A stretch of 64,000 nucleotides of DNA from Octopus vulgaris. Taxonomy: Eukaryota. Of this stretch, positions 1-64,000 are shown one piece after another (positions within the stretch are counted from its first letter, which is position 1; each line of letters begins with the position of its first letter). The stretch is taken from contig OX597834.1 of NCBI GenBank assembly GCA_951406725.2, positions 7,440,001-7,504,000 of the forward strand. The letters run 5' to 3'. The translations under genes and the position numbers were made by a program. Under the pieces are notes generated by a model that worked only from the letters and a program-made list of their open reading frames with translations, was not told the origin of the DNA and made no database searches.

Positions 1-1304
1 TGAAGGGAAAATATCCACATAGACTTTTGTCATTAGACCTACACTTAATTACAAGATCAGAGAAACAAAGAAATATAACACTTCAGTAAATACCTATTAC
101 TCAACTAGGAAATCACACGTTCATTAGAATTAAACCAAATATCTGTATATTCCTTTGATATTACCTTATCTAAGATATCCATTATATCTTATATGTATCT
201 TTTTTATTATTCCTCTACTTATGTTTTTGTTAATACTGATTTTATGTATAAAAACATAAATGTAAATATAAAATACACACATACACATTTAATTCCCAGA
301 GACTGCTTTCAGAGAGCCAGCTCTTTCATGTATTTTCACAATGTCGTATTTACATTTTAATGAATATAAATTCAATGCATGCTTTATAAGCATATCCACT
401 CATTCAAGCATGTGAATGAAAATTTATGACGAGCTTGCCCAATTATATTTGTTAATGGAAACAATAAATATTGCCTTTTGATAGAATATTTCATATTTTA
501 GAAGACACTTTTCCATACACGTACGGATCCTTTCGTGAAAATACTGAGAAGTCTGTAAGCTTATTTCGAAACTTGTAAGGCTTAATATTAGAATAGACAT
601 ATTCTGAAATATTAGAATAGACATTTTCTTCCCGATTCTCTTAAAACAATATGAATTCTAAAGAGAATCAAGACTATTGAAAAGGTTGCAAGACGCAACG
701 GAAATTTAAGGAAAATAAAAATAAAAAATAAGTGGAAATTTTACAGAGGCACAAAAAGAAAATGACTCTCCCCAGACACAACAAAATATGCTTCAACACA
801 CGAACTCATATAAAGAATCTTGCACACCAAATCCAAAAACGAAAAATAATTCTAACGAATATTTCCATGTATATCTTTCAGAACAATGAAGTTAGCGACT
901 AGGCAGAATCTTTAGACAGTCGGACAAAATGCTTTGCCGTATGTCTTTCGACTAAATATATCCTGGTTTTAAATTCTGCTCACATCAACTTCGATTTTAT
1001 CCCTTCGGATCGATAAAATAAAGTACCAATCAAGCACAAAGGCATCGAAGTTACAGACTTGTTCCCAAATTTGTCCCGAAATCCTTCTAGAAAATACTTT
1101 TTGAATTCTATATTTTCCAGTTATTTCCATTCTGGTTTCGAACCTTCCATACCTTCATAATTAAAAATTTCTTTCTCAGTAAGATCGCTTATACTTACCT
1201 CCCAGATCCCTTGCCTTTCCCTTCCAATTTTTTCAACCAAAGAAAGAGTTCGTGGGACCGCGATTTGATGAGGCACGGAATAATAATGGCTGAGAAGAAG
1301 CTAG

Positions 1305-1450
1305 TGGAATAGTTAACGGCAAAAAGACTGATAAAATAAGTTCTAGACTAAATGTATAAGTCCTCGAGTCAATTTGTTTGAATTAAAGCCCTTCAAGGCG
1401 TTGCCCCAGCGTGGCCGCAGTCAAATAACTGAAACAAGTAAAAGAATGAA
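1305..1450 (+). mobile_element. SINE family B, diverged 3' fragment
   Basis: Contains CAGCGTGGCCGCAGTCAAATAACTGAAACAAGTAAAAGA, matching the tail of full copies such as 26250-26668. Confidence 0.75.
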
Positions 1451-1681
1451 AGTACATGTCCCTTAATAAAAAAGGTATGCCCACTCTTGGTATAACCTGT
1501 GTGTAGGTTCATTATATAAATATTTTGCGTACGCGCTCGTATGTATGTATGCCTCTGTATGTGTGTGTTTGTGTGGGGGTGTGCACGAGTATGTGTGTGA
1601 GTGTGTGTGTGTGCATGCGTGTGTGTATGTGTTAAAAGAAGATGAATCTTATTTAGCTTTTATTCATCTAAGCGAAGGATG

Positions 1682-1832
1682 TTGCGAGTCAGTTGTTCGC
1701 ATTCATTTAAGTCACAAATATATAAACTCGTAGCCCCGACTACTGGATAAGTCTTTAAACGACTTATCCAGTAGTCGGGGCTATGAGTTTATATATTTGT
1801 GACTTAAATGAATGCGAACAACTGACTCGCAA
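1682..1832. repeat. Near-perfect palindrome with 72-bp arms
   Basis: 1682-1753 is the reverse complement of 1761-1832 with one mismatch; the centre is TTTAAAC. Confidence 0.95.
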
Positions 1833-1834
1833 TA

Positions 1835-2250
1835 TACCTATTTCTTTACTACCCACAAGGGGCTAAACACAGAGGGAACAAACAAGGACAGACATAGATA
1901 TTGAGTCGATTACATCGACCCCATTTGGTAACTGGTACTTAATTTATCGACCCCGAAAGGATGAAAGGCAAAGTCGACCTCGGCGGAATTTGAACTCACA
2001 ACGTAACGCAGACGAAATACCTATTTCTTTATTACCCACAAGGGGCTAAACACAGAGGGGACAAACAAGGACAGACATAGGTATTAAGTCGATTACATCG
2101 ACCCCAGTGCGTAACTGGTACTTAATTTATCGACCACGAAAGGATGAAAGGCAAAGTCGACCTCGGCGGAATTTGAACTCACAACGTAACGCAAACGAAA
2201 TACCGCTAAGCATTTCGCCCGGCGAGCTAACGTTTCTGCTAGTTCGCCGC
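1835..2250 (-). mobile_element. SINE family C, head plus 2 tandem bodies
   Basis: Two ~184-bp units containing GAAAGGATGAAAGGCAAAGTCGACCTCGGCGGAATTTGAACTC; tRNA-like head at the right end. Confidence 0.9.
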
Positions 2251-3315
2251 ATAAATAAATGACTGGATATTTACCAGTGGATACATCGCGGGATATCTAG
2301 ATATTTTGGCTAGCATACACCTCGCTAATTGCTTTTAAAGTAGACAGAGCTGTTGGTGAGCAAATCGACCACACAGTGACCAAGGAAGGAAGTGATTACT
2401 TATATTTTGAATATATTAAGTCAGCGATAAATAAAAACTGCGTTATAAAGGTAGTGAACATTTCCGGTATCGTGTTGTAATGAAACAATATAATAAATTT
2501 TGATGGCTACCTGTATGCTGAGAGTTAGTTGGCGGAATCGTTATCACGCCGGGAAAATTGCTTTGTAGCGTTTCATCCGTCTTTACGTTTTGAGTTTAAA
2601 TTCTGCGTAGGTCGTCTTTAAATTTTATCCTTTCGGGGGTCAATAAAACAAATATACGGGATGTGAATATATCCCACTTAACCCCTCCTCAGAAATCCGT
2701 GTCCTTTTTCCAAAATATGAACCTACTATCACTCGTTTTAGTGAAGAAAGTTTTCGTCATCATTTCAGCACATTTAACAGAACATAGAACAAAATGTATT
2801 TTTAAAAATGTGGCATTTTTGTCTCTAAATTTCCTGGGAAATCACATTAAAGACATGCAATAATCATGTCACCTTGATTTCGGAAAAGAAGTCAATTGAA
2901 ATTATTTGAGAAAAGACCTTTATATGTGCACATGTGCGTGCGTACATTTGGAATTACAAACTAAAAATCTGTGGCATGTGTTTTAAAACTGGTTCATGTA
3001 AAAGGAAGTCATATTTGAAGTGTTGCGTCAAGATCTGAAAAAAACTCCACTTGTAATAGTTAATATTTCGGAGTTAAAAAAACATTCTTTACGTAAAAAA
3101 AAATTTACTCTAATCTAAAAATATTTTATCATAAAATGCAATTTGGCGATCTCAACATTTAGCATTTTCCCAAGTTTCTGTAGTCTTACTTTCTAACATT
3201 GATTACGACTTAAAGCTGGTTCTACAGACTATCAATAGGGGACGAAACTTCTTTGTAAATATACAAATTAATCAAAGATGGTTAGAAATCATTGGAAATT
3301 TTCCCACATACTTTA

Positions 3316-3366
<51 letters not shown>

Positions 3367-3367
<1 letters not shown>

Positions 3368-3752
3368 TAGCAATATCACCCGGCGTTGCTTGGTTGTAGG
3401 GGAAATAACTATATAAGCATTTTTAGAGCTGTAAAGTATTATAGCCATCTCAATATGGCTAACCTCTAAGGGGGGTGTTACTGTAGCGTTTTACGTTCTG
3501 AGATTTAATAATACATTTTTAGAGAGTTACTTCCCTTATATAATAGTAAAAAAATGCATTGAAAATGGGAAAAAATTATGGTAAATTTTTTTTAAATCGT
3601 AGACTCATCGTAGACGCGCGCTAATACCCAGAAGGGCGCGATATGAATCACGACTATAAGATACCCGCTTTTGGTTACACTGCACCGCAAAATGTGGGAG
3701 TAGTTAGGAATCTAAATCGTAGGAGACAGACACACAACTTCACTTTTATATA
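3367..3752 (-). mobile_element. Non-autonomous Helitron, copy 1
   Basis: The minus strand ends in a GC-rich hairpin then CTAG|T; homologous to 12503-12898 and 35315-35709; the 5' end blurs into (TA)n. Confidence 0.8.
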
Positions 3753-4214
3753 TATCATGTGTGTGTGTGTGTGTGCAAATCTTCTTAAAGTGTTTTACTT
3801 AAACACAGTTTCATCCACCCGTTATCAGTCGATCTAGATATCCATCGATATATGCACATACATACACACATACATACCTATATGTATACGTACATATAGG
3901 TATGTATGTTTGTATGTATGCATGAAAGTATGTGTGTCTGTAGAAAATGTAAACTTACGCTTAGCGCCTTCTCTAACTGTGCAATAAAGTTAGAGCGAAA
4001 AACGGTCTGAATAACTTATTAATCAATTGAAGGAAAAAGAGACCTATTTTACTTACAATATCTTTAGCTTCACTTCCATTCAGTATGTGTGCTTGTGTCT
4101 GGGTGAGCAATGTAGAAATGTGTGGCAAATACTATAAAAGTTTGACATACGTCACTACTCTGTGATATAAAATCGATGATAACTTTGTAACTAAGCGAAA
4201 TAGACAATATCCAG

Positions 4215-4236
4215 ACATATGTGTATGTACGGCTGC

Positions 4237-4293
<57 letters not shown>

Positions 4294-4593
4294 TATATAC
4301 ATATATATAAATATGTACATATATATATATGTATATATACACATATAATATATATTTATATTATATATTATATATATATATGTGTGTGTGTGTGTGGGTG
4401 TATGTATATATGTATATTTAGTTATGTTATATCACTAATACAAACAGACTCTATATCGTTTTACCGAAGGCATATACGAGTTACTTTTCATTGTTATATG
4501 AATTGTTGCACTAAATATATGTCGTGTATGAAGATGTGCGTATACATACATAAATATATACATATGTACATATATCATATGTACGTGTCTGCG

Positions 4594-4634
<41 letters not shown>

Positions 4635-4848
4635 TAAACACACACCAACACATATTCACACGCAGCCACGTATATGAGTGTGTGTGGTTCAATATATATG
4701 AATGAATAATTATATATATATATTTATACATACATACGTATGTATATGTCTAATATGTATGAATATGTATATGTAAATATAAATATACGCATATGCTTGC
4801 ATATGTAAACACACACACACAATATATATCTATATATTTATATGCATA

Positions 4849-4889
<41 letters not shown>

Positions 4890-5010
4890 AAGTATATATA
4901 TTCTTTCATTTAGCATATATATATTATATAATATGGATGTATATATATATATATATATGTGTGTATATACACCTCTATAAATGTGTATATATATACATAT
5001 ATATATATTA
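4215..5010. repeat. (TA)n/(TG)n/(CA)n compound microsatellite
   Basis: Seen directly in the sequence. Confidence 0.95.
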
Positions 5011-5129
5011 CGAAGACATTTGCATGTCCCTTGTATCGTAGTTGTAGAACCGAAATAGAAATGTTGCTACCTTGCATGCAAGTTTTAGTATGCTCTGCAC
5101 GAGATGCTATGTCAGTACTAGTGGATGTA

Positions 5130-5217
<88 letters not shown>

Positions 5218-5447
5218 CATCATCATCATTATTATTATTACTATTATTATTATTATCATTATTATTATTATTACTAATATTATTATTATTGTCATCATCG
5301 TCATTATTATTATTATTATCATTATTATTATTATTGTTATTATCATTATTATTATTATCATCATCATTTTTATTATTATTATTATTATCATTTTTATTAT
5401 TATTATTATTATCCTTATTATTATTATTATCATTATTATTATTATTA

Positions 5448-5528
<81 letters not shown>

Positions 5529-5565
5529 GTAGTAGTAGTAGTAGTAGTAGTAGTAATAGTAGCAT
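5130..5565. repeat. (ATT)n/(ATC)n/(AGT)n microsatellite
   Basis: Seen directly; explains the poly-L and poly-I ORFs. Confidence 0.97.
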
Positions 5566-5804
5566 TACCGAAAATGCTACAACACTGACAACAATGATGA
5601 GGTGGGGGAAAATAAAGGGGAAAAAAACCTGAAAACTTCTAAACAAACAGACAGACAGGCAGACACAATTATGGTCGAGATCTTTGTTAAAGTGGGAAAA
5701 TATCCTTTGGCTGGCAAATATAATGATCCGTATTAACAATGCTTATCTATTTATGTATCAGCATCGTTTCAGTGTGTTTGAGATGGAGACGATGATGCGG
5801 ATAA

Positions 5805-5820
5805 GAACAACAACAACAGG

Positions 5821-5860
<40 letters not shown>

Positions 5861-5900
5861 GCAACGGTAGCCACAAGTATAACAACAACAATGATAATGG

Positions 5901-5938
<38 letters not shown>

Positions 5939-6142
5939 TTAATAACAATAACAATAATGAGGATAATAATAATACTAATAATAATGTTGATGATGATGAT
6001 GATGATGGTGATAACAACAACAACAATAATAATAATAATAATGATGATGATGATGATGATAATAATAATAACAATAATAATAATAATAATAATGATAATA
6101 ATAATAAAAATAATAATGATAATAATAATAAAAATAATAATG

Positions 6143-6212
<70 letters not shown>

Positions 6213-6259
6213 TAATAATGATGATGATAATAATAATAATAAAAATAATAATGATGATG

Positions 6260-6310
<51 letters not shown>

Positions 6311-6319
6311 GTAATGATA

Positions 6320-6352
<33 letters not shown>

Positions 6353-6500
6353 TTAATAACAATAACAATATTGAGGATAATAATAATATTACTAATAATA
6401 ATGTTGGTGATTATGATGATGATAACAACAACAACAACAATAATAATAATAATAATATCAATAATAATAATAATGATGATGATGATGATGATGATGATGA
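5805..6500. repeat. (AAC)n/(GAT)n/(AAT)n compound microsatellite with an internal block duplication
   Basis: Seen directly; the block GATGTTAATAACAATAACAATA..GAGGATAATAAT occurs at about 5935 and 6350. Confidence 0.95.
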
Positions 6501-6723
6501 ATAAAATGAATGGATGAATTTCACGTTGATGATGTTAATGATAATGACGATGATCAATCAGCATAACAATATGAAATTTGATGAGGAGGCTGTTGCTAAT
6601 GGTGACGATACGATATTGTTTGCAGTTATCGTTACAAAACTAACAACAGAACCCACGATCGAACAACCACATCCAGTTCCGCCGCCACCCCACTCCACCT
6701 AACCCATCATCATCATCACTCAC

Positions 6724-6774
6724 AACAGTAGTGAGGAAATACAAAGACACTCTTGCAACGATCAGTCTCCACAT
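6724..6774 (-). CDS. Candidate first coding exon segment, MWRLIVARVSLYFLTTV (signal-peptide-like)
   Basis: ATG at 6774, 17 codons, then a consensus donor GTT|GTGAGT at 6723; a polypyrimidine tract with TAG/CAG acceptors lies at 6867-6910. Confidence 0.4.
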
Positions 6775-7075
6775 AATTTTAGCAGAAGGCAACGGTAGAA
6801 GCAGCGGTAGCAGCAGCAGCAGCAGCAGCAGCAATATAGAGTGTTGTGGTTTGTGAAATATTTCAACTGAAGCTAATAAGATAACCAAAAAAAAGAAAAA
6901 AGTAAAAAAAGAAAATTAGAAAGTTTTTCAATGCAAGTGTGAAGGAAATATTGAGAGGAGAGACACGAAGAAAAATTGTATGGAGGAATAATAAAGAATG
7001 ATAGTGGAAAGTGTTGTGTATGGGATGCTTTGAGTCTGTTTATAATCCAGTAGATGAAGTGTTTAGAGTATTCTT

Positions 7076-7240
7076 GAGTGGCTGTGTGGTAAGTAGCTTG
7101 CTTACCAACCACATGGTTCCGGGTTCAGTCCCACTGCGTGGCATCTTGGGCAAGTGTCTTCTGCTATAGCCTCGGGCCGACCAATGCCTTGTGAGTTGAT
7201 TTGGTAGACTGAAACTGAAAGAAGCCTGTGGTTTGTATGC

Positions 7241-7277
<37 letters not shown>

Positions 7278-7490
7278 CATGTGTTGGTGTGTCTGTGTTT
7301 GTCCCCCTAGCATTGCTTGACAACCGATGCTGGTGTGTTTGCATCCCTGTAATATAGCGGTTCAGCAAAAGCGACTGATAGAATAAGTTCTAGGCTTACA
7401 AAGAATAAGTGCTGGGGTCGATTTGCTCGACTTAAAGGCGGTACTCCAGCATGGCCGCAGTCAAATGACTGAAACAAGTAAAAGAGAAAG
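7076..7490 (+). mobile_element. SINE family B (tRNA-like head, internal TA/TG microsatellite)
   Basis: GTGGCTGTGTGGTAAG A-box-like, GGTTCAGTCCC B-box-like, (GTAAAAGA)n tail; more than 10 copies in the window. Confidence 0.9.
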
Positions 7491-7796
7491 AGAAAATAGA
7501 AAAGAGAAAAACTCATGGCTAGGTGCAGATGTGGCTGTATTGTTAAGGCGTAGGAGAGGCTGTGTATTAAAAAAAAACCTAAGAGGTTTTAGTGCCTCCT
7601 TCTTGTAAGAGGTTCGAAACCTCATATTGATTTTTAAAAATAAGAAAATGTGTTTTCGAGAAAAATCCAATCGGCGAGTGTTGGGTTCCGTCTCTCATTT
7701 ATTCATTTTATTTCATTTTCATTCATTAATGTGTTTGTCCAGCCTGCAAAGCTACACACTCTTTGTACTGTCTATAATGACAAATTTTATGAAATA

Positions 7797-7939
7797 AAGT
7801 AGCTTGCTTACCAACCTCATGGTTCCGGGTTCAGTCTCACTGCGGGTCACCTTGGGAAAGTGTCTTCTGCTATAGCTTCGGGCCGACCAGAGCCTTGTGA
7901 GTGGATTTGGTAGACGGAAACTGAAAGAAGCCCGTCGTA

Positions 7940-8004
<65 letters not shown>

Positions 8005-8243
8005 ATATGTATGCATGTATGTATGTATGTGTGTATATATGTTTGTGTGTCTGTGTTTGTCCTCCAACCATCGCTTGACAACCGATGTTGGTGTGTTTAC
8101 GTCCCGTACCTTAGCGGTTCGGCAAAAGAGAACGATAGAATAAGTTCCAGGCTTCCAAAGAATAAATCCTGGGGTCGATTTGCTCGACTAAAGGCGGTGC
8201 CCCAGCATGGCCGCAGTCAGATGACTGAAAGAAGTAAAAAGAG
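7797..8243 (+). mobile_element. SINE family B, slightly 5'-truncated
   Basis: Homologous to 7076-7490. Confidence 0.9.
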
Positions 8244-8664
8244 TAATTTGGAGCTCTTATTTGGAGCTATGTGTTCTGGGTTCGAACTCTTTAAGCAACA
8301 TTTTACGTCAGCACCTCCCGAGTCGGATACGGTTAATAGAAAATATATAAACGCCATCTCAAGTACACACACACATTCACGCATACATGCACACATACAT
8401 AACTACACACCCATACATGCGTATACACACATGTATACATATAAACACGCACAAACTAATTGCGTTGACAAATGTCCCGTTTGTTTCGCTCTGTAGAATA
8501 TTTCCAAAATTATTTTGAGAAGTTCTTTGGAGCAAAACATACTCTTGACGTACACACATATATATTGAACAATATGTGGTTTGTTTGGAAATGTTTGATA
8601 TTAATAAATATCATTTTCTTTGATCTACTTTATTGTCTCTATTTTTCTATCGAATAATCCCATC

Positions 8665-9022
8665 CTTTTATGTATGTATATGTGTGCGAGAAAGTATGTA
8701 TGTATATACATACATACATATATATATATAAATATATATACTTATATATATACACATATACATGTATGCAAACGTACATATATATATATATATACATACA
8801 TATATATGCACACATATACATGCATATATACATATACACATACACATATACATTCATATATAAATATATACATATATACATATGTAAATATATGTGCATT
8901 CATAAACATACATATATATACATTTATATAAATAACATATTAAAACATATATATACATACATGCATGCATACATATATATATATATATATATATACATGC
9001 ATATATGTGTATATATATATAT

Positions 9023-9069
<47 letters not shown>

Positions 9070-9084
9070 TACATATACATATGC

Positions 9085-9146
<62 letters not shown>

Positions 9147-9165
9147 TTATACATATATACATATG

Positions 9166-9201
<36 letters not shown>

Positions 9202-9230
9202 TATATATCTAGAGAGAGAGAGAGAGAAAA
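8665..9230. repeat. (TA)n/(TACA)n microsatellite
   Basis: Seen directly in the sequence. Confidence 0.95.
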
Positions 9231-9561
9231 AGAGTGAGAATCCATACCTACATACATACACATATACATATTCATATAAACAATTTTCTGTTTATGTTTG
9301 TGTTCCTGTCCATTAGAGCATTGTGTAACATCCCTTTACAATAAAAAAGTATCTCAAACATTCAATAAAGTAAAATCGATGAAATAATTAACAATTACCG
9401 CTTTTGAATAATGATTAAATTCGTTTCCTGACGTTGGCAATTTGACACAAAATGTAAGAGATTTATGCAATTTCGACCATGGATGCACGTGTTGCTAAAT
9501 GTAGTAAACAAACCTCTCTTAAATCAACCTGAATCATGCTGGAAACAGAAGCGCATACTTC

Positions 9562-9597
<36 letters not shown>

Positions 9598-9599
<2 letters not shown>

Positions 9600-9844
9600 T
9601 CCTTCCCGAGACATGCCAGGCGCGTAACGGACGCTTTCCTGGTTTCAGTGGCGTAGAAATTCCCCACCTGAACGGGACGCCGGTCCGACGCGGGATTACT
9701 CATTTTTGCCAGCTGAGTGGACTGGAGCAACGTGAAATGAAGTGTTTTGCTCAAGAACACAACGCATCGCCCGGTCCAGGAATCGAAAACATAACCATAC
9801 GATCATTAGTGCAACACCCTAACCACTAAGCCACGCGCCTCCAC
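9598..9844 (-). mobile_element. SINE family E
   Basis: Head TGGAGGCGCGTGGCTTAGTGGTTAGG, central TTGAGCAAAACACTT; homologous to 25208-25455. Confidence 0.85.
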
Positions 9845-9856
9845 TATATATATATA

Positions 9857-10168
9857 TCACCGTGACTACCGTAACAGATCAGGCTATCAGATGTTGCCAC
9901 ACATCGCTGTTCACAATGCGCTTCGCATTGTTTTAGCCTTCAAATGACGCCACCCCGCTGGCTAAGCGAGCAAGCCAACAGAATAAAAGAGTGAGAGAAA
10001 GTTGTGGCGAAAGAGTTCAGCAGGGATCACTACCACCCCCTGCCGGAGCCTCATGGAGCTTTAGGAGTTTTCGCTCAATAAACACTCACATCGTCCGGTC
10101 TGGGGATCGAAACCGCGATCCTACAACTGCGAGTCCACTGCCCTAACCACTAGACCATTTCGCTTCCA
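9857..10168 (-). mobile_element. SINE family A head with alternative tail 2
   Basis: A-type head and body at 9985-10168; the tail is shared with 38857-38970. Confidence 0.85.
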
Positions 10169-10916
10169 ACTTCATAATGTAGTCCTAGTTATTCATTTGC
10201 CGAGTGAAGAACATAACTGGAAAGCCTTTCATCACAGACTGCTCAGGTGGTGTTCACCTGGTGTTAAATAGCTATCGCAAAAGCATTCTTCATGAAACCT
10301 GGTTTCATTTAGACTTAAAATATGAACATCAAACTGACAATAATGTGTTTGTGCTTTAATATGCCTTTTTGTGATTGATACAAGGTAATTCTTTTCATGT
10401 CGCTTAGCGCATGAGAAAGAATTTAGAAAAGAAATTCTAAATGTGGAAATACTGACCTTGGCCCACTAAAATACCTATAAATCAAGAATCGAGAAAAAAT
10501 AGGTGTCCTTAAGGGCAAAAAAAAAAAAAAATGGACGGCATAAGATAAAACCCAAAGATGAGATAATAATGGCAATCTTAAACTTCATTAATAAAGAATA
10601 TGAAAACGTCATTTCGAAGATAAATGAAATAATGCATGAAATAGTCCCCCTGGTTACAAAGAAAAGTGGTTTATCACTGAGGCACAGTTATCTTAAGAGG
10701 TATGTCATAACCGAAGCAAGCCACGTCGAAAAATATATATTCAGACTTGGTGGTGTCATAAGAAGTTTGCTTCGCCAACACGTTGTTCTAGCTTCAGTTC
10801 CACTGCCTGCAACTTTGGGTTGTGCCTTCCGTTATAATCCGGGGTCGGCCCACACCGTGTGAGTGGATTTCGTCGGCAGAAAATGAAGAAGCATATTCTA
10901 TAGATATGTATCTATA

Positions 10917-11333
10917 TATTTCTTTACTACCCACAAGGAGCTAAACATAGAGGGGACAAACAAGGACAGATAAACGGATTAAGTCGATTACATCGACCCC
11001 AGTGCATAACTGGTACTTAATTTATCGACCCTGAAATGATGAAAGGCAAAGTCGACCTCAGCGGAATTTGAACTCAGAACGTACCGGCACACGAAATACC
11101 TATTACTTTACTACCCACAAGGGGCTAAACACAAAGAGGACAAACAAGGACAGACAAACGGATTATGACGATTATATCAACCCCAGCGCGTAACTGGTAC
11201 TTATTTAATCGATTCCGAAAGGATGAAAGGCAAAGTCGACCTCGGCGGAATTTGAACTCAGACGTAACAGCAGACGAAATACCGCTAAGCATTTCGCCCA
11301 ACGTGCTAACGTTTCTGCCAAGCTCACTGCCTT
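10917..11333 (-). mobile_element. SINE family C, head plus 2 bodies
   Basis: Same structure as 1835-2250. Confidence 0.9.
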
Positions 11334-11754
11334 AACGAGCTAGAACGATTCTGCCAATCAAACCAATGAGTATTAGACATCAGATTCACATCTCTGACTG
11401 TCTTAGATGGGGGTCAATTTGCTGGCTTGATAATCCGGAAGCTAGATGAAAAGCTAATAAATTACACCGCATTAGTTGGTGAATTAAACGTGTTTGGCAG
11501 TCGAAAGATGTTTCTCCGTTTTTAATTGATGCAACTGCAATGATAGACAGCCACTGCTATAAATACAGTCCTATATTACCTATAACAATAGATATAGGCA
11601 TGTTACCGAAAATAGCCAAATAAGAATCTATAAATAATATTACGGCATTCTCATGCGACAATGATATGCTTGTTTTCCAAGATGTAGCGAGTTTATTGAT
11701 TAACGAAGAGACACTTGATCTAATTCACAAACCAATAAATAACGAAGGGCGAAT

Positions 11755-11789
11755 CTTCTTCTTCTTCTTCTTCTTCTTCTTCTTCTTCT

Positions 11790-11822
<33 letters not shown>

Positions 11823-12088
11823 CTTCCTCTTCTTCTCTTCCTCTTCTTTTTCTTCTTCTTCTTCTTCTTCTTTTTTTCTTCTTCTTGTTTTTCTTTTTCT
11901 TCTTCTTCCCTCTTCTTCTTCTTCTTCTTCTTTTTCTTCTTCTTCTTCTTCTCCTTCCTCTTCTCCTTCTTCTTCTTCTTCCTCCTCTTCTTCTTCTTCT
12001 TCTTCTTCTTCTTCTTCTTCTCCTTCTTCTTCTTCTTCTCCTTCTCCTTCTTCTTCTTTCTCCTCGTTCTCCTTTTCTCCTTCTTTTT

Positions 12089-12119
<31 letters not shown>

Positions 12120-12158
12120 CATCACCATCACCATCATCACCATCATCATCACCATCAC

Positions 12159-12190
<32 letters not shown>
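11755..12190. repeat. (CTT)n then (CAT)n microsatellite
   Basis: Seen directly in the sequence. Confidence 0.97.
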
Positions 12191-12191
<1 letters not shown>

Positions 12192-12502
12192 GGCGATGTG
12201 CTGGCAGAATCCTCAGCACGCCAGGCAAAAATGCTCAGCGGTAAATTCACCCGTCACTACGTTCTGAGTTCAAATGCCGTCGAGTTCGACTTTGCCCTTC
12301 ATCCTATCGGGGTTGAAAGAATGAAACCTCTGCGCCATATGCCTTCACCTAAATCACTACATGTGCGTGATTTTCATACGTACCCATTACGTATGGTATC
12401 AAATGTGTGTGCATGTGTCTGTATATCTATGTTTATGTGTACGTATTTGTGTGTCTATATATATATGTGTGTGTATCTCTCTCTTTTCTTCTATATAATA
12501 TA

Positions 12503-12898
12503 CTAGCAGTATCGCCCGGCGTTGCTCGGGTTTGTAAGGGAAATAACTATATAAGCATTTTTAGAGAGTTATAGCCAAAAAACAGCAAAAGAATGTATTA
12601 AAAATGAAAAAAAAAATATGGTAAATTTTCTTTAAATCGTTGACTCATCGTAGACATTTTTAGAGAGTTACCTCCCTTATATAATAGCAAAAAATGCATT
12701 AAAATGGAAAGAAATTATGGTAATTTTTTTTTAAAATCGTAGACTCAACGTAGACGCGCGCTAATACCCAGAAGGGTATGATATGAATCACGACTATAAG
12801 ATACCCGGTTTTGGTTAAACTGCACCGCAAAATGTGGGAGTAGTTAGGAATCTAAATCGTAGGAGACAGACACACAACCTTACTTTTATATATAAAGA
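12503..12898 (-). mobile_element. Non-autonomous Helitron, copy 2
   Basis: Minus strand reads A|TCTTTATATAT...CCCGAGCAACGCCGGG hairpin...CTAG|T, with no TSD. Confidence 0.88.
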
Positions 12899-13212
12899 TA
12901 TACCCTTCTGTGTCTCACTAAAACTACCAGAAAGCGGCAGTTTGTCCGTCTTGGCCTGACGAGCTGCAGAGCCTGGGTTGGTAACTGAACGGACCAAGTT
13001 ACATTTTGGCTTTTTATACTTTTCCAGTTTTCCTGTCAACATGGAAAAAATCGTGTGAAGAGAAATTGATCTAATTTACGTAATCGTGTCGTCGATGAAC
13101 TTTACAAGAATTCGATACCAAACAGTTCGGTGTATCGAACATGTACGCAATCATGAAATATGCAATTATCCAACAGTCAATTAGGTGCAATCGATAATAT
13201 ATCCATACCCTT

Positions 13213-13252
<40 letters not shown>

Positions 13253-13287
13253 ATATATATATATATATTTATTATTTTATAGAAGGA

Positions 13288-13336
13288 GTTTCTACAGGAC
13301 TAGAACTGTTTCATTCAAAAGAAATCATCAGGAAGC
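13288..13336 (-). ncRNA. Mirror-image hammerhead ribozyme motif
   Basis: Same motif on the minus strand; stem I has one mismatch (GCTTC/GAAAC). Confidence 0.65.
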
Positions 13337-13383
13337 TTCCTGATGATTTCTTTTGAATGAAACAGTTCTAGTCCTGTAGAAGC
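13335..13383 (+). ncRNA. Minimal type I hammerhead ribozyme motif
   Basis: GCTTC-CTGATGA-t(TTC tttt GAA)t-GAAA-CAG ttctagtc CTG-TA^GAAGC: stems I, II and III form and the core is intact, with a GUA cleavage site after 13378. Confidence 0.75.
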
Positions 13384-13466
13384 ACCTTCTATAAAATAAA
13401 TTAATTTACTCTGCTCTGTATTGAGTACCTTATTTACTGTGGTTAACCCCGACTCAACCCGGGACC

Positions 13467-13518
<52 letters not shown>

Positions 13519-13522
13519 CAAG

Positions 13523-14820
13523 TACATGGTCTGATCAATAAGTATCCGGACTGTTGCCATAGTAACGAAGCTAAAGCACGCAGAGTGGTGCTACTTTCAC
13601 AGATTTGACCCTAAACTCTGCTGTGCATGCGAACTAAGTCTTAACGTTCTTGTTCACTTTCTCTGTTTACAGGAAGGTGTGTAGCGTGTGATCATTGCAT
13701 TGAACACGCAGAAAAAATTGAGCAGAGAAAGCGGTGTGCTGGCAGAAACGTTAGCACGCCGGATGAAGTGCTCAGCGGTATTTCGTCTGCCGTTACGTTC
13801 TCAGTTCAAATTCTGCCGAGGTCGACTTTGCCTTTCATCCTTTCGGGGTCGATTAAACAAGAACCAGTTACACACTGGGATCGATATAATCGACTTAATC
13901 CGACTCTATAGGCATAACGATCTTAAATCTGCCAACATCTGATATAGTCAGAGATGTATGCAGAGTCATGGAGTCGTTCTGCCGATTCATGAAAACGTTG
14001 AAAATATCAGATATTGCTTATTTCAGGATTAAAATCGCATAGCCGTTCTCACGTTCGGAACAGATGTGGCTATTGGGAAGAAGACCAAGTAGACTTCAGC
14101 TATCTCTTGGCTGTGTTTTAGAATTTCGTCTGCTGAACGCGTTTTGGCAAGTCTGAAGAGAGAGAATAATTCCTGTCTGGAAAACGTCTCATCAAATTCA
14201 AGTAACGTTAGAGAAAGAAGGCGGTGATAGAGAAGATTTTGCCCCAGAAAATTATATATAAGAAAGTTGAAAAAGGGGACACTGGTATGGTTAAATGAAC
14301 TCACGATAACCGTGTGGCTAGAGCCTGGGGAAATGAACTGCATTAGGTCTAAGGTGAGTTAAGATAATCAAAATCGGGGTCGATTAAATGAGAACCAGTT
14401 ACACACTGGGGTCGATATAATCGACTTAATCCGTTTATCTGTCCTTGTTTGTCCCCTCTGTGTGTAGCCCCTTGTGGGTAGTAAAGAAATAGGTATTTCC
14501 TCTGCCGTTACGTTCTGAGTTCAAATTCCGCCGAGGTCGACTTTGTGTTTCATCCTTTCGGGATCGATAAATTAAGTGCCAGTTACGCACTGGGTCGGTG
14601 TAATTGTCTGTCCTTCTTTGTCCCCTCTGTGTGTAGCCCCTTGTGGGCAATAAAGAATTTATAAAAATTTGAGCAGAGAATCTGCATCAAATTTTGCTAA
14701 AATCTTGATGATACCTGTTGAGAGGCCTACGCAAAGTTTATCGCTCTCCACACGATCAAGGAGATCTTGTGTAACTAAAACCCAAGTGTCATTTTAGTCA
14801 GCTGAAAGTAGTTTGGCACC
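13523..14820 (+). mobile_element. Interrupted and rearranged mariner relic
   Basis: TIR-like TACATGGTCTGATCAATAAGTATCCGGAC; EQRICIKFC transposase N-terminus at about 14670-14740; an inverted VPKLLSAD..QDLL piece at 14740-14820; split by an insert at 13730-14662. Confidence 0.7.
13730..14662 (+). mobile_element. SINE family C composite insert carrying about 470 bp of unrelated DNA
   Basis: C head and body at 13730-13901, C bodies at 14375-14660; flanked by direct repeats AAAAATT(T)GAGCAGAGAA. Confidence 0.75.
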
Positions 14821-15634
14821 GCCTTCTTTCTCTAACGTTACTTGAATGTGATGAGACGTTTTCTAGACAGGAAATATTTTCACTTAAGACTTGTCAAAAC
14901 GCGTTCAGCATACGAAATTCTAAAACACAGCCAAGAGATAGCTGAAGTCTACTTGGTCTTCTTCCCTATAGCCACATCTGTTCCGAACGTGATAACAGAT
15001 ATTCGATCTACGTGATGGCTAACCATACCTAAGAAACCTCATACTTTTGTTCTGTAGTGTTAATCCTATTTATTATTTCATATTTATTATCATTTTATTA
15101 ATCCTGTTGAACACACCTTTTTTTTACTCGATATAAATACAAAACACTTTCTTGTTTGTTGTTTTCGCATATATATATATATATCTCAGCTTGGTCAATT
15201 CCTCAACGTCTTGGGTACCTGCGACCAACAAAATTACTATTGTTGTTGTTGCTGTCGTTGTTGTTATGTTTCTCTGTTGTTGTTGTTATTATTATCATCA
15301 TCCTAGTATAACTATGTAAATCACTATTTCTTCTAGTTCACAGTGAGTGTCCGATATTTTTTTTCCCGGTTCAATCGATAGACGAAAGTTCAGAGAGTTC
15401 TTATACAGTTCACCGTTTCCAGCAGACGGTATGGGGTGGGGTGGGGCGGGGGTGGATGGTGAGGAGTTGAGGAGGAGTAGCAACAGCCTCAACCCGCCCA
15501 CCGACCCACCACCAACTCACACACTCCTCAACAACAGTGAGGTAACTTGCAAGATGAGACGAGAGAACATAAAAAAAGACAAAAAAATAAAATAAAAAGA
15601 AATTGTAAAGTCCTATCTTCTACAGCACTTTCAG

Positions 15635-15859
15635 TAACATCATCACCATCATTACCATCATCATCATTATCATCAGCATCATTATACTCATCATCATCAT
15701 TATCCTCATCATTACCATCATCATCATCAACATCATCATCATTACAATCATCATCATCATCATCATTATACTCATCATCATTATCATCATCATTACCATC
15801 ATCATTATCATCATCATTATCATTATCATCATCATCATCATTATCATCATTACTGTCGT

Positions 15860-15895
<36 letters not shown>

Positions 15896-15960
15896 AATTA
15901 TCATCATCATAACTATCAGCGTCGTCGTCGTCATCATCATCATTCTTACCATCATCATCA
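15635..15960. repeat. (CAT)n degenerate microsatellite
   Basis: Seen directly in the sequence. Confidence 0.95.
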
Positions 15961-16133
15961 TTTTCTCTGTTAGTGAAACTTTCAGAAAGTTTCGTTCAGA
16001 CTGCGATCGGGAGGGGGTAGCAATATTGTTGCTTGTAAACACACTTGACGGAAAGAGTGGGAAGGGCAAGGATACATACCCACACATAAGAGCGTTGCAA
16101 GTGTGGGATAAGGTGTAGAAAGGAACGAAAAGC

Positions 16134-16165
<32 letters not shown>

Positions 16166-16454
16166 GTGGAGAATGTAGATCTATGTGGGTGGTGTTGAAA
16201 CCATAATGACGACAATGATTATCAGACTGATGATGGACACGGCAACAACGCCATCGTCGAAGACAATTATAATAATTATAGTGATGATATAGGTGTTGGT
16301 GTCAAAGCGAGTGAAGTGAAACAAAAAATAAAGAAAATGATGACAGCAGGGGTAGTTATCGTGGAAACGGGGAACTTTTCTATGATTTACTGTGTGTATA
16401 TATAAAGGTATACACATATGTATATATATATATATATATGTATATATATGTATA

Positions 16455-16563
<109 letters not shown>

Positions 16564-16744
16564 CATATTATGTGTATATATAAAACGTTGTGTGTGTTCT
16601 TGATTATTCACAGCCAAATGTTTGGTTGTATATTTGTCTGCATTCGACACTCTGTGGGAAAGTTGTTATCTATTTGCATTTCTTTCTTTTCTCTCTATAT
16701 CGTTATCAACTTTTCATCAATTTTTTTTCTTCTTTCTTCGTTGG

Positions 16745-17145
16745 AATCATCCTCTTTTTCTTCTTCTGTTATGACATTCTTTTCTTTCTTCGTTGTCTTC
16801 ATCATCATCTTGTTATTGTTGTTGTTGTTGTTCTTCTTCTTCTTCTTCATTTCCTTCTTCTTCTTCTTCGTTGTTGTCGTTGTTGTCCTTCTTCTTCTTC
16901 TTCTTCTTCTTCTTCTTCTTCTTCTTCTTCTTCTTCTTCTTCTTTTTCTTCTTCGTTGTTGTCGTTGTTGTCCTTCTTCTTCTTCTTCTTCTTCTTCTTC
17001 TTCTTCTTCTTCTTCTTCTACTACTTCTTCTTCTTCGGATTCTTCTTCTTCGTTGTTGTTGTTTTTGTTGTTCTTCTTCTTTCTCTTCTTCGTTGTTGTT
17101 GTTTTTTTCTTCTACTTCTTCTTCTCCTCCTCCTCCTCCTCCTTC
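16745..17145. repeat. (CTT)n/(GTT)n microsatellite
   Basis: Seen directly in the sequence. Confidence 0.95.
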
Positions 17146-17727
17146 GACTGGTTTTTCTTCTTCCTTCTATGTTTTTTCTTCCACAAAATTAAAAATCCTT
17201 CCTCATAAGTCTTGTTACTCCCTAAACTCTGATTTGGTTCACCTGATGATGAAGTAGGAGTTATTTTCTCAAGGTGAAGAAGAGAGGTATTGAACCCGAA
17301 ACAGAAAAACACTGAAGTGTACTCCATCACAACTCAGTGGCCATATGTGGCCATCGTACTTTCGGGTTGTGGATGACACTATTAGGTTTTTCTTGTGCGG
17401 TTTTGTAGAGTTTATGCTGTTGTTGATGACGATATTGTTGATGTAGTTAGTGTTGCTTCTATTTAGCCCTCGGTCAGCTGTAATTGAAGCAGACCTCTCA
17501 ACAAAGCCATTACATGCATGTCGATTCCTTCTTTCTCATTCAGTTAAATCGTATCCCGCATTAATTTATACAATATGCTGTCATCTTAATAAATGTAGGG
17601 TGAAGTCTGAGTGAGATTTAGCAGCTATTTCTAACCATAGGGATTAATTTGCACCAAAGAATCAACATTCCAATAATTTATAATTCCAATCACTTTATAA
17701 ACCCATATCAAGTAATACTCTACAATG

Positions 17728-19150
17728 TAGAGGGGTCCTCAACCATTTTCTCATTTAAGGACCCCTTTGATAACTATTTTAATCTGGTGGACCACCATAG
17801 CCATTCAGTGTTTAAAAACCATTTTTATAGAAATTTCTTTCAAAATTTCTATTTTGTTTTTCACACATTAACTTGTGTAGGTTGAATTATGTAAAATGTT
17901 AGAGAAAGAAATCTCACTGTTTCTTGGAACGAAATGTTTTAGGGGTCCTTAAAATATTATAAGCATCCCTAATTTACCATTTTGTTTGCATGGACCCCAC
18001 AAAATCTTATATGTTTTAGGAGTCCTTAAAATGTTTTAGGGGCCTTAAAACATTATAAGCTTCTCTGATTTACCATTTTGTTTGCATGGACTCCACAAAA
18101 TCTTATATGTTTTAGGAGTCCTTAAAATGTTTTAGGGGCCTTAAAACATTATAAGCTTCTCTGATTTACCATTTTGTTTGCATGGACTCCACAAAATCTT
18201 ATATGTTTTAGGGATCCTTAAAATGTTTTAGGGGTTCTTAAAATATTATAAGCATCCCTGATTTACCATTTTGTTTGCATGGACTCCACAAAATCTTATA
18301 TGTTTTAGGGGTCCTTAAAATATTATAAGCATCCCTAATTTACCATTTTGTTTCCATGGAGCCCACAAAATCTTATATGTTTTAGAGGTCCTTAAAATAT
18401 TATAAGCATCCATTATTTACCATTTTGTCTGCATGGACCCCACAAAATCTTATATGTTTTAGGAGTCCTTAAAATGTTTTTTGGGGTCCTTAAAATATTA
18501 TAAGCATCTCTGATTTACCATTTTGTTTGCATGGACTCCACAAAATCTTATATGTTTTAGGAGTCCTTAAAATGTTTTAGGGGCCTTAAAACATTATAAG
18601 CTTCTCTGATTTACCATTTTGTTTGCATGGACTCCACAAAATCTTATATGTTTTAGAGTTCCTTAAAATGTTTTAGGGGTTCTTAAAATATTATAAGCAT
18701 CCCTGATTTACCATTTTGTTTGCATGGACTCCACAAAATCTTATATGTTTTAGGGGTCCTTAAAATGTTTTAGGGGTTCTTAAAATATTATAAGCATCCC
18801 TGATTTACCATTTTGTTTGCATGGACTCCACAAAATCTTATATGTTTTAGGGGTCCTTAAAATATTATAAGCATCCCTAATTTACCATTTTGTTTCCATG
18901 GAGCCCACAAAATCTTATATGTTTTAGAGGTCCTTAAAATATTATAAGCATCTATTATTTACCATTTTGTCTGCATGGACCCCACAAAATCTTATATGTT
19001 TTAGGGGTCCTTAAAATATTATAAGCATCCCTAATTTACCATTTTGTCTGCATGGACCCCACAAAATCTTATATGTTTTAGGGGTCCTAAAAATATTATA
19101 AGCATCCCTAATTTACCATTTTGTTTGTATGGACCCCGGTTGAGAGCTAA
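17728..19150. mobile_element. Probable hAT-like MITE with an internally expanded minisatellite
   Basis: Left end AGGGGTCCTCAACC and right end GGTTGAGAGCT resemble degenerate TIRs. Confidence 0.5.
17930..19137. repeat. Minisatellite of 14 units of about 77 or 97 bp
   Basis: 14 copies of ATTTACCATTTTG..CATGGA..CCACAAAATCTTATATGTTTTAG with an optional ~20-bp sub-duplication. Confidence 0.97.
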
Positions 19151-19543
19151 CGCTTTACAGTATCTTTTAACTCGGATGTTTACCGCAATTCGGAAACGTG
19201 GAAAGTTGAAAAAACTAAAAGCACGGAGAGAGTTAAAAAGACAACAGTAAAATGGACACGCACACCACCAATATCAATGCATTTTAACAGAGAAGCAGGA
19301 AAAAATATTTTGAATAATATATATGGAACTGGAACATGAGTATAAAAATTATTATCAAATAAATTTGAAACATTTGGGATAAGAATATACTGGAGAAATT
19401 GATAATATGGAGGAAAGTTGTAAAAACTATTGATAATATAATAACATTGGCATTTTCTTACACGCCATCAAAGAGACAGAACAAAGATATTTTGTATAAT
19501 CAATTTGAGGAAAATAAGTGATTTAGAAAGTTGTTATATAGAA

Positions 19544-19888
19544 GGAGGCGCAATGGCCCAGTGGTTAGGGCAGCGGACTCGCGGTCATGATTCCCAGACC
19601 GGGCGTTGTGAGTGTTTATTGAGCGAAAACACCTAAAGCTCCACGACGCTCCGGCAGGGGATGGTGGTGATCCCTGCTGTACTCTTTCACCACAACTTTC
19701 TCTCACTCTTACTTCCTGTTTCTGTTGTACCTGTATTTCAAGGGGCCGGCCTTGTCACTCTCTGTGTCACGCTGAATATCCCCGAGAACTACGTTAAGGG
19801 TACACGTGTCTGTGGAGTGCTCAGCCACTTACACGTTAATTTCATGAGCAGACTGTTCCGTTGATTCGTAACCGACGGAGTGCTTCCA
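19544..19888 (+). mobile_element. SINE family A (tRNA-Arg-like head, tail 1)
   Basis: GGAGGCGCAATGGCCCAGTGGTTAGG head; TSD-like ATATAGAAGGA; small internal deletions. Confidence 0.92.
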
Positions 19889-20046
19889 TATAGAAGGAAA
19901 AGCAAGTAAAAAGAGATGCAGAAGAAAAGCTGAGAATTTAGTGAATGGAGGGAGTGAGGATTCGATTGATTTAAACTACGGTGAGAGTATGAGGAGAGTA
20001 TGAGGAAAACCGATGTGAGGATCTGTGGTTTTGAATCTGCCGAGAG

Positions 20047-20605
20047 ATGAAGACGACGACAACGACGACAATGAACGACGACAATGATGATGACATTAAT
20101 GATAATGGTGATGAGGATGTTGACGATTATGATGATGGCGATGATGATAATGATGATGATGTGATGATAATGATGATGATGATGATGATGTTAAAAATAA
20201 TGATGATGATGATGATAGCGATGATGATGGCTATGATGATGATGGTGGTGATAATGATAATGGTGGTGATAATGATGATAATGGTGGTGATAATGATGAT
20301 GATGGTGGTGATAATGATGATGAAGATGATGATGATGTTGAGGGTGATTATGATGATGATGTTGATGATGATGGTGGTGGCGGTTGTGATGACGAAGACG
20401 ATGGTGACCATGATGACGATGACTATGATGATGACAATGATGGCGACCACCACGAACATGGTGATGATGATGATGATGATGATGATGAATAAGACGTTCA
20501 ATTTATCATGACGATGACTATGGTGATGATGACGACGACGACGATGATGACGGTGGTGGTTGTGGTGGTGGTAGGGAAGATGATAACGATGACAACGACG
20601 ACAAC
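20047..20605. repeat. (GAT)n degenerate microsatellite
   Basis: Seen directly in the sequence. Confidence 0.95.
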
Positions 20606-20699
20606 TTGTGAAAGATGAGAACTGTATTAAATTGGATTGTTTGATTTGTATCACTAACCAGAATCACATACCATAAGCGATAATTACTCAATGGTAAAA

Positions 20700-21293
20700 C
20701 TCTTGGCAGAACGGTTAGCACGCCGGGCAAAATGCTTTGCGGTATTTCGGCTGCTGCTTCGTTCTGAGTTCAAATTCCGCCGAGGTCGACTTTGCCTTTC
20801 ATCCTTTCGGAGTCGATCAAATAAGTACCAGTTACGCACCGGGGTCGATATATTCAACTTAATCCGTTTGTCTGTCCGTGTTTGTCCTCTCTGTGTCTAG
20901 CCTCTTGTGGGTAGTAAAGAAATAGGTATTTCGTCTGCTGCTACGTTCTGAGTTCAAATTCCGCCGAGGTCGACTTTGCCTTTCATCCTTTCGGGGTCGA
21001 TTAAATTAGTACCAGTTACGCACCGGGGTGGATATAATCGACTTAATCCGTTTGTCTGTCCTTGTTTGTCCTCTCTGTGTCTAGCCTCTTTTGGGTAGTA
21101 AAGAAATAGGTATTTCGTCTGCCGCTACGTTCTGAGTTCAAATTCCGCCGAGGTCGACTTTGCCTTTCATTCTTTCGGGGTCGATTAAATAAGTACCAGT
21201 TACGCACCGGGGTCGATATAATCAACTGAATCCGTTTGTCTGTCCTCGTTTGTCCTCTCTGTGTTTGGCCCCTTGTGGGTAGTTAAGAAATAG
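20700..21293 (+). mobile_element. SINE family C, head plus 3 bodies
   Basis: GTATTTCG unit starts at 20742, 20926 and 21110, a period of 184 bp. Confidence 0.93.
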
Positions 21294-21304
21294 ATATAAC
21301 CCTT

Positions 21305-21584
21305 TCAACCAGTCGTAATTCTCATTAAACCACAAGGAACGCAGTCACTGCTCTTCCCTGTTTTCTCTTGTAATTTGTATACCCCAGGCTCCACTCTAAC
21401 TACTGCCCCCAGTTCTTCTTCCCTAGAATATTGTGCCCCTGAATTTCTGTAGCTGCGCATGCTTCTTTTCCGTGCAGTCTTTGTCTTGCAACGAGACAAG
21501 AGAAGGTTAGCTCCATCACTCTTACAAGTCAGAGAGAGCCTGCAAAATCCAATGTTAAAAATCTTTCCCTTCTGAATAAACCAC
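21305..21584 (-). CDS. Candidate terminal coding exon of an unknown Cys-containing protein
   Basis: Pyrimidine-rich acceptor TTGTTTTTCAG|TGG; one frame is open for 92 codons to TGA while the other two close early; non-repetitive and higher in GC than its flanks. Confidence 0.4.
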
Positions 21585-22102
21585 TGAAAAACAATAGACG
21601 AAAAATAAGAACGAAAAAGACACAAACAGACTTAAAGAGACAATGGCAGACCAAAAAATTATTTTAATAATTGTAATGCGTTTTTCATAATTTCAACTAC
21701 ACATGCACTTTTAGATCAAATTGGTGTTAATTAGTCAAGAGCGCTAACGTTTTACAAAGGAAATAGTACTAACGATGGAAAAGAAATAATTAAGCGCTGG
21801 CCGATATTAATTAATCAATGTCTGATATGAATTATTTATTCTCTGGTAATTCTATTCATTAATTGTGTTTCCAATTATATACAGTATTAATTATCAAAAC
21901 ATTATAGTTACATTTACAAGCTGGTCATTCATATTCGGTTTCAATCTGTCTTTCTATCTTTTGCACGAAGAAGAACGATAAAGTAATTAGATAATGAAGA
22001 ATCTATGTTGCAGGTAATGCTGAGGCTGCTATTCCTCCTCCTCTCCTCCCCCTCCTCCTCCTCTTATTATTATTATTATTATTAACATTATTATTATTAA
22101 TA

Positions 22103-22347
22103 TTCTATGTTTGACTTTTGCTTTATGTCTGTACAAGTTGGCTCCAAGTCTCACCCAGAGACCTCAAGAGACAACAGGTTGGAAGTTCTGTGCCATATAT
22201 TTTGGGTTTTTTTTTGGTGTTGTACTAGTGAATGTCTAATACATAAAAAAAAATTAAATTAAAAAAATAAAAAAATAAAATCAAAACAAAAAAAGTTTGT
22301 TTTAAACCTTGGGATTACATAGAGAGTATTTTGCGTAGGATATGAGC
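22103..22347 (-). mobile_element. R4/Dong-like LINE 3' end
   Basis: AHILRKILSM* plus a 3' UTR matching 23248-23470; (TAA)n on both sides. Confidence 0.85.
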
Positions 22348-22355
22348 TATTATCA

Positions 22356-22386
<31 letters not shown>

Positions 22387-22404
22387 TATTATTATTATTA
22401 TTAT

Positions 22405-22951
22405 TGAGTGAGAGAGCAGTGCATGCCATCAAAGTGACACTGGGGCAAAATATACGAAGCCCAATATACCCAGCATGACTACCCGTCTGATAAGGGTACA
22501 CCAGGCACATGCATCACAACCATATGTGCGCAACATGGTGATCAAGATAAACAGCGCATGACCTTGCAGGTGGGGCCCAGTTAGAATTTTCTTCAGGTTG
22601 AGTAGCCCATCCCGCTCAAAAGGTCCCTGAATAAGGTTTGTTTAAGGGTGTTGAAAGAACCACCCGTGTTTCCAGAGGTGAATTATTCAAACCCCAAAGA
22701 ATCCCTCTCAACACATGGCTATGATGCTCCCCCACTACTTCTGCTCATGATCAGAGGTGCACATATCGTCAGCCACTAAGAGACATGCTCAACTGGTTAA
22801 GGTCAAACAACTGACAAGCAAATCTGTGGTATTGAGCAGAATATTTGCTGTAGCCCATCTTTTATACCAAGACAAAACAATGTACATGATAACACTTCCA
22901 ATCAGTTAAGATCAGAATCCATGAGAGCCACTGCCTGGTTCTGCATCAGGG

Positions 22952-22953
<2 letters not shown>
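22405..22953. mobile_element. Unclassified ~550-bp insertion within a (TAT)n array
   Basis: Higher-GC block with sharp boundaries and pure (TAT)n on both sides. Confidence 0.5.
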
Positions 22954-23022
<69 letters not shown>

Positions 23023-23024
<2 letters not shown>

Positions 23025-23183
23025 CAGTAGTTTTATTTTTATAGCGTGCTTTCACTTCACTACCGAGCGCAGCTCTGTGTGCCTTGGGTATGTGCTGTGA
23101 TTTGTTGTGATGCTCTGATGGTTATTGTATGGAAAGTGTTCTGCGTTGGATGTGTGCAGTGCCTAGCAGTGCAATGTTCTGTA

Positions 23184-23187
<4 letters not shown>
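23023..23187 (-). mobile_element. R4/Dong-like LINE 3' end, second subfamily
   Basis: Minus strand translates NIQNIALLGTAHIQRRTLSIQ*, similar to LQKIVLMGTAHILRKILSM* but with a different UTR. Confidence 0.75.
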
Positions 23188-23247
<60 letters not shown>

Positions 23248-23248
<1 letters not shown>

Positions 23249-23766
23249 TATGTTTGACTTTTGCTTTACATTTGTACAAGTTGGCTCCAAGTCTCACCCA
23301 GAGACCTCAAGAGATAACAGGTTGGAAGTTCATGTTGTTGTTATGCCTAGTGTGCCATATATATCTGTTTGTTTTTTTGGGTGTTGTACTAGTGAATGTC
23401 TAAAAAGAATTATGTTTGTTTTAAACCTTGAGATTACATAGAAAGTATTTTGCGTAGGATATGAGCAGTTCCCATGAGCACTATCTTTTGAAGTTCTACC
23501 ATTTTGGGGTTTCCTGTTATCTGAGTTAGGTAGCAATCAGCCCCTTTTGCTATCATTCCCAGGTTACCTATGACAACAGGTACTGTTTTCGTCTTCAGGT
23601 TCCACATTTTGCTAATTTCTATTTCAAGATCTTTATATTTGCTCAGTTTTTGGTAGGCCTTGACAAATACGTTTATATCGATTGGGACAGTCATATCAAT
23701 GAGAAGGCATGTTCTTTGTCTGAAGTCTTTCAATATGATGTCTGGCCTATTTGCATCTATCTTTCT
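23248..23766 (-). mobile_element. R4/Dong-like LINE 3' fragment with a restriction-like endonuclease domain
   Basis: ORF 23434-23778 contains RPDI..ID..VP.D..K..KY..L (PD-D-K RLE motif); (TAA)n tail. Confidence 0.9.
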
Positions 23767-23864
23767 CGACCTCGGCAAGATTTGAGTTCAAAACTTAAAG
23801 ACGGATGAAATGCTGCTAAGAATTTTGTCAACTAAGCTAAATATATTATCAGCCCACCGCCTTT

Positions 23865-23901
<37 letters not shown>

Positions 23902-23913
23902 CAGCAGCAGCAA

Positions 23914-23961
<48 letters not shown>

Positions 23962-24101
23962 CAGCAATAGTAGTAGTAGTAGTGGCAGTAGCAACAGCAG
24001 CAGCAGTAGTATTAGTAGTAGCAGCAACAGCAAGAGTAATAGTAGTAGTAACAGCAATAGTAGTAGTATTAGTAGTAGCAGCAGCAGTAGTAGAAGCAGT
24101 G

Positions 24102-24154
<53 letters not shown>

Positions 24155-24180
24155 TACAGCAGCAGCAGCAGTAGTAGTAG
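23865..24180. repeat. (AGT)n/(AGC)n microsatellite
   Basis: Seen directly in the sequence. Confidence 0.97.
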
Positions 24181-24184
24181 TTTC

Positions 24185-24655
24185 AAATATTGTCACAAGT
24201 TCAACAGTTTTGAGGTGTGGGGATAAATCGATTGCATCGAACCAGTGCATAACTGGTATTTATTTTATCGTCCCCAAAAAGATGAAGGGCAAAGTCGATC
24301 TCGGTGGAATTTGAACTCGGAACGTGAAGACGGACGAAAAGCCGCTATGCATTTCGCCTTGCGTGCTAACCATTCTGCCAAATATTAATAACAATAACAA
24401 TCCTTTCTACTGAAGAGACAAGGTCTGAAATTTGGGAGAAGGGACTAGTCGATAACAGCGACCCCAGTACTCAACTGGTACTTTATTTGTCGACCCCGAA
24501 AGGATGAAAGGCAGAGTCAACCTCGACAGAATTTGAACTCAGGGCGTAACGGCAGACGAAATACCACTAAGCATTTATCCCTACGGGCAAACGATTCTTT
24601 TTTCTCTATTGCCTACAAGGGGCTAAACATAGGGGGGACAAACAAGCACAGACAA
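24185..24655 (-). mobile_element. SINE family C, two diverged monomers plus a tail fragment
   Basis: The core AAAGTCGA..TCGG.GGAATTTGAACTC occurs twice, each time with its own head. Confidence 0.8.
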
Positions 24656-24849
24656 GCTTATAATGATGAATTATATGGTTATTGACGATTTAAGTCTATT
24701 TTCGGCGTATTTGGCATCAGAATCTTTTCTTTTGCCCTTGTTTATAAGTTGTTTATAAATTTAACCTTTAAAGTATTTTTTTTTAATATGCTGGCCATTG
24801 ATAGAAATTTTTTCGAAAAATGTTATCCTATATTAGATGAAAATTTAAT

Positions 24850-24899
<50 letters not shown>

Positions 24900-24905
<6 letters not shown>

Positions 24906-25155
24906 GTGTGTGTGTGTGTGCATGTATACATTTATGCGTTTGTAACTTTGTGTTTGTGTTTGTCTTCCCACCATCGCTGACAACCGATTTTGGTGTGTTT
25001 ACGTAGGTGATCGGTTTCGCAAAAAATGACATAGAATAAGTACTAAGCCTACAAAGAATAAGTCCGGGTGGGGGGGGCGATTTATTCGGTTAAAACGCTT
25101 TAAGGCGGTGCTCCAGCATGGCCGCTGTCAAATCACTGAAACAAACGTAAGAGCA
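24900..25155 (+). mobile_element. SINE family B, 3' half
   Basis: Homologous to the 3' half of full B copies. Confidence 0.8.
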
Positions 25156-25207
25156 AAAATAGTTATGACGTTTAAGCCATAACTCCATATTATAAAATAA
25201 AAAATAA

Positions 25208-25455
25208 ATGTTCCTTCTCGAGCCATGCCAAGCTCATATGGGCCGGTTTCCCGGTTTCGGTAACGTAGAAATTCCCCACCTGGACAGGACGCCGGTCCGT
25301 CGCAGGGTTACTTATTTTTGCCAGCTGTGTGGACTGGAGCAGCGTGAAATGAAGTGTTTTGCTCAAGAACACAACGCATCGCCCGGTCCAGGATTCGAAA
25401 CCACAACCTTACGACCATGAGTTCAACACTCTAACCACAAAGCCACGCACCTCCA
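25208..25455 (-). mobile_element. SINE family E
   Basis: Homologous to 9598-9844. Confidence 0.85.
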
Positions 25456-25570
25456 CAACCCCATATTATACTGGTTTGACATTTTGCTACAAGGTCACCG
25501 ATTTCGAGAAAAGGGGTAGGTCGTTTACATTGACTCCAGTGCTTGACTGGTACTTATTTTATCCACCCGA

Positions 25571-25988
25571 AGGCGGCGAGCAGGCAGAAATGGTAGCACG
25601 CCGGGCGAAATGCGTAGCCGTATTTCCTCTGCCGTTACATTCTGAGTTCAAATTCCGCCGAGGTCGACTTTGCCTTTCATCCTTTCGGGGTCGATTAAAT
25701 AAGTACCAGTTACGTACTGGGGTCGATATAATCGACTTAATCCGTGTGTCTGTCCTTGTTTGTCCTCTCTGTGTTTAGCCCCTTGTGGGTAGTAAAGAAA
25801 TAGGTATTTCATCTGCCGTTACGTTGTGAGTTCAAATTCCGCCGAGGTCGACTTTGCTTTTCATCCTTTCGGTCGAATAAATAAGTACCAGTTACGTACT
25901 GGTGTCGATATAATCGACTTAATCTGTTTATCTGTCCTTGTTTGTCCTCTCTGTGTTTATCCCCTTGTGGTTAGTAAAGAAATAGGTA
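25571..25988 (+). mobile_element. SINE family C, head plus 2 bodies, nested in an older C copy
   Basis: GTACTTATTTTATCCACCCGA is duplicated at about 25550-25570 and 25986-26006. Confidence 0.88.
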
Positions 25989-26249
25989 CTTATTTTATCC
26001 ACCCGACAGTATGAGAGGCAATGTCAACGGAATTAGATCTCTGAACGTGAACTGGACCGACAAAATGCCACTAAGCTACTTGTCTGGTGTTCTTCCAATT
26101 TAGCCAGCTCACCGCTTTATGCCTCATATTACGGTGATCTCTATAGCTACATGGTTTAAGTTTATTTTTTAATTATACATTGGAAGAGGCAGAACACGAT
26201 ATAGGATGTATAAGTGAAAACCAGACTGGGTGGTCATTATTGAAAATCT

Positions 26250-26668
26250 GAGTGGCTGTGTGGTAAGTAGCTTGCTTACCAGCCACATGGTTCCGGGTTC
26301 AATCCCACTGCGTGGCATCTTGGGCAAGTGTCTTCTACTATAGCCTTGGGCCGACCAAAGCCTTGTGAGTGGATTTGGTAGACGGAAACTGAAAGAAGCC
26401 TGTCGTATATATGTATATATATTTATATGTATGCCTGTGTGTGTGTATATGTTTGTGTGTCTGTGTTTGTCCCCCTAGCATTGCTTGACAACCGATGCTG
26501 GTGTGTTTACGTCCCCGTCACTTAGCGGTTCGGCAAAAAGAGACCGATAGAAAAATTACTGGACTTACAAATAATAAGTCCCGGGGTCGATTTGCTTGAT
26601 TAAAGGCGGTGCTCCAGCATGGCCGCAGTCAAATGACTGAAACAAGTAAAAGAGTAAAAGAGTAAAAA
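26250..26668 (+). mobile_element. SINE family B
   Basis: Full-length copy. Confidence 0.92.
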
Positions 26669-27384
26669 GAGCAGGGAAGGTCTGGTTAGTCATGATCAAC
26701 CTAGGGCTAAAAAAAAATTTGAAGCAGTAAATTGTTGTTAAATTTTTGGCAAGGGAGAATTATTGGCATAAGCACAATTTTAATGCTAAAAAAACATTTA
26801 TACTCAGAAAAAGAAAAAAAAATCTAAAAGGAAGGAAATACAGAAAAAAAAATCAGCAAAAAATATGATAAAAGAAATATAAAAAAAAATCACTTTGAAT
26901 CAATTAGAAATTTATAGATTTTTGCTTATATTTGAGAGTATGTTTGTTTGTCTGCTTGTTTGTTTGTATAGCTATTTGTTTACACTGCTTATCAGTAGCA
27001 CCAATTCCACTGGCATTGGCAAATATTTTATATCTAAGTTCTCTTTCACATGGGAACGTTACGTTATAAATTGTGTTTTTTGGTTTTTTTTCTCAGCAAT
27101 TCCTTGTATATGATAAACCGTTTTATTATTATTATTATTATTATACGAGGCAAAAATAAAAATTAGATACGTTAATAAAATAAAGGATACATTATCAAGT
27201 ATTTTTGATGTCGTTATCGGTGTTGCTGTTGTTGTTGTTACTGTTGTTGTTGTTTTGTTGTGGTTGTTGTTGTTAGACTTCAAGTCCACCGTTCTCACGC
27301 AAATTTACGATTAGAGTGTTTCGCCAAAGATCATCCTCTCTTTTCACGTCTGCGGCGACTACACTCCTAATCTATGGTGCGACC

Positions 27385-27417
27385 TTCTTTCTTCCTTTCC
27401 TTCTTCATTCCTTCATT

Positions 27418-27467
<50 letters not shown>

Positions 27468-27697
27468 TTTATTTCTTCCTTTCTTTCTTGCTTTCTTTCT
27501 TTTCTCCTTTCTTTCTTTCTATCATTCTTTCTTTCTTTCTTCCTTTATTTTCTTTCTTTCTCGTTCCTTCCTTTCTTTCTTTCTTTCTTTCTTTCTCTCT
27601 CTCTCTCTTCCTTTCTTTCTTTCTCTCTTCCTTTCTTTCTTTCCTTCTTCCTTCCTTCCTTCCTTCCTTCCTTTCTTTCCTTCTTTCTTTCTTTCCT

Positions 27698-27736
<39 letters not shown>

Positions 27737-27782
27737 CCTTCCTTCCTCCCTCCCTTCTTTTCTTTCTTTCTTTTCTCTCTTT
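27385..27782. repeat. (CTTT)n/(CCTT)n polypyrimidine tract
   Basis: Seen directly in the sequence. Confidence 0.97.
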
Positions 27783-28489
27783 GAGCAATATTTGGAAGCC
27801 TGCTAATTTCAGTAGACCGGCTGAGCATGTAAATGATCCCTTATTGGAATTTGCAAAAAATATTTTCATGTTGTATTTAAAATGGTGGCTCAGTATTATC
27901 GGTTGCTATGGCAATTGAGGGCAGGTTAGATGAATGCGTTTTATCGATGCTACTGTTAATTGCTCGTCCTCTTCCTGGTTCAAAGCTTTGTACAACCAGA
28001 CAGCTGATCGGCTCTGGCTGCTGGAACTGGAACTAACCTCACGCTGTTGGAAGGTAGGTGTAGAAAGGGCGCGGGCCAAAATAGTACGTGCCCTTCTCAG
28101 CCATTGGTCAGTTGAAGCTTAGATGGTGTCACGTGACAGCTGGTGTTCACTGCTGGAGCCTACCACTGGTATTTAAGGGAAGATTCACTCGCCCGCTGAC
28201 ATTCGTTGAAGCTGCATCGAAGAAACCAATGAACAAAAAAAAGAAAACAAAGGATAAAGAAACAACGCCATCAAAATCAGAGAAGGAGACAGCTCTGAAA
28301 GTGGGCGCTCCGCCACGTCGAAAACAGTACAGGCGTAGGGGCCGAAACCGGACGTGGTTCCTCTTGATGATATCTTTAGCCACCGCATCCTCTAAAGGAG
28401 CTGTTGTGGAAGCGAACCGCGAAACATGGTTAGAATTCCTCCATTATCATTATTATCATTAAGGGGGCGAGATTGCATAGATAGTAATT

Positions 28490-30560
28490 TACGTAGGTTA
28501 TGGGCAGTTCCCATAAGCACTGGAAAATGCCATTTGGAATTCTTACATCTCCAGCATTGATAGACTCACTGTCACTGTTGAAATTGAACGTTGTTCTCCA
28601 TGATCTCATACTTACAGCCAAGAAGTTTTGCAGAGTAGGCGCTATTTTATACATTTCCAGACATTTCTTAATCCATGTATGCGGTAGACTTTCAGAAGCT
28701 TTTTATAGTCTCTCTAGGCTGCCGACAAGTTTTTGTATTGTTTGTGACAATCTTCCGAGATCATTTTATTGATGCGTAGCTGATCTTTACAACCATAGGA
28801 ATCTTGTTTACATAGTTTTACTCATTAGGGGTTATGCCACTTTCTATCTAAAAACTGTCAAGAGAGCTGTGGGTATTTTATAGATTGTTGTTAAGCAGGT
28901 TATGGGTCTATAAATTTTTGGCTCATTTATTTTGGAAGTTGGAATGTAACACCATTAACTATCCAAGAGGGAGTCATACTAGGTTGTTGCAAAACATTGT
29001 TGTAAAGTTTTGTTAGCAGTTCATGACTCTCTGGAAAGGCATTGAACCAGAAGTTAGGAATTCCATCCTTTCCTGGGGACTTCCATTTACTTGACTTTCT
29101 GAGAGCAGGTCTTCCATCCTCTACCTACATTCCCTCCCACATTTGCTCTTCTAAGGAGTCTAAGACAGTAGATATTTTATCCATCCAAGAGGCCATTTTG
29201 TGTTTTTCCTTCTGCTTAAATTCTATTCAATAATTGCTGCGCCCCTTCTTTAGATGGGACAGACTTTATTGTAACTGATATTTTCTCTAACTTCATGTAA
29301 ACATGGTGTTGAAGAATCTAATGCGCTTTTCATACCTTGCTATGCGGGCGGCTTTAGCACATGCCTTTTACTTGATATTTTCTATGGTGGTATCGATGTC
29401 AAATATAGTTTTAATATATTTTTTCTGTAATTCTCGGGTTTTTGTAGGCTTGATAGTCATGTCAAACTTATGGCTTTTTTAAAACATTCTCTATCAGACC
29501 CAAGTAGCTAAATTTGATATTGAATACTCTCTAGCAAAGTAGGCTTTTAATGAGATTGTTATCGTTTTCTAATCTTTTCACCACATAGAATCGTTGAGAT
29601 TTTCGCGGATGCATATTATAGGTGGTTGATATCTGTCATATCAACATCATTAGCTGAAATCATATCCTTAAGTGCAAGGTGGATTTTACCAATTACTTTC
29701 AGGTTTTGGTTAGAATTGCGAATTTCAGAGAGAGTGTCACGTTCATTCATCTTAGTTTCTTCAATTTTCAGCCATTCAATCATGATTTGGTTTTTTTTTT
29801 GGATCATATAATTCTGTTGGGTCAATGTCTGTGCGACTTTCTTCATCTATTTGATTTTCACCTGCTTTGGAACTTATGGTTGATTCAGAGAGCATTTCAC
29901 TTTGATTATCAGCTACATTTATATCATTACTGCATTTTCATCAGACTTGTGTTGGTCTACAATTATTTCCTCTGTAATACCTTCTTTAGCTGTCACTCCG
30001 TTCCCGTTATCCCTTACTGGTTGCTTAATTTGGTTAATCTGTAGTTCAGTTAAAAATTTGTTTTTTATTATGTTTCTTCTGATGTTAACAAGTTTGTATG
30101 ATCTTACTTCAATGTGCTTCTCTTTCCAATTTAGGTATCTCTGTTCAGTATTAGATTTATTTGTGGGGAAATACATGGCATGGTAGAAGGCCTGAAGAAC
30201 TTTGTCATCTCCCCTAGACTATTTTTCTTTCTTTTTCTTTAGTTATTTGATGACGATCGTGGATGGCCATCCGTTTGAATATGCCAGTTTTGGGGTACTT
30301 CCAGCTCCTGTGCTTCGGGAAAATTTGAACTGGTAGCTGATTTTTCATACCCAGTCAGGTTCCTGACGGGGGTACGCGGCTCTTGCTCAATCGGGTGACG
30401 GTAGATCTGGTTTGTATTTTGCTTTGTTATCACTGAAGAATTATCACTGGGAGTTGACACTAGGGGTCGGATCTGTCTGTTTAGGGTTAATTTTTTGAGA
30501 CAACACCACCTCCGTGTTCTCTGGATGAAAACATTGCGTATAACGTAGCTTCTTAAGGCT
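28490..30560 (-). pseudogene. Decayed R4/Dong-like LINE, N-terminal region and first half of the reverse transcriptase
   Basis: Minus-strand motifs KWKSPGKDGIPNFWF (about 29045-29095), YRPITCLTTIYK (about 28880-28915), WIKKCLEMYKI and IPNGIFQ; many stops and frameshifts. Confidence 0.85.
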
Positions 30561-30645
30561 AACGTATCTGTATTCGTCTGTATTTTTTGTTGATGGGCAT
30601 AGTTTTATGTGGTGTTTTAAACTTTTGAATTCTCTCTCTGTGTTA

Positions 30646-30868
30646 CTCTATTTACTCTATTACTTGTTTCAGTCATTTGATTGCGGCCATGCTGGAGCAC
30701 CACATTTAATCGAGCAACTCGACCGCGGGACTTATTCTTTGTAAGCCCAGTACTTATTCTATCGGTCTCTTTTGCCGAACCGCTAAGTAACGGGGACATA
30801 AACACACCAGCATCGGTTGTCAAGCAGTGGTAGGGGGACAAACACAGACACACAAACACACACACGCA

Positions 30869-30914
<46 letters not shown>

Positions 30915-31078
30915 TACGACAGGCTTCTTTAAGTTTCCGTCTACCAAATCCACTCACAAGGCTTTGGTCGGCCCGAGGCTATAGTAGAAGACACTTGCCC
31001 AAGGTGCGACGCAGTGGAACTGAACCCGGAACCATGTGGCTGGTAAGCAAGCTACTTACCACACAGCCACTCCTGCAC
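30646..31078 (-). mobile_element. SINE family B
   Basis: Full-length copy. Confidence 0.92.
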
Positions 31079-31308
31079 CTATGTTAGTTCGAAAAAATGA
31101 AAAAAAAATTCTTTTGCTTCGTTTGTGACAGGTGTTTTCATATGAGTGTATGTGTGTCTGGTAAATTTCACGTAGCTGTGTAAACGTTGGGATGTATGAG
31201 TAGCCCTATGGGTATTAAAATGCGTATATGATTGTGCTGACATCTGGGTATATGCGTAATTAATCAATTTACGTACCTACTGTTTTGTTCCCCTTGTATT
31301 TGTAAACA

Positions 31309-31692
31309 TGGAGGCGCAATGGCCCAGTGGTTAGGGCAGCGGACTCGCGGTCATAGGATCGCGGTTTCGATTCCCAGACCGGGCGTTGTGAGTGTTTATT
31401 GAGCGAAAACACCTAAAAGCTCCACGAGGCTCCGGCAGGGGATGGTGGTGATCCCTGTGTACTCTTTCACCACAACTTTCTCTCACTCTTACTTCCTGTT
31501 CCTGTTGTACCTGTATTTCAAAGGGCCAGCCTTGTCACTCTCTGTGTCACGCTGAATATCCCCGAGAACTACGTTAAGGGTGCACGTGTCTGTGGAGTGC
31601 TCAGCCACTTACACGTTAATTTCACGAGCAGGCTGTTCCGTTGATTCGGATCAACCGGAACCCTCATCGTCGTAACCGACGGGGTGCTTCCA
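31309..31692 (+). mobile_element. SINE family A, tail 1
   Basis: Full-length; TSD-like ATTTGTAA(A/G)CA. Confidence 0.93.
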
Positions 31693-31934
31693 TTTGTAAG
31701 CATTCCGATTTTGATTGCGCATGTGCCTTTTGCACATGTTTCACTGAGACATCGTGCATGTGAGAAACTGTGTTTCGTTTTGAAGTAAAATTTCGTTTCG
31801 GGATTATTTTCGTTAAAAGACCACCTCCTTGAACTCTTTCACAGGTTCCTTTATCCTATTCCACCGATGTAATAAGATGTAATATGTTTTTGAATGGAGG
31901 GCCCGGTGTAGCACATCCATTTTGTTATTCAGCC

Positions 31935-32213
31935 TTCCCTTCTTCTTCTTCTTCTTCTTCTTCTTCTTCTTCTCCTCATCTTCCTCCTCCTTCTTCTTCT
32001 TCTCCTCCTCCTCCTCCTTCTTCTCCTTCTTCTTCTGCTTCTTCTTCTTCTTCTTCTTCTTCTTCTTCTTCTTCCTTCCCCCTCTTCCTCCACTTCTTCT
32101 TCTTCTTCTTCTTCTCCCCCACCTCTACTTCTTTTTCTTCTTCTCCCCCTCCCTCTCTTCTTTTTCTTCTTCTTCTTCTCCTTCTTCCTCCCCCTCCTCC
32201 TCCACTTCTTCTT
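31935..32213. repeat. (CTT)n/(CCT)n microsatellite
   Basis: Seen directly in the sequence. Confidence 0.95.
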
Positions 32214-32680
32214 TTATGTTTGAATTCTGCATTACATTTGTACAAGTTGGCTCCAAGTCACGTCCAGAGGCCTCAAGAGACAACACATTAGAAGTTCATG
32301 TTGGTGTTATGCTTAGGGTGACATATATTTGGTTTTGTACATAGTGTTGTTCTAGAGAATGTTTAAGAAACCATAAGAAAATAATGTTTGTTTTAAAACT
32401 TGAGATTACATAGAAAGTATTTTGCGTAGGATATAGGCAGTTCCCATGAGCAGTATCTTTTGAAATTCTGCCATTTTGGGGTTTCCTGGTATTTGAGCTA
32501 GATAGCGATCAGCCCCTTTTACTATCATTCCAAGGGCACCAATGACAACAGGCATTGTTTTGGTATTCAGGTTCCACATTGCTAATTTCTATTTCAAGAT
32601 CTTTATACTTGCTCAGATTTTGGTAGGTCTTCACAGATACGTTTATATCGATTGGGACAGTCATATCAAGGAAGAGGCAT
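32214..32680 (-). mobile_element. R4/Dong-like LINE 3' fragment
   Basis: Homologous to 23248-23710. Confidence 0.88.
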
Positions 32681-32682
32681 TA

Positions 32683-32766
<84 letters not shown>

Positions 32767-32798
32767 TTATTATTATTATTAGTATCATCATTATTATT

Positions 32799-32836
<38 letters not shown>

Positions 32837-32913
32837 TATTATTATTATTGTTGTTGTTGTTATCATTATTGTTATTATTATTATTATCATTATCCTTATT
32901 ATTATTATTATTA

Positions 32914-32983
<70 letters not shown>

Positions 32984-33125
32984 TATTGCTGTCGTTGCTG
33001 TTGTTGTTATTGTGGTGGTGGTGATGATGACGATGATTAAGAGGTGGAGGAGGATAATGGTGATGATGATTATACAATGGTGGTGAAGAAGAAGACGAAG
33101 TCGACGATGATAATCATGGTGATAA
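32681..33125. repeat. (TAT)n/(CAT)n microsatellite
   Basis: Seen directly in the sequence. Confidence 0.97.
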
Positions 33126-33491
33126 AGTGGCCCCGAAGGGAATTCAATTCATTGGGCGATAACCGGTGACGAGAAAGAAGGTGCTTGAGAACTGCAGCTA
33201 AGTCAGATTACCGGCTTTATGAATATTTCATTATTTAGCCCCCAAATCAGTCTAGGATAACTTGTAGGAGCAGCACCGAAGAATGAAATTATGCTAATGT
33301 TGTTGTCATTCTTGTTGCTTAGCCGTAGGTCAACTCCCAATGAATTAAAAAAGCAACGCTGAAGAAAAAACATTGTCGTGATGTTGTTGTATTTGTTCCT
33401 GATGTTGTTTTTTTCCTGCTGTTTTTTTTTTTTTTTGGGGGGGGGGGGTTTAGGCTTAAATGAACTCTGAACAATAGCTGTAACTATTGTA

Positions 33492-33678
33492 GGAATGGCT
33501 GTGTGGTAAGTAGCTTGCTTACCAACCACATGGGTCCGGGTTCAGTCCCACTGCGTGGCACTTTGGGCAAGTAAGTGTCTTCTACTATAGCCTCGGGCCG
33601 ACCAAAGCCTTGTGAGTGGATTTGGTAGACGGAAACTGAAAGAAGCCCGTCGTATATATGTATATATATATGTATATA

Positions 33679-33718
<40 letters not shown>

Positions 33719-33910
33719 TCCCCCTAGCATTGCTTGACAACCGATGCTGGTGTATTTATGTCGCCTTTAATTAGTGGTTCGGCAAAAGAGACCGATAGAA
33801 TAAGTACTGGGCTTACAAAAGAATAAGTCCCGGGGTCGAGTTGCTCGATTAAAGGCGGTGCTCCAGCATGGCCACAGTCAAATGATTGAAACAAGTAAAA
33901 GAGTAAAGAG
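33492..33910 (+). mobile_element. SINE family B
   Basis: Full-length copy. Confidence 0.92.
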
Positions 33911-34579
33911 TATATGATCCAGTTTACCCTATTAAAAAAAAAAAAGATTGTGGCTTAAGACAGATTTGGTTGCTATTCTAGCAAGATCAAGTAGTGATGG
34001 CGCTTAGGTTTGTTCGGTGGATAAAGTGATTAAAATTTGAGCTTCAAAGAGAGGTGGTGCCTTTATTTAGACAGTACACACAGGCCAAATGCACTAAAAC
34101 TTTCACAAAAGCAGAAAGATGATAATCAGCTTAATTATTATTCGTTCATATCATCTCACATTAATGTAGGTTCCGTTTCTTTCATTGATCTGACGGCGAT
34201 ATAATCCATCAGATGTGTTATTTCACTCATCGGTGGGCATCGATTGAGAAACGTAGCAATGTCTGAGAGTAATACAAAGAGAGCGAAAATGGGAGAAGAC
34301 AATAAGAATGGTTTCAAATTTCAGCAGAAGGCCTGCAATTTTAGTGGGAGCGGTGGGGTAGTCGATTATCTTAACCACAACGTTCAAGTGATAACTATTT
34401 TATCAACCTTGAGAGAATGAAAGGCAAACTTGATCTCAGTGGTATTTGATCACAGAACATAAAAAGCCAGAATAAATGCCACTAAACACTTTGTTCGACG
34501 CACTGACGATTCTCCCTGCACGCTGCTTTAAGAATCGTAATTAACGTCATTACTGTTAACTCGGATCGTTAATTTATTT

Positions 34580-34882
34580 GTTTGTTCCTTCTCGAGTCAT
34601 GCCTGGCTCATTAGGGCCGGTTTCCCGATTTCCTTGGCGTATAGGTTCCCCACCTGGACGGGACGACAGTCCATCGCAGGTGAGCTGCAAGATGCAAGAG
34701 GAAAGAGTGAGAGAAATTTGTAGCGAAAGTGTCAGCTGAAGTTCGCCATTAGCTTCTGCCGGAGCCGCGTGGGGCTTAGGTGTACCGCTCTTAAACACAC
34801 ACATCGCCCGGTCTGAGATTCGAACCCTGCGATCCCTCGACCGCGAGTACGCTGCTCTAACTACTAGGCCATGTGCCTCCAC
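34580..34882 (-). mobile_element. SINE with an A-like head and an E-like tail
   Basis: Head related to family A; the tail GTCCCGTCCAGGTGGGGAA..GGGAAACCGGCCC is shared with family E. Confidence 0.8.
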
Positions 34883-35314
34883 GTTTTATTTATTTACCGA
34901 CTTCTAAAAGTGACCCTATTGGGATCATAATGAGCTCAAAGCGCAAAGGGTGGTAATAAATACTGCAAGGAAAAGGCGGCGAGCTTGTTGAATCGTTATC
35001 ACACCGGACAAAAGGTTTAGCCGTTTTTCGTCCGTCATTACATTCTGAATTCAAATTCCACCGAGATCGACTTTGGTTTTCAGCATCTCGGGGTCGATAA
35101 AATAAGTAGCAATTGACTACTCGGGGTCGATGTAGTCGACTTTCGTTTCCTCGGAATTGTGTCAAGATTGGAAACCAAAAAATATGGTGAAGCATTTTAT
35201 CCGAAACCTGAACGACTCTGCTAAGTCCATCATCTAACAATCACGAGCATTTTTAGAGAGTGATACAAAACTAACTTCTCAGATTTAGAAAGTTAAGTAT
35301 TTACTCCTGAGTAA

Positions 35315-35709
35315 TCTTTATATGTAAAAGTAAGATCGTGTGTTTGTCTCCTACGATTTAGATTCCTAACTACTCCCACATTTTGTGGTGCAGTTTAACT
35401 AAAACCGGATATCTTATAGTCGTGATTCATATCGAGCCCTTCTGGGTATTAGCGCGCGTCTACGATGAGTCTACGATTTTAAAAATAATTTACCATCATT
35501 TTTTCCCATTTTAATGCATTTTTCGCTATTATATAAGGGAAGTAACTCTCTAAAAATGTCTACGATGAGTCAACGATTTAAAGAAATTTACCATCATTTT
35601 TTTCCATTTTTAATGCATTTTTAAACTATTTTTTGGCTATAACTCTCTAAAAATGCTTTAGCGCGTTATTTCCCTCACAAACCCGAGCAACGCCGGGCGA
35701 TACTGCTAG
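35315..35709 (+). mobile_element. Non-autonomous Helitron, copy 3
   Basis: A|TC at 35315; hairpin CCCGAGCAACGCCGGG at 35682-35697; CTAG|T at 35706-35710. Confidence 0.9.
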
Positions 35710-35857
35710 TATATAATATCCCTCTTGTGGAATCATGTTTTTCGTGTTATTTTGCTATTTCGGGCTGCGGTGGTGCTCGTCACGTGGGTGTTGTTATTAC
35801 TGGTGGTGCTAATGATATTTAGGCTCAGGCCAGCTCTGGTCCAGCAGACCTATATTC

Positions 35858-36617
35858 TTTTCTACTCAAGTCACAAGGCCCGATATTTTGGGAGAACGGA
35901 GCAATCGATTAGATCGACCCCAGTACGCAACATGTACTTAATTTAACGACGCTGAAAGGATGAAAGGCAAAGTCGACCTCGGAGGAATTTGAACTCGGAA
36001 CGTAAAGACAGACGGAATACCTATTTCTTTACTGCCCACAAGGGGCTAAACATAGAGGGGACAAACAAGGACAGATAAACAGATTACGTCGATTATATCG
36101 ACCCCAGTGTGTAACTGGTTCTTATTTAATCAATTCCGAAAGAATGAAAGGCAAAGTCGACCTCGGCGGAATTTGAACACGGAACGTAAAGACAGACGAA
36201 ATAGATATTTCTATTTCTTTACTACCCACAAGGGGCCAAACACAGAGAAGACAAACAAGGACAGACAAACGGATTAAGTCGATTATATCGACCCCAAGCG
36301 TAACTGGTACTTATTTAATCGACCCCGAAAGGATGAAAGGCAAAGTTAACCTCGGTGGAATTTGAACTCAGAACGTAGCGGCAGACGAAATACCTATTTC
36401 TTTACTACCCACAAGGGGATAAACACAAAGGGGATAAACATGGACAGGCAAACGGATTACATCGACTCCAGTGCGTAACTGGTACTTATTTAATCGACCA
36501 CGAAAGGATGAAAGGCGAAGTCGACCTCGGCGGAATTTGAGCTCAGAACGCAGCGGCGGACGAAATAGCGGCAAGCATCTCGCCCGGCGTGCTAACGTTT
36601 CTGCCAGCTCGCCGCCT
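35858..36617 (-). mobile_element. SINE family C, head plus 4 bodies
   Basis: Four core copies and a single head at the right; the last unit has a different tail. Confidence 0.92.
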
Positions 36618-37202
36618 TACTAATTCCTTATATTAAAATGAGATGCATAAAGCAAATTTTCCAAGAACTAGAACATATTAGAATGAATTGACGAAATACC
36701 AGTTTCGAATCTCGGTAAGCTGATCTATTTATATAACTTCCCTCAAAGAGCAAACTTCTCGTTTGAAATAACAATTACATTAATAACTTAATTTCTGTTT
36801 TGTTTCCTAATGTGTCTAAACAGGATTTAAAGTTATCCGTTTCCAGAATCAGGGGAAGTTTAGTGCGACTTCTGAGGATACATCACAGCATATAAAATGA
36901 GAGGTGAACAGAAGATACTTTCGAACAAAAAGCTAGTACAATATTGGCATAAAAGTTTGCGATTCTTTGATATTTCTCAATGATGCGAAACATGAATATC
37001 AATGTTAGCTATCTTGGGTTGCTCTAATGTATTTAGTTTCTGTGTAATATCCTATGCGTGTATTCATGTTTATATGTTTATATGTGTTCATTTCTCCGTG
37101 TCTGTGTTTTTCGGTGTATATACGAGTGTCTGTGTGGCATGTGTGTATGTGTGTCTGTGTGTGTGTGTTTATGTGTGTCTGAGTCTTTATGAGTCTGTAT
37201 AG

Positions 37203-37588
37203 TGGAGGCGCAATGGCCCAGTGGTTAGGGCAGCGGACTCGCGGTCATAGGATCGCGGTTTCGATTCCCAGACCGGGCGTTGTGAGTGTTTATTGAGCGA
37301 AAACACCTAAAGCTCCACGAGGCTCCGGCAGGGGATGGTGGTGATCCCTGCTGTACTCTTTCACCACAACTTTCTCTCACTCTTACTTCCTGTTTCTGTT
37401 GTACCTGTATTTCAAAGGGCCGGCCTTGTCACTCTCTGTGTCACGCTGAATATCCCCGAGGACTACATTAAGGGTACACGTGTCTGTGGAGTGCTCAGCC
37501 ACTTACACGTTAATTTCACGAGCAGGCTGTTCCATTGATTCGGATCAACCGGAGCCCTCGTTGTCGTAACCGACGGAGTGCTTCCATC
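37203..37588 (+). mobile_element. SINE family A, tail 1
   Basis: Full-length; 14-bp TSD ATGAGTCTGTATAG. Confidence 0.95.
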
Positions 37589-38151
37589 ATGAGTCTGTAT
37601 AGATTAGGATAACAAGACATTGAATTATTTATCATATAGGCGACTAGATGAAAGGTCAATGGCAAAGTCTTTTACCATTCAGTTAGCCTCGTCCGACTAG
37701 CTGTAAAAAAATGCCACCACCGTAATTCCCTTATAGTGCTGGTTGATGTGTCCTTAATCGATCTGTTAAGCAGTTCTAGTGAAAGACCACAGCCTGGTTC
37801 CTGGGTGCTTTCAGTGAAGCGCAGTCTCATGTAAACATCCATCTATTAAAATATAGTCCCTAGAAACTTAACGCTATATACAACCTGGATTCGGTTTTCT
37901 TCATCCCGTCCTTTTGGCAAGAAGCCGTCCATCGCAGGATTACAGATCTTAGCCAGTTGAATTGAATACGGAAACGCAAGTTGAAATTGCTTTGCTCAAG
38001 AAAGCAACACATTGCTGGGCGAAGCATTCTTACGTTCCTGAATTCAAAAGCCTAACTTCTAAGTCACGCGCCTCTACATATAAACGCACACACAAATATA
38101 TATACACACTTACATACACACACACACACATATTTTCTTTTCTTTTTTCTT

Positions 38152-38355
38152 TTACTTTTATTTGTTTCAGTCATTTGACTGAGGCCATGCTGGAGCACCG
38201 CCTTTAGTCGAACAACTCGACCCCGGGACTTATTCTTTGTAAGCCCAGTACTTATTTTATCGGTCTCTCTTTTGCCGAACCGCTAAGTGACGGGGACATA
38301 AACACATCAGCATCAGTTGTCAAGCAATGCTAGGGGGACAAACACAGATACAAAA

Positions 38356-38433
<78 letters not shown>

Positions 38434-38622
38434 ACATATATATATATATATACATATATACGACAGGCTTCTTTCAGTTTCCGTCTACCAAATCCACTCA
38501 CAGGGCTCTGGTGGGCCCGAGGCTATAGTAAAAGATGTTTGCCCAAGGTGCCACGCAGTGGGACTGAACCCGGACCATGTGGTTGGTAAGCAAGCTACTT
38601 ACCACGCAGCCACTCCTGCACC
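38152..38622 (-). mobile_element. SINE family B
   Basis: Full-length, with a long internal (CA)n. Confidence 0.92.
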
Positions 38623-38856
38623 TGTATATATATAAAGACAATATTCCAAATCATGGCTGGTAGGGACAGAGAATACAAGTGGGTACAGTAGTGCACTCGT
38701 TATAAGTGCACATAAAAATGCAAAGTTTGCAGCCTTCACTGTTTAATTGCTGCAGATACGTGTGTAGGTGCAGAAAGGAAAATAAGTAATTAACTGTTGA
38801 ATAAAACCGGATATAAATCTCTATTCTCCTTTATTATAATTTCGTTTTATATATAT

Positions 38857-39203
<347 letters not shown>

Positions 39204-40458
39204 AATGCACATATAAATAAATATATATTTATATGTATATACACACACACAAACATACATTTATATTTACACACATATGTACACAGATACATATACGCAT
39301 AACCATATGCAAATACAAAACATTTCCGTCTTTGTTCAAGGTGTTTGTTTTTCTCCCTGCAGCTTTGTTTCCCAGTTGTAAGTGTTTCTCTTCGTTTACT
39401 TCATAAAACTTTTAAGAAAACTGTGTGGATGTCGCAAAATCTCATTTCCTCCTTCCCCAATAAATATGAAATGTTGTCTATTGAAGAGATCATCGTGTCA
39501 TTTCACTTTAACATTTCTCAGATGGAAACCATCATGAAAAGCAAGAAAAAAAAACATTACAAATGTTAAATATTTTAAAATGAAAACAATATTATTGTTC
39601 ATCCGACTTTTTTTTGTTTATTAATTTATTTTATTTAATTCATGAAACAAATTGTTTTACTGCGTATTATCTTGTTTACTAAATTTCCACTTAATAAGAA
39701 ATAAATCAAAATCTTAAGCTCTGCTGACCTTTGGTTGTCTGAAATAATGAATTCTACGTCTCAGCTCTTTCTTTTCTTTCTTCTTCTTTAACTTCATCAA
39801 CAACTTTGATTTTTTTTTTATATTTTGATATGACAGTCAAAAAGTGTTATATTGCAGAAATTTATCTTATACGTTTTTCTTTGCTAATCAATGATAATTC
39901 TTGGATTTCTCATGTCTTTCTCCCTTTATCTTGAGTTATTGCATTTATTTGCTTACGTTGATTAATTTAAACTGGAAATACATTTTTTAAAAAGGAACAA
40001 AAGAAGCCATCAATTGAAACAGAATTTGTGCATTTTGACTTTCATATTTCTTTCATATTTCTTTGTTATCTTATTAAAATATTTGATTAAAGGTAACGAA
40101 TTACGTATTGTTTAGATAGCGGTATTGACTGCTCGTATAGGGACGAAAAATTCCCTTGGGCATAAAATCGCTAATACATTAACACGTGTCCACGTTTTTT
40201 TAAGTCAAGCAATATTTGGTAGGAATACCCCACACTGCTGCTAAGAACAGTTTCATCGCAGTTCTAAAAAAATCTTCTGATTAGCAACCTCTGTAGTGTA
40301 GCTTTCCTCAATGATAGCTGACTGGTTATTTTAAAACTAAGAACAGATCAAACAGAGTGATATATAGATACTTAACCTGCTTTATCAAGCGCCCAAAAAT
40401 ATTACTCTGTGTTTTTAAGAAACAAAATTTTATAATACTGTTTCATGAGAGATAGAGA

Positions 40459-40842
40459 GAAGCACTCCGTAGGTTACGACGATGAGGGTTCCGGTTGATC
40501 CGAATCAACGGAACAGCCTGCTCGTGAAATTAACGTGTAAGTGGCTGAGCACTCCACAGACACGTGCACCCTTAACGTAGTTCTTGGGGATATTCAGCGT
40601 GACACAGAGAGTGACAAGGCCGGCCCTTTGAAATACAGGTACAACAAAAACAGGAAGTAAGAGTGAGAGAAAGTTGTGGTGAAAGAGTACAGCAGGGATC
40701 ACCACCATCCCCTGCCGGAGCCTCGTGGAGCTTTTTAGGTGTTTTCGCTCAATAAACACTCACAACGCCCGGTCTGGGAATCGAAACCACGATCTTATGA
40801 CCGCGAGTCCGCTGCCCTAACCACTGGGCCATTGCGCCTCCA
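40459..40842 (-). mobile_element. SINE family A, tail 1
   Basis: Full-length; TSD-like ACTGTTTCAT. Confidence 0.94.
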
Positions 40843-41661
40843 CACTGTTTCATACACATCTATTAAGATACAAAAAAATTTGACTGACATTCTAAAGGAA
40901 TAATTCTTTTGATCAGATGCCACTTAACGTAACCTCACCAAAGTAGAGCTAAATTTAACTATACTAATAAAAGAATATTAAACATAACCAATGTTTGAAG
41001 ACTGTGTTCTAGTTTTGTAGTTTATTGTTTCATATTCTTCATTGAATTCTACACAGTTTATTCGGAAATGTGAAGTTTCCATGTATATAATCCATTTTCC
41101 TTGATATTCAAAGTCTCATTTTCAGGTGATGTAATGATGGATTGATTTCGCCTCTATAGAGCAAAGTGAGTCAATGCCATTTATGCAGGTTTTAAGTGAG
41201 TTTGTTACCATTAAAAGTATACATCACTTACATGTTTAGTCTTAGTAGTGATTGTTATACGCCCGCGGTGTATGTATATACTTCAGAAATATTCTGCATT
41301 AATGAGTGGTAGATCTTGCATTAATCCTCTATTTTCGTGAGGACTTCTGTAATATACAGATATAATAATTGTTATATTTATTCCGTTTAGCTTTGTTTAT
41401 AATATGTACTGAAGCGCATTATAATTCCCATTTGTGGTAAGTATATGGTTAGCTAGTGGGAGTATATTATATTTGCAGTGTGTCGGTCAAGAGGACTGAG
41501 GGAATTATGTAACTAACAACACTCGTTTTCAACTGAACTTATAAATCAAAGTACTCATTAATGCCATGATTACAGATTTACATGCTTGTGTTTTTAAATA
41601 TTACGTAGATGTACTTGCATAGCAAGTGACCTGATCTGAGATCATGTGCTGGAACGAAAAC

Positions 41662-41935
41662 AATTGCAGTGTAGAAGGTGTTTATAAGCCATTTAAGAAA
41701 CATACAAAACCGTTAGATTCACTTCAACATTTAAGTTTAATTTGTGAAAATATTTTCGTCGTTTTGAGACCGCGACTTGTTGGCTGACAAAATGCAGCAC
41801 GGAACTTCATCAGTTAACACGTCGCGGTCTCAAAGGGACGAACATATTTTCACATATTAAATTTAAATGTCGAAGTGAATTTAACGGTCTTGTGTGTTTC
41901 TTAAATGGCTTATAAACACCTTCCACGCTGTAATT
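41662..41935. repeat. Imperfect inverted repeat with ~130-bp arms
   Basis: GAAGGTGTTTATAAGCCATTTAAGAAAC versus GTTTCTTAAATGGCTTATAAACACCTTC; short spacer near 41793-41805. Confidence 0.92.
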
Positions 41936-42199
41936 CTTTTTTAAATAATTATGATTTAAATGGTCGTGGTTTATAGTATATTATTAGTATTTGTTTATGG
42001 CCTCGTGTAATACGTTTTACTATCTGAATTAAGAGGTCTCCGATTTTCATCTGCTCTTGAGCTAATTTGCATTTGATTTATGGAATGTATGTTGTATGTA
42101 ATTTGTGCACTTTTAATAGGTTTACTGTGTGATGTATTTATTACATTTTCTTCGTGTTTGGTCAATTAGTTTGAATACACATTGTTACTCTTTTAGTCG

Positions 42200-42450
42200 T
42201 TTACTATTTTACTTGTTTCAGTCATTTGACTGTGGCTATGCTGGAGCACCGGCTTTAGTCGAGCAAATCGACCGCAGGACTTATTCTTTTGTAAGCCTAG
42301 TACTTATTCTATCGGTCTCTCTTTTGCCGAACCGCTAAGGTACGGTGACGTAAACACACCAGCATCGGTTGTCAAGCGATGTTGGGTGCACAAACACAGA
42401 CACACAACACACACATACACACAAACGCACACACACACACACACACACAT

Positions 42451-42481
<31 letters not shown>

Positions 42482-42650
42482 CATATATACGACGGGCTTC
42501 TTTCAGTTTCCGTCTACCAAATCCACTCACAAGGCTTTGGTCGACCCGAGGCTATAGAAGAAGACACTTGCCCAAAGTTCCACGCAGTGGGACTGAACCC
42601 GGAACCACGTGGTTGGTAAACAAGCTACTTACCACACATCCACTCGTACG
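42200..42650 (-). mobile_element. SINE family B
   Basis: Near full-length copy. Confidence 0.9.
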
Positions 42651-43018
42651 CCTACCCTGTTGATAAATATCATTTTGTTATTTTTTTAATTTTTAAAAAT
42701 CAAATACCTCTTTTATAAAGAATAAAAATGTTCTTCTTACTGGAAATTTAACACCCGACAAATTCACATCTCAGTAAAATATAAATCTGTCATACAAAGA
42801 GAATAATTCTATTTCTACACACAAAACATTCCATGTTTGGATACTTTGCCAAAAATGTCTGATTCGAATATTCACTAAGCATAAGGTAGAAGAAATTATT
42901 GTAGATGTTTTTTTACAATTTGATATTAAAGAATTACTGCTCTGGAGTGCGAGGGATACTCTGTTCCTGCGCACACACGCAAACTCACACGCACAAATAT
43001 ATATATATAACCAATATC

Positions 43019-43292
43019 TATTTCTTTACTACCAACAAGGGGCTAAGCACAGTGAGGACAAACAAGGACAGACAAACGGATTAAGTCGATTATGTCTACC
43101 CCAGTGCATAACTGGTACTTATTTAATCGACGCCGAAGGGATGAAAGGCAAAGTCGACCTCGGTGGAATTTGAACTCAGAATGTAAAGACAGTCGAAATA
43201 CCTATTTCTTTACTACCCACTCAGAACGTAGCGGCAGACGAAATACCACTAAGCATTTCGCCCGGCGTGCTAACGTTTCTGCCAGCTCGCCG
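43019..43292 (-). mobile_element. SINE family C, head plus a deleted body plus a full body
   Basis: Homologous to other C copies; the first body is collapsed near 43220. Confidence 0.88.
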
Positions 43293-43644
43293 ACTCTCAC
43301 ACGTACACAAGGCATATGTACTCCCAGTTCATGGATAGCCTCAGTTCTGTAGACATGAAAGAAATGTTTCCTATCAATACGCCTGATGTAAAAAAAACAA
43401 CTTAAAACTCATAGACAAGAGAAAGAACTCACGACAACTCCCGTTGTAGGAGTGCTAGACATTAATGTTCCGTCATCTTTGTGATTTATGAATACCACTT
43501 ACTCAAAATGTGGAGAGATGAAAGCCAAACCGCTCGTTATGGCGTAAGCCATATCATTCGCTGTGACATAATTAAACCCCCTAATACTCACAGATATTGT
43601 ATCAAACGACAAAACATTTATATCTTTTTAAGTAGTGTTGGCTA

Positions 43645-43672
43645 GTATTTCTTCCTCTTTCACTCTCATTCG

Positions 43673-43711
<39 letters not shown>

Positions 43712-44162
43712 AATATTAGAAAAAAACACCTCTTATCAATTCAAAAGGAATAATTAGATTACACCATCTAGAAAATTACATATAATAGAAAAGTTAAAAT
43801 TAAAATAATAATAAAAAGTAAAGATTAAGTAAATTACAAAAATAATAAAAATGTATATAATAGGTAGAAAATTTTGGACTGATAAAAGGTTTTTTTTTTC
43901 CAATATTTAATATATATTTTATATTGTGTGGAATTTGATTTAGTATTTCTAAATTGAATTCTTATTCCTTCTATGTTTGGATTTTATTCCCTCAAATAAT
44001 AATTATGTATATATATATATTAAATATTATATACTGAAACTTGGGAGGGTCATTATGCCGGTAATAATGAACACTGGTTCGGTCACTTATTGTTATTGTT
44101 CAGTATTGTACGTGTTGGTATTTATTTCTCTTTTTCGTCAAATAATTATTAATATCTTGTTC
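43645..44162. mobile_element. 518-bp AT-rich insertion with a 14-bp TSD
   Basis: AGTAGTGTTGGCTA at 43631-43644 and 44163-44176; internal inverted repeat. Confidence 0.7.
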
Positions 44163-44172
44163 AGTAGTGTTG

Positions 44173-45191
44173 GCTAATTCCGTACACCTAAGCATCAGGG
44201 TAACTATAGATTACCCAACAAGACACCCAAACAAGAGCCTCCCGATTCTTGACACAAAGCTTTGACTAGAAACCATTAATAACAAAGTTCAAATCCTCCA
44301 TTCACACTATATGAAACCCATGTCCTCTAACTATTTAATCCATAAGAGTTTGGTTCTACCACACAATGTAGAAATTAATATATTAATACCTGACTTAGGC
44401 AGAATAAGGGAAAACATATTTCACCCCCCTGTGTAAACCCTGGAAGAAACGAAAATACACACAAGAGTTCATGCATCGCCGGCAATTTTCGGGATACAAT
44501 CGGAAAGACAGGATCCGAGTGTATAGATAGGAAAGCAGGAAATTTGAAGAGATTTATAAATAAGGATGCTAATGGAACACAGCCTAGGTACCGTAGTAAG
44601 CAGCGGAATAAAATATAAAGAATTTATGATAAACTGGGCAAAAAGAACACGTGGTACAAGACTGACAAATTCCAAGGGATGATTTTTGTAGAAGCCTTAC
44701 CACACGGGGAACTAATACGCAGATTTAGAAAAATCCTTAAGGATACTAAGTTCAACGTAAATGTCTTGGACAAACCAAGGAGCTCCATCAGGTCAATAAT
44801 ATGCAAAACATACGCCTTCAGAAAGAGCACGTGTGTAGAGGAGAGCTGCGTAGTGTGCAAATATAGCCCTGGTGTCAACTGGAAAACCAGAAATGTAGTT
44901 TACCGAATAAACTGCATGGATGGTGAATGCAAAATCTAGAAGTCTGCATACATAGGTGAAACGGCAAGAAGTTTGGTCAAGCGTATAAATGAACATTGGA
45001 TGGAGTACAGGGATAAAAGATAAGCCTCGATATTCTACCAGCATGCCAAAGAAAAACATGGTGATGTGCTGAAAAGGATTAGCATAGAAAAACTGTCTAG
45101 ATACCCGGACGACGCATCGCTACGACAGATACGAGAGTCAGTCTACATAAACGAAATACGACCGGTTTTAAATAGTAAATACTCTCAATAA
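44173..45191 (+). pseudogene. Decayed Penelope-like element, RT C-terminus/thumb plus GIY-YIG endonuclease
   Basis: ANSVHLSIRVTIDYP..LPILD..HYMKPMSS; then C..CVVC..NVVYRINC..C..AYIGETARSL..RINEH..RQIRESVYI..LNSK*; in-frame stops present. Confidence 0.9.
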
Positions 45192-45504
45192 GCAGAAGCC
45201 TTACAAAGACCCATGGACGCATACACACATACACACACACACAAGAACAGACATGCACACACATACAAAGACAAACAAGCATTCACGCCCACACGGATAT
45301 ACACACACATACGCATACGCATACACACAGAAATATGGATACAGAAGTACACATGTACACTTCTCTGTACATGTGTACACAGAGGAATTCGTACACGTAT
45401 GAACGCACATACATACTCACGAACACATACACATAATGACACTGAGACACAAACACATACTCGCACACTCACGGAAACGTAAATACGAACTATATACATA
45501 CATT

Positions 45505-45537
<33 letters not shown>

Positions 45538-45541
45538 GGTA

Positions 45542-45720
45542 ATTTAGTAAACTTCTGAGGTTAATTCTACATCATCCGATTTCTGGTTTAGTAATGCAAA
45601 TTACGTTACCGTCATCAGTAGAGTGTACTTCTGGTATATTCTACTGATTACGGTAAAGTAAATTGTATTACTAAACTAGAAATCGGATGATGTAGAATTA
45701 ACCTCGGAATTTTACTAAAT
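45542..45720. repeat. Inverted repeat (87-bp arms, 5-bp loop) with hammerhead-like motifs, probable inverted pseudo-LTR
   Basis: 45542-45628 pairs with 45634-45720; lies 350 bp downstream of the GIY-YIG stop codon. Confidence 0.88.
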
Positions 45721-47340
45721 CTCTTTTAATATTTTGCTCACTTTCAGCCTTGCGCAAATGGAGTGTTATTTGAAGTGTTTTTTTTTACAGTCTTTTGACA
45801 TCTATCTCTAGCGTGTAGGTGGTGTTTTTCAGTAGCCTAAATCATAATTATATCGATATAATTATATATTTATATTAATGTTTACCTATATGGTTCTTAT
45901 TACATACTGGCCCCTGATAAGATCATTGATTTCATTCCTAATTATTTATATAATCATTAATTATATTATCCTTATTTATGCATATATGTATGCAAATGAG
46001 AGAGAAAGAGAGAGAAACTTTAGCCAACACTACTTAAAACGTTGTAAATATTTTGTCGTTTAATGCAGTACTTTTGTGAATATTAGGGTGTTTAAATATG
46101 GTACTTTCACTCCTCCGTTGAGAATCACGATATCGAATGCTTTCTCTAACTATCCAGAATGATACTGTTAACGAAATAACTATCCCTAAGGGCTTTATTA
46201 TATCATCTCGGTCTATTTGCATATATTTTCAGGTTTTTGTAGCCAGTTCGATGAATATTGCTAATTCACCAGTAATTAAGCCATCGAATCTAGATGATTT
46301 TTCTTTTACTGATCATGAATATATTGTATAAAAGACAAGTTGACTCAAATTATCTATACATAGCATATTGCAGTGACTTAGAGGTATATACTGTTATACA
46401 GCACAGCAATAAAAGGAAACGCTTTTAATTCATATAATTTCTTAATCTCTCTGACAGTCAAAAATGGTTTATACATGCAAATTGATGCATCTTATTACAC
46501 TTAGTAATAGTAGATTTATAAATAAGCAGTTTGCCCCGGAGAGATGACAATACAGGATTGAAAGTTGCCCGATTTTACATTCTGTACTCCATATTTGCTG
46601 TGTAAAAAGAGAATTTTCCTATATCTACACATATGTAGTGTTGGTTAAGCACTATTCATATATTCAACGGCAGAGTATAGCATTAAAACAAAACGTTTGT
46701 GGCACACAAGTAATTTATTAATGGAACTAGCTGTCGAATACTTGTTATGCAAATCGGTCTATTCGATTTATTGAAGCTCTTAGCAATAGTGGCTTTATAA
46801 GAAATATCTCTATTGATTGATAAAACTGCTAATCAAGTATTGAAACTATTTAGGTTAAACTAACATTTATATCTTCAAGGATATCGTACAAAAATAGTGA
46901 CTGGACTACATCTGTCTGAATAAAATTCATAAATACTATCTGTATTAACGTATGTTCAAACATATACACACTGTCCTAGTCTAACCCTTTAAAAGTTTTT
47001 AATTAATGATAACAACCCCAGTAAGTTGTCTGGCATTCATTTCAAGATTCTCGTACGGTACGAAATTACATTCCTGTAAATTGTGAAAATTTAGTGAGAC
47101 TCATATAAATGTACTAAATAATACAAATATTGGATGCGATTTCCAAGAGTCTCCATCTCAATCAAGAAGAAACGTTTAAAAAATTATTTGCGTGGGCTAA
47201 AAATGGCTTCGTTATTTTAATTAGGATTTTGAAAGTTAGATTCTCAGTAATTCAAGACATCACTGGGCGTACGAATTTGTGTTGTTAAAAATTTGCTTTG
47301 TAACTGCGTCGTTCTGCGTTTGATCACATAATACAGCATG

Positions 47341-47730
47341 TGGAGGCGCAATGGCCCAGTGGTTAGGGCAGCGGACTCGCGATCATAGGATCGCGGTTTC
47401 GATTCCCAGACCGAGCGTTGTGAGTGTTTATTGAGCGAAAACTCCTAAAGCACCACGAGGCTCCGGCAGGGGATGGTGATGATCCCTGCTGTACTCTTTC
47501 ACCACAACTTTCTCTCACTCTTACTTCCTGTTTCTGTTGTACCTGTATTTCAAGGGGCCGAGGCCGGCCTTGTCACTCTCTGTCTCACGCTGAATATCCC
47601 CGAGAACTACGTTAAGGGTACACGTGTCTGTGGAGTGCTCAGCCACTTACATGTTAATTTCACGAGCAGGTTGTTCCGTTGATTCGGATCAACCGGAACC
47701 CTCGTCGTCGTAACCGACGGAGTACTTCCC
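47341..47730 (+). mobile_element. SINE family A, tail 1
   Basis: Full-length; TSD-like TAATACAGCA. Confidence 0.93.
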
Positions 47731-47769
47731 CCTAATACAGCACTTCAGTTCTAGCCTCAGGTTACTCCT

Positions 47770-47951
47770 TTATTTGTTTCAGTCATTTGACTACGGCCAT
47801 GCTGGAGCAGCGCCTTTAGTCGAACTAATCGACCCTAGGACTTATTCTTTGTAAGCCTAGTACTTATTCTATAGCTAAGTTACAGGGACATAAACTCACC
47901 AGCATCCGTTGTCAGTCGATGGTAGGGGGACAAACACAGACACGCAAACAT

Positions 47952-47984
<33 letters not shown>

Positions 47985-47985
47985 T
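47770..47985 (-). mobile_element. SINE family B, 3' half
   Basis: Homologous to family B; an A copy follows at its (CA)n. Confidence 0.82.
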
Positions 47986-47989
47986 TAGG

Positions 47990-48371
47990 GGAAGCACTCC
48001 GTCGGTTACGACGACGAGGGTTCCGGTTGATCCGATCAACGGAACAGCCTGCTCGTGAAATTAACGTGTAAGTGGCTGAGCACTCCACAGACACGTGTAC
48101 CCTTAACGTAGTTCTCGAGGAGATTCAGCGTGACACAGAGAGAGACAAGTCCGGCCTTTTGAAATACAGGTAAAGCAGAAACAGGAAATAAGAGTGAGAG
48201 AAAGTTATGGTGAAATAGTACAGCAGGGATCACCACCATCCCTGCCGGAGCGTGGTGGAGCTTTTAGGTGTTTTCGCTCAATAAACACTCACAACGCCCG
48301 GTCTGGGAATCGAAACCGCGATCCTACGACCGCGAGTCCGCTGCCCTAACCACTGGGCCATTGCGCCTCCA
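47990..48371 (-). mobile_element. SINE family A, tail 1
   Basis: Full-length copy. Confidence 0.93.
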
Positions 48372-49507
48372 CGCACATACATATACGTATATGTGTATAC
48401 GTTTGTGTGTTTCCAACAGAAGTGCTGTATTATGTGATCAAACGCGGAACGACACAGTTACAAAGCAAATTTGTAGCAACACACATTCACGCGCCCAGTG
48501 ATATCTTGTATTAACGAGCACACAACTTTCAAAATTCTAATTAAAACAACGAAACCATATCTAGCCCACACAAATAATTTTGTAAATGTTTCTTCTTTTT
48601 TTTTTTTTTAATGTAATCAAATCGTTTTCGGAGAGTCACCTACAAGTTTGTTACTATTTTTGGAGAATAAATCTTATCTGTGAGTTTTGAATCACTAATT
48701 CGTATAATTTAGATTTAATACTCATTAAAAGAAATGTCTTGTAGTACAGAACTATTGAAGGGAAACGAGATATCGCGAACAATTTTATTCCACCTTCATT
48801 CCTCTCTTTCTGTCGTCCGTCTTTTTGCAGACTTACCCGACTGCTGACGTTGGGGAAATTGAAATTCAACTCAACGTTTTACAGTTTAATGTTTGTTTCG
48901 TAATTAAGAGGTTAGGATTAGATGGCTTTGCAAATAGTTGTGGCTCTAAGAAAAAATACTGAACAAATACTTTAATCCGGAATGTATGCGGGACTGAGTA
49001 AAGATTTTGTAATGAGAGAAGTGACAAATGCAACAAATAAAATTAGGTGGAAAAATTATAGTGATTGTTCGCAGAAGGGAGAGAAACACACCTCGAGTGT
49101 AGGTTGGTGTCTTTCGTTTAAAGTTCCCAGCCATCCTTGGTAGAGTAGAGCAATGATTAAATTCATTCAAGGCATTGTAATCACATCTTTTGATATATAA
49201 GGGTTTACGTTATCAAACGTGTCTTTTTTCTTTAGAGGATTGGTTGATTGGTGAATTTTCCAGGCGAAATTAGCTCCTATTTCGTAATGGATATGCAAAG
49301 TCGGAGATGCTCCCTTGTTGAGTACGTGGTTTCAGCGAATCAGTTAGAGGATGTTTGTCTCTCATCAGGGGTCTTTTTTACAGAAGATGTAACATAGATA
49401 TCATCGGTCGTAATTTATTATATTTTTTTTGCAGAAGATGCAATTTAGATATTTTATGAGTAGCAGCAACAGCAGCATACAAATACTGCTAGCAATGCTA
49501 TAACGTG

Positions 49508-49830
49508 TGGAGGCGCAATGGCCCAGTGGCCCAGTGGTTAGGGCAGCGGACTCGCGGTCGGAGGATCGCGGTTTCGATTCCCTGACCGGGAGTTGTGTGT
49601 GTCTATTGAGCGAAAACACCTAAAAGCTCCACGAGGCACCGGCAGGAGGTGGTGGGGACACCTGTTGTATTATTTCCCCACAACTTTCTCTCACTTTCTC
49701 TTCCTGTTTCTTGAGTAACACTGCGACGGACTGACGTCCCGTCCAGGTGGGAGAAACACAGAAACTGGGAAACTGGGTCCACAGAAACCGGGAAACCGGG
49801 TCCATGAGCCTGGCGATGCTTGAAAAGAGC
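49508..49830 (+). mobile_element. SINE with an A head and an E-like tail
   Basis: A head with TGGCCCAG duplicated; tail GCGACGGACTGACGTCCCGTCCAGGTGGGAG. Confidence 0.82.
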
Positions 49831-49887
49831 GAGGAAGAAGAAAGAAATACTGTAACATAAGTCGTATATGAGTTATGTGGGTGATCG

Positions 49888-50270
49888 TGGAGGCGCAATA
49901 GCCCAGTGGTTAGGGCAGTGGACTCGCGGTCGTAGGATCGCGGTTTCGATTCCCAGACCGGGCGTTGTGAGTGTTTATTGAGAAAAAATACCTAAAGCTT
50001 CACAAGGCTCCTGCAGGGGGTGGTGGTGAACCCTGCTGTACTCTTTCACCACAATTTTCTCTCACTCTTTCTTCCTGTTTCTGTTGTACCTGTATTTCAA
50101 AGGGCCGGCCTTGTCACACTCTGTGTCATGCTGAATCTCCTCGAGAACTACGTTAAGGGTACACGTGTCTGTGGAATGCTCAGCCACTTGCACGTTAATT
50201 CCACGAGCAAGCTGTTCCGTTGATCGTATCAGGTAGGACCCTCATCGTCGTAACCGACGGAGTGCTTCTA
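49888..50270 (+). mobile_element. SINE family A, tail 1
   Basis: Full-length; TSD TATGTGGGTGATC. Confidence 0.93.
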
Positions 50271-50434
50271 CTATGTGGGTGATCAGCAAACACTTAACCT
50301 TGATTTATTTTGTGTCTGAGGATCAAGCTTATGTTGCGTAAGAGACAAATTTGTTTTTAGCGTCGTGTAGCCATCACTGCAGTACGGTCACCAGTTTCGT
50401 AACTGTGATAACTTCTGCTTTGTATACTCTTTCA

Positions 50435-50622
50435 CTCTTTTACTTGTTTCAGTCATTTGACTGCGGCCATGCTGGAGCACCGCCTTTAATCGAGCAACTC
50501 GACCCCTCAACTTATTCTTTTGTAAGCCCAGTACTTATTCTATCGGTCTCTTTTGCCGAACCGCTAAGTAACGGGGACATAAACACAGCAGCATCGGTTG
50601 TCAAGCAATGCTAGGGGGACAA

Positions 50623-50659
<37 letters not shown>

Positions 50660-50831
50660 CATATATACGACAGGCTTCTTTCAGTTTCCGTCTACCAAAT
50701 CCACTCACAAGGCATTGGTCGGCCCGGGGCTATAGCAGAAGACACTTGCCCAAGATGCCACGCAGTGGGACTGAACCTGGAACCATGTGGTTGGTTAGCA
50801 AGCTACTTACCACACAGCCACTCCTGCGCCT
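50435..50831 (-). mobile_element. SINE family B
   Basis: Full-length copy. Confidence 0.92.
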
Positions 50832-51069
50832 ATGTTGAAGATGTTCTTCTATTACTACAGGGTGGAAGAAACAAAGGAAACTTCCTTAAATTTCACAATT
50901 ATTTTAATGTAACAAGAAGCAGATACGAGTTCAGCAACAATATGCTTGAGTAGCTACATACGAATTGGTCTTGTGGCATTCCGTGTGGAAAGAAGCATGA
51001 TGGAAAAATGTACGAGGGAATTTCGTACGACAGTAGGTTTGTTAGTAGAGTAAGCGCAAACCTTACACC

Positions 51070-51520
51070 TGTCGTGTAACACAAGTAGTTTACCACGAGT
51101 GGTTGCAACTAAAAACCATTTCTGTAGCTTACGCCACGTGTAGGAAAATCTTTGCTGCTCTTCAGGATGTGGTCAGATCAAAAATCGGCAAGGAAGAAAG
51201 GAAAACGAAATCGTGTCTGTCCGCTATATAGGCCGAATTACTGGTGGCACCACCTAGCAAACGAAATCTTTCTAGAATGTTCTATGCCATACTGGCTTTA
51301 CTAGAAGAGACGTAAACCCTCTGTCCCTAGAACATTCTAGAACGTTCCTCAAGGGAGGTCACCGATGTTGACTCCTCTGGCTTCCGGAGCCCTGCAAATG
51401 GAGAAATGACAGGTTCTGTTTTAATTACGTTATACCTACATTCTCTATCTATAAATTTAGTAGCGATACGGATACAATAAAAGAATTTGAGAGATTGTAA
51501 AATCTCATATTCGTTCATCA
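51070..51520. mobile_element. Possible solo LTR
   Basis: TG...CA ends flanked by CACC on both sides; internal CTATATAG and an inverted TCTAGAATGTTCTA pair; higher GC. Confidence 0.4.
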
Positions 51521-52194
51521 CACCTAGTGAGATTCAGCGCTGTAAAACCTATATTCTATATCTTGCCGGAGTGGCTGAAAATTGATATTATTTAAGGGAC
51601 AAAATGCTACTGTAATTTTGATGTTTTGTTTCAGGAGTTTAAAGAAAATTTACCCTCATGTGTGCAGTACGGAAGATATCCATTTGGGTGATAGCTATGT
51701 GCAGAATACTCTCTGTGTCTGAATAAATGTACATAGGTGTACATGAGAATAGGTATAGCCACTAATAAATGTACAAATACTAATTAATTACCAATAAATT
51801 AATTTATGCAAGTACATACACTCGCATAAATATAAAGGTAACGTAACCTTGATGTCTTAAACCATACAAAGGTAGTATAGCAAGTAGATAAATGAGGGAA
51901 TGTGTTAACTAGACTTTGCATGCGTTTTGTTTTTATAAATATTAATTTTAAGACCTTGGATATTTTTAATGTAACATTCAGACTTAATAAGAAAAATTTC
52001 AATCGCATACTAAACATGTTTCAATACTATATATGGCGATAAATTAAACAACTTTCCGTATATTCTTTGAACTCTAGTTCATGACTGGTGCAAGACTTTG
52101 CAATAAAGTATCATTTCAGATGTAATGGGCGTGTACGGATGAAAATATGCATGTATATATACATATATATATATATGTATTACTAATACAATTG

Positions 52195-52305
52195 TTGAAA
52201 CGTAAAAGACTTCTTCTAGTTCTATTCATGAGCGCCATACTAATACAATTGTTTGTTTGTACTCCGCCTGTCTTCGTCTTTTGTTTATTTTCGTAAACCC
52301 CCCCG
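52195..52305 (+). mobile_element. Short (TA)n-embedded repeat, probable Penelope-like terminus fragment
   Basis: Reverse-complement homologue of 61372-61480. Confidence 0.6.
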
Positions 52306-52371
<66 letters not shown>

Positions 52372-52609
52372 ATATATATAGTTTTAAAATAAGATAAAAT
52401 CTTCATAAGAATTTATCAATAGCATGAAAAACCTCATCAGAGAAAAAACCATCAATTTTTTTTCACTGAAATATATTTATTTATATTATATATATTATTT
52501 ATATTATATGCCCTCTACACGATATAAATATGTATATGTGTGTATGTGTGTGTGTATGTGTGTATACATGTGTGTGTATATGTATATATATTCTCTTTTA
52601 TACTTTTAT

Positions 52610-53034
52610 TCTTTTATTTGTTTCAGTCATTTAAGTGCAGCCAAGCTGGAGCACCAGATTAAAGGGTTTTAGTCGAAGAAATCGACACCGATACTTATTC
52701 CTTGTAAGTCTAGCACTTATCCTATTTGCCTCTTTGGCCGAACCACTAAGTTACGGGGACATAAACATACCAGCATCGGTTGTCAAACGATGACGGGCGG
52801 GACAAACACAGGCACACATACATACATACATACATACATACATACATACATACATACATACATACATACATACACACATACATACATACATACACACATA
52901 TATCCACTAACAAGGCTTTTGTCAGGCCGACGTTTTAGTAGAAGACATTTGTCCAAGATGCCAGGCAGTGGGACTGAACGTGGAAACATGTGGTTGAGAA
53001 GTAAGCTTCTTACCACAGAGCCACGCCTGCTCCT
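52610..53034 (-). mobile_element. SINE family B, diverged
   Basis: Homologous to family B; internal (CATA)n. Confidence 0.85.
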
Positions 53035-53070
53035 ATATATACACATACATCCATAACACATACGTACATA

Positions 53071-53137
<67 letters not shown>

Positions 53138-53150
53138 TCATACATACATG

Positions 53151-53246
<96 letters not shown>

Positions 53247-55418
53247 AACATGACGCATAGGCATCTCTTATTTTCACTGAAACCATTAGTTATAACAGAC
53301 ATTGGTTAACTAATCGTAGGAACTGTACTATAAAGGCCACGGTGAATGTTACTCTATCGTTGATGAAAATAACAAAACGACAGATAAAATTTCTTCCCTG
53401 TTAGACATTAATACTGGAAAATTTATTAAAAAATCTCTTACAACATTATATGAATTCTAATGAACTTTGCCCACTTTATCGGGAATACAAATAATAAGAA
53501 TATAATCAAGAAAGTTTCAGTCTCCACAGAATAAAGGAATAAAATTATCCCTTTTAAAACAAATGCCGAATCATCGGCGACATGACAAGAAATTTGTTGT
53601 TTTTATAAGAATTGGGCAAATGTAAGTTGATTACACACGAGTAAGTGTAAGCCTATCTAGAGCCAATTCAACAACGATAGACAGAAGATATACAATGACC
53701 CCTTTTTATTAAACGCTTGAAATTAACTGGAACTTTATATAAATATGAATCTAAATTACGAAATAATAGTTTGTGCACTGTAAATTATACTGGGCCGGCA
53801 TTTGATACATGGAAAACGCAAAAGGTATATCATACCCGCAACAAATATGGTCCGTCGACAAGAGAAAGGAGTTGTTGTCAAGTTGTAGATACCAGAGGAA
53901 ATTCATATTTAAAGGCTGGTTAGAACTAAAAACAGTGGAAATACCTGATGGCATAAAATGCGGCGAAAGTAATAATTAAGTGGCATCAGATATAACCATT
54001 CAACATCAAAGAATATTACGAATAAACCTTTTATTGATTTGTGCTATAATATAAAAGTACGGCAACTTAACAACCGAGGAATATACAAAATAAATACCCT
54101 TGGTAAGCTTATAATGTATCAATATAGGAAGTAGAAGCAACAAGTTAAAAGTTAGTATAAAAAACTAATGGATATTCTAAATAATTTAGCGTCTGAAGAA
54201 ACAAAATGATATCTGACAGAAGAACTTCATCAAAATAGGATATAAATGACGTAATCAACAGTCAGCTACTAGTAATTTAGTAACCAACCAATGAATAAGC
54301 GCTGAGCAAATTATTGATTCCAGCGAACAAGTCATAGCTTAGTAAAGTAGGATGGTATTACGCATTGACTAAGGAAAGACGTGATGGCAGCGAGTTGTTC
54401 AATAGTGGACAATATAATTTTAGAATAACTTGGATGGTGTGTGAAAACTATTATCCAAATAAACACCAGCAAAGGCGGCCAGTTAAAAGGAATATTATAA
54501 AAACAATCAAACAAACCCATCTTTGTCGACATCAGATAAAATATAATTATCTGATATTATATAATTAATCCTGAAAGATATTTCACAAGATGAGAATAAT
54601 AATGATGACAAACAAATAACGAACTCTAGTGAAACAGGATATAACTTAGAAAAAATAAATGTCTGGGGGAACTGGTTCGTCATCAGAAATATATCGCTGT
54701 GTAATTTCAGAAATAACACCAAGAAAAGGATTTGAAAACCTAACCACTCGTAAGCAATGAGTTTTTCGCAATTTTACAAACATTATGCAGTTCTAAACCG
54801 AAAATTATATTATAGCATTTCTTTATTTTATGTGTTTATTTAAATATCTTTGATATAATAGTAATATTTATAGAAGCAAATTATTATTTTTCCGCCATGG
54901 TCAACTTTACCTTTCATCCTTTTGGGGGTCGATAAATTAAGTACTAATTGCGTACTTGGGTCGATCTAATTGACTGGCACCCTCACCCAAAATCTCGAGC
55001 CTTGTACCTAGAGTAGAACCCCCCACCCAAATGCATAATTTCTGTCAGTTGTATTTCAAATATAGCAGATACCACCCTGAAGAAATCCAAAGGCATACCG
55101 ACCAGTTTTGCCAGGATACCAGATGATTTAGTCGCAGAGCCGTTGATAAAGTTAAGTGATAGATCTCTGGGAATAATGATAAAAGCAACAAAATTTGCCA
55201 GTGATTTGGGGGGCGTCATATTAATGCAAAAAGAGATAATGATGACTATTTCTAAAAGTGAGAACTCCTTCCACTAGAACTTTGTAGGATGCGTCCGTTG
55301 GCATGGTATTGCATTGAACAACGGGGTGAGGATGATGACGGACAAAGAGGGTCTTTGCAGGATATGAGCTCTGAACGTAAAGAGGCCAAAACGTATACGA
55401 CACAGTATTTGTTTAAAC

Positions 55419-55591
55419 CCGGGGTGGGGGAAAACCCTTTCTGAAGGGGAAAATAGCGCCTGCGAGCCCATTTTATTGCGACTGCAAGCTGATATATTCG
55501 CATGTGCAAAATATAGTGAATTTTTCAATTATAAAAGACCTTTTTCTATGGAAAGTTTTGCCGGCCGCACTAAGAAGTTTCCCCACCCCTG
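55419..55591. mobile_element. hAT-type MITE, 173 bp
   Basis: TIRs CCGGGGTGGGGGAAA / TTTCCCCACCCCTG and a perfect 8-bp TSD GTTTAAAC (55411-55418, 55592-55599). Confidence 0.85.
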
Positions 55592-55634
55592 GTTTAAACG
55601 AATTAGTCAATTAGTCACCGAAACAACAACAGAG

Positions 55635-55835
55635 TGGAAGCGCAATGGCCCAGTGGTTAGAGTAGCGGACTCGCGGTCGTAAGAACGCGGTTTCGATTCC
55701 CAGACCTGGCATCGTGAGCAAAAACCGGGTATTATTAAGCAAAAACACCTAAACTCCATGAGGCTCCGGTGGGTGTGTGTGTAAACCTCGCTGTACTCTT
55801 TCACCACAACTTTCTCTCACTCTTTATTCATACTT
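55635..55835 (+). mobile_element. SINE family A, diverged 5' half
   Basis: Head and body homologous to family A, followed by unrelated sequence up to the (GAA)n tract. Confidence 0.8.
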
Positions 55836-56120
55836 CTGTCACAAAGCAGAGGAACCATTGTGTAATCCACTATGGTGTGGTAAACTTTCAGACCCTTGTC
55901 TAGATTGCAAATCCTCTGTACCCCAGGATGGTTCAACTCTCCACCCGTTAAAAGTCACCGTTTACGGGATGAGGATAACAACGTAGCTTTTGAGCCTGTG
56001 CAACCGTCAGTCGATCGCGTGTTGTGGCTGGATCTTCAAGTTTCCACACGCATTCTTAGTAGGTTAGAGTAGTCTTGAATTAGAGATTATTCTTTGTGAC
56101 TAATGGCGTGAGTCCTGATT

Positions 56121-56540
56121 GGAAGAAGTAGAAGAAGAAGAAGAAGAAGAAGAAGAAGAAGAAGAAGAAGAAGAAGAAGAAGAAGAAGAAGAAGAAGAAG
56201 AAGAAGAAGAAGAAGGAGGAGGAGGAGGAGGAGGAAGAGGAGAAGAAGAAGAAGAAGAAGAAGAAGAAGAAGAAGAAGAAGAAGAAGGAGGAGGAGGAGG
56301 AGGAGAAGAATAAGAAGAAGGAGAAGAAGGAGAAGAAAAAAGAAGAAGAAGAAGAAGAAGAAGAAGAAGAAAAAAAAAGAAGGAGAAGGAGAAGAAGCAG
56401 AAGAAAAAGAAGAAGAAGAAGAAGAAGAAGAAGAAGAAGAAGAAAAAGAAAAAAAAGAAGAAGAAGGAGAAGAAGAAGAAGAAGAAGAAGAAGAAGAAGA
56501 AGAAGAAGAAGAAGAAGAAGAAGAAGAAGAAGAAAACAAG
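56121..56540. repeat. (GAA)n/(GGA)n polypurine tract
   Basis: Seen directly in the sequence. Confidence 0.97.
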
Positions 56541-57949
56541 AAATGGGAATGAGAATGAAAATGAAAGGGAAAAAGAAAGGGGAAGTGGAAGAAGGGGAAT
56601 AATTAGAAAGGAAAAACGAAGTAAAAAAAAGAAGAGAATATAGAACAAAATAAAAAAAAGAGAGACCGAAGAGGAAGCGAAGATAAATAAGAAGATAATG
56701 TGAATAGAGAGAGAGTAAATTAGTGAAACGTTTTTTGGTAAGCGTATCATGGATAATAAAGCATTCTTCGCTGAATAATCTGTCTGTGCATGGACAGAGG
56801 ATTAATACTGATTTAGAGATTGTTAAAAATTTACATATTTAAAAGTAAAATGAATCTCTTTCCCCTTTCTCTACTATTTTATTTCTCCTCCTTTAATTAG
56901 AAATACATAAATGTTTTGTAGATGGAGAAATTCAATTGTAACAGTGTCTGTCTGTTTATATTTCTTGTATGTCTATTGTTGTAACATTTGTTGTTATTAT
57001 GAATGTTTTATTTGTTGTTGGTGTTGTGGCAATTTTATCTTTATTAATCAAAACAAAACACAGTCGTTATATTATTCTACGTCTCATGCCTATTTATATT
57101 ATATCGATATGTTTATTACGTCTGTTGTTTATTTACTTGTAATTTTAATTTGTGCTAATCTTAAGACGAATATATAAATAGCTAAGTGTATATAAACTGA
57201 ATTGATAATCATTTGAATAGCCAATGCTTGTAGTATATTAATTACTGTGTACATTCGTACAAGCCAAAAAGCTGTCTCGATCGTACAGGTTCATTACACC
57301 GGAGGTCATTTCAGGTTCCTAAACGGCTAATCGACCGAAATTCTTAGACACCACACTGAATACGTTACCAGTTTTTCACACGTTTAACCTGTGACTTTTG
57401 TTGCTCCTCATTCTCAATAAAATTGACTTAAGTAATGCGAAATGAAATAACTCACCCCTAAGACTCAACACTTCTATCTATCAGAAAATCTGCCCCATGA
57501 CTTAATGAGGGTAAGGCTAACACAACCTATTATGCACTTACCTTTTCATGGGGTGTATATTTTAATATAGTTGTTTAGCCTATACGATTGTTGGGTGTAA
57601 AATCCTGTTCGAAACATAAAGAGCTATGTCATCCATAGCTAAAGGGTGTTGGTGTATTTTCACTTAGAGTAGGATGGAGCAAAATAAAGCTAACGAAAAT
57701 TATATTTGCTGTGAGAAAAATACCATATAAGTCAATGAATGCTAATAGTTTCTAATTCAGGTTCAAGGCCCTGAAGTTTCGGTTGGGGGAATAATTCAAA
57801 GCCGCCACACACAATACTTAACTGCTATTCCATTTCATCGAGCCTAAGTGGATGAAAGTCAATATTGACCACAGCGGTATTTGAACTCAAAACGTAAGGA
57901 ACAATTGTCAAAATCCTACCAATGCATCAACCTCTGATCAGTCGTAAAT

Positions 57950-58715
57950 CCCTTCTACTATAGACACAAGGGCCTGAAATTTTAGGGGAGGAGGACAGTC
58001 GATTAGATCGATTCCAGTACGCAACTGGTACTTAATTTAATCGACCCCGAAAGGTTTAAAGGCGAAGTTGGCCTCGGTGGAATTTGAACTTAGAATGTAG
58101 CAACGGGCAAAATACCGATTTTTTTACTACCCACAAGGAGATAAGCATAGAGAGGACTTAGAAGGACAGACAAACGGATTAAGTCGATTATATCGACCCC
58201 AGTGCGTAACTGGTACTTATTTAATCAACCCGGAAAGGATGAAAGGCAAAGTCGACCTCGGCGGAATTTGAACTCAGCACGTAGTGACGGGCGAAATACC
58301 GATTTCTTCACTACCCACAAGGGGCTAAACATAGAGAGGTCAAAGAAGGACAGACAAACAGATTAAATCGATTATATCGACCCCAGTGCGTAACTGGTAC
58401 TTTTTCAATCGACTCCGAAAGGATGAAAGGCGAAGTCGACCTTGGCGGAATTTGAACTCAGAACGTAGCGGCTGACGAAATACCTATTTCTTTGCTACCC
58501 ACAAGGGGCTAAACACAGAGAGGACAAACAAGGACAGACAAAGGGATTAAGTCGATTATATCGACCCTAGTGCGTAACTGGTACTTATGTTGTCGACTCC
58601 GAAAGGATGAAAGGCAAAGTGACCTCGGCGTAATGTGAACTCAGAACGTAGCGGCAGACGAAATACCGCTAAACATTTCGTACAACGTGCTAATGATTCT
58701 ACCTATTCGCCACCT
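57950..58715 (-). mobile_element. SINE family C, head plus 4 bodies
   Basis: Four core copies and one head at about 58660-58715; the terminal unit has the alternative tail; an older C remnant lies at about 57750-57930. Confidence 0.92.
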
Positions 58716-59327
58716 TCTAAGTAGCCATTAATAATGGTGGTAGTATTTTACCTCCATATTTGGGAGATAGATGCGGTATAATGCGGTAGGGTGCACATAG
58801 ATTTCATATTAATAAGCATAGAGTAGCAAAATTAATTAGAAATTAAATAAGACAATATAAGTATTTATTCAATGTTTATCATGCAGACTAATAACCTAGC
58901 ATCAATAGGTCAGAACCTTAATTATTTCCGACATGACAGTTAACTAATCTATAACTATTTGCAGTAAACTATTTTTATGTAACGTTTAGTTTGTTCATAG
59001 GTTACATTCTCTAGTTCGTTATTTCATATATTTTGTGTGTTGCAGGATAAGGAGTCTCTTTCTCTCTTAGTAGTACTCGTTGTTTAGGTTTCTTCGTTGT
59101 AGAGAATTAAACTAAGCCTTCTTTGTTTATATTGTTTTAGTTTTATGTTAAGGATTACATGGATTATATGGATTATATATTGGATTCTGTTCAATGTTTT
59201 AACAGGTTATCAGCACCGGTTCATCGGAAATTCAGTGATATCGGGAATCTATTGTGCTAGCGTATATATTAAAGAGCATTTGTGACACACACACATATAC
59301 ATACATGCATATACATACATGCATACA

Positions 59328-59363
<36 letters not shown>

Positions 59364-59367
59364 TACA

Positions 59368-59441
<74 letters not shown>

Positions 59442-59827
59442 TTCTCTATAAATACAGTGTACATTTAAACACATAAGAGGCATCAGCGATAGACTTCGCC
59501 TCGCAAATTATTTTATTTGGTAAAAAAAATCTGAAACCATTGGTCCAGGAGTTAGATGGTAAATGTCTTTATTTTTCATTCTCTGCGAAATGTTATCCCT
59601 AATAGTGGTTTGGAATTTAACTGTTCTCTCTAGCGTGCAAGGAGTCCTATCATGGATGTCTCTTATGTGTTTAAATGTGCACTGTATTTATGTGAATAAT
59701 AATATATAGTCTATTGACAAAAAGTTTACAAGCTAAGCCACTGGTAATGGAAATTTCAAATATATCTGATTACCCTTTGATATTATTAATTATATGTAGG
59801 TTCTATATATATTGTAAGGATATGTGT

Positions 59828-60186
59828 GGAAGCACTCCGTCGGTTACGACGATGAGGGTTCCGGTTGATCCGAATCAACAGAACAGCTTGCTCGTGAAAT
59901 TAACGTGTAAGTGGCTGAGCACTCCACAGACACGTGTACCCTTAACGTAGTTCTCGGTGATATTCAGCGTGACACAGAGAGTGACAAGGCCGGCCCCTTG
60001 AAATACAGGTACAACAGAAACAGGAAGTAAGAGTGAGAGAAAGTTGTGGTGAAAGAGTACAGCAGGGATCACCACCACCCCCTGCCGCAGCCTCGTGGAG
60101 CTTTAGGTGTTTTCGCTCAATAAACACTCACAACGCCCGGTCTGGGAATCGAAACCGCGATCCTATGACCGCGAGTCCGCTGCCCT
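59828..60186 (-). mobile_element. SINE family A, tail 1, 5'-truncated
   Basis: Homologous to family A; TSD-like AAGGATAT. Confidence 0.92.
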
Positions 60187-60192
60187 ATGCAA

Positions 60193-60251
<59 letters not shown>

Positions 60252-60754
60252 AACAAACCTTTATTTTTTTGTTTTAGAAGCGTCAAATGTGTATCGTATT
60301 TTACAGACGAGGAGGTAGTATTTCAAATGCAGTATAGCCGTGAGAACAGCAGAAAGCTGTTTTAACAACTAAACAGCTACGAGCTTTTCAGATCATCTGA
60401 TCGACGGCACAGCCTGCACGTGAAATTTGCTTACAAGTGGTTGAGCACACCACATATGCGTGTACCGTTAATGCAGGTCTTAGCGAGAATCAGCGTGACA
60501 CAGAATATGATAATCATGGTCATTTGAATTATGATAAAGTACCAGTCAAGAGTGTCAACTGGCTTAGTGGAGACATATATAAACCTACTCTAAACCTGAC
60601 AATTTTTCATATATGTATATGGTGTGACTTTACACAAAGGTGTGGGACGTTCAATTTCCTGTAATCCAGACCGCATCATGGTCCTAGAAGACAAAATGGG
60701 AAAGGCTATGGTGACAGAGATGCGCTGGACCAGTCACTCTTGACTCATGGACAT

Positions 60755-60892
60755 CAACCATTTTTGCCAGTTAGTGGACTGAGGCAATGTGAAATAAATT
60801 CACTTGGTCAGAGCAAAATACGCTGTCAGGAATCGAACTCACGTCTTTACGATCATGAGTCAAGTACCCTAACCACTAAGCTACGTGCATTC
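60755..60892 (-). mobile_element. SINE family E, diverged 5' part
   Basis: Homologous to 9700-9844. Confidence 0.7.
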
Positions 60893-60999
60893 GCACATAC
60901 ATACACATATATACGCATACATATATATATACATGCATGCATGCATACATACATATATACATACATACACACATATGGGATATGTAACACACTGGCTAA

Positions 61000-61270
61000 A
61001 TACCAATCTTGAAGAATTAGGCTTCCTAAAACCAGAAAGGAGAAGGTAATTCGAAGACTACAGATCACATCCATCATTGGAGCTGTAAAAATCTGTAAAA
61101 CCTTCCAGAAATTTATCATTTAAGCATAAATGACAATGTCTAGATATGCCAGTATATGCATGAGAAGAGATACATTGGGAAAAAAAAGACATGCAAATCT
61201 GCACGTATACATACATACATTCATACGTAAAAAATACCCTGTTGTTGATGGTGAAATTCCTATGAAGGAG
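61000..61270 (+). mobile_element. RLE-type LINE 3' end, another family
   Basis: NLEELGLPKTRKEKVIRRLQITSIIGAVKICKTFQKFII* resembles RLE LINE C-termini; sits in (TACA)n. Confidence 0.5.
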
Positions 61271-61371
61271 GCATGAATCTAGGTTAAAAACCGGTTCCTT
61301 CTCTATTGGCAAGACATTTTGAAATAAATTGAATAATGACATACATACATAAATGCATATATACATATGTA

Positions 61372-61570
61372 TTGGGGAAGTTTACGAAAAAAAAAACAAA
61401 AGACGAAGACATGTGGTGTACAGAACAAACAGATGTATTAGTATAACGCTCAGGAATAGAAAAAGTCTTTTACGTTTCGAACCTACGCTCTTCTACAGAA
61501 AGGTACACAGAAAAAACAAGGAGAGAAACAAGGAGAGAAAAAAATGTGTGTAGTGGCTAACGATCTATCA
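61372..61570 (-). mobile_element. Probable Penelope-like terminus with a variant hammerhead-like motif
   Basis: Minus strand reads CTTT-CTGTAGA-A-GAGC gtag GTTC-GAAAC-GTA-AAAG; a second copy lies at 52195. Confidence 0.55.
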
Positions 61571-62072
61571 TATACATATATACATACATACACCTACTTT
61601 CATACGCAAGTTACCTTTCGTTTATGTTCATTTTTTTCCATTGGTGTGATCATATACACGCTGAAGTAATATTTTTAGATCTAAATACTCAAGGGGATAT
61701 ATTTCTTTTTTCACCTTAGAGGTGTTTTCCTCACATTCAATTATCTTTACAGTAATGCAGTCTCCAGCTAAAATCATTTCACATAGAATGCACTAGATTT
61801 ACTTTTTAAATCAATAGCATTGTGTGTGTTTGTATGTAAGAATGTGTGTGCGTATATACATATGTATAAGTATTTTCATATATGTATATATATATATATA
61901 TATAAATATAAATATATATATATATATGTAAATATACATATATTTATACACATATATTAATCACATATATATGTATGTTTATAGTATCAATATTTCTTAA
62001 TGTATGTGTTCTGATATGATTATACATGTACACGTATATATACATACATGCATAAATACATACAGACATATG

Positions 62073-62146
<74 letters not shown>

Positions 62147-63105
62147 GCATGCGCATATATAGGATGCACTAGATTTTCTTTCTCAATCGACGGATGTGTT
62201 TATGGGTGTGTATGAGTGGATAGATGAGTGTGTGTGATTGTGTGCATATATATATGTATACATATGCATATATGTATGTATGTTTATACACACACACAAT
62301 ATATATATATATGTGTGTGTGTCATATATGGACACACACATACGTATACTCATATACAAAATGTATGTGCTGAGGCTTGTTATCGTTTAAATGTGTACAG
62401 TTAAAATTGCTACAGGAGTCCATAACATTCAAAGTGATCATTCTACTTTTATATTTATGTGTTTTAAGTTATTAGATGTACAGATTTAAACTCATAGATT
62501 AGATTTAAAAAATACTTATCTACGCAAAATTTAAGGATAGTTGGGGAGATATTTTTTCATCGCAAATTTAATCTCAGTATAATAGGCTAATTTCCCTTTG
62601 CTATGCATAATCGAGTGCTATCACACATATACGCCCCGCACACAAACACAAACACATATTCACACACACTCATACACACACACATGTACGTTCATATCTA
62701 CACACGCATATATATAAATTTGGAAATAAATACATGATACGTATATGAACTTTTGCCTACATATCTATATGTATCTAAACTGTCCATGCACACATACATA
62801 CATACAAAAATACATACGTACGGAAATCCAAACATATTTATTATATACACACAAATATACGCACATTTATGAATGTTACCTGATGTTTCACGGATGAAGT
62901 ATCATCCTCAGGGTTTCGTTAATGAATTGAATTTAAAGTATTATAAGCCTATAATATTATTTTAAATATACACATGATACCATTTTCAATAACAATACAT
63001 TTTTCACGTCTTAAAATTTCATTTGTGCTTCAATAACTCATTTTGAATGACTAAGCAATACATCGGTAAGGTTTGCACGAAGTCTACTCATTCTCAATGA
63101 TTTTA

Positions 63106-63668
63106 TAAGGTTGGCAACTAAGTTACCGCCGCTTTTTAAAATTTATTTTTTTTAAAGGTTTAATGAAAAATAACAACTAATTAATCAATAATATATTCGC
63201 CCTTGTTGTTTGCAATTTCTTCCCAACGTTCAACAGGATTTTCAATATCTATGACGAGAATTTTCGTGCAAATTTGGTTTAATCGCTCTTCATCTAATTC
63301 TGTTGGACGGCCAGAACGAGGTGCGACTTTGAGGCCAAAATTTTCATTTTTTATCTTGGCGTTCTATTCACGAGCGGGTCTTTCAGCTCTGGCACCCTCT
63401 TCATACACAGCTCAAAAGCCACGAGCAGCTTTTGCGGCCTCAGAACCTTGATTAAAAGCAAAAAGAAGGAGGTGTCAAAAATGCTCATTTTTCTTGACAT
63501 TACATTTTAATTATCTGAAAATAAACAAAAATTAACCAAAGTTAACTAGAAAAAAGTAGATTCCAAAATGATTCAAGAATACAATTCTCGAAAAAAATAA
63601 ATTCCAAAATTGAAAAGCGCAATAAATTCTAAATTTAAAAACCGGTGGGAACTTAGTTGCCAACTCAA
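63106..63668 (-). mobile_element. Internally deleted mariner
   Basis: TIRs GTTGGCAACTAAGTT / AACTTAGTTGCCAAC; minus strand gives HLLLFAFNQGSEAAKAAR..APRSGRPTELDEERL joined to VERWEEIANNKGEYIID*. Confidence 0.9.
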
Positions 63669-63854
63669 TCTATTCTTTTACTTAATACTGTTCTTGAATG
63701 CATATAACTTCAGGCTTGTAAACCTCGCAGAGTGCTGTAAGTTTGTTTATTCTCCAATTTTTATTTAGGGACCTATTGTCGAAAGAAGTTATGTTTATGC
63801 ATTGGTGGCATTTCGATTTTATTTTTCATTTGTGTCGCTCCATCTTTTATAACT

Positions 63855-64000
63855 CGTGGGTTCCAGTTGATCTATTCAACGGAACAGCTTGCTCGGGAAA
63901 TTAACGTGCAAGTGACACGCGCATATTTAACATAGCTCCTAACGTGATTCAGCCTGATACAGAATGTCACACGGCTGGCTCCTTGTAATTATTGGCACAA
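63855..64000 (-). mobile_element. Old SINE A tail-1 fragment running off the window end
   Basis: TCAACGGAACAGCTTGCTCGGGAAATTAACGTG; a similar old fragment lies at 60385-60545. Confidence 0.7.

What the first reader, a model, noticed from the sequence alone, without database searches (positions are those of the whole stretch)
13272..13470. Zero-spacer palindrome encoding two back-to-back hammerhead ribozyme motifs
Seen: a 128-bp palindrome centred on AAGCTT. Reading outward from the axis on either strand gives a complete type I hammerhead: stem I GCTTC/GAAGC, CUGAUGA, a 3-bp stem II, GAAA, stem III CAG/CTG with a loop containing the palindrome CTAG, and a GUA cleavage site. One arm extends about 70 bp further, and the unit sits in (TA)n. 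Established: minimal type I hammerheads mark the pseudo-LTRs of Penelope-like elements, which often form inverted 5' structures. Inference: this is a very small non-autonomous PLE derivative. A transcript from either strand would carry a ribozyme preceded by its own antisense, so it could either self-cleave or fold into a ~64-bp dsRNA, which is a possible ADAR or Dicer substrate.
Basis: partly seen in the sequence, partly recalled or inferred. Interest (0 to 1): 0.8.

Follow-up and report, generated by a model that had tools for sequence, protein, structure and literature searches.

The report
Twin ribozyme stubs of Penelope retrotransposon
This palindrome is one of hundreds of identical-junction stubs of a hammerhead-carrying Penelope-like retrotransposon, likely made when two reverse transcriptases copy only the first 70 and 140 bases of its messenger RNA and are joined head to head, and a sister family's stubs have lost their intron, which would help explain how these elements keep introns.

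Summary
In detail: a 128-bp zero-spacer palindrome (2 mismatches) with a type I hammerhead motif on each strand. It is probably not a self-propagating mini-element. It is the end of the pseudo-LTR of an autonomous Hydra-clade Penelope-like element (intact 713-aa RT/GIY-YIG ORF found). The genome holds at least 5,700 such arms and 706 exact junctions. All 50 exact junctions examined pair a short arm (ends near nt 66) with a long arm (ends at nt 135), inside (TA)n. About half of all arms stop at or within 25 nt of one base lying 29 nt after a TATA box, the likely transcription start. In a sister family the short arms are precisely spliced (531 junctions; 0 of 30 examined enter the ORF or pass the initiator), while long arms keep the 1,828-nt intron (434). 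Best model: twin priming at two internal sites in the 5' UTR of uncleaved sense mRNA, run-off at the cap and end-joining. Hammerheads, inverted pLTRs and tails are known PLE features; spliced stubs were not found in the literature I searched. Cleavage, the start site and ADAR/Dicer processing are untested.

The parts
13334..13470 (+). Long (L) arm: element positions -2..135 (putative transcript 5' end, hammerhead, ~70-nt tail), ending at the L terminus GGGACCTACA|(TA)n
   Evidence: same sequence continues into the ORF in intact copies, ATG ~180 nt after position 1
13272..13337 (-). Short (S) arm: element positions -2..~64, inverted, ending at the S terminus in (TA)n
   Evidence: S termini peak at 64-66
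13334..13337 (.). AGCT overlap shared by both arms; likely annealing point of the two cDNA 3' ends at the inferred transcription start
   Evidence: 4-nt overlap; 706 exact junctions, control 0; TATA spacing; start site itself inferred
13334..13384 (+). Type I hammerhead: stem I 13334-39/13379-84 (T49A in this copy), core 13340-46, U.U + 3-bp stem II, GAAA 13359-62, stem III with palindromic CTAG loop, predicted cut 13378|13379
13287..13337 (-). Second hammerhead copy, with a G47A mismatch in stem I (13289); predicted cut 13293|13292
13375..13393 (+). Competing 8-bp hairpin covering the cleavage site (predicted off-state)
   Evidence: pair probability ~0.78 vs ~0.2 for stem I, in a 142-nt RNA of an intact copy
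13402..13470 (+). 'Tail' between the two termini (~70 nt), ending in a predicted stem-loop with an AC-rich loop
   Evidence: analogy to PMC11167929
13253..13268 (.). (TA)n target, left flank
13471..13510 (.). (TA)n target, right flank

Best explanation
The palindrome is a truncated two-armed insertion of an autonomous Hydra-clade Penelope-like retrotransposon, likely formed when both nicked ends of a (TA)n target prime reverse transcription at two internal sites in the 5' UTR of uncleaved sense mRNA and the two short cDNAs run off the RNA 5' end and are joined head to head. Shown: the parent element, the two fixed termini, one-short-one-long pairing, the sharp 5' boundary and, in a sister family, splicing of the short arms only. 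Inferred: the boundary is a TATA-driven start site; the two termini are RT start sites (by analogy with the in vitro PAc result); the cDNA 3' ends anneal at self-complementary AGCT, or at 1-3-nt microhomologies, to give perfect or near-perfect palindromes; long, ORF-bearing and intron-retaining arms come from priming at the downstream copy of the same sites in read-through RNA. The hammerhead is a conserved part of the parent, probably dimer- or protein-dependent and held off by a hairpin over the cut site; in the stub it is a passenger.
For: Parent: pLTR-ORF-pLTR copy L077; intact 713-aa ORF L238:972-3110 directly after this sequence. Pairing: 50 of 50 exact-junction loci and 30 of 31 head-to-head pairs from the first 100 hits are one S plus one L (the other L arm scored as partial); ORF-bearing arms can end in either terminus. 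Boundary: 5,995 arms hold -2..+15 but only ~3,055 reach -27 (3,080 minus 25 control). In 114 arms, 23 start at -2 (7 more called at -7/-8 look like chance extensions of -2), 54 at -1..+24, 8 at -11..-58 and 22 run past -60. TATAAAT lies exactly 22 nt before the AG in 62 of 62 promoter-bearing arms while the spacer differs among subfamilies (43 of the 62 are one subfamily). Two cDNAs, not one fold-back: some loci have L 81/82-135 with S ~1-66, with no shared sequence, or an S arm reaching further upstream than L. Same source for both arms: haplotype match 35 of 37 (5.2 expected), 3 rare variants shared. Sister family L277: 23-nt exon, GTAAGT, 1,828-nt intron, TTTTAG acceptor 9-10 nt before the hammerhead; 531 spliced and 434 unspliced junctions; of 30 spliced arms 19 end at S, 11 at L, 0 enter the ORF, none extends past the initiator-like TC|ACTTC; one uses an alternative donor; all 23 unspliced arms held continue into the intron. 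Hammerhead: sense-strand motif in 54 of 77 related loci, antisense 2, shuffles 0-1; subfamily variation confined to N7, loop II, loop III and one position outside; the loop III variant improves the self-duplex (-12.8 to -15.2 kcal/mol). Literature: two internal RT starts define the tail, both strands are extended and uncleaved RNA is the substrate (PMC11167929).
Against: No RNA evidence for the start site, expression or cleavage: only assembled contigs were available. The splicing evidence is from the sister family, not the window's family. The -2 boundary also reads as AG|C, like a splice acceptor. Arm concordance could reflect subfamilies active at different times or conversion between arms. 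Strict TATA boxes at the matching distance occur in only 6 of 41 related motifs (1 and 0 in neighbouring bins). A few loci join a short arm to a longer one or carry foreign DNA at the junction, so template switches also occur. The tail (~70 nt) and unit (5.2-7.2 kb) are longer than described for PLEs (30-40 nt) and Hydra (<3 kb). No Rfam hammerhead hit; no relevant Pfam hit on the ORF.
Confidence: 0.72

Rival explanations
1. The ~200-bp palindrome is a non-autonomous element copied as a unit by the parent's enzyme.
For: 706 exact junctions; very uniform structure; non-autonomous PLEs exist (MRC1, PMC8557442; retrozymes).
Against: Stubs occur in all five main subfamilies that also have promoter-bearing copies; junctions vary and the same microhomology junction appears with either arm truncated; no promoter in the unit; 16 rare variants in 37 pairs are single-arm and locus-specific; no A>G excess as expected from a dsRNA template.
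Confidence: 0.08
2. The inversion arises by fold-back self-priming of one strand, a single cDNA or an antisense transcript, as proposed for rotifer PLEs (PMC3846280).
For: AGCT at the boundary is self-complementary; arms match in haplotype; junction palindromes are known.
Against: Arms with no shared sequence, or S longer than L, cannot be copied from each other; the sister family's stubs carry a GT-AG intron removed on the sense strand; both termini are fixed.
Confidence: 0.08
3. Twin priming is right, but in the window's family the -2 boundary is not a start site: it is a splice acceptor with an unseen exon, an RT pause at the ribozyme fold, or an AGCT joining hot spot.
For: AG|C with upstream pyrimidines; the sister family has an acceptor at a similar place; AGCT favours joining.
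Against: The AG itself is kept in arms; no recurrent exon-1 sequence at junctions; many arms start at -2 while the partner starts at +3..+20; constant TATA spacing.
Confidence: 0.12

Closest known systems
Hydra clade of Penelope-like elements (Craig et al. 2021, PMC8557442; read abstract, sections 6, 11, 15, passages and supplement rows, incl. Hydra-1_Obim)
   Same: Single RT + C-terminal GIY-YIG ORF with RW[K/R], DKT, CxCX5C, CxxC/CxH, no CCHH; (TA)n targets; pLTR hammerhead; inverted 5'-truncated copy; tail on one end.
   Different: Unit 5.2-7.2 kb with a long microsatellite-like 3' region (<3 kb described); tail ~70 nt (30-40 described); thousands of arms truncated at one boundary; ORF differs by eye from Hydra-1_Obim.
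PAc (Anolis Poseidon) in vitro mechanism (Frangieh et al. 2024, PMC11167929; read parts 1-2 of 4; supplement not seen)
   Same: Two internal RT start sites bounding the tail, AT-rich target, both strands extended, uncleaved RNA as template, protein-assisted hammerhead.
   Different: Other clade; start sites lie in the ORF there, in the 5' UTR here; the parts read do not describe run-off stubs joined at the transcript 5' end or spliced products.
Head-to-head inverted pLTRs with junction palindromes in Adineta vaga Penelope (PMC3846280; passages and Discussion read)
   Same: Inverted pLTR shorter than the direct one, palindrome at the junction, TATA and initiator in the pLTR.
   Different: Explained there by self-priming on an antisense template, with an unspliced sense template left open; the spliced stubs here point to sense mRNA and two cDNAs.
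Minimal PLE hammerheads (Cervera and de la Pena 2014, PMC4209133; parts 1-2 of 4) and non-LTR retrozymes (bioRxiv 10.64898/2026.07.22.740005; part 1 of 5)
   Same: Type I hammerhead with palindromic loop 3, probable dimer; the 2014 paper already notes dual motifs 100-700 bp apart on opposite strands in Schistosoma.
   Different: U.U instead of G10.1-C11.1; longer helix III; head-to-head, not tandem.
L1 twin priming and retroviral strong-stop DNA (recalled, no call)
   Same: Two target-primed cDNAs joined by microhomology; short cDNA ending at the RNA 5' end.
   Different: Priming is at two structured internal sites, not poly(A) or a tRNA site.

Membership tests
Hydra-clade PLE (parent element) | Single ORF, RT plus C-terminal GIY-YIG | tested here: met
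   713-aa ORF with YRDDG and VY..SYIG motifs; 1,118 homologues, some annotated PF00078/PF01541; direct Pfam scan gave no relevant hit
Hydra-clade PLE (parent element) | RWK and DKT motifs | tested here: met
   RWR and DKT read from the ORF; RWK occurs in the sister family
Hydra-clade PLE (parent element) | CxCX5C linker, CxxC and CxH around E and N, no CCHH | tested here: met
   CNCPDKTTC, CDLC..E..N..CMH read by eye
Hydra-clade PLE (parent element) | (TA)n insertions, pLTR with hammerhead, tandem/inverted copies, tail | tested here: met
Hydra-clade PLE (parent element) | Generally <3 kb; tail 30-40 nt | tested here: not met
   units 5.2-7.2 kb, tail ~70 nt; descriptive, not diagnostic
Hydra-clade PLE (parent element) | Placement in an RT tree with named Hydra sequences | not tested
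   published sequences seen in the supplement were compared by eye only
Type I hammerhead ribozyme | Core CUGANGA / GAAA / UH with three helices | tested here: met
Type I hammerhead ribozyme | Compensatory stem changes | tested here: met
   among relatives 10 of 12 pairs change on both sides, but these rows were chosen by a descriptor requiring pairing; the unbiased control is 54 sense vs 2 antisense vs 0-1 shuffled of 77; none within the young family itself
Type I hammerhead ribozyme | G10.1-C11.1 pair | tested here: not met
   U.U here and in 17 of 41 distinct related motifs (G-C in 10; a few of the 41 are likely false hits)
Type I hammerhead ribozyme | Self-cleavage | not testable with these tools
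   needs in vitro assay or raw RNA reads
Type I hammerhead ribozyme | Rfam hammerhead model hit | tested here: not met
Non-LTR retrozyme | Head-to-tail tandem units each with a hammerhead | tested here: not met
   stubs are head-to-head and dispersed
Self-propagating non-autonomous PLE | Own lineage copied as a unit | tested here: not met
   present in all subfamilies with variable junctions; no full tree was built, so this is not exhaustive

The most novel reading that the evidence does not exclude
PLE reverse transcriptase always starts at two fixed internal sites, so on the capped, spliced mRNA it can make only short dead-end 'strong-stop' pairs, while full-length copies must start at the downstream, unspliced repeat of those sites. 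One rule would then explain inverted pLTRs, junction palindromes, the one-sided tail and intron retention, and the stubs would be a genomic record of the element's start site and splicing.
Probability: 0.55. Interest if true: 0.8.

Novelty: new variant of a known kind. Interest (0 to 1): 0.62.

Why it matters
How Penelope-like elements keep introns and form head-to-head inverted ends is stated as open in PMC3846280 (antisense template versus unspliced sense RNA) and PMC8557442. Hundreds of precisely spliced short arms beside intron-retaining long arms in one genome argue that spliced sense mRNA is reverse-transcribed but yields only stubs. Young families with intact ORFs give reagents for a direct in vitro test. 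The stubs also scatter hundreds of perfect ~65-bp hairpins through the genome, whose fate when transcribed is untested, and they show a recurrent U.U hammerhead variant that Rfam misses.

Tried and rejected
(1) An apparent A/T hypervariable site at position 49 in the first 30 loci was ascertainment bias from using the window as query: 11 vs 5,734. (2) Naiad/selenoprotein reading: rejected, the endonuclease is C-terminal with no in-frame TGA. (3) Rfam matches to miRNA families are hairpin artefacts below gathering scores. (4) A cap-templated extra G at junctions: G often precedes -2 but is usually explained by the partner arm, so inconclusive. (5) RNA: no RNA holder listed; four contig sets gave loose ends at -2, 66 and ~137 but no joints and cannot show starts or expression. 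(6) No host exon was recognised among 64 window ORFs of >=120 aa, mostly simple repeats; read by eye, not scanned. (7) In one search several S-arm calls at -184..-254 are spurious alignments and were ignored; two arms scored '1' carry a 2-nt exon variant and by eye extend 18 and 23 nt. (8) 13 of 50 loci with indels were dropped before the concordance count. (9) Earlier scan findings: none. (10) Literature searches and term searches in PMC2377424, PMC13282606 and PMC12910113 (passages only) showed no report of spliced genomic PLE stubs; Arkhipova 2003 and 2006 and the 2005 review were not read.

Full report
Observation. The window holds a 128-bp zero-spacer inverted repeat at 13272-13399 with two mismatches, a further ~70 bp on the right, and (TA)n on both sides. 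Numbering the element from 13336 as position 1, each arm carries a type I hammerhead motif: stem I, CUGAUGA, U.U plus a 3-bp stem II, GAAA, a 4-bp stem III with a CTAG loop, and GUA with a predicted cut after position 43 (13378). Rfam has no matching hammerhead, but a covariance model built from 32 motifs of related elements scores both arms as the best hits of the window (E 5.7e-8 and 1.6e-5; next 0.2). The minus-strand copy has a stem I mismatch (G47A) and the plus-strand copy a rare T49A.

Parent element. The genome is 2.8 Gb in 227 contigs; an octopus-like host is my guess from size and repeat content, not a tool result. Following the sequence upstream of the motif led to pLTR-ORF-pLTR copies (L077, unit 7,172 bp, frameshifted) and to intact ORFs (L238:972-3110, 713 aa), where the window's 135 nt continue directly into the 5' UTR. 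The protein carries the marks given for the Hydra clade in PMC8557442 section 11: RWR for RWK, DKT, CxCX5C, CxxC and CxH, no CCHH, (TA)n targets. That paper's supplement lists an octopus Hydra family, which differs by eye. At least 150 RT copies score in this genome, most over 90% identical, and 5,734 exact 31-mers of the ribozyme arm are present.

Anatomy of insertions. The exact junction of the window occurs 706 times, control 0. All 50 such loci examined (the first 50 listed) have one arm ending at 135 and one near 66; so do 30 of 31 head-to-head pairs among the first 100 arm hits, whether 49 bp or 9.7 kb apart. ORF-bearing arms can end at either terminus. This is the one-sided PLE tail, here ~70 nt; PMC11167929 showed in vitro that the tail lies between two internal RT start sites and that both target strands are extended.

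A sharp 5' boundary. 5,995 arms retain -2..+15 but only about 3,055 reach -27. Among 114 arms from one chromosome stretch, 23 start at -2 (7 more are probably -2), 54 between -1 and +24, 8 between -11 and -58, and 22 continue beyond -60 (arms starting after +24 are excluded by the anchor). In many loci one arm starts at -2 and the other at +3 to +20 with 1-3 nt of microhomology, so the boundary is not only an AGCT pairing effect. TATAAAT sits exactly 22 nt before the AG in 62 of 62 promoter-bearing arms while the spacer sequence differs between subfamilies, which puts the TATA box 29 nt upstream of -2. I infer that -2 is the transcription start and that the 6-bp stem I begins with the first transcribed base. 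No RNA data confirm this.

Sister family. A second Hydra-type family in the same genome (L277, 828-840 aa; 1,034 exact motif copies) also makes short head-to-head hammerhead pairs. Their arms begin with a 23-nt piece that is not adjacent to the ribozyme in long copies; it lies 1,828 nt upstream, followed by GTAAGT, with TTTTAG at the other end. The genome holds 531 spliced and 434 unspliced junctions. Of 30 distinct spliced arms, 19 end at the short terminus, 11 at the long, none enters the ORF and none extends beyond an initiator-like TC|ACTTC; one arm uses a donor 4 nt downstream. All 23 unspliced arms held run into the intron (some may be the same locus fetched twice). Short arms of this family are therefore copies of the 5' end of spliced sense mRNA.

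Mechanism. Most likely (0.72) both nicked ends of a (TA)n target prime RT at the two internal sites. When the enzyme sits on the 5' UTR copy of these sites, both cDNAs run off the cap after ~70 and ~140 nt and are joined; in the window's family their 3' ends are the self-complementary AGCT, giving perfect palindromes. When it sits on the downstream copy in read-through RNA, arms are long and keep the promoter and intron. Why the downstream intron is not spliced is unexplained; cap-dependent splicing of first introns (recalled) is one possibility. Loci whose arms share no sequence exclude simple fold-back. Arms agree in haplotype in 35 of 37 ungapped pairs (13 of 50 dropped) and share 3 rare variants. 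Because cDNAs cross the cut site, the template was uncleaved, as in PAc; a hairpin at 40-58 is predicted to mask the site.

The ribozyme. In 77 related loci from metagenome contigs a hammerhead descriptor hits 54 on the sense strand and 2 on the antisense, against 0-1 in ten shuffles; most hits lie ~175-250 nt before the ORF or just after it. Stems I and II change on both sides (biased by selection of rows). U.U at 10.1/11.1 is the commonest closing, 17 of 41. Within the window's family only N7, loop II, loop III and position 59 vary between subfamilies. The motif is thus under structural constraint in the parent; activity is untested and, by PMC4209133 and PMC11167929, may be low or need a dimer or the protein.

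Known and new. PLE hammerheads, opposite-strand pairs, inverted pLTRs, junction palindromes, tails and the Hydra clade are all published. PMC3846280 explains the palindromes by self-priming on an antisense template and leaves an unspliced sense template open; PMC2377424 suggests selection for intron-containing copies. I found no report of spliced genomic stubs or of a start-site boundary in six searches, but subscription papers and the PMC11167929 supplement were not seen. Verdict: the locus itself is an ordinary member of a large stub class of a known clade; the class carries mechanistic information on an open question. Interest 0.62, new variant of a known kind.

Noticed in passing
L277 (G000:C4:127709800-127719700) and loci L363-L422: Sister Hydra family with a 1,828-nt 5' UTR intron; 531 spliced short arms vs 434 unspliced junctions; tail ~85 nt.
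   Followed up: yes
L077:900-5500 (minus strand): The 3' region of the parent is ~4.6 kb of (GT)/(AT)-like sequence with internal inverted pieces and a second, unrelated hammerhead-like hit at 2847-2930 (E 6e-4), possibly captured from another PLE.
   Followed up: no
L269 (G000:C5:2193500-2203400), L268, L272, L284, L285: At least four more Hydra-type families, some with long open frames (775-843 aa); L269 has a hammerhead at 8497-8540 but none was detected upstream of its ATG.
   Followed up: partly
L286-L362: Hydra-type hammerheads in metagenome contigs commonly close stem II with U.U (17 of 41); one has the U3-A8 core variant (L311); the window's U.U motif had no Rfam hit.
   Followed up: partly
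L183, L190, L195, L246: Junction variants: ~170 nt of foreign DNA between arms, short duplications, and small untemplated inserts.
   Followed up: no
many RT hits: Many copies share a frameshift in a C-run after SWYNPP (open frames of exactly 506 or 280 aa recur): recurrent slippage, assembly error or spread of a broken copy.
   Followed up: no
window 12193-12343, 13731-13902, 14374-14657: Several copies of an unrelated dispersed repeat, and a 117+68-nt inverted pair at 14045-14226/14817-14996 resembling a small inverted-repeat element.
   Followed up: no
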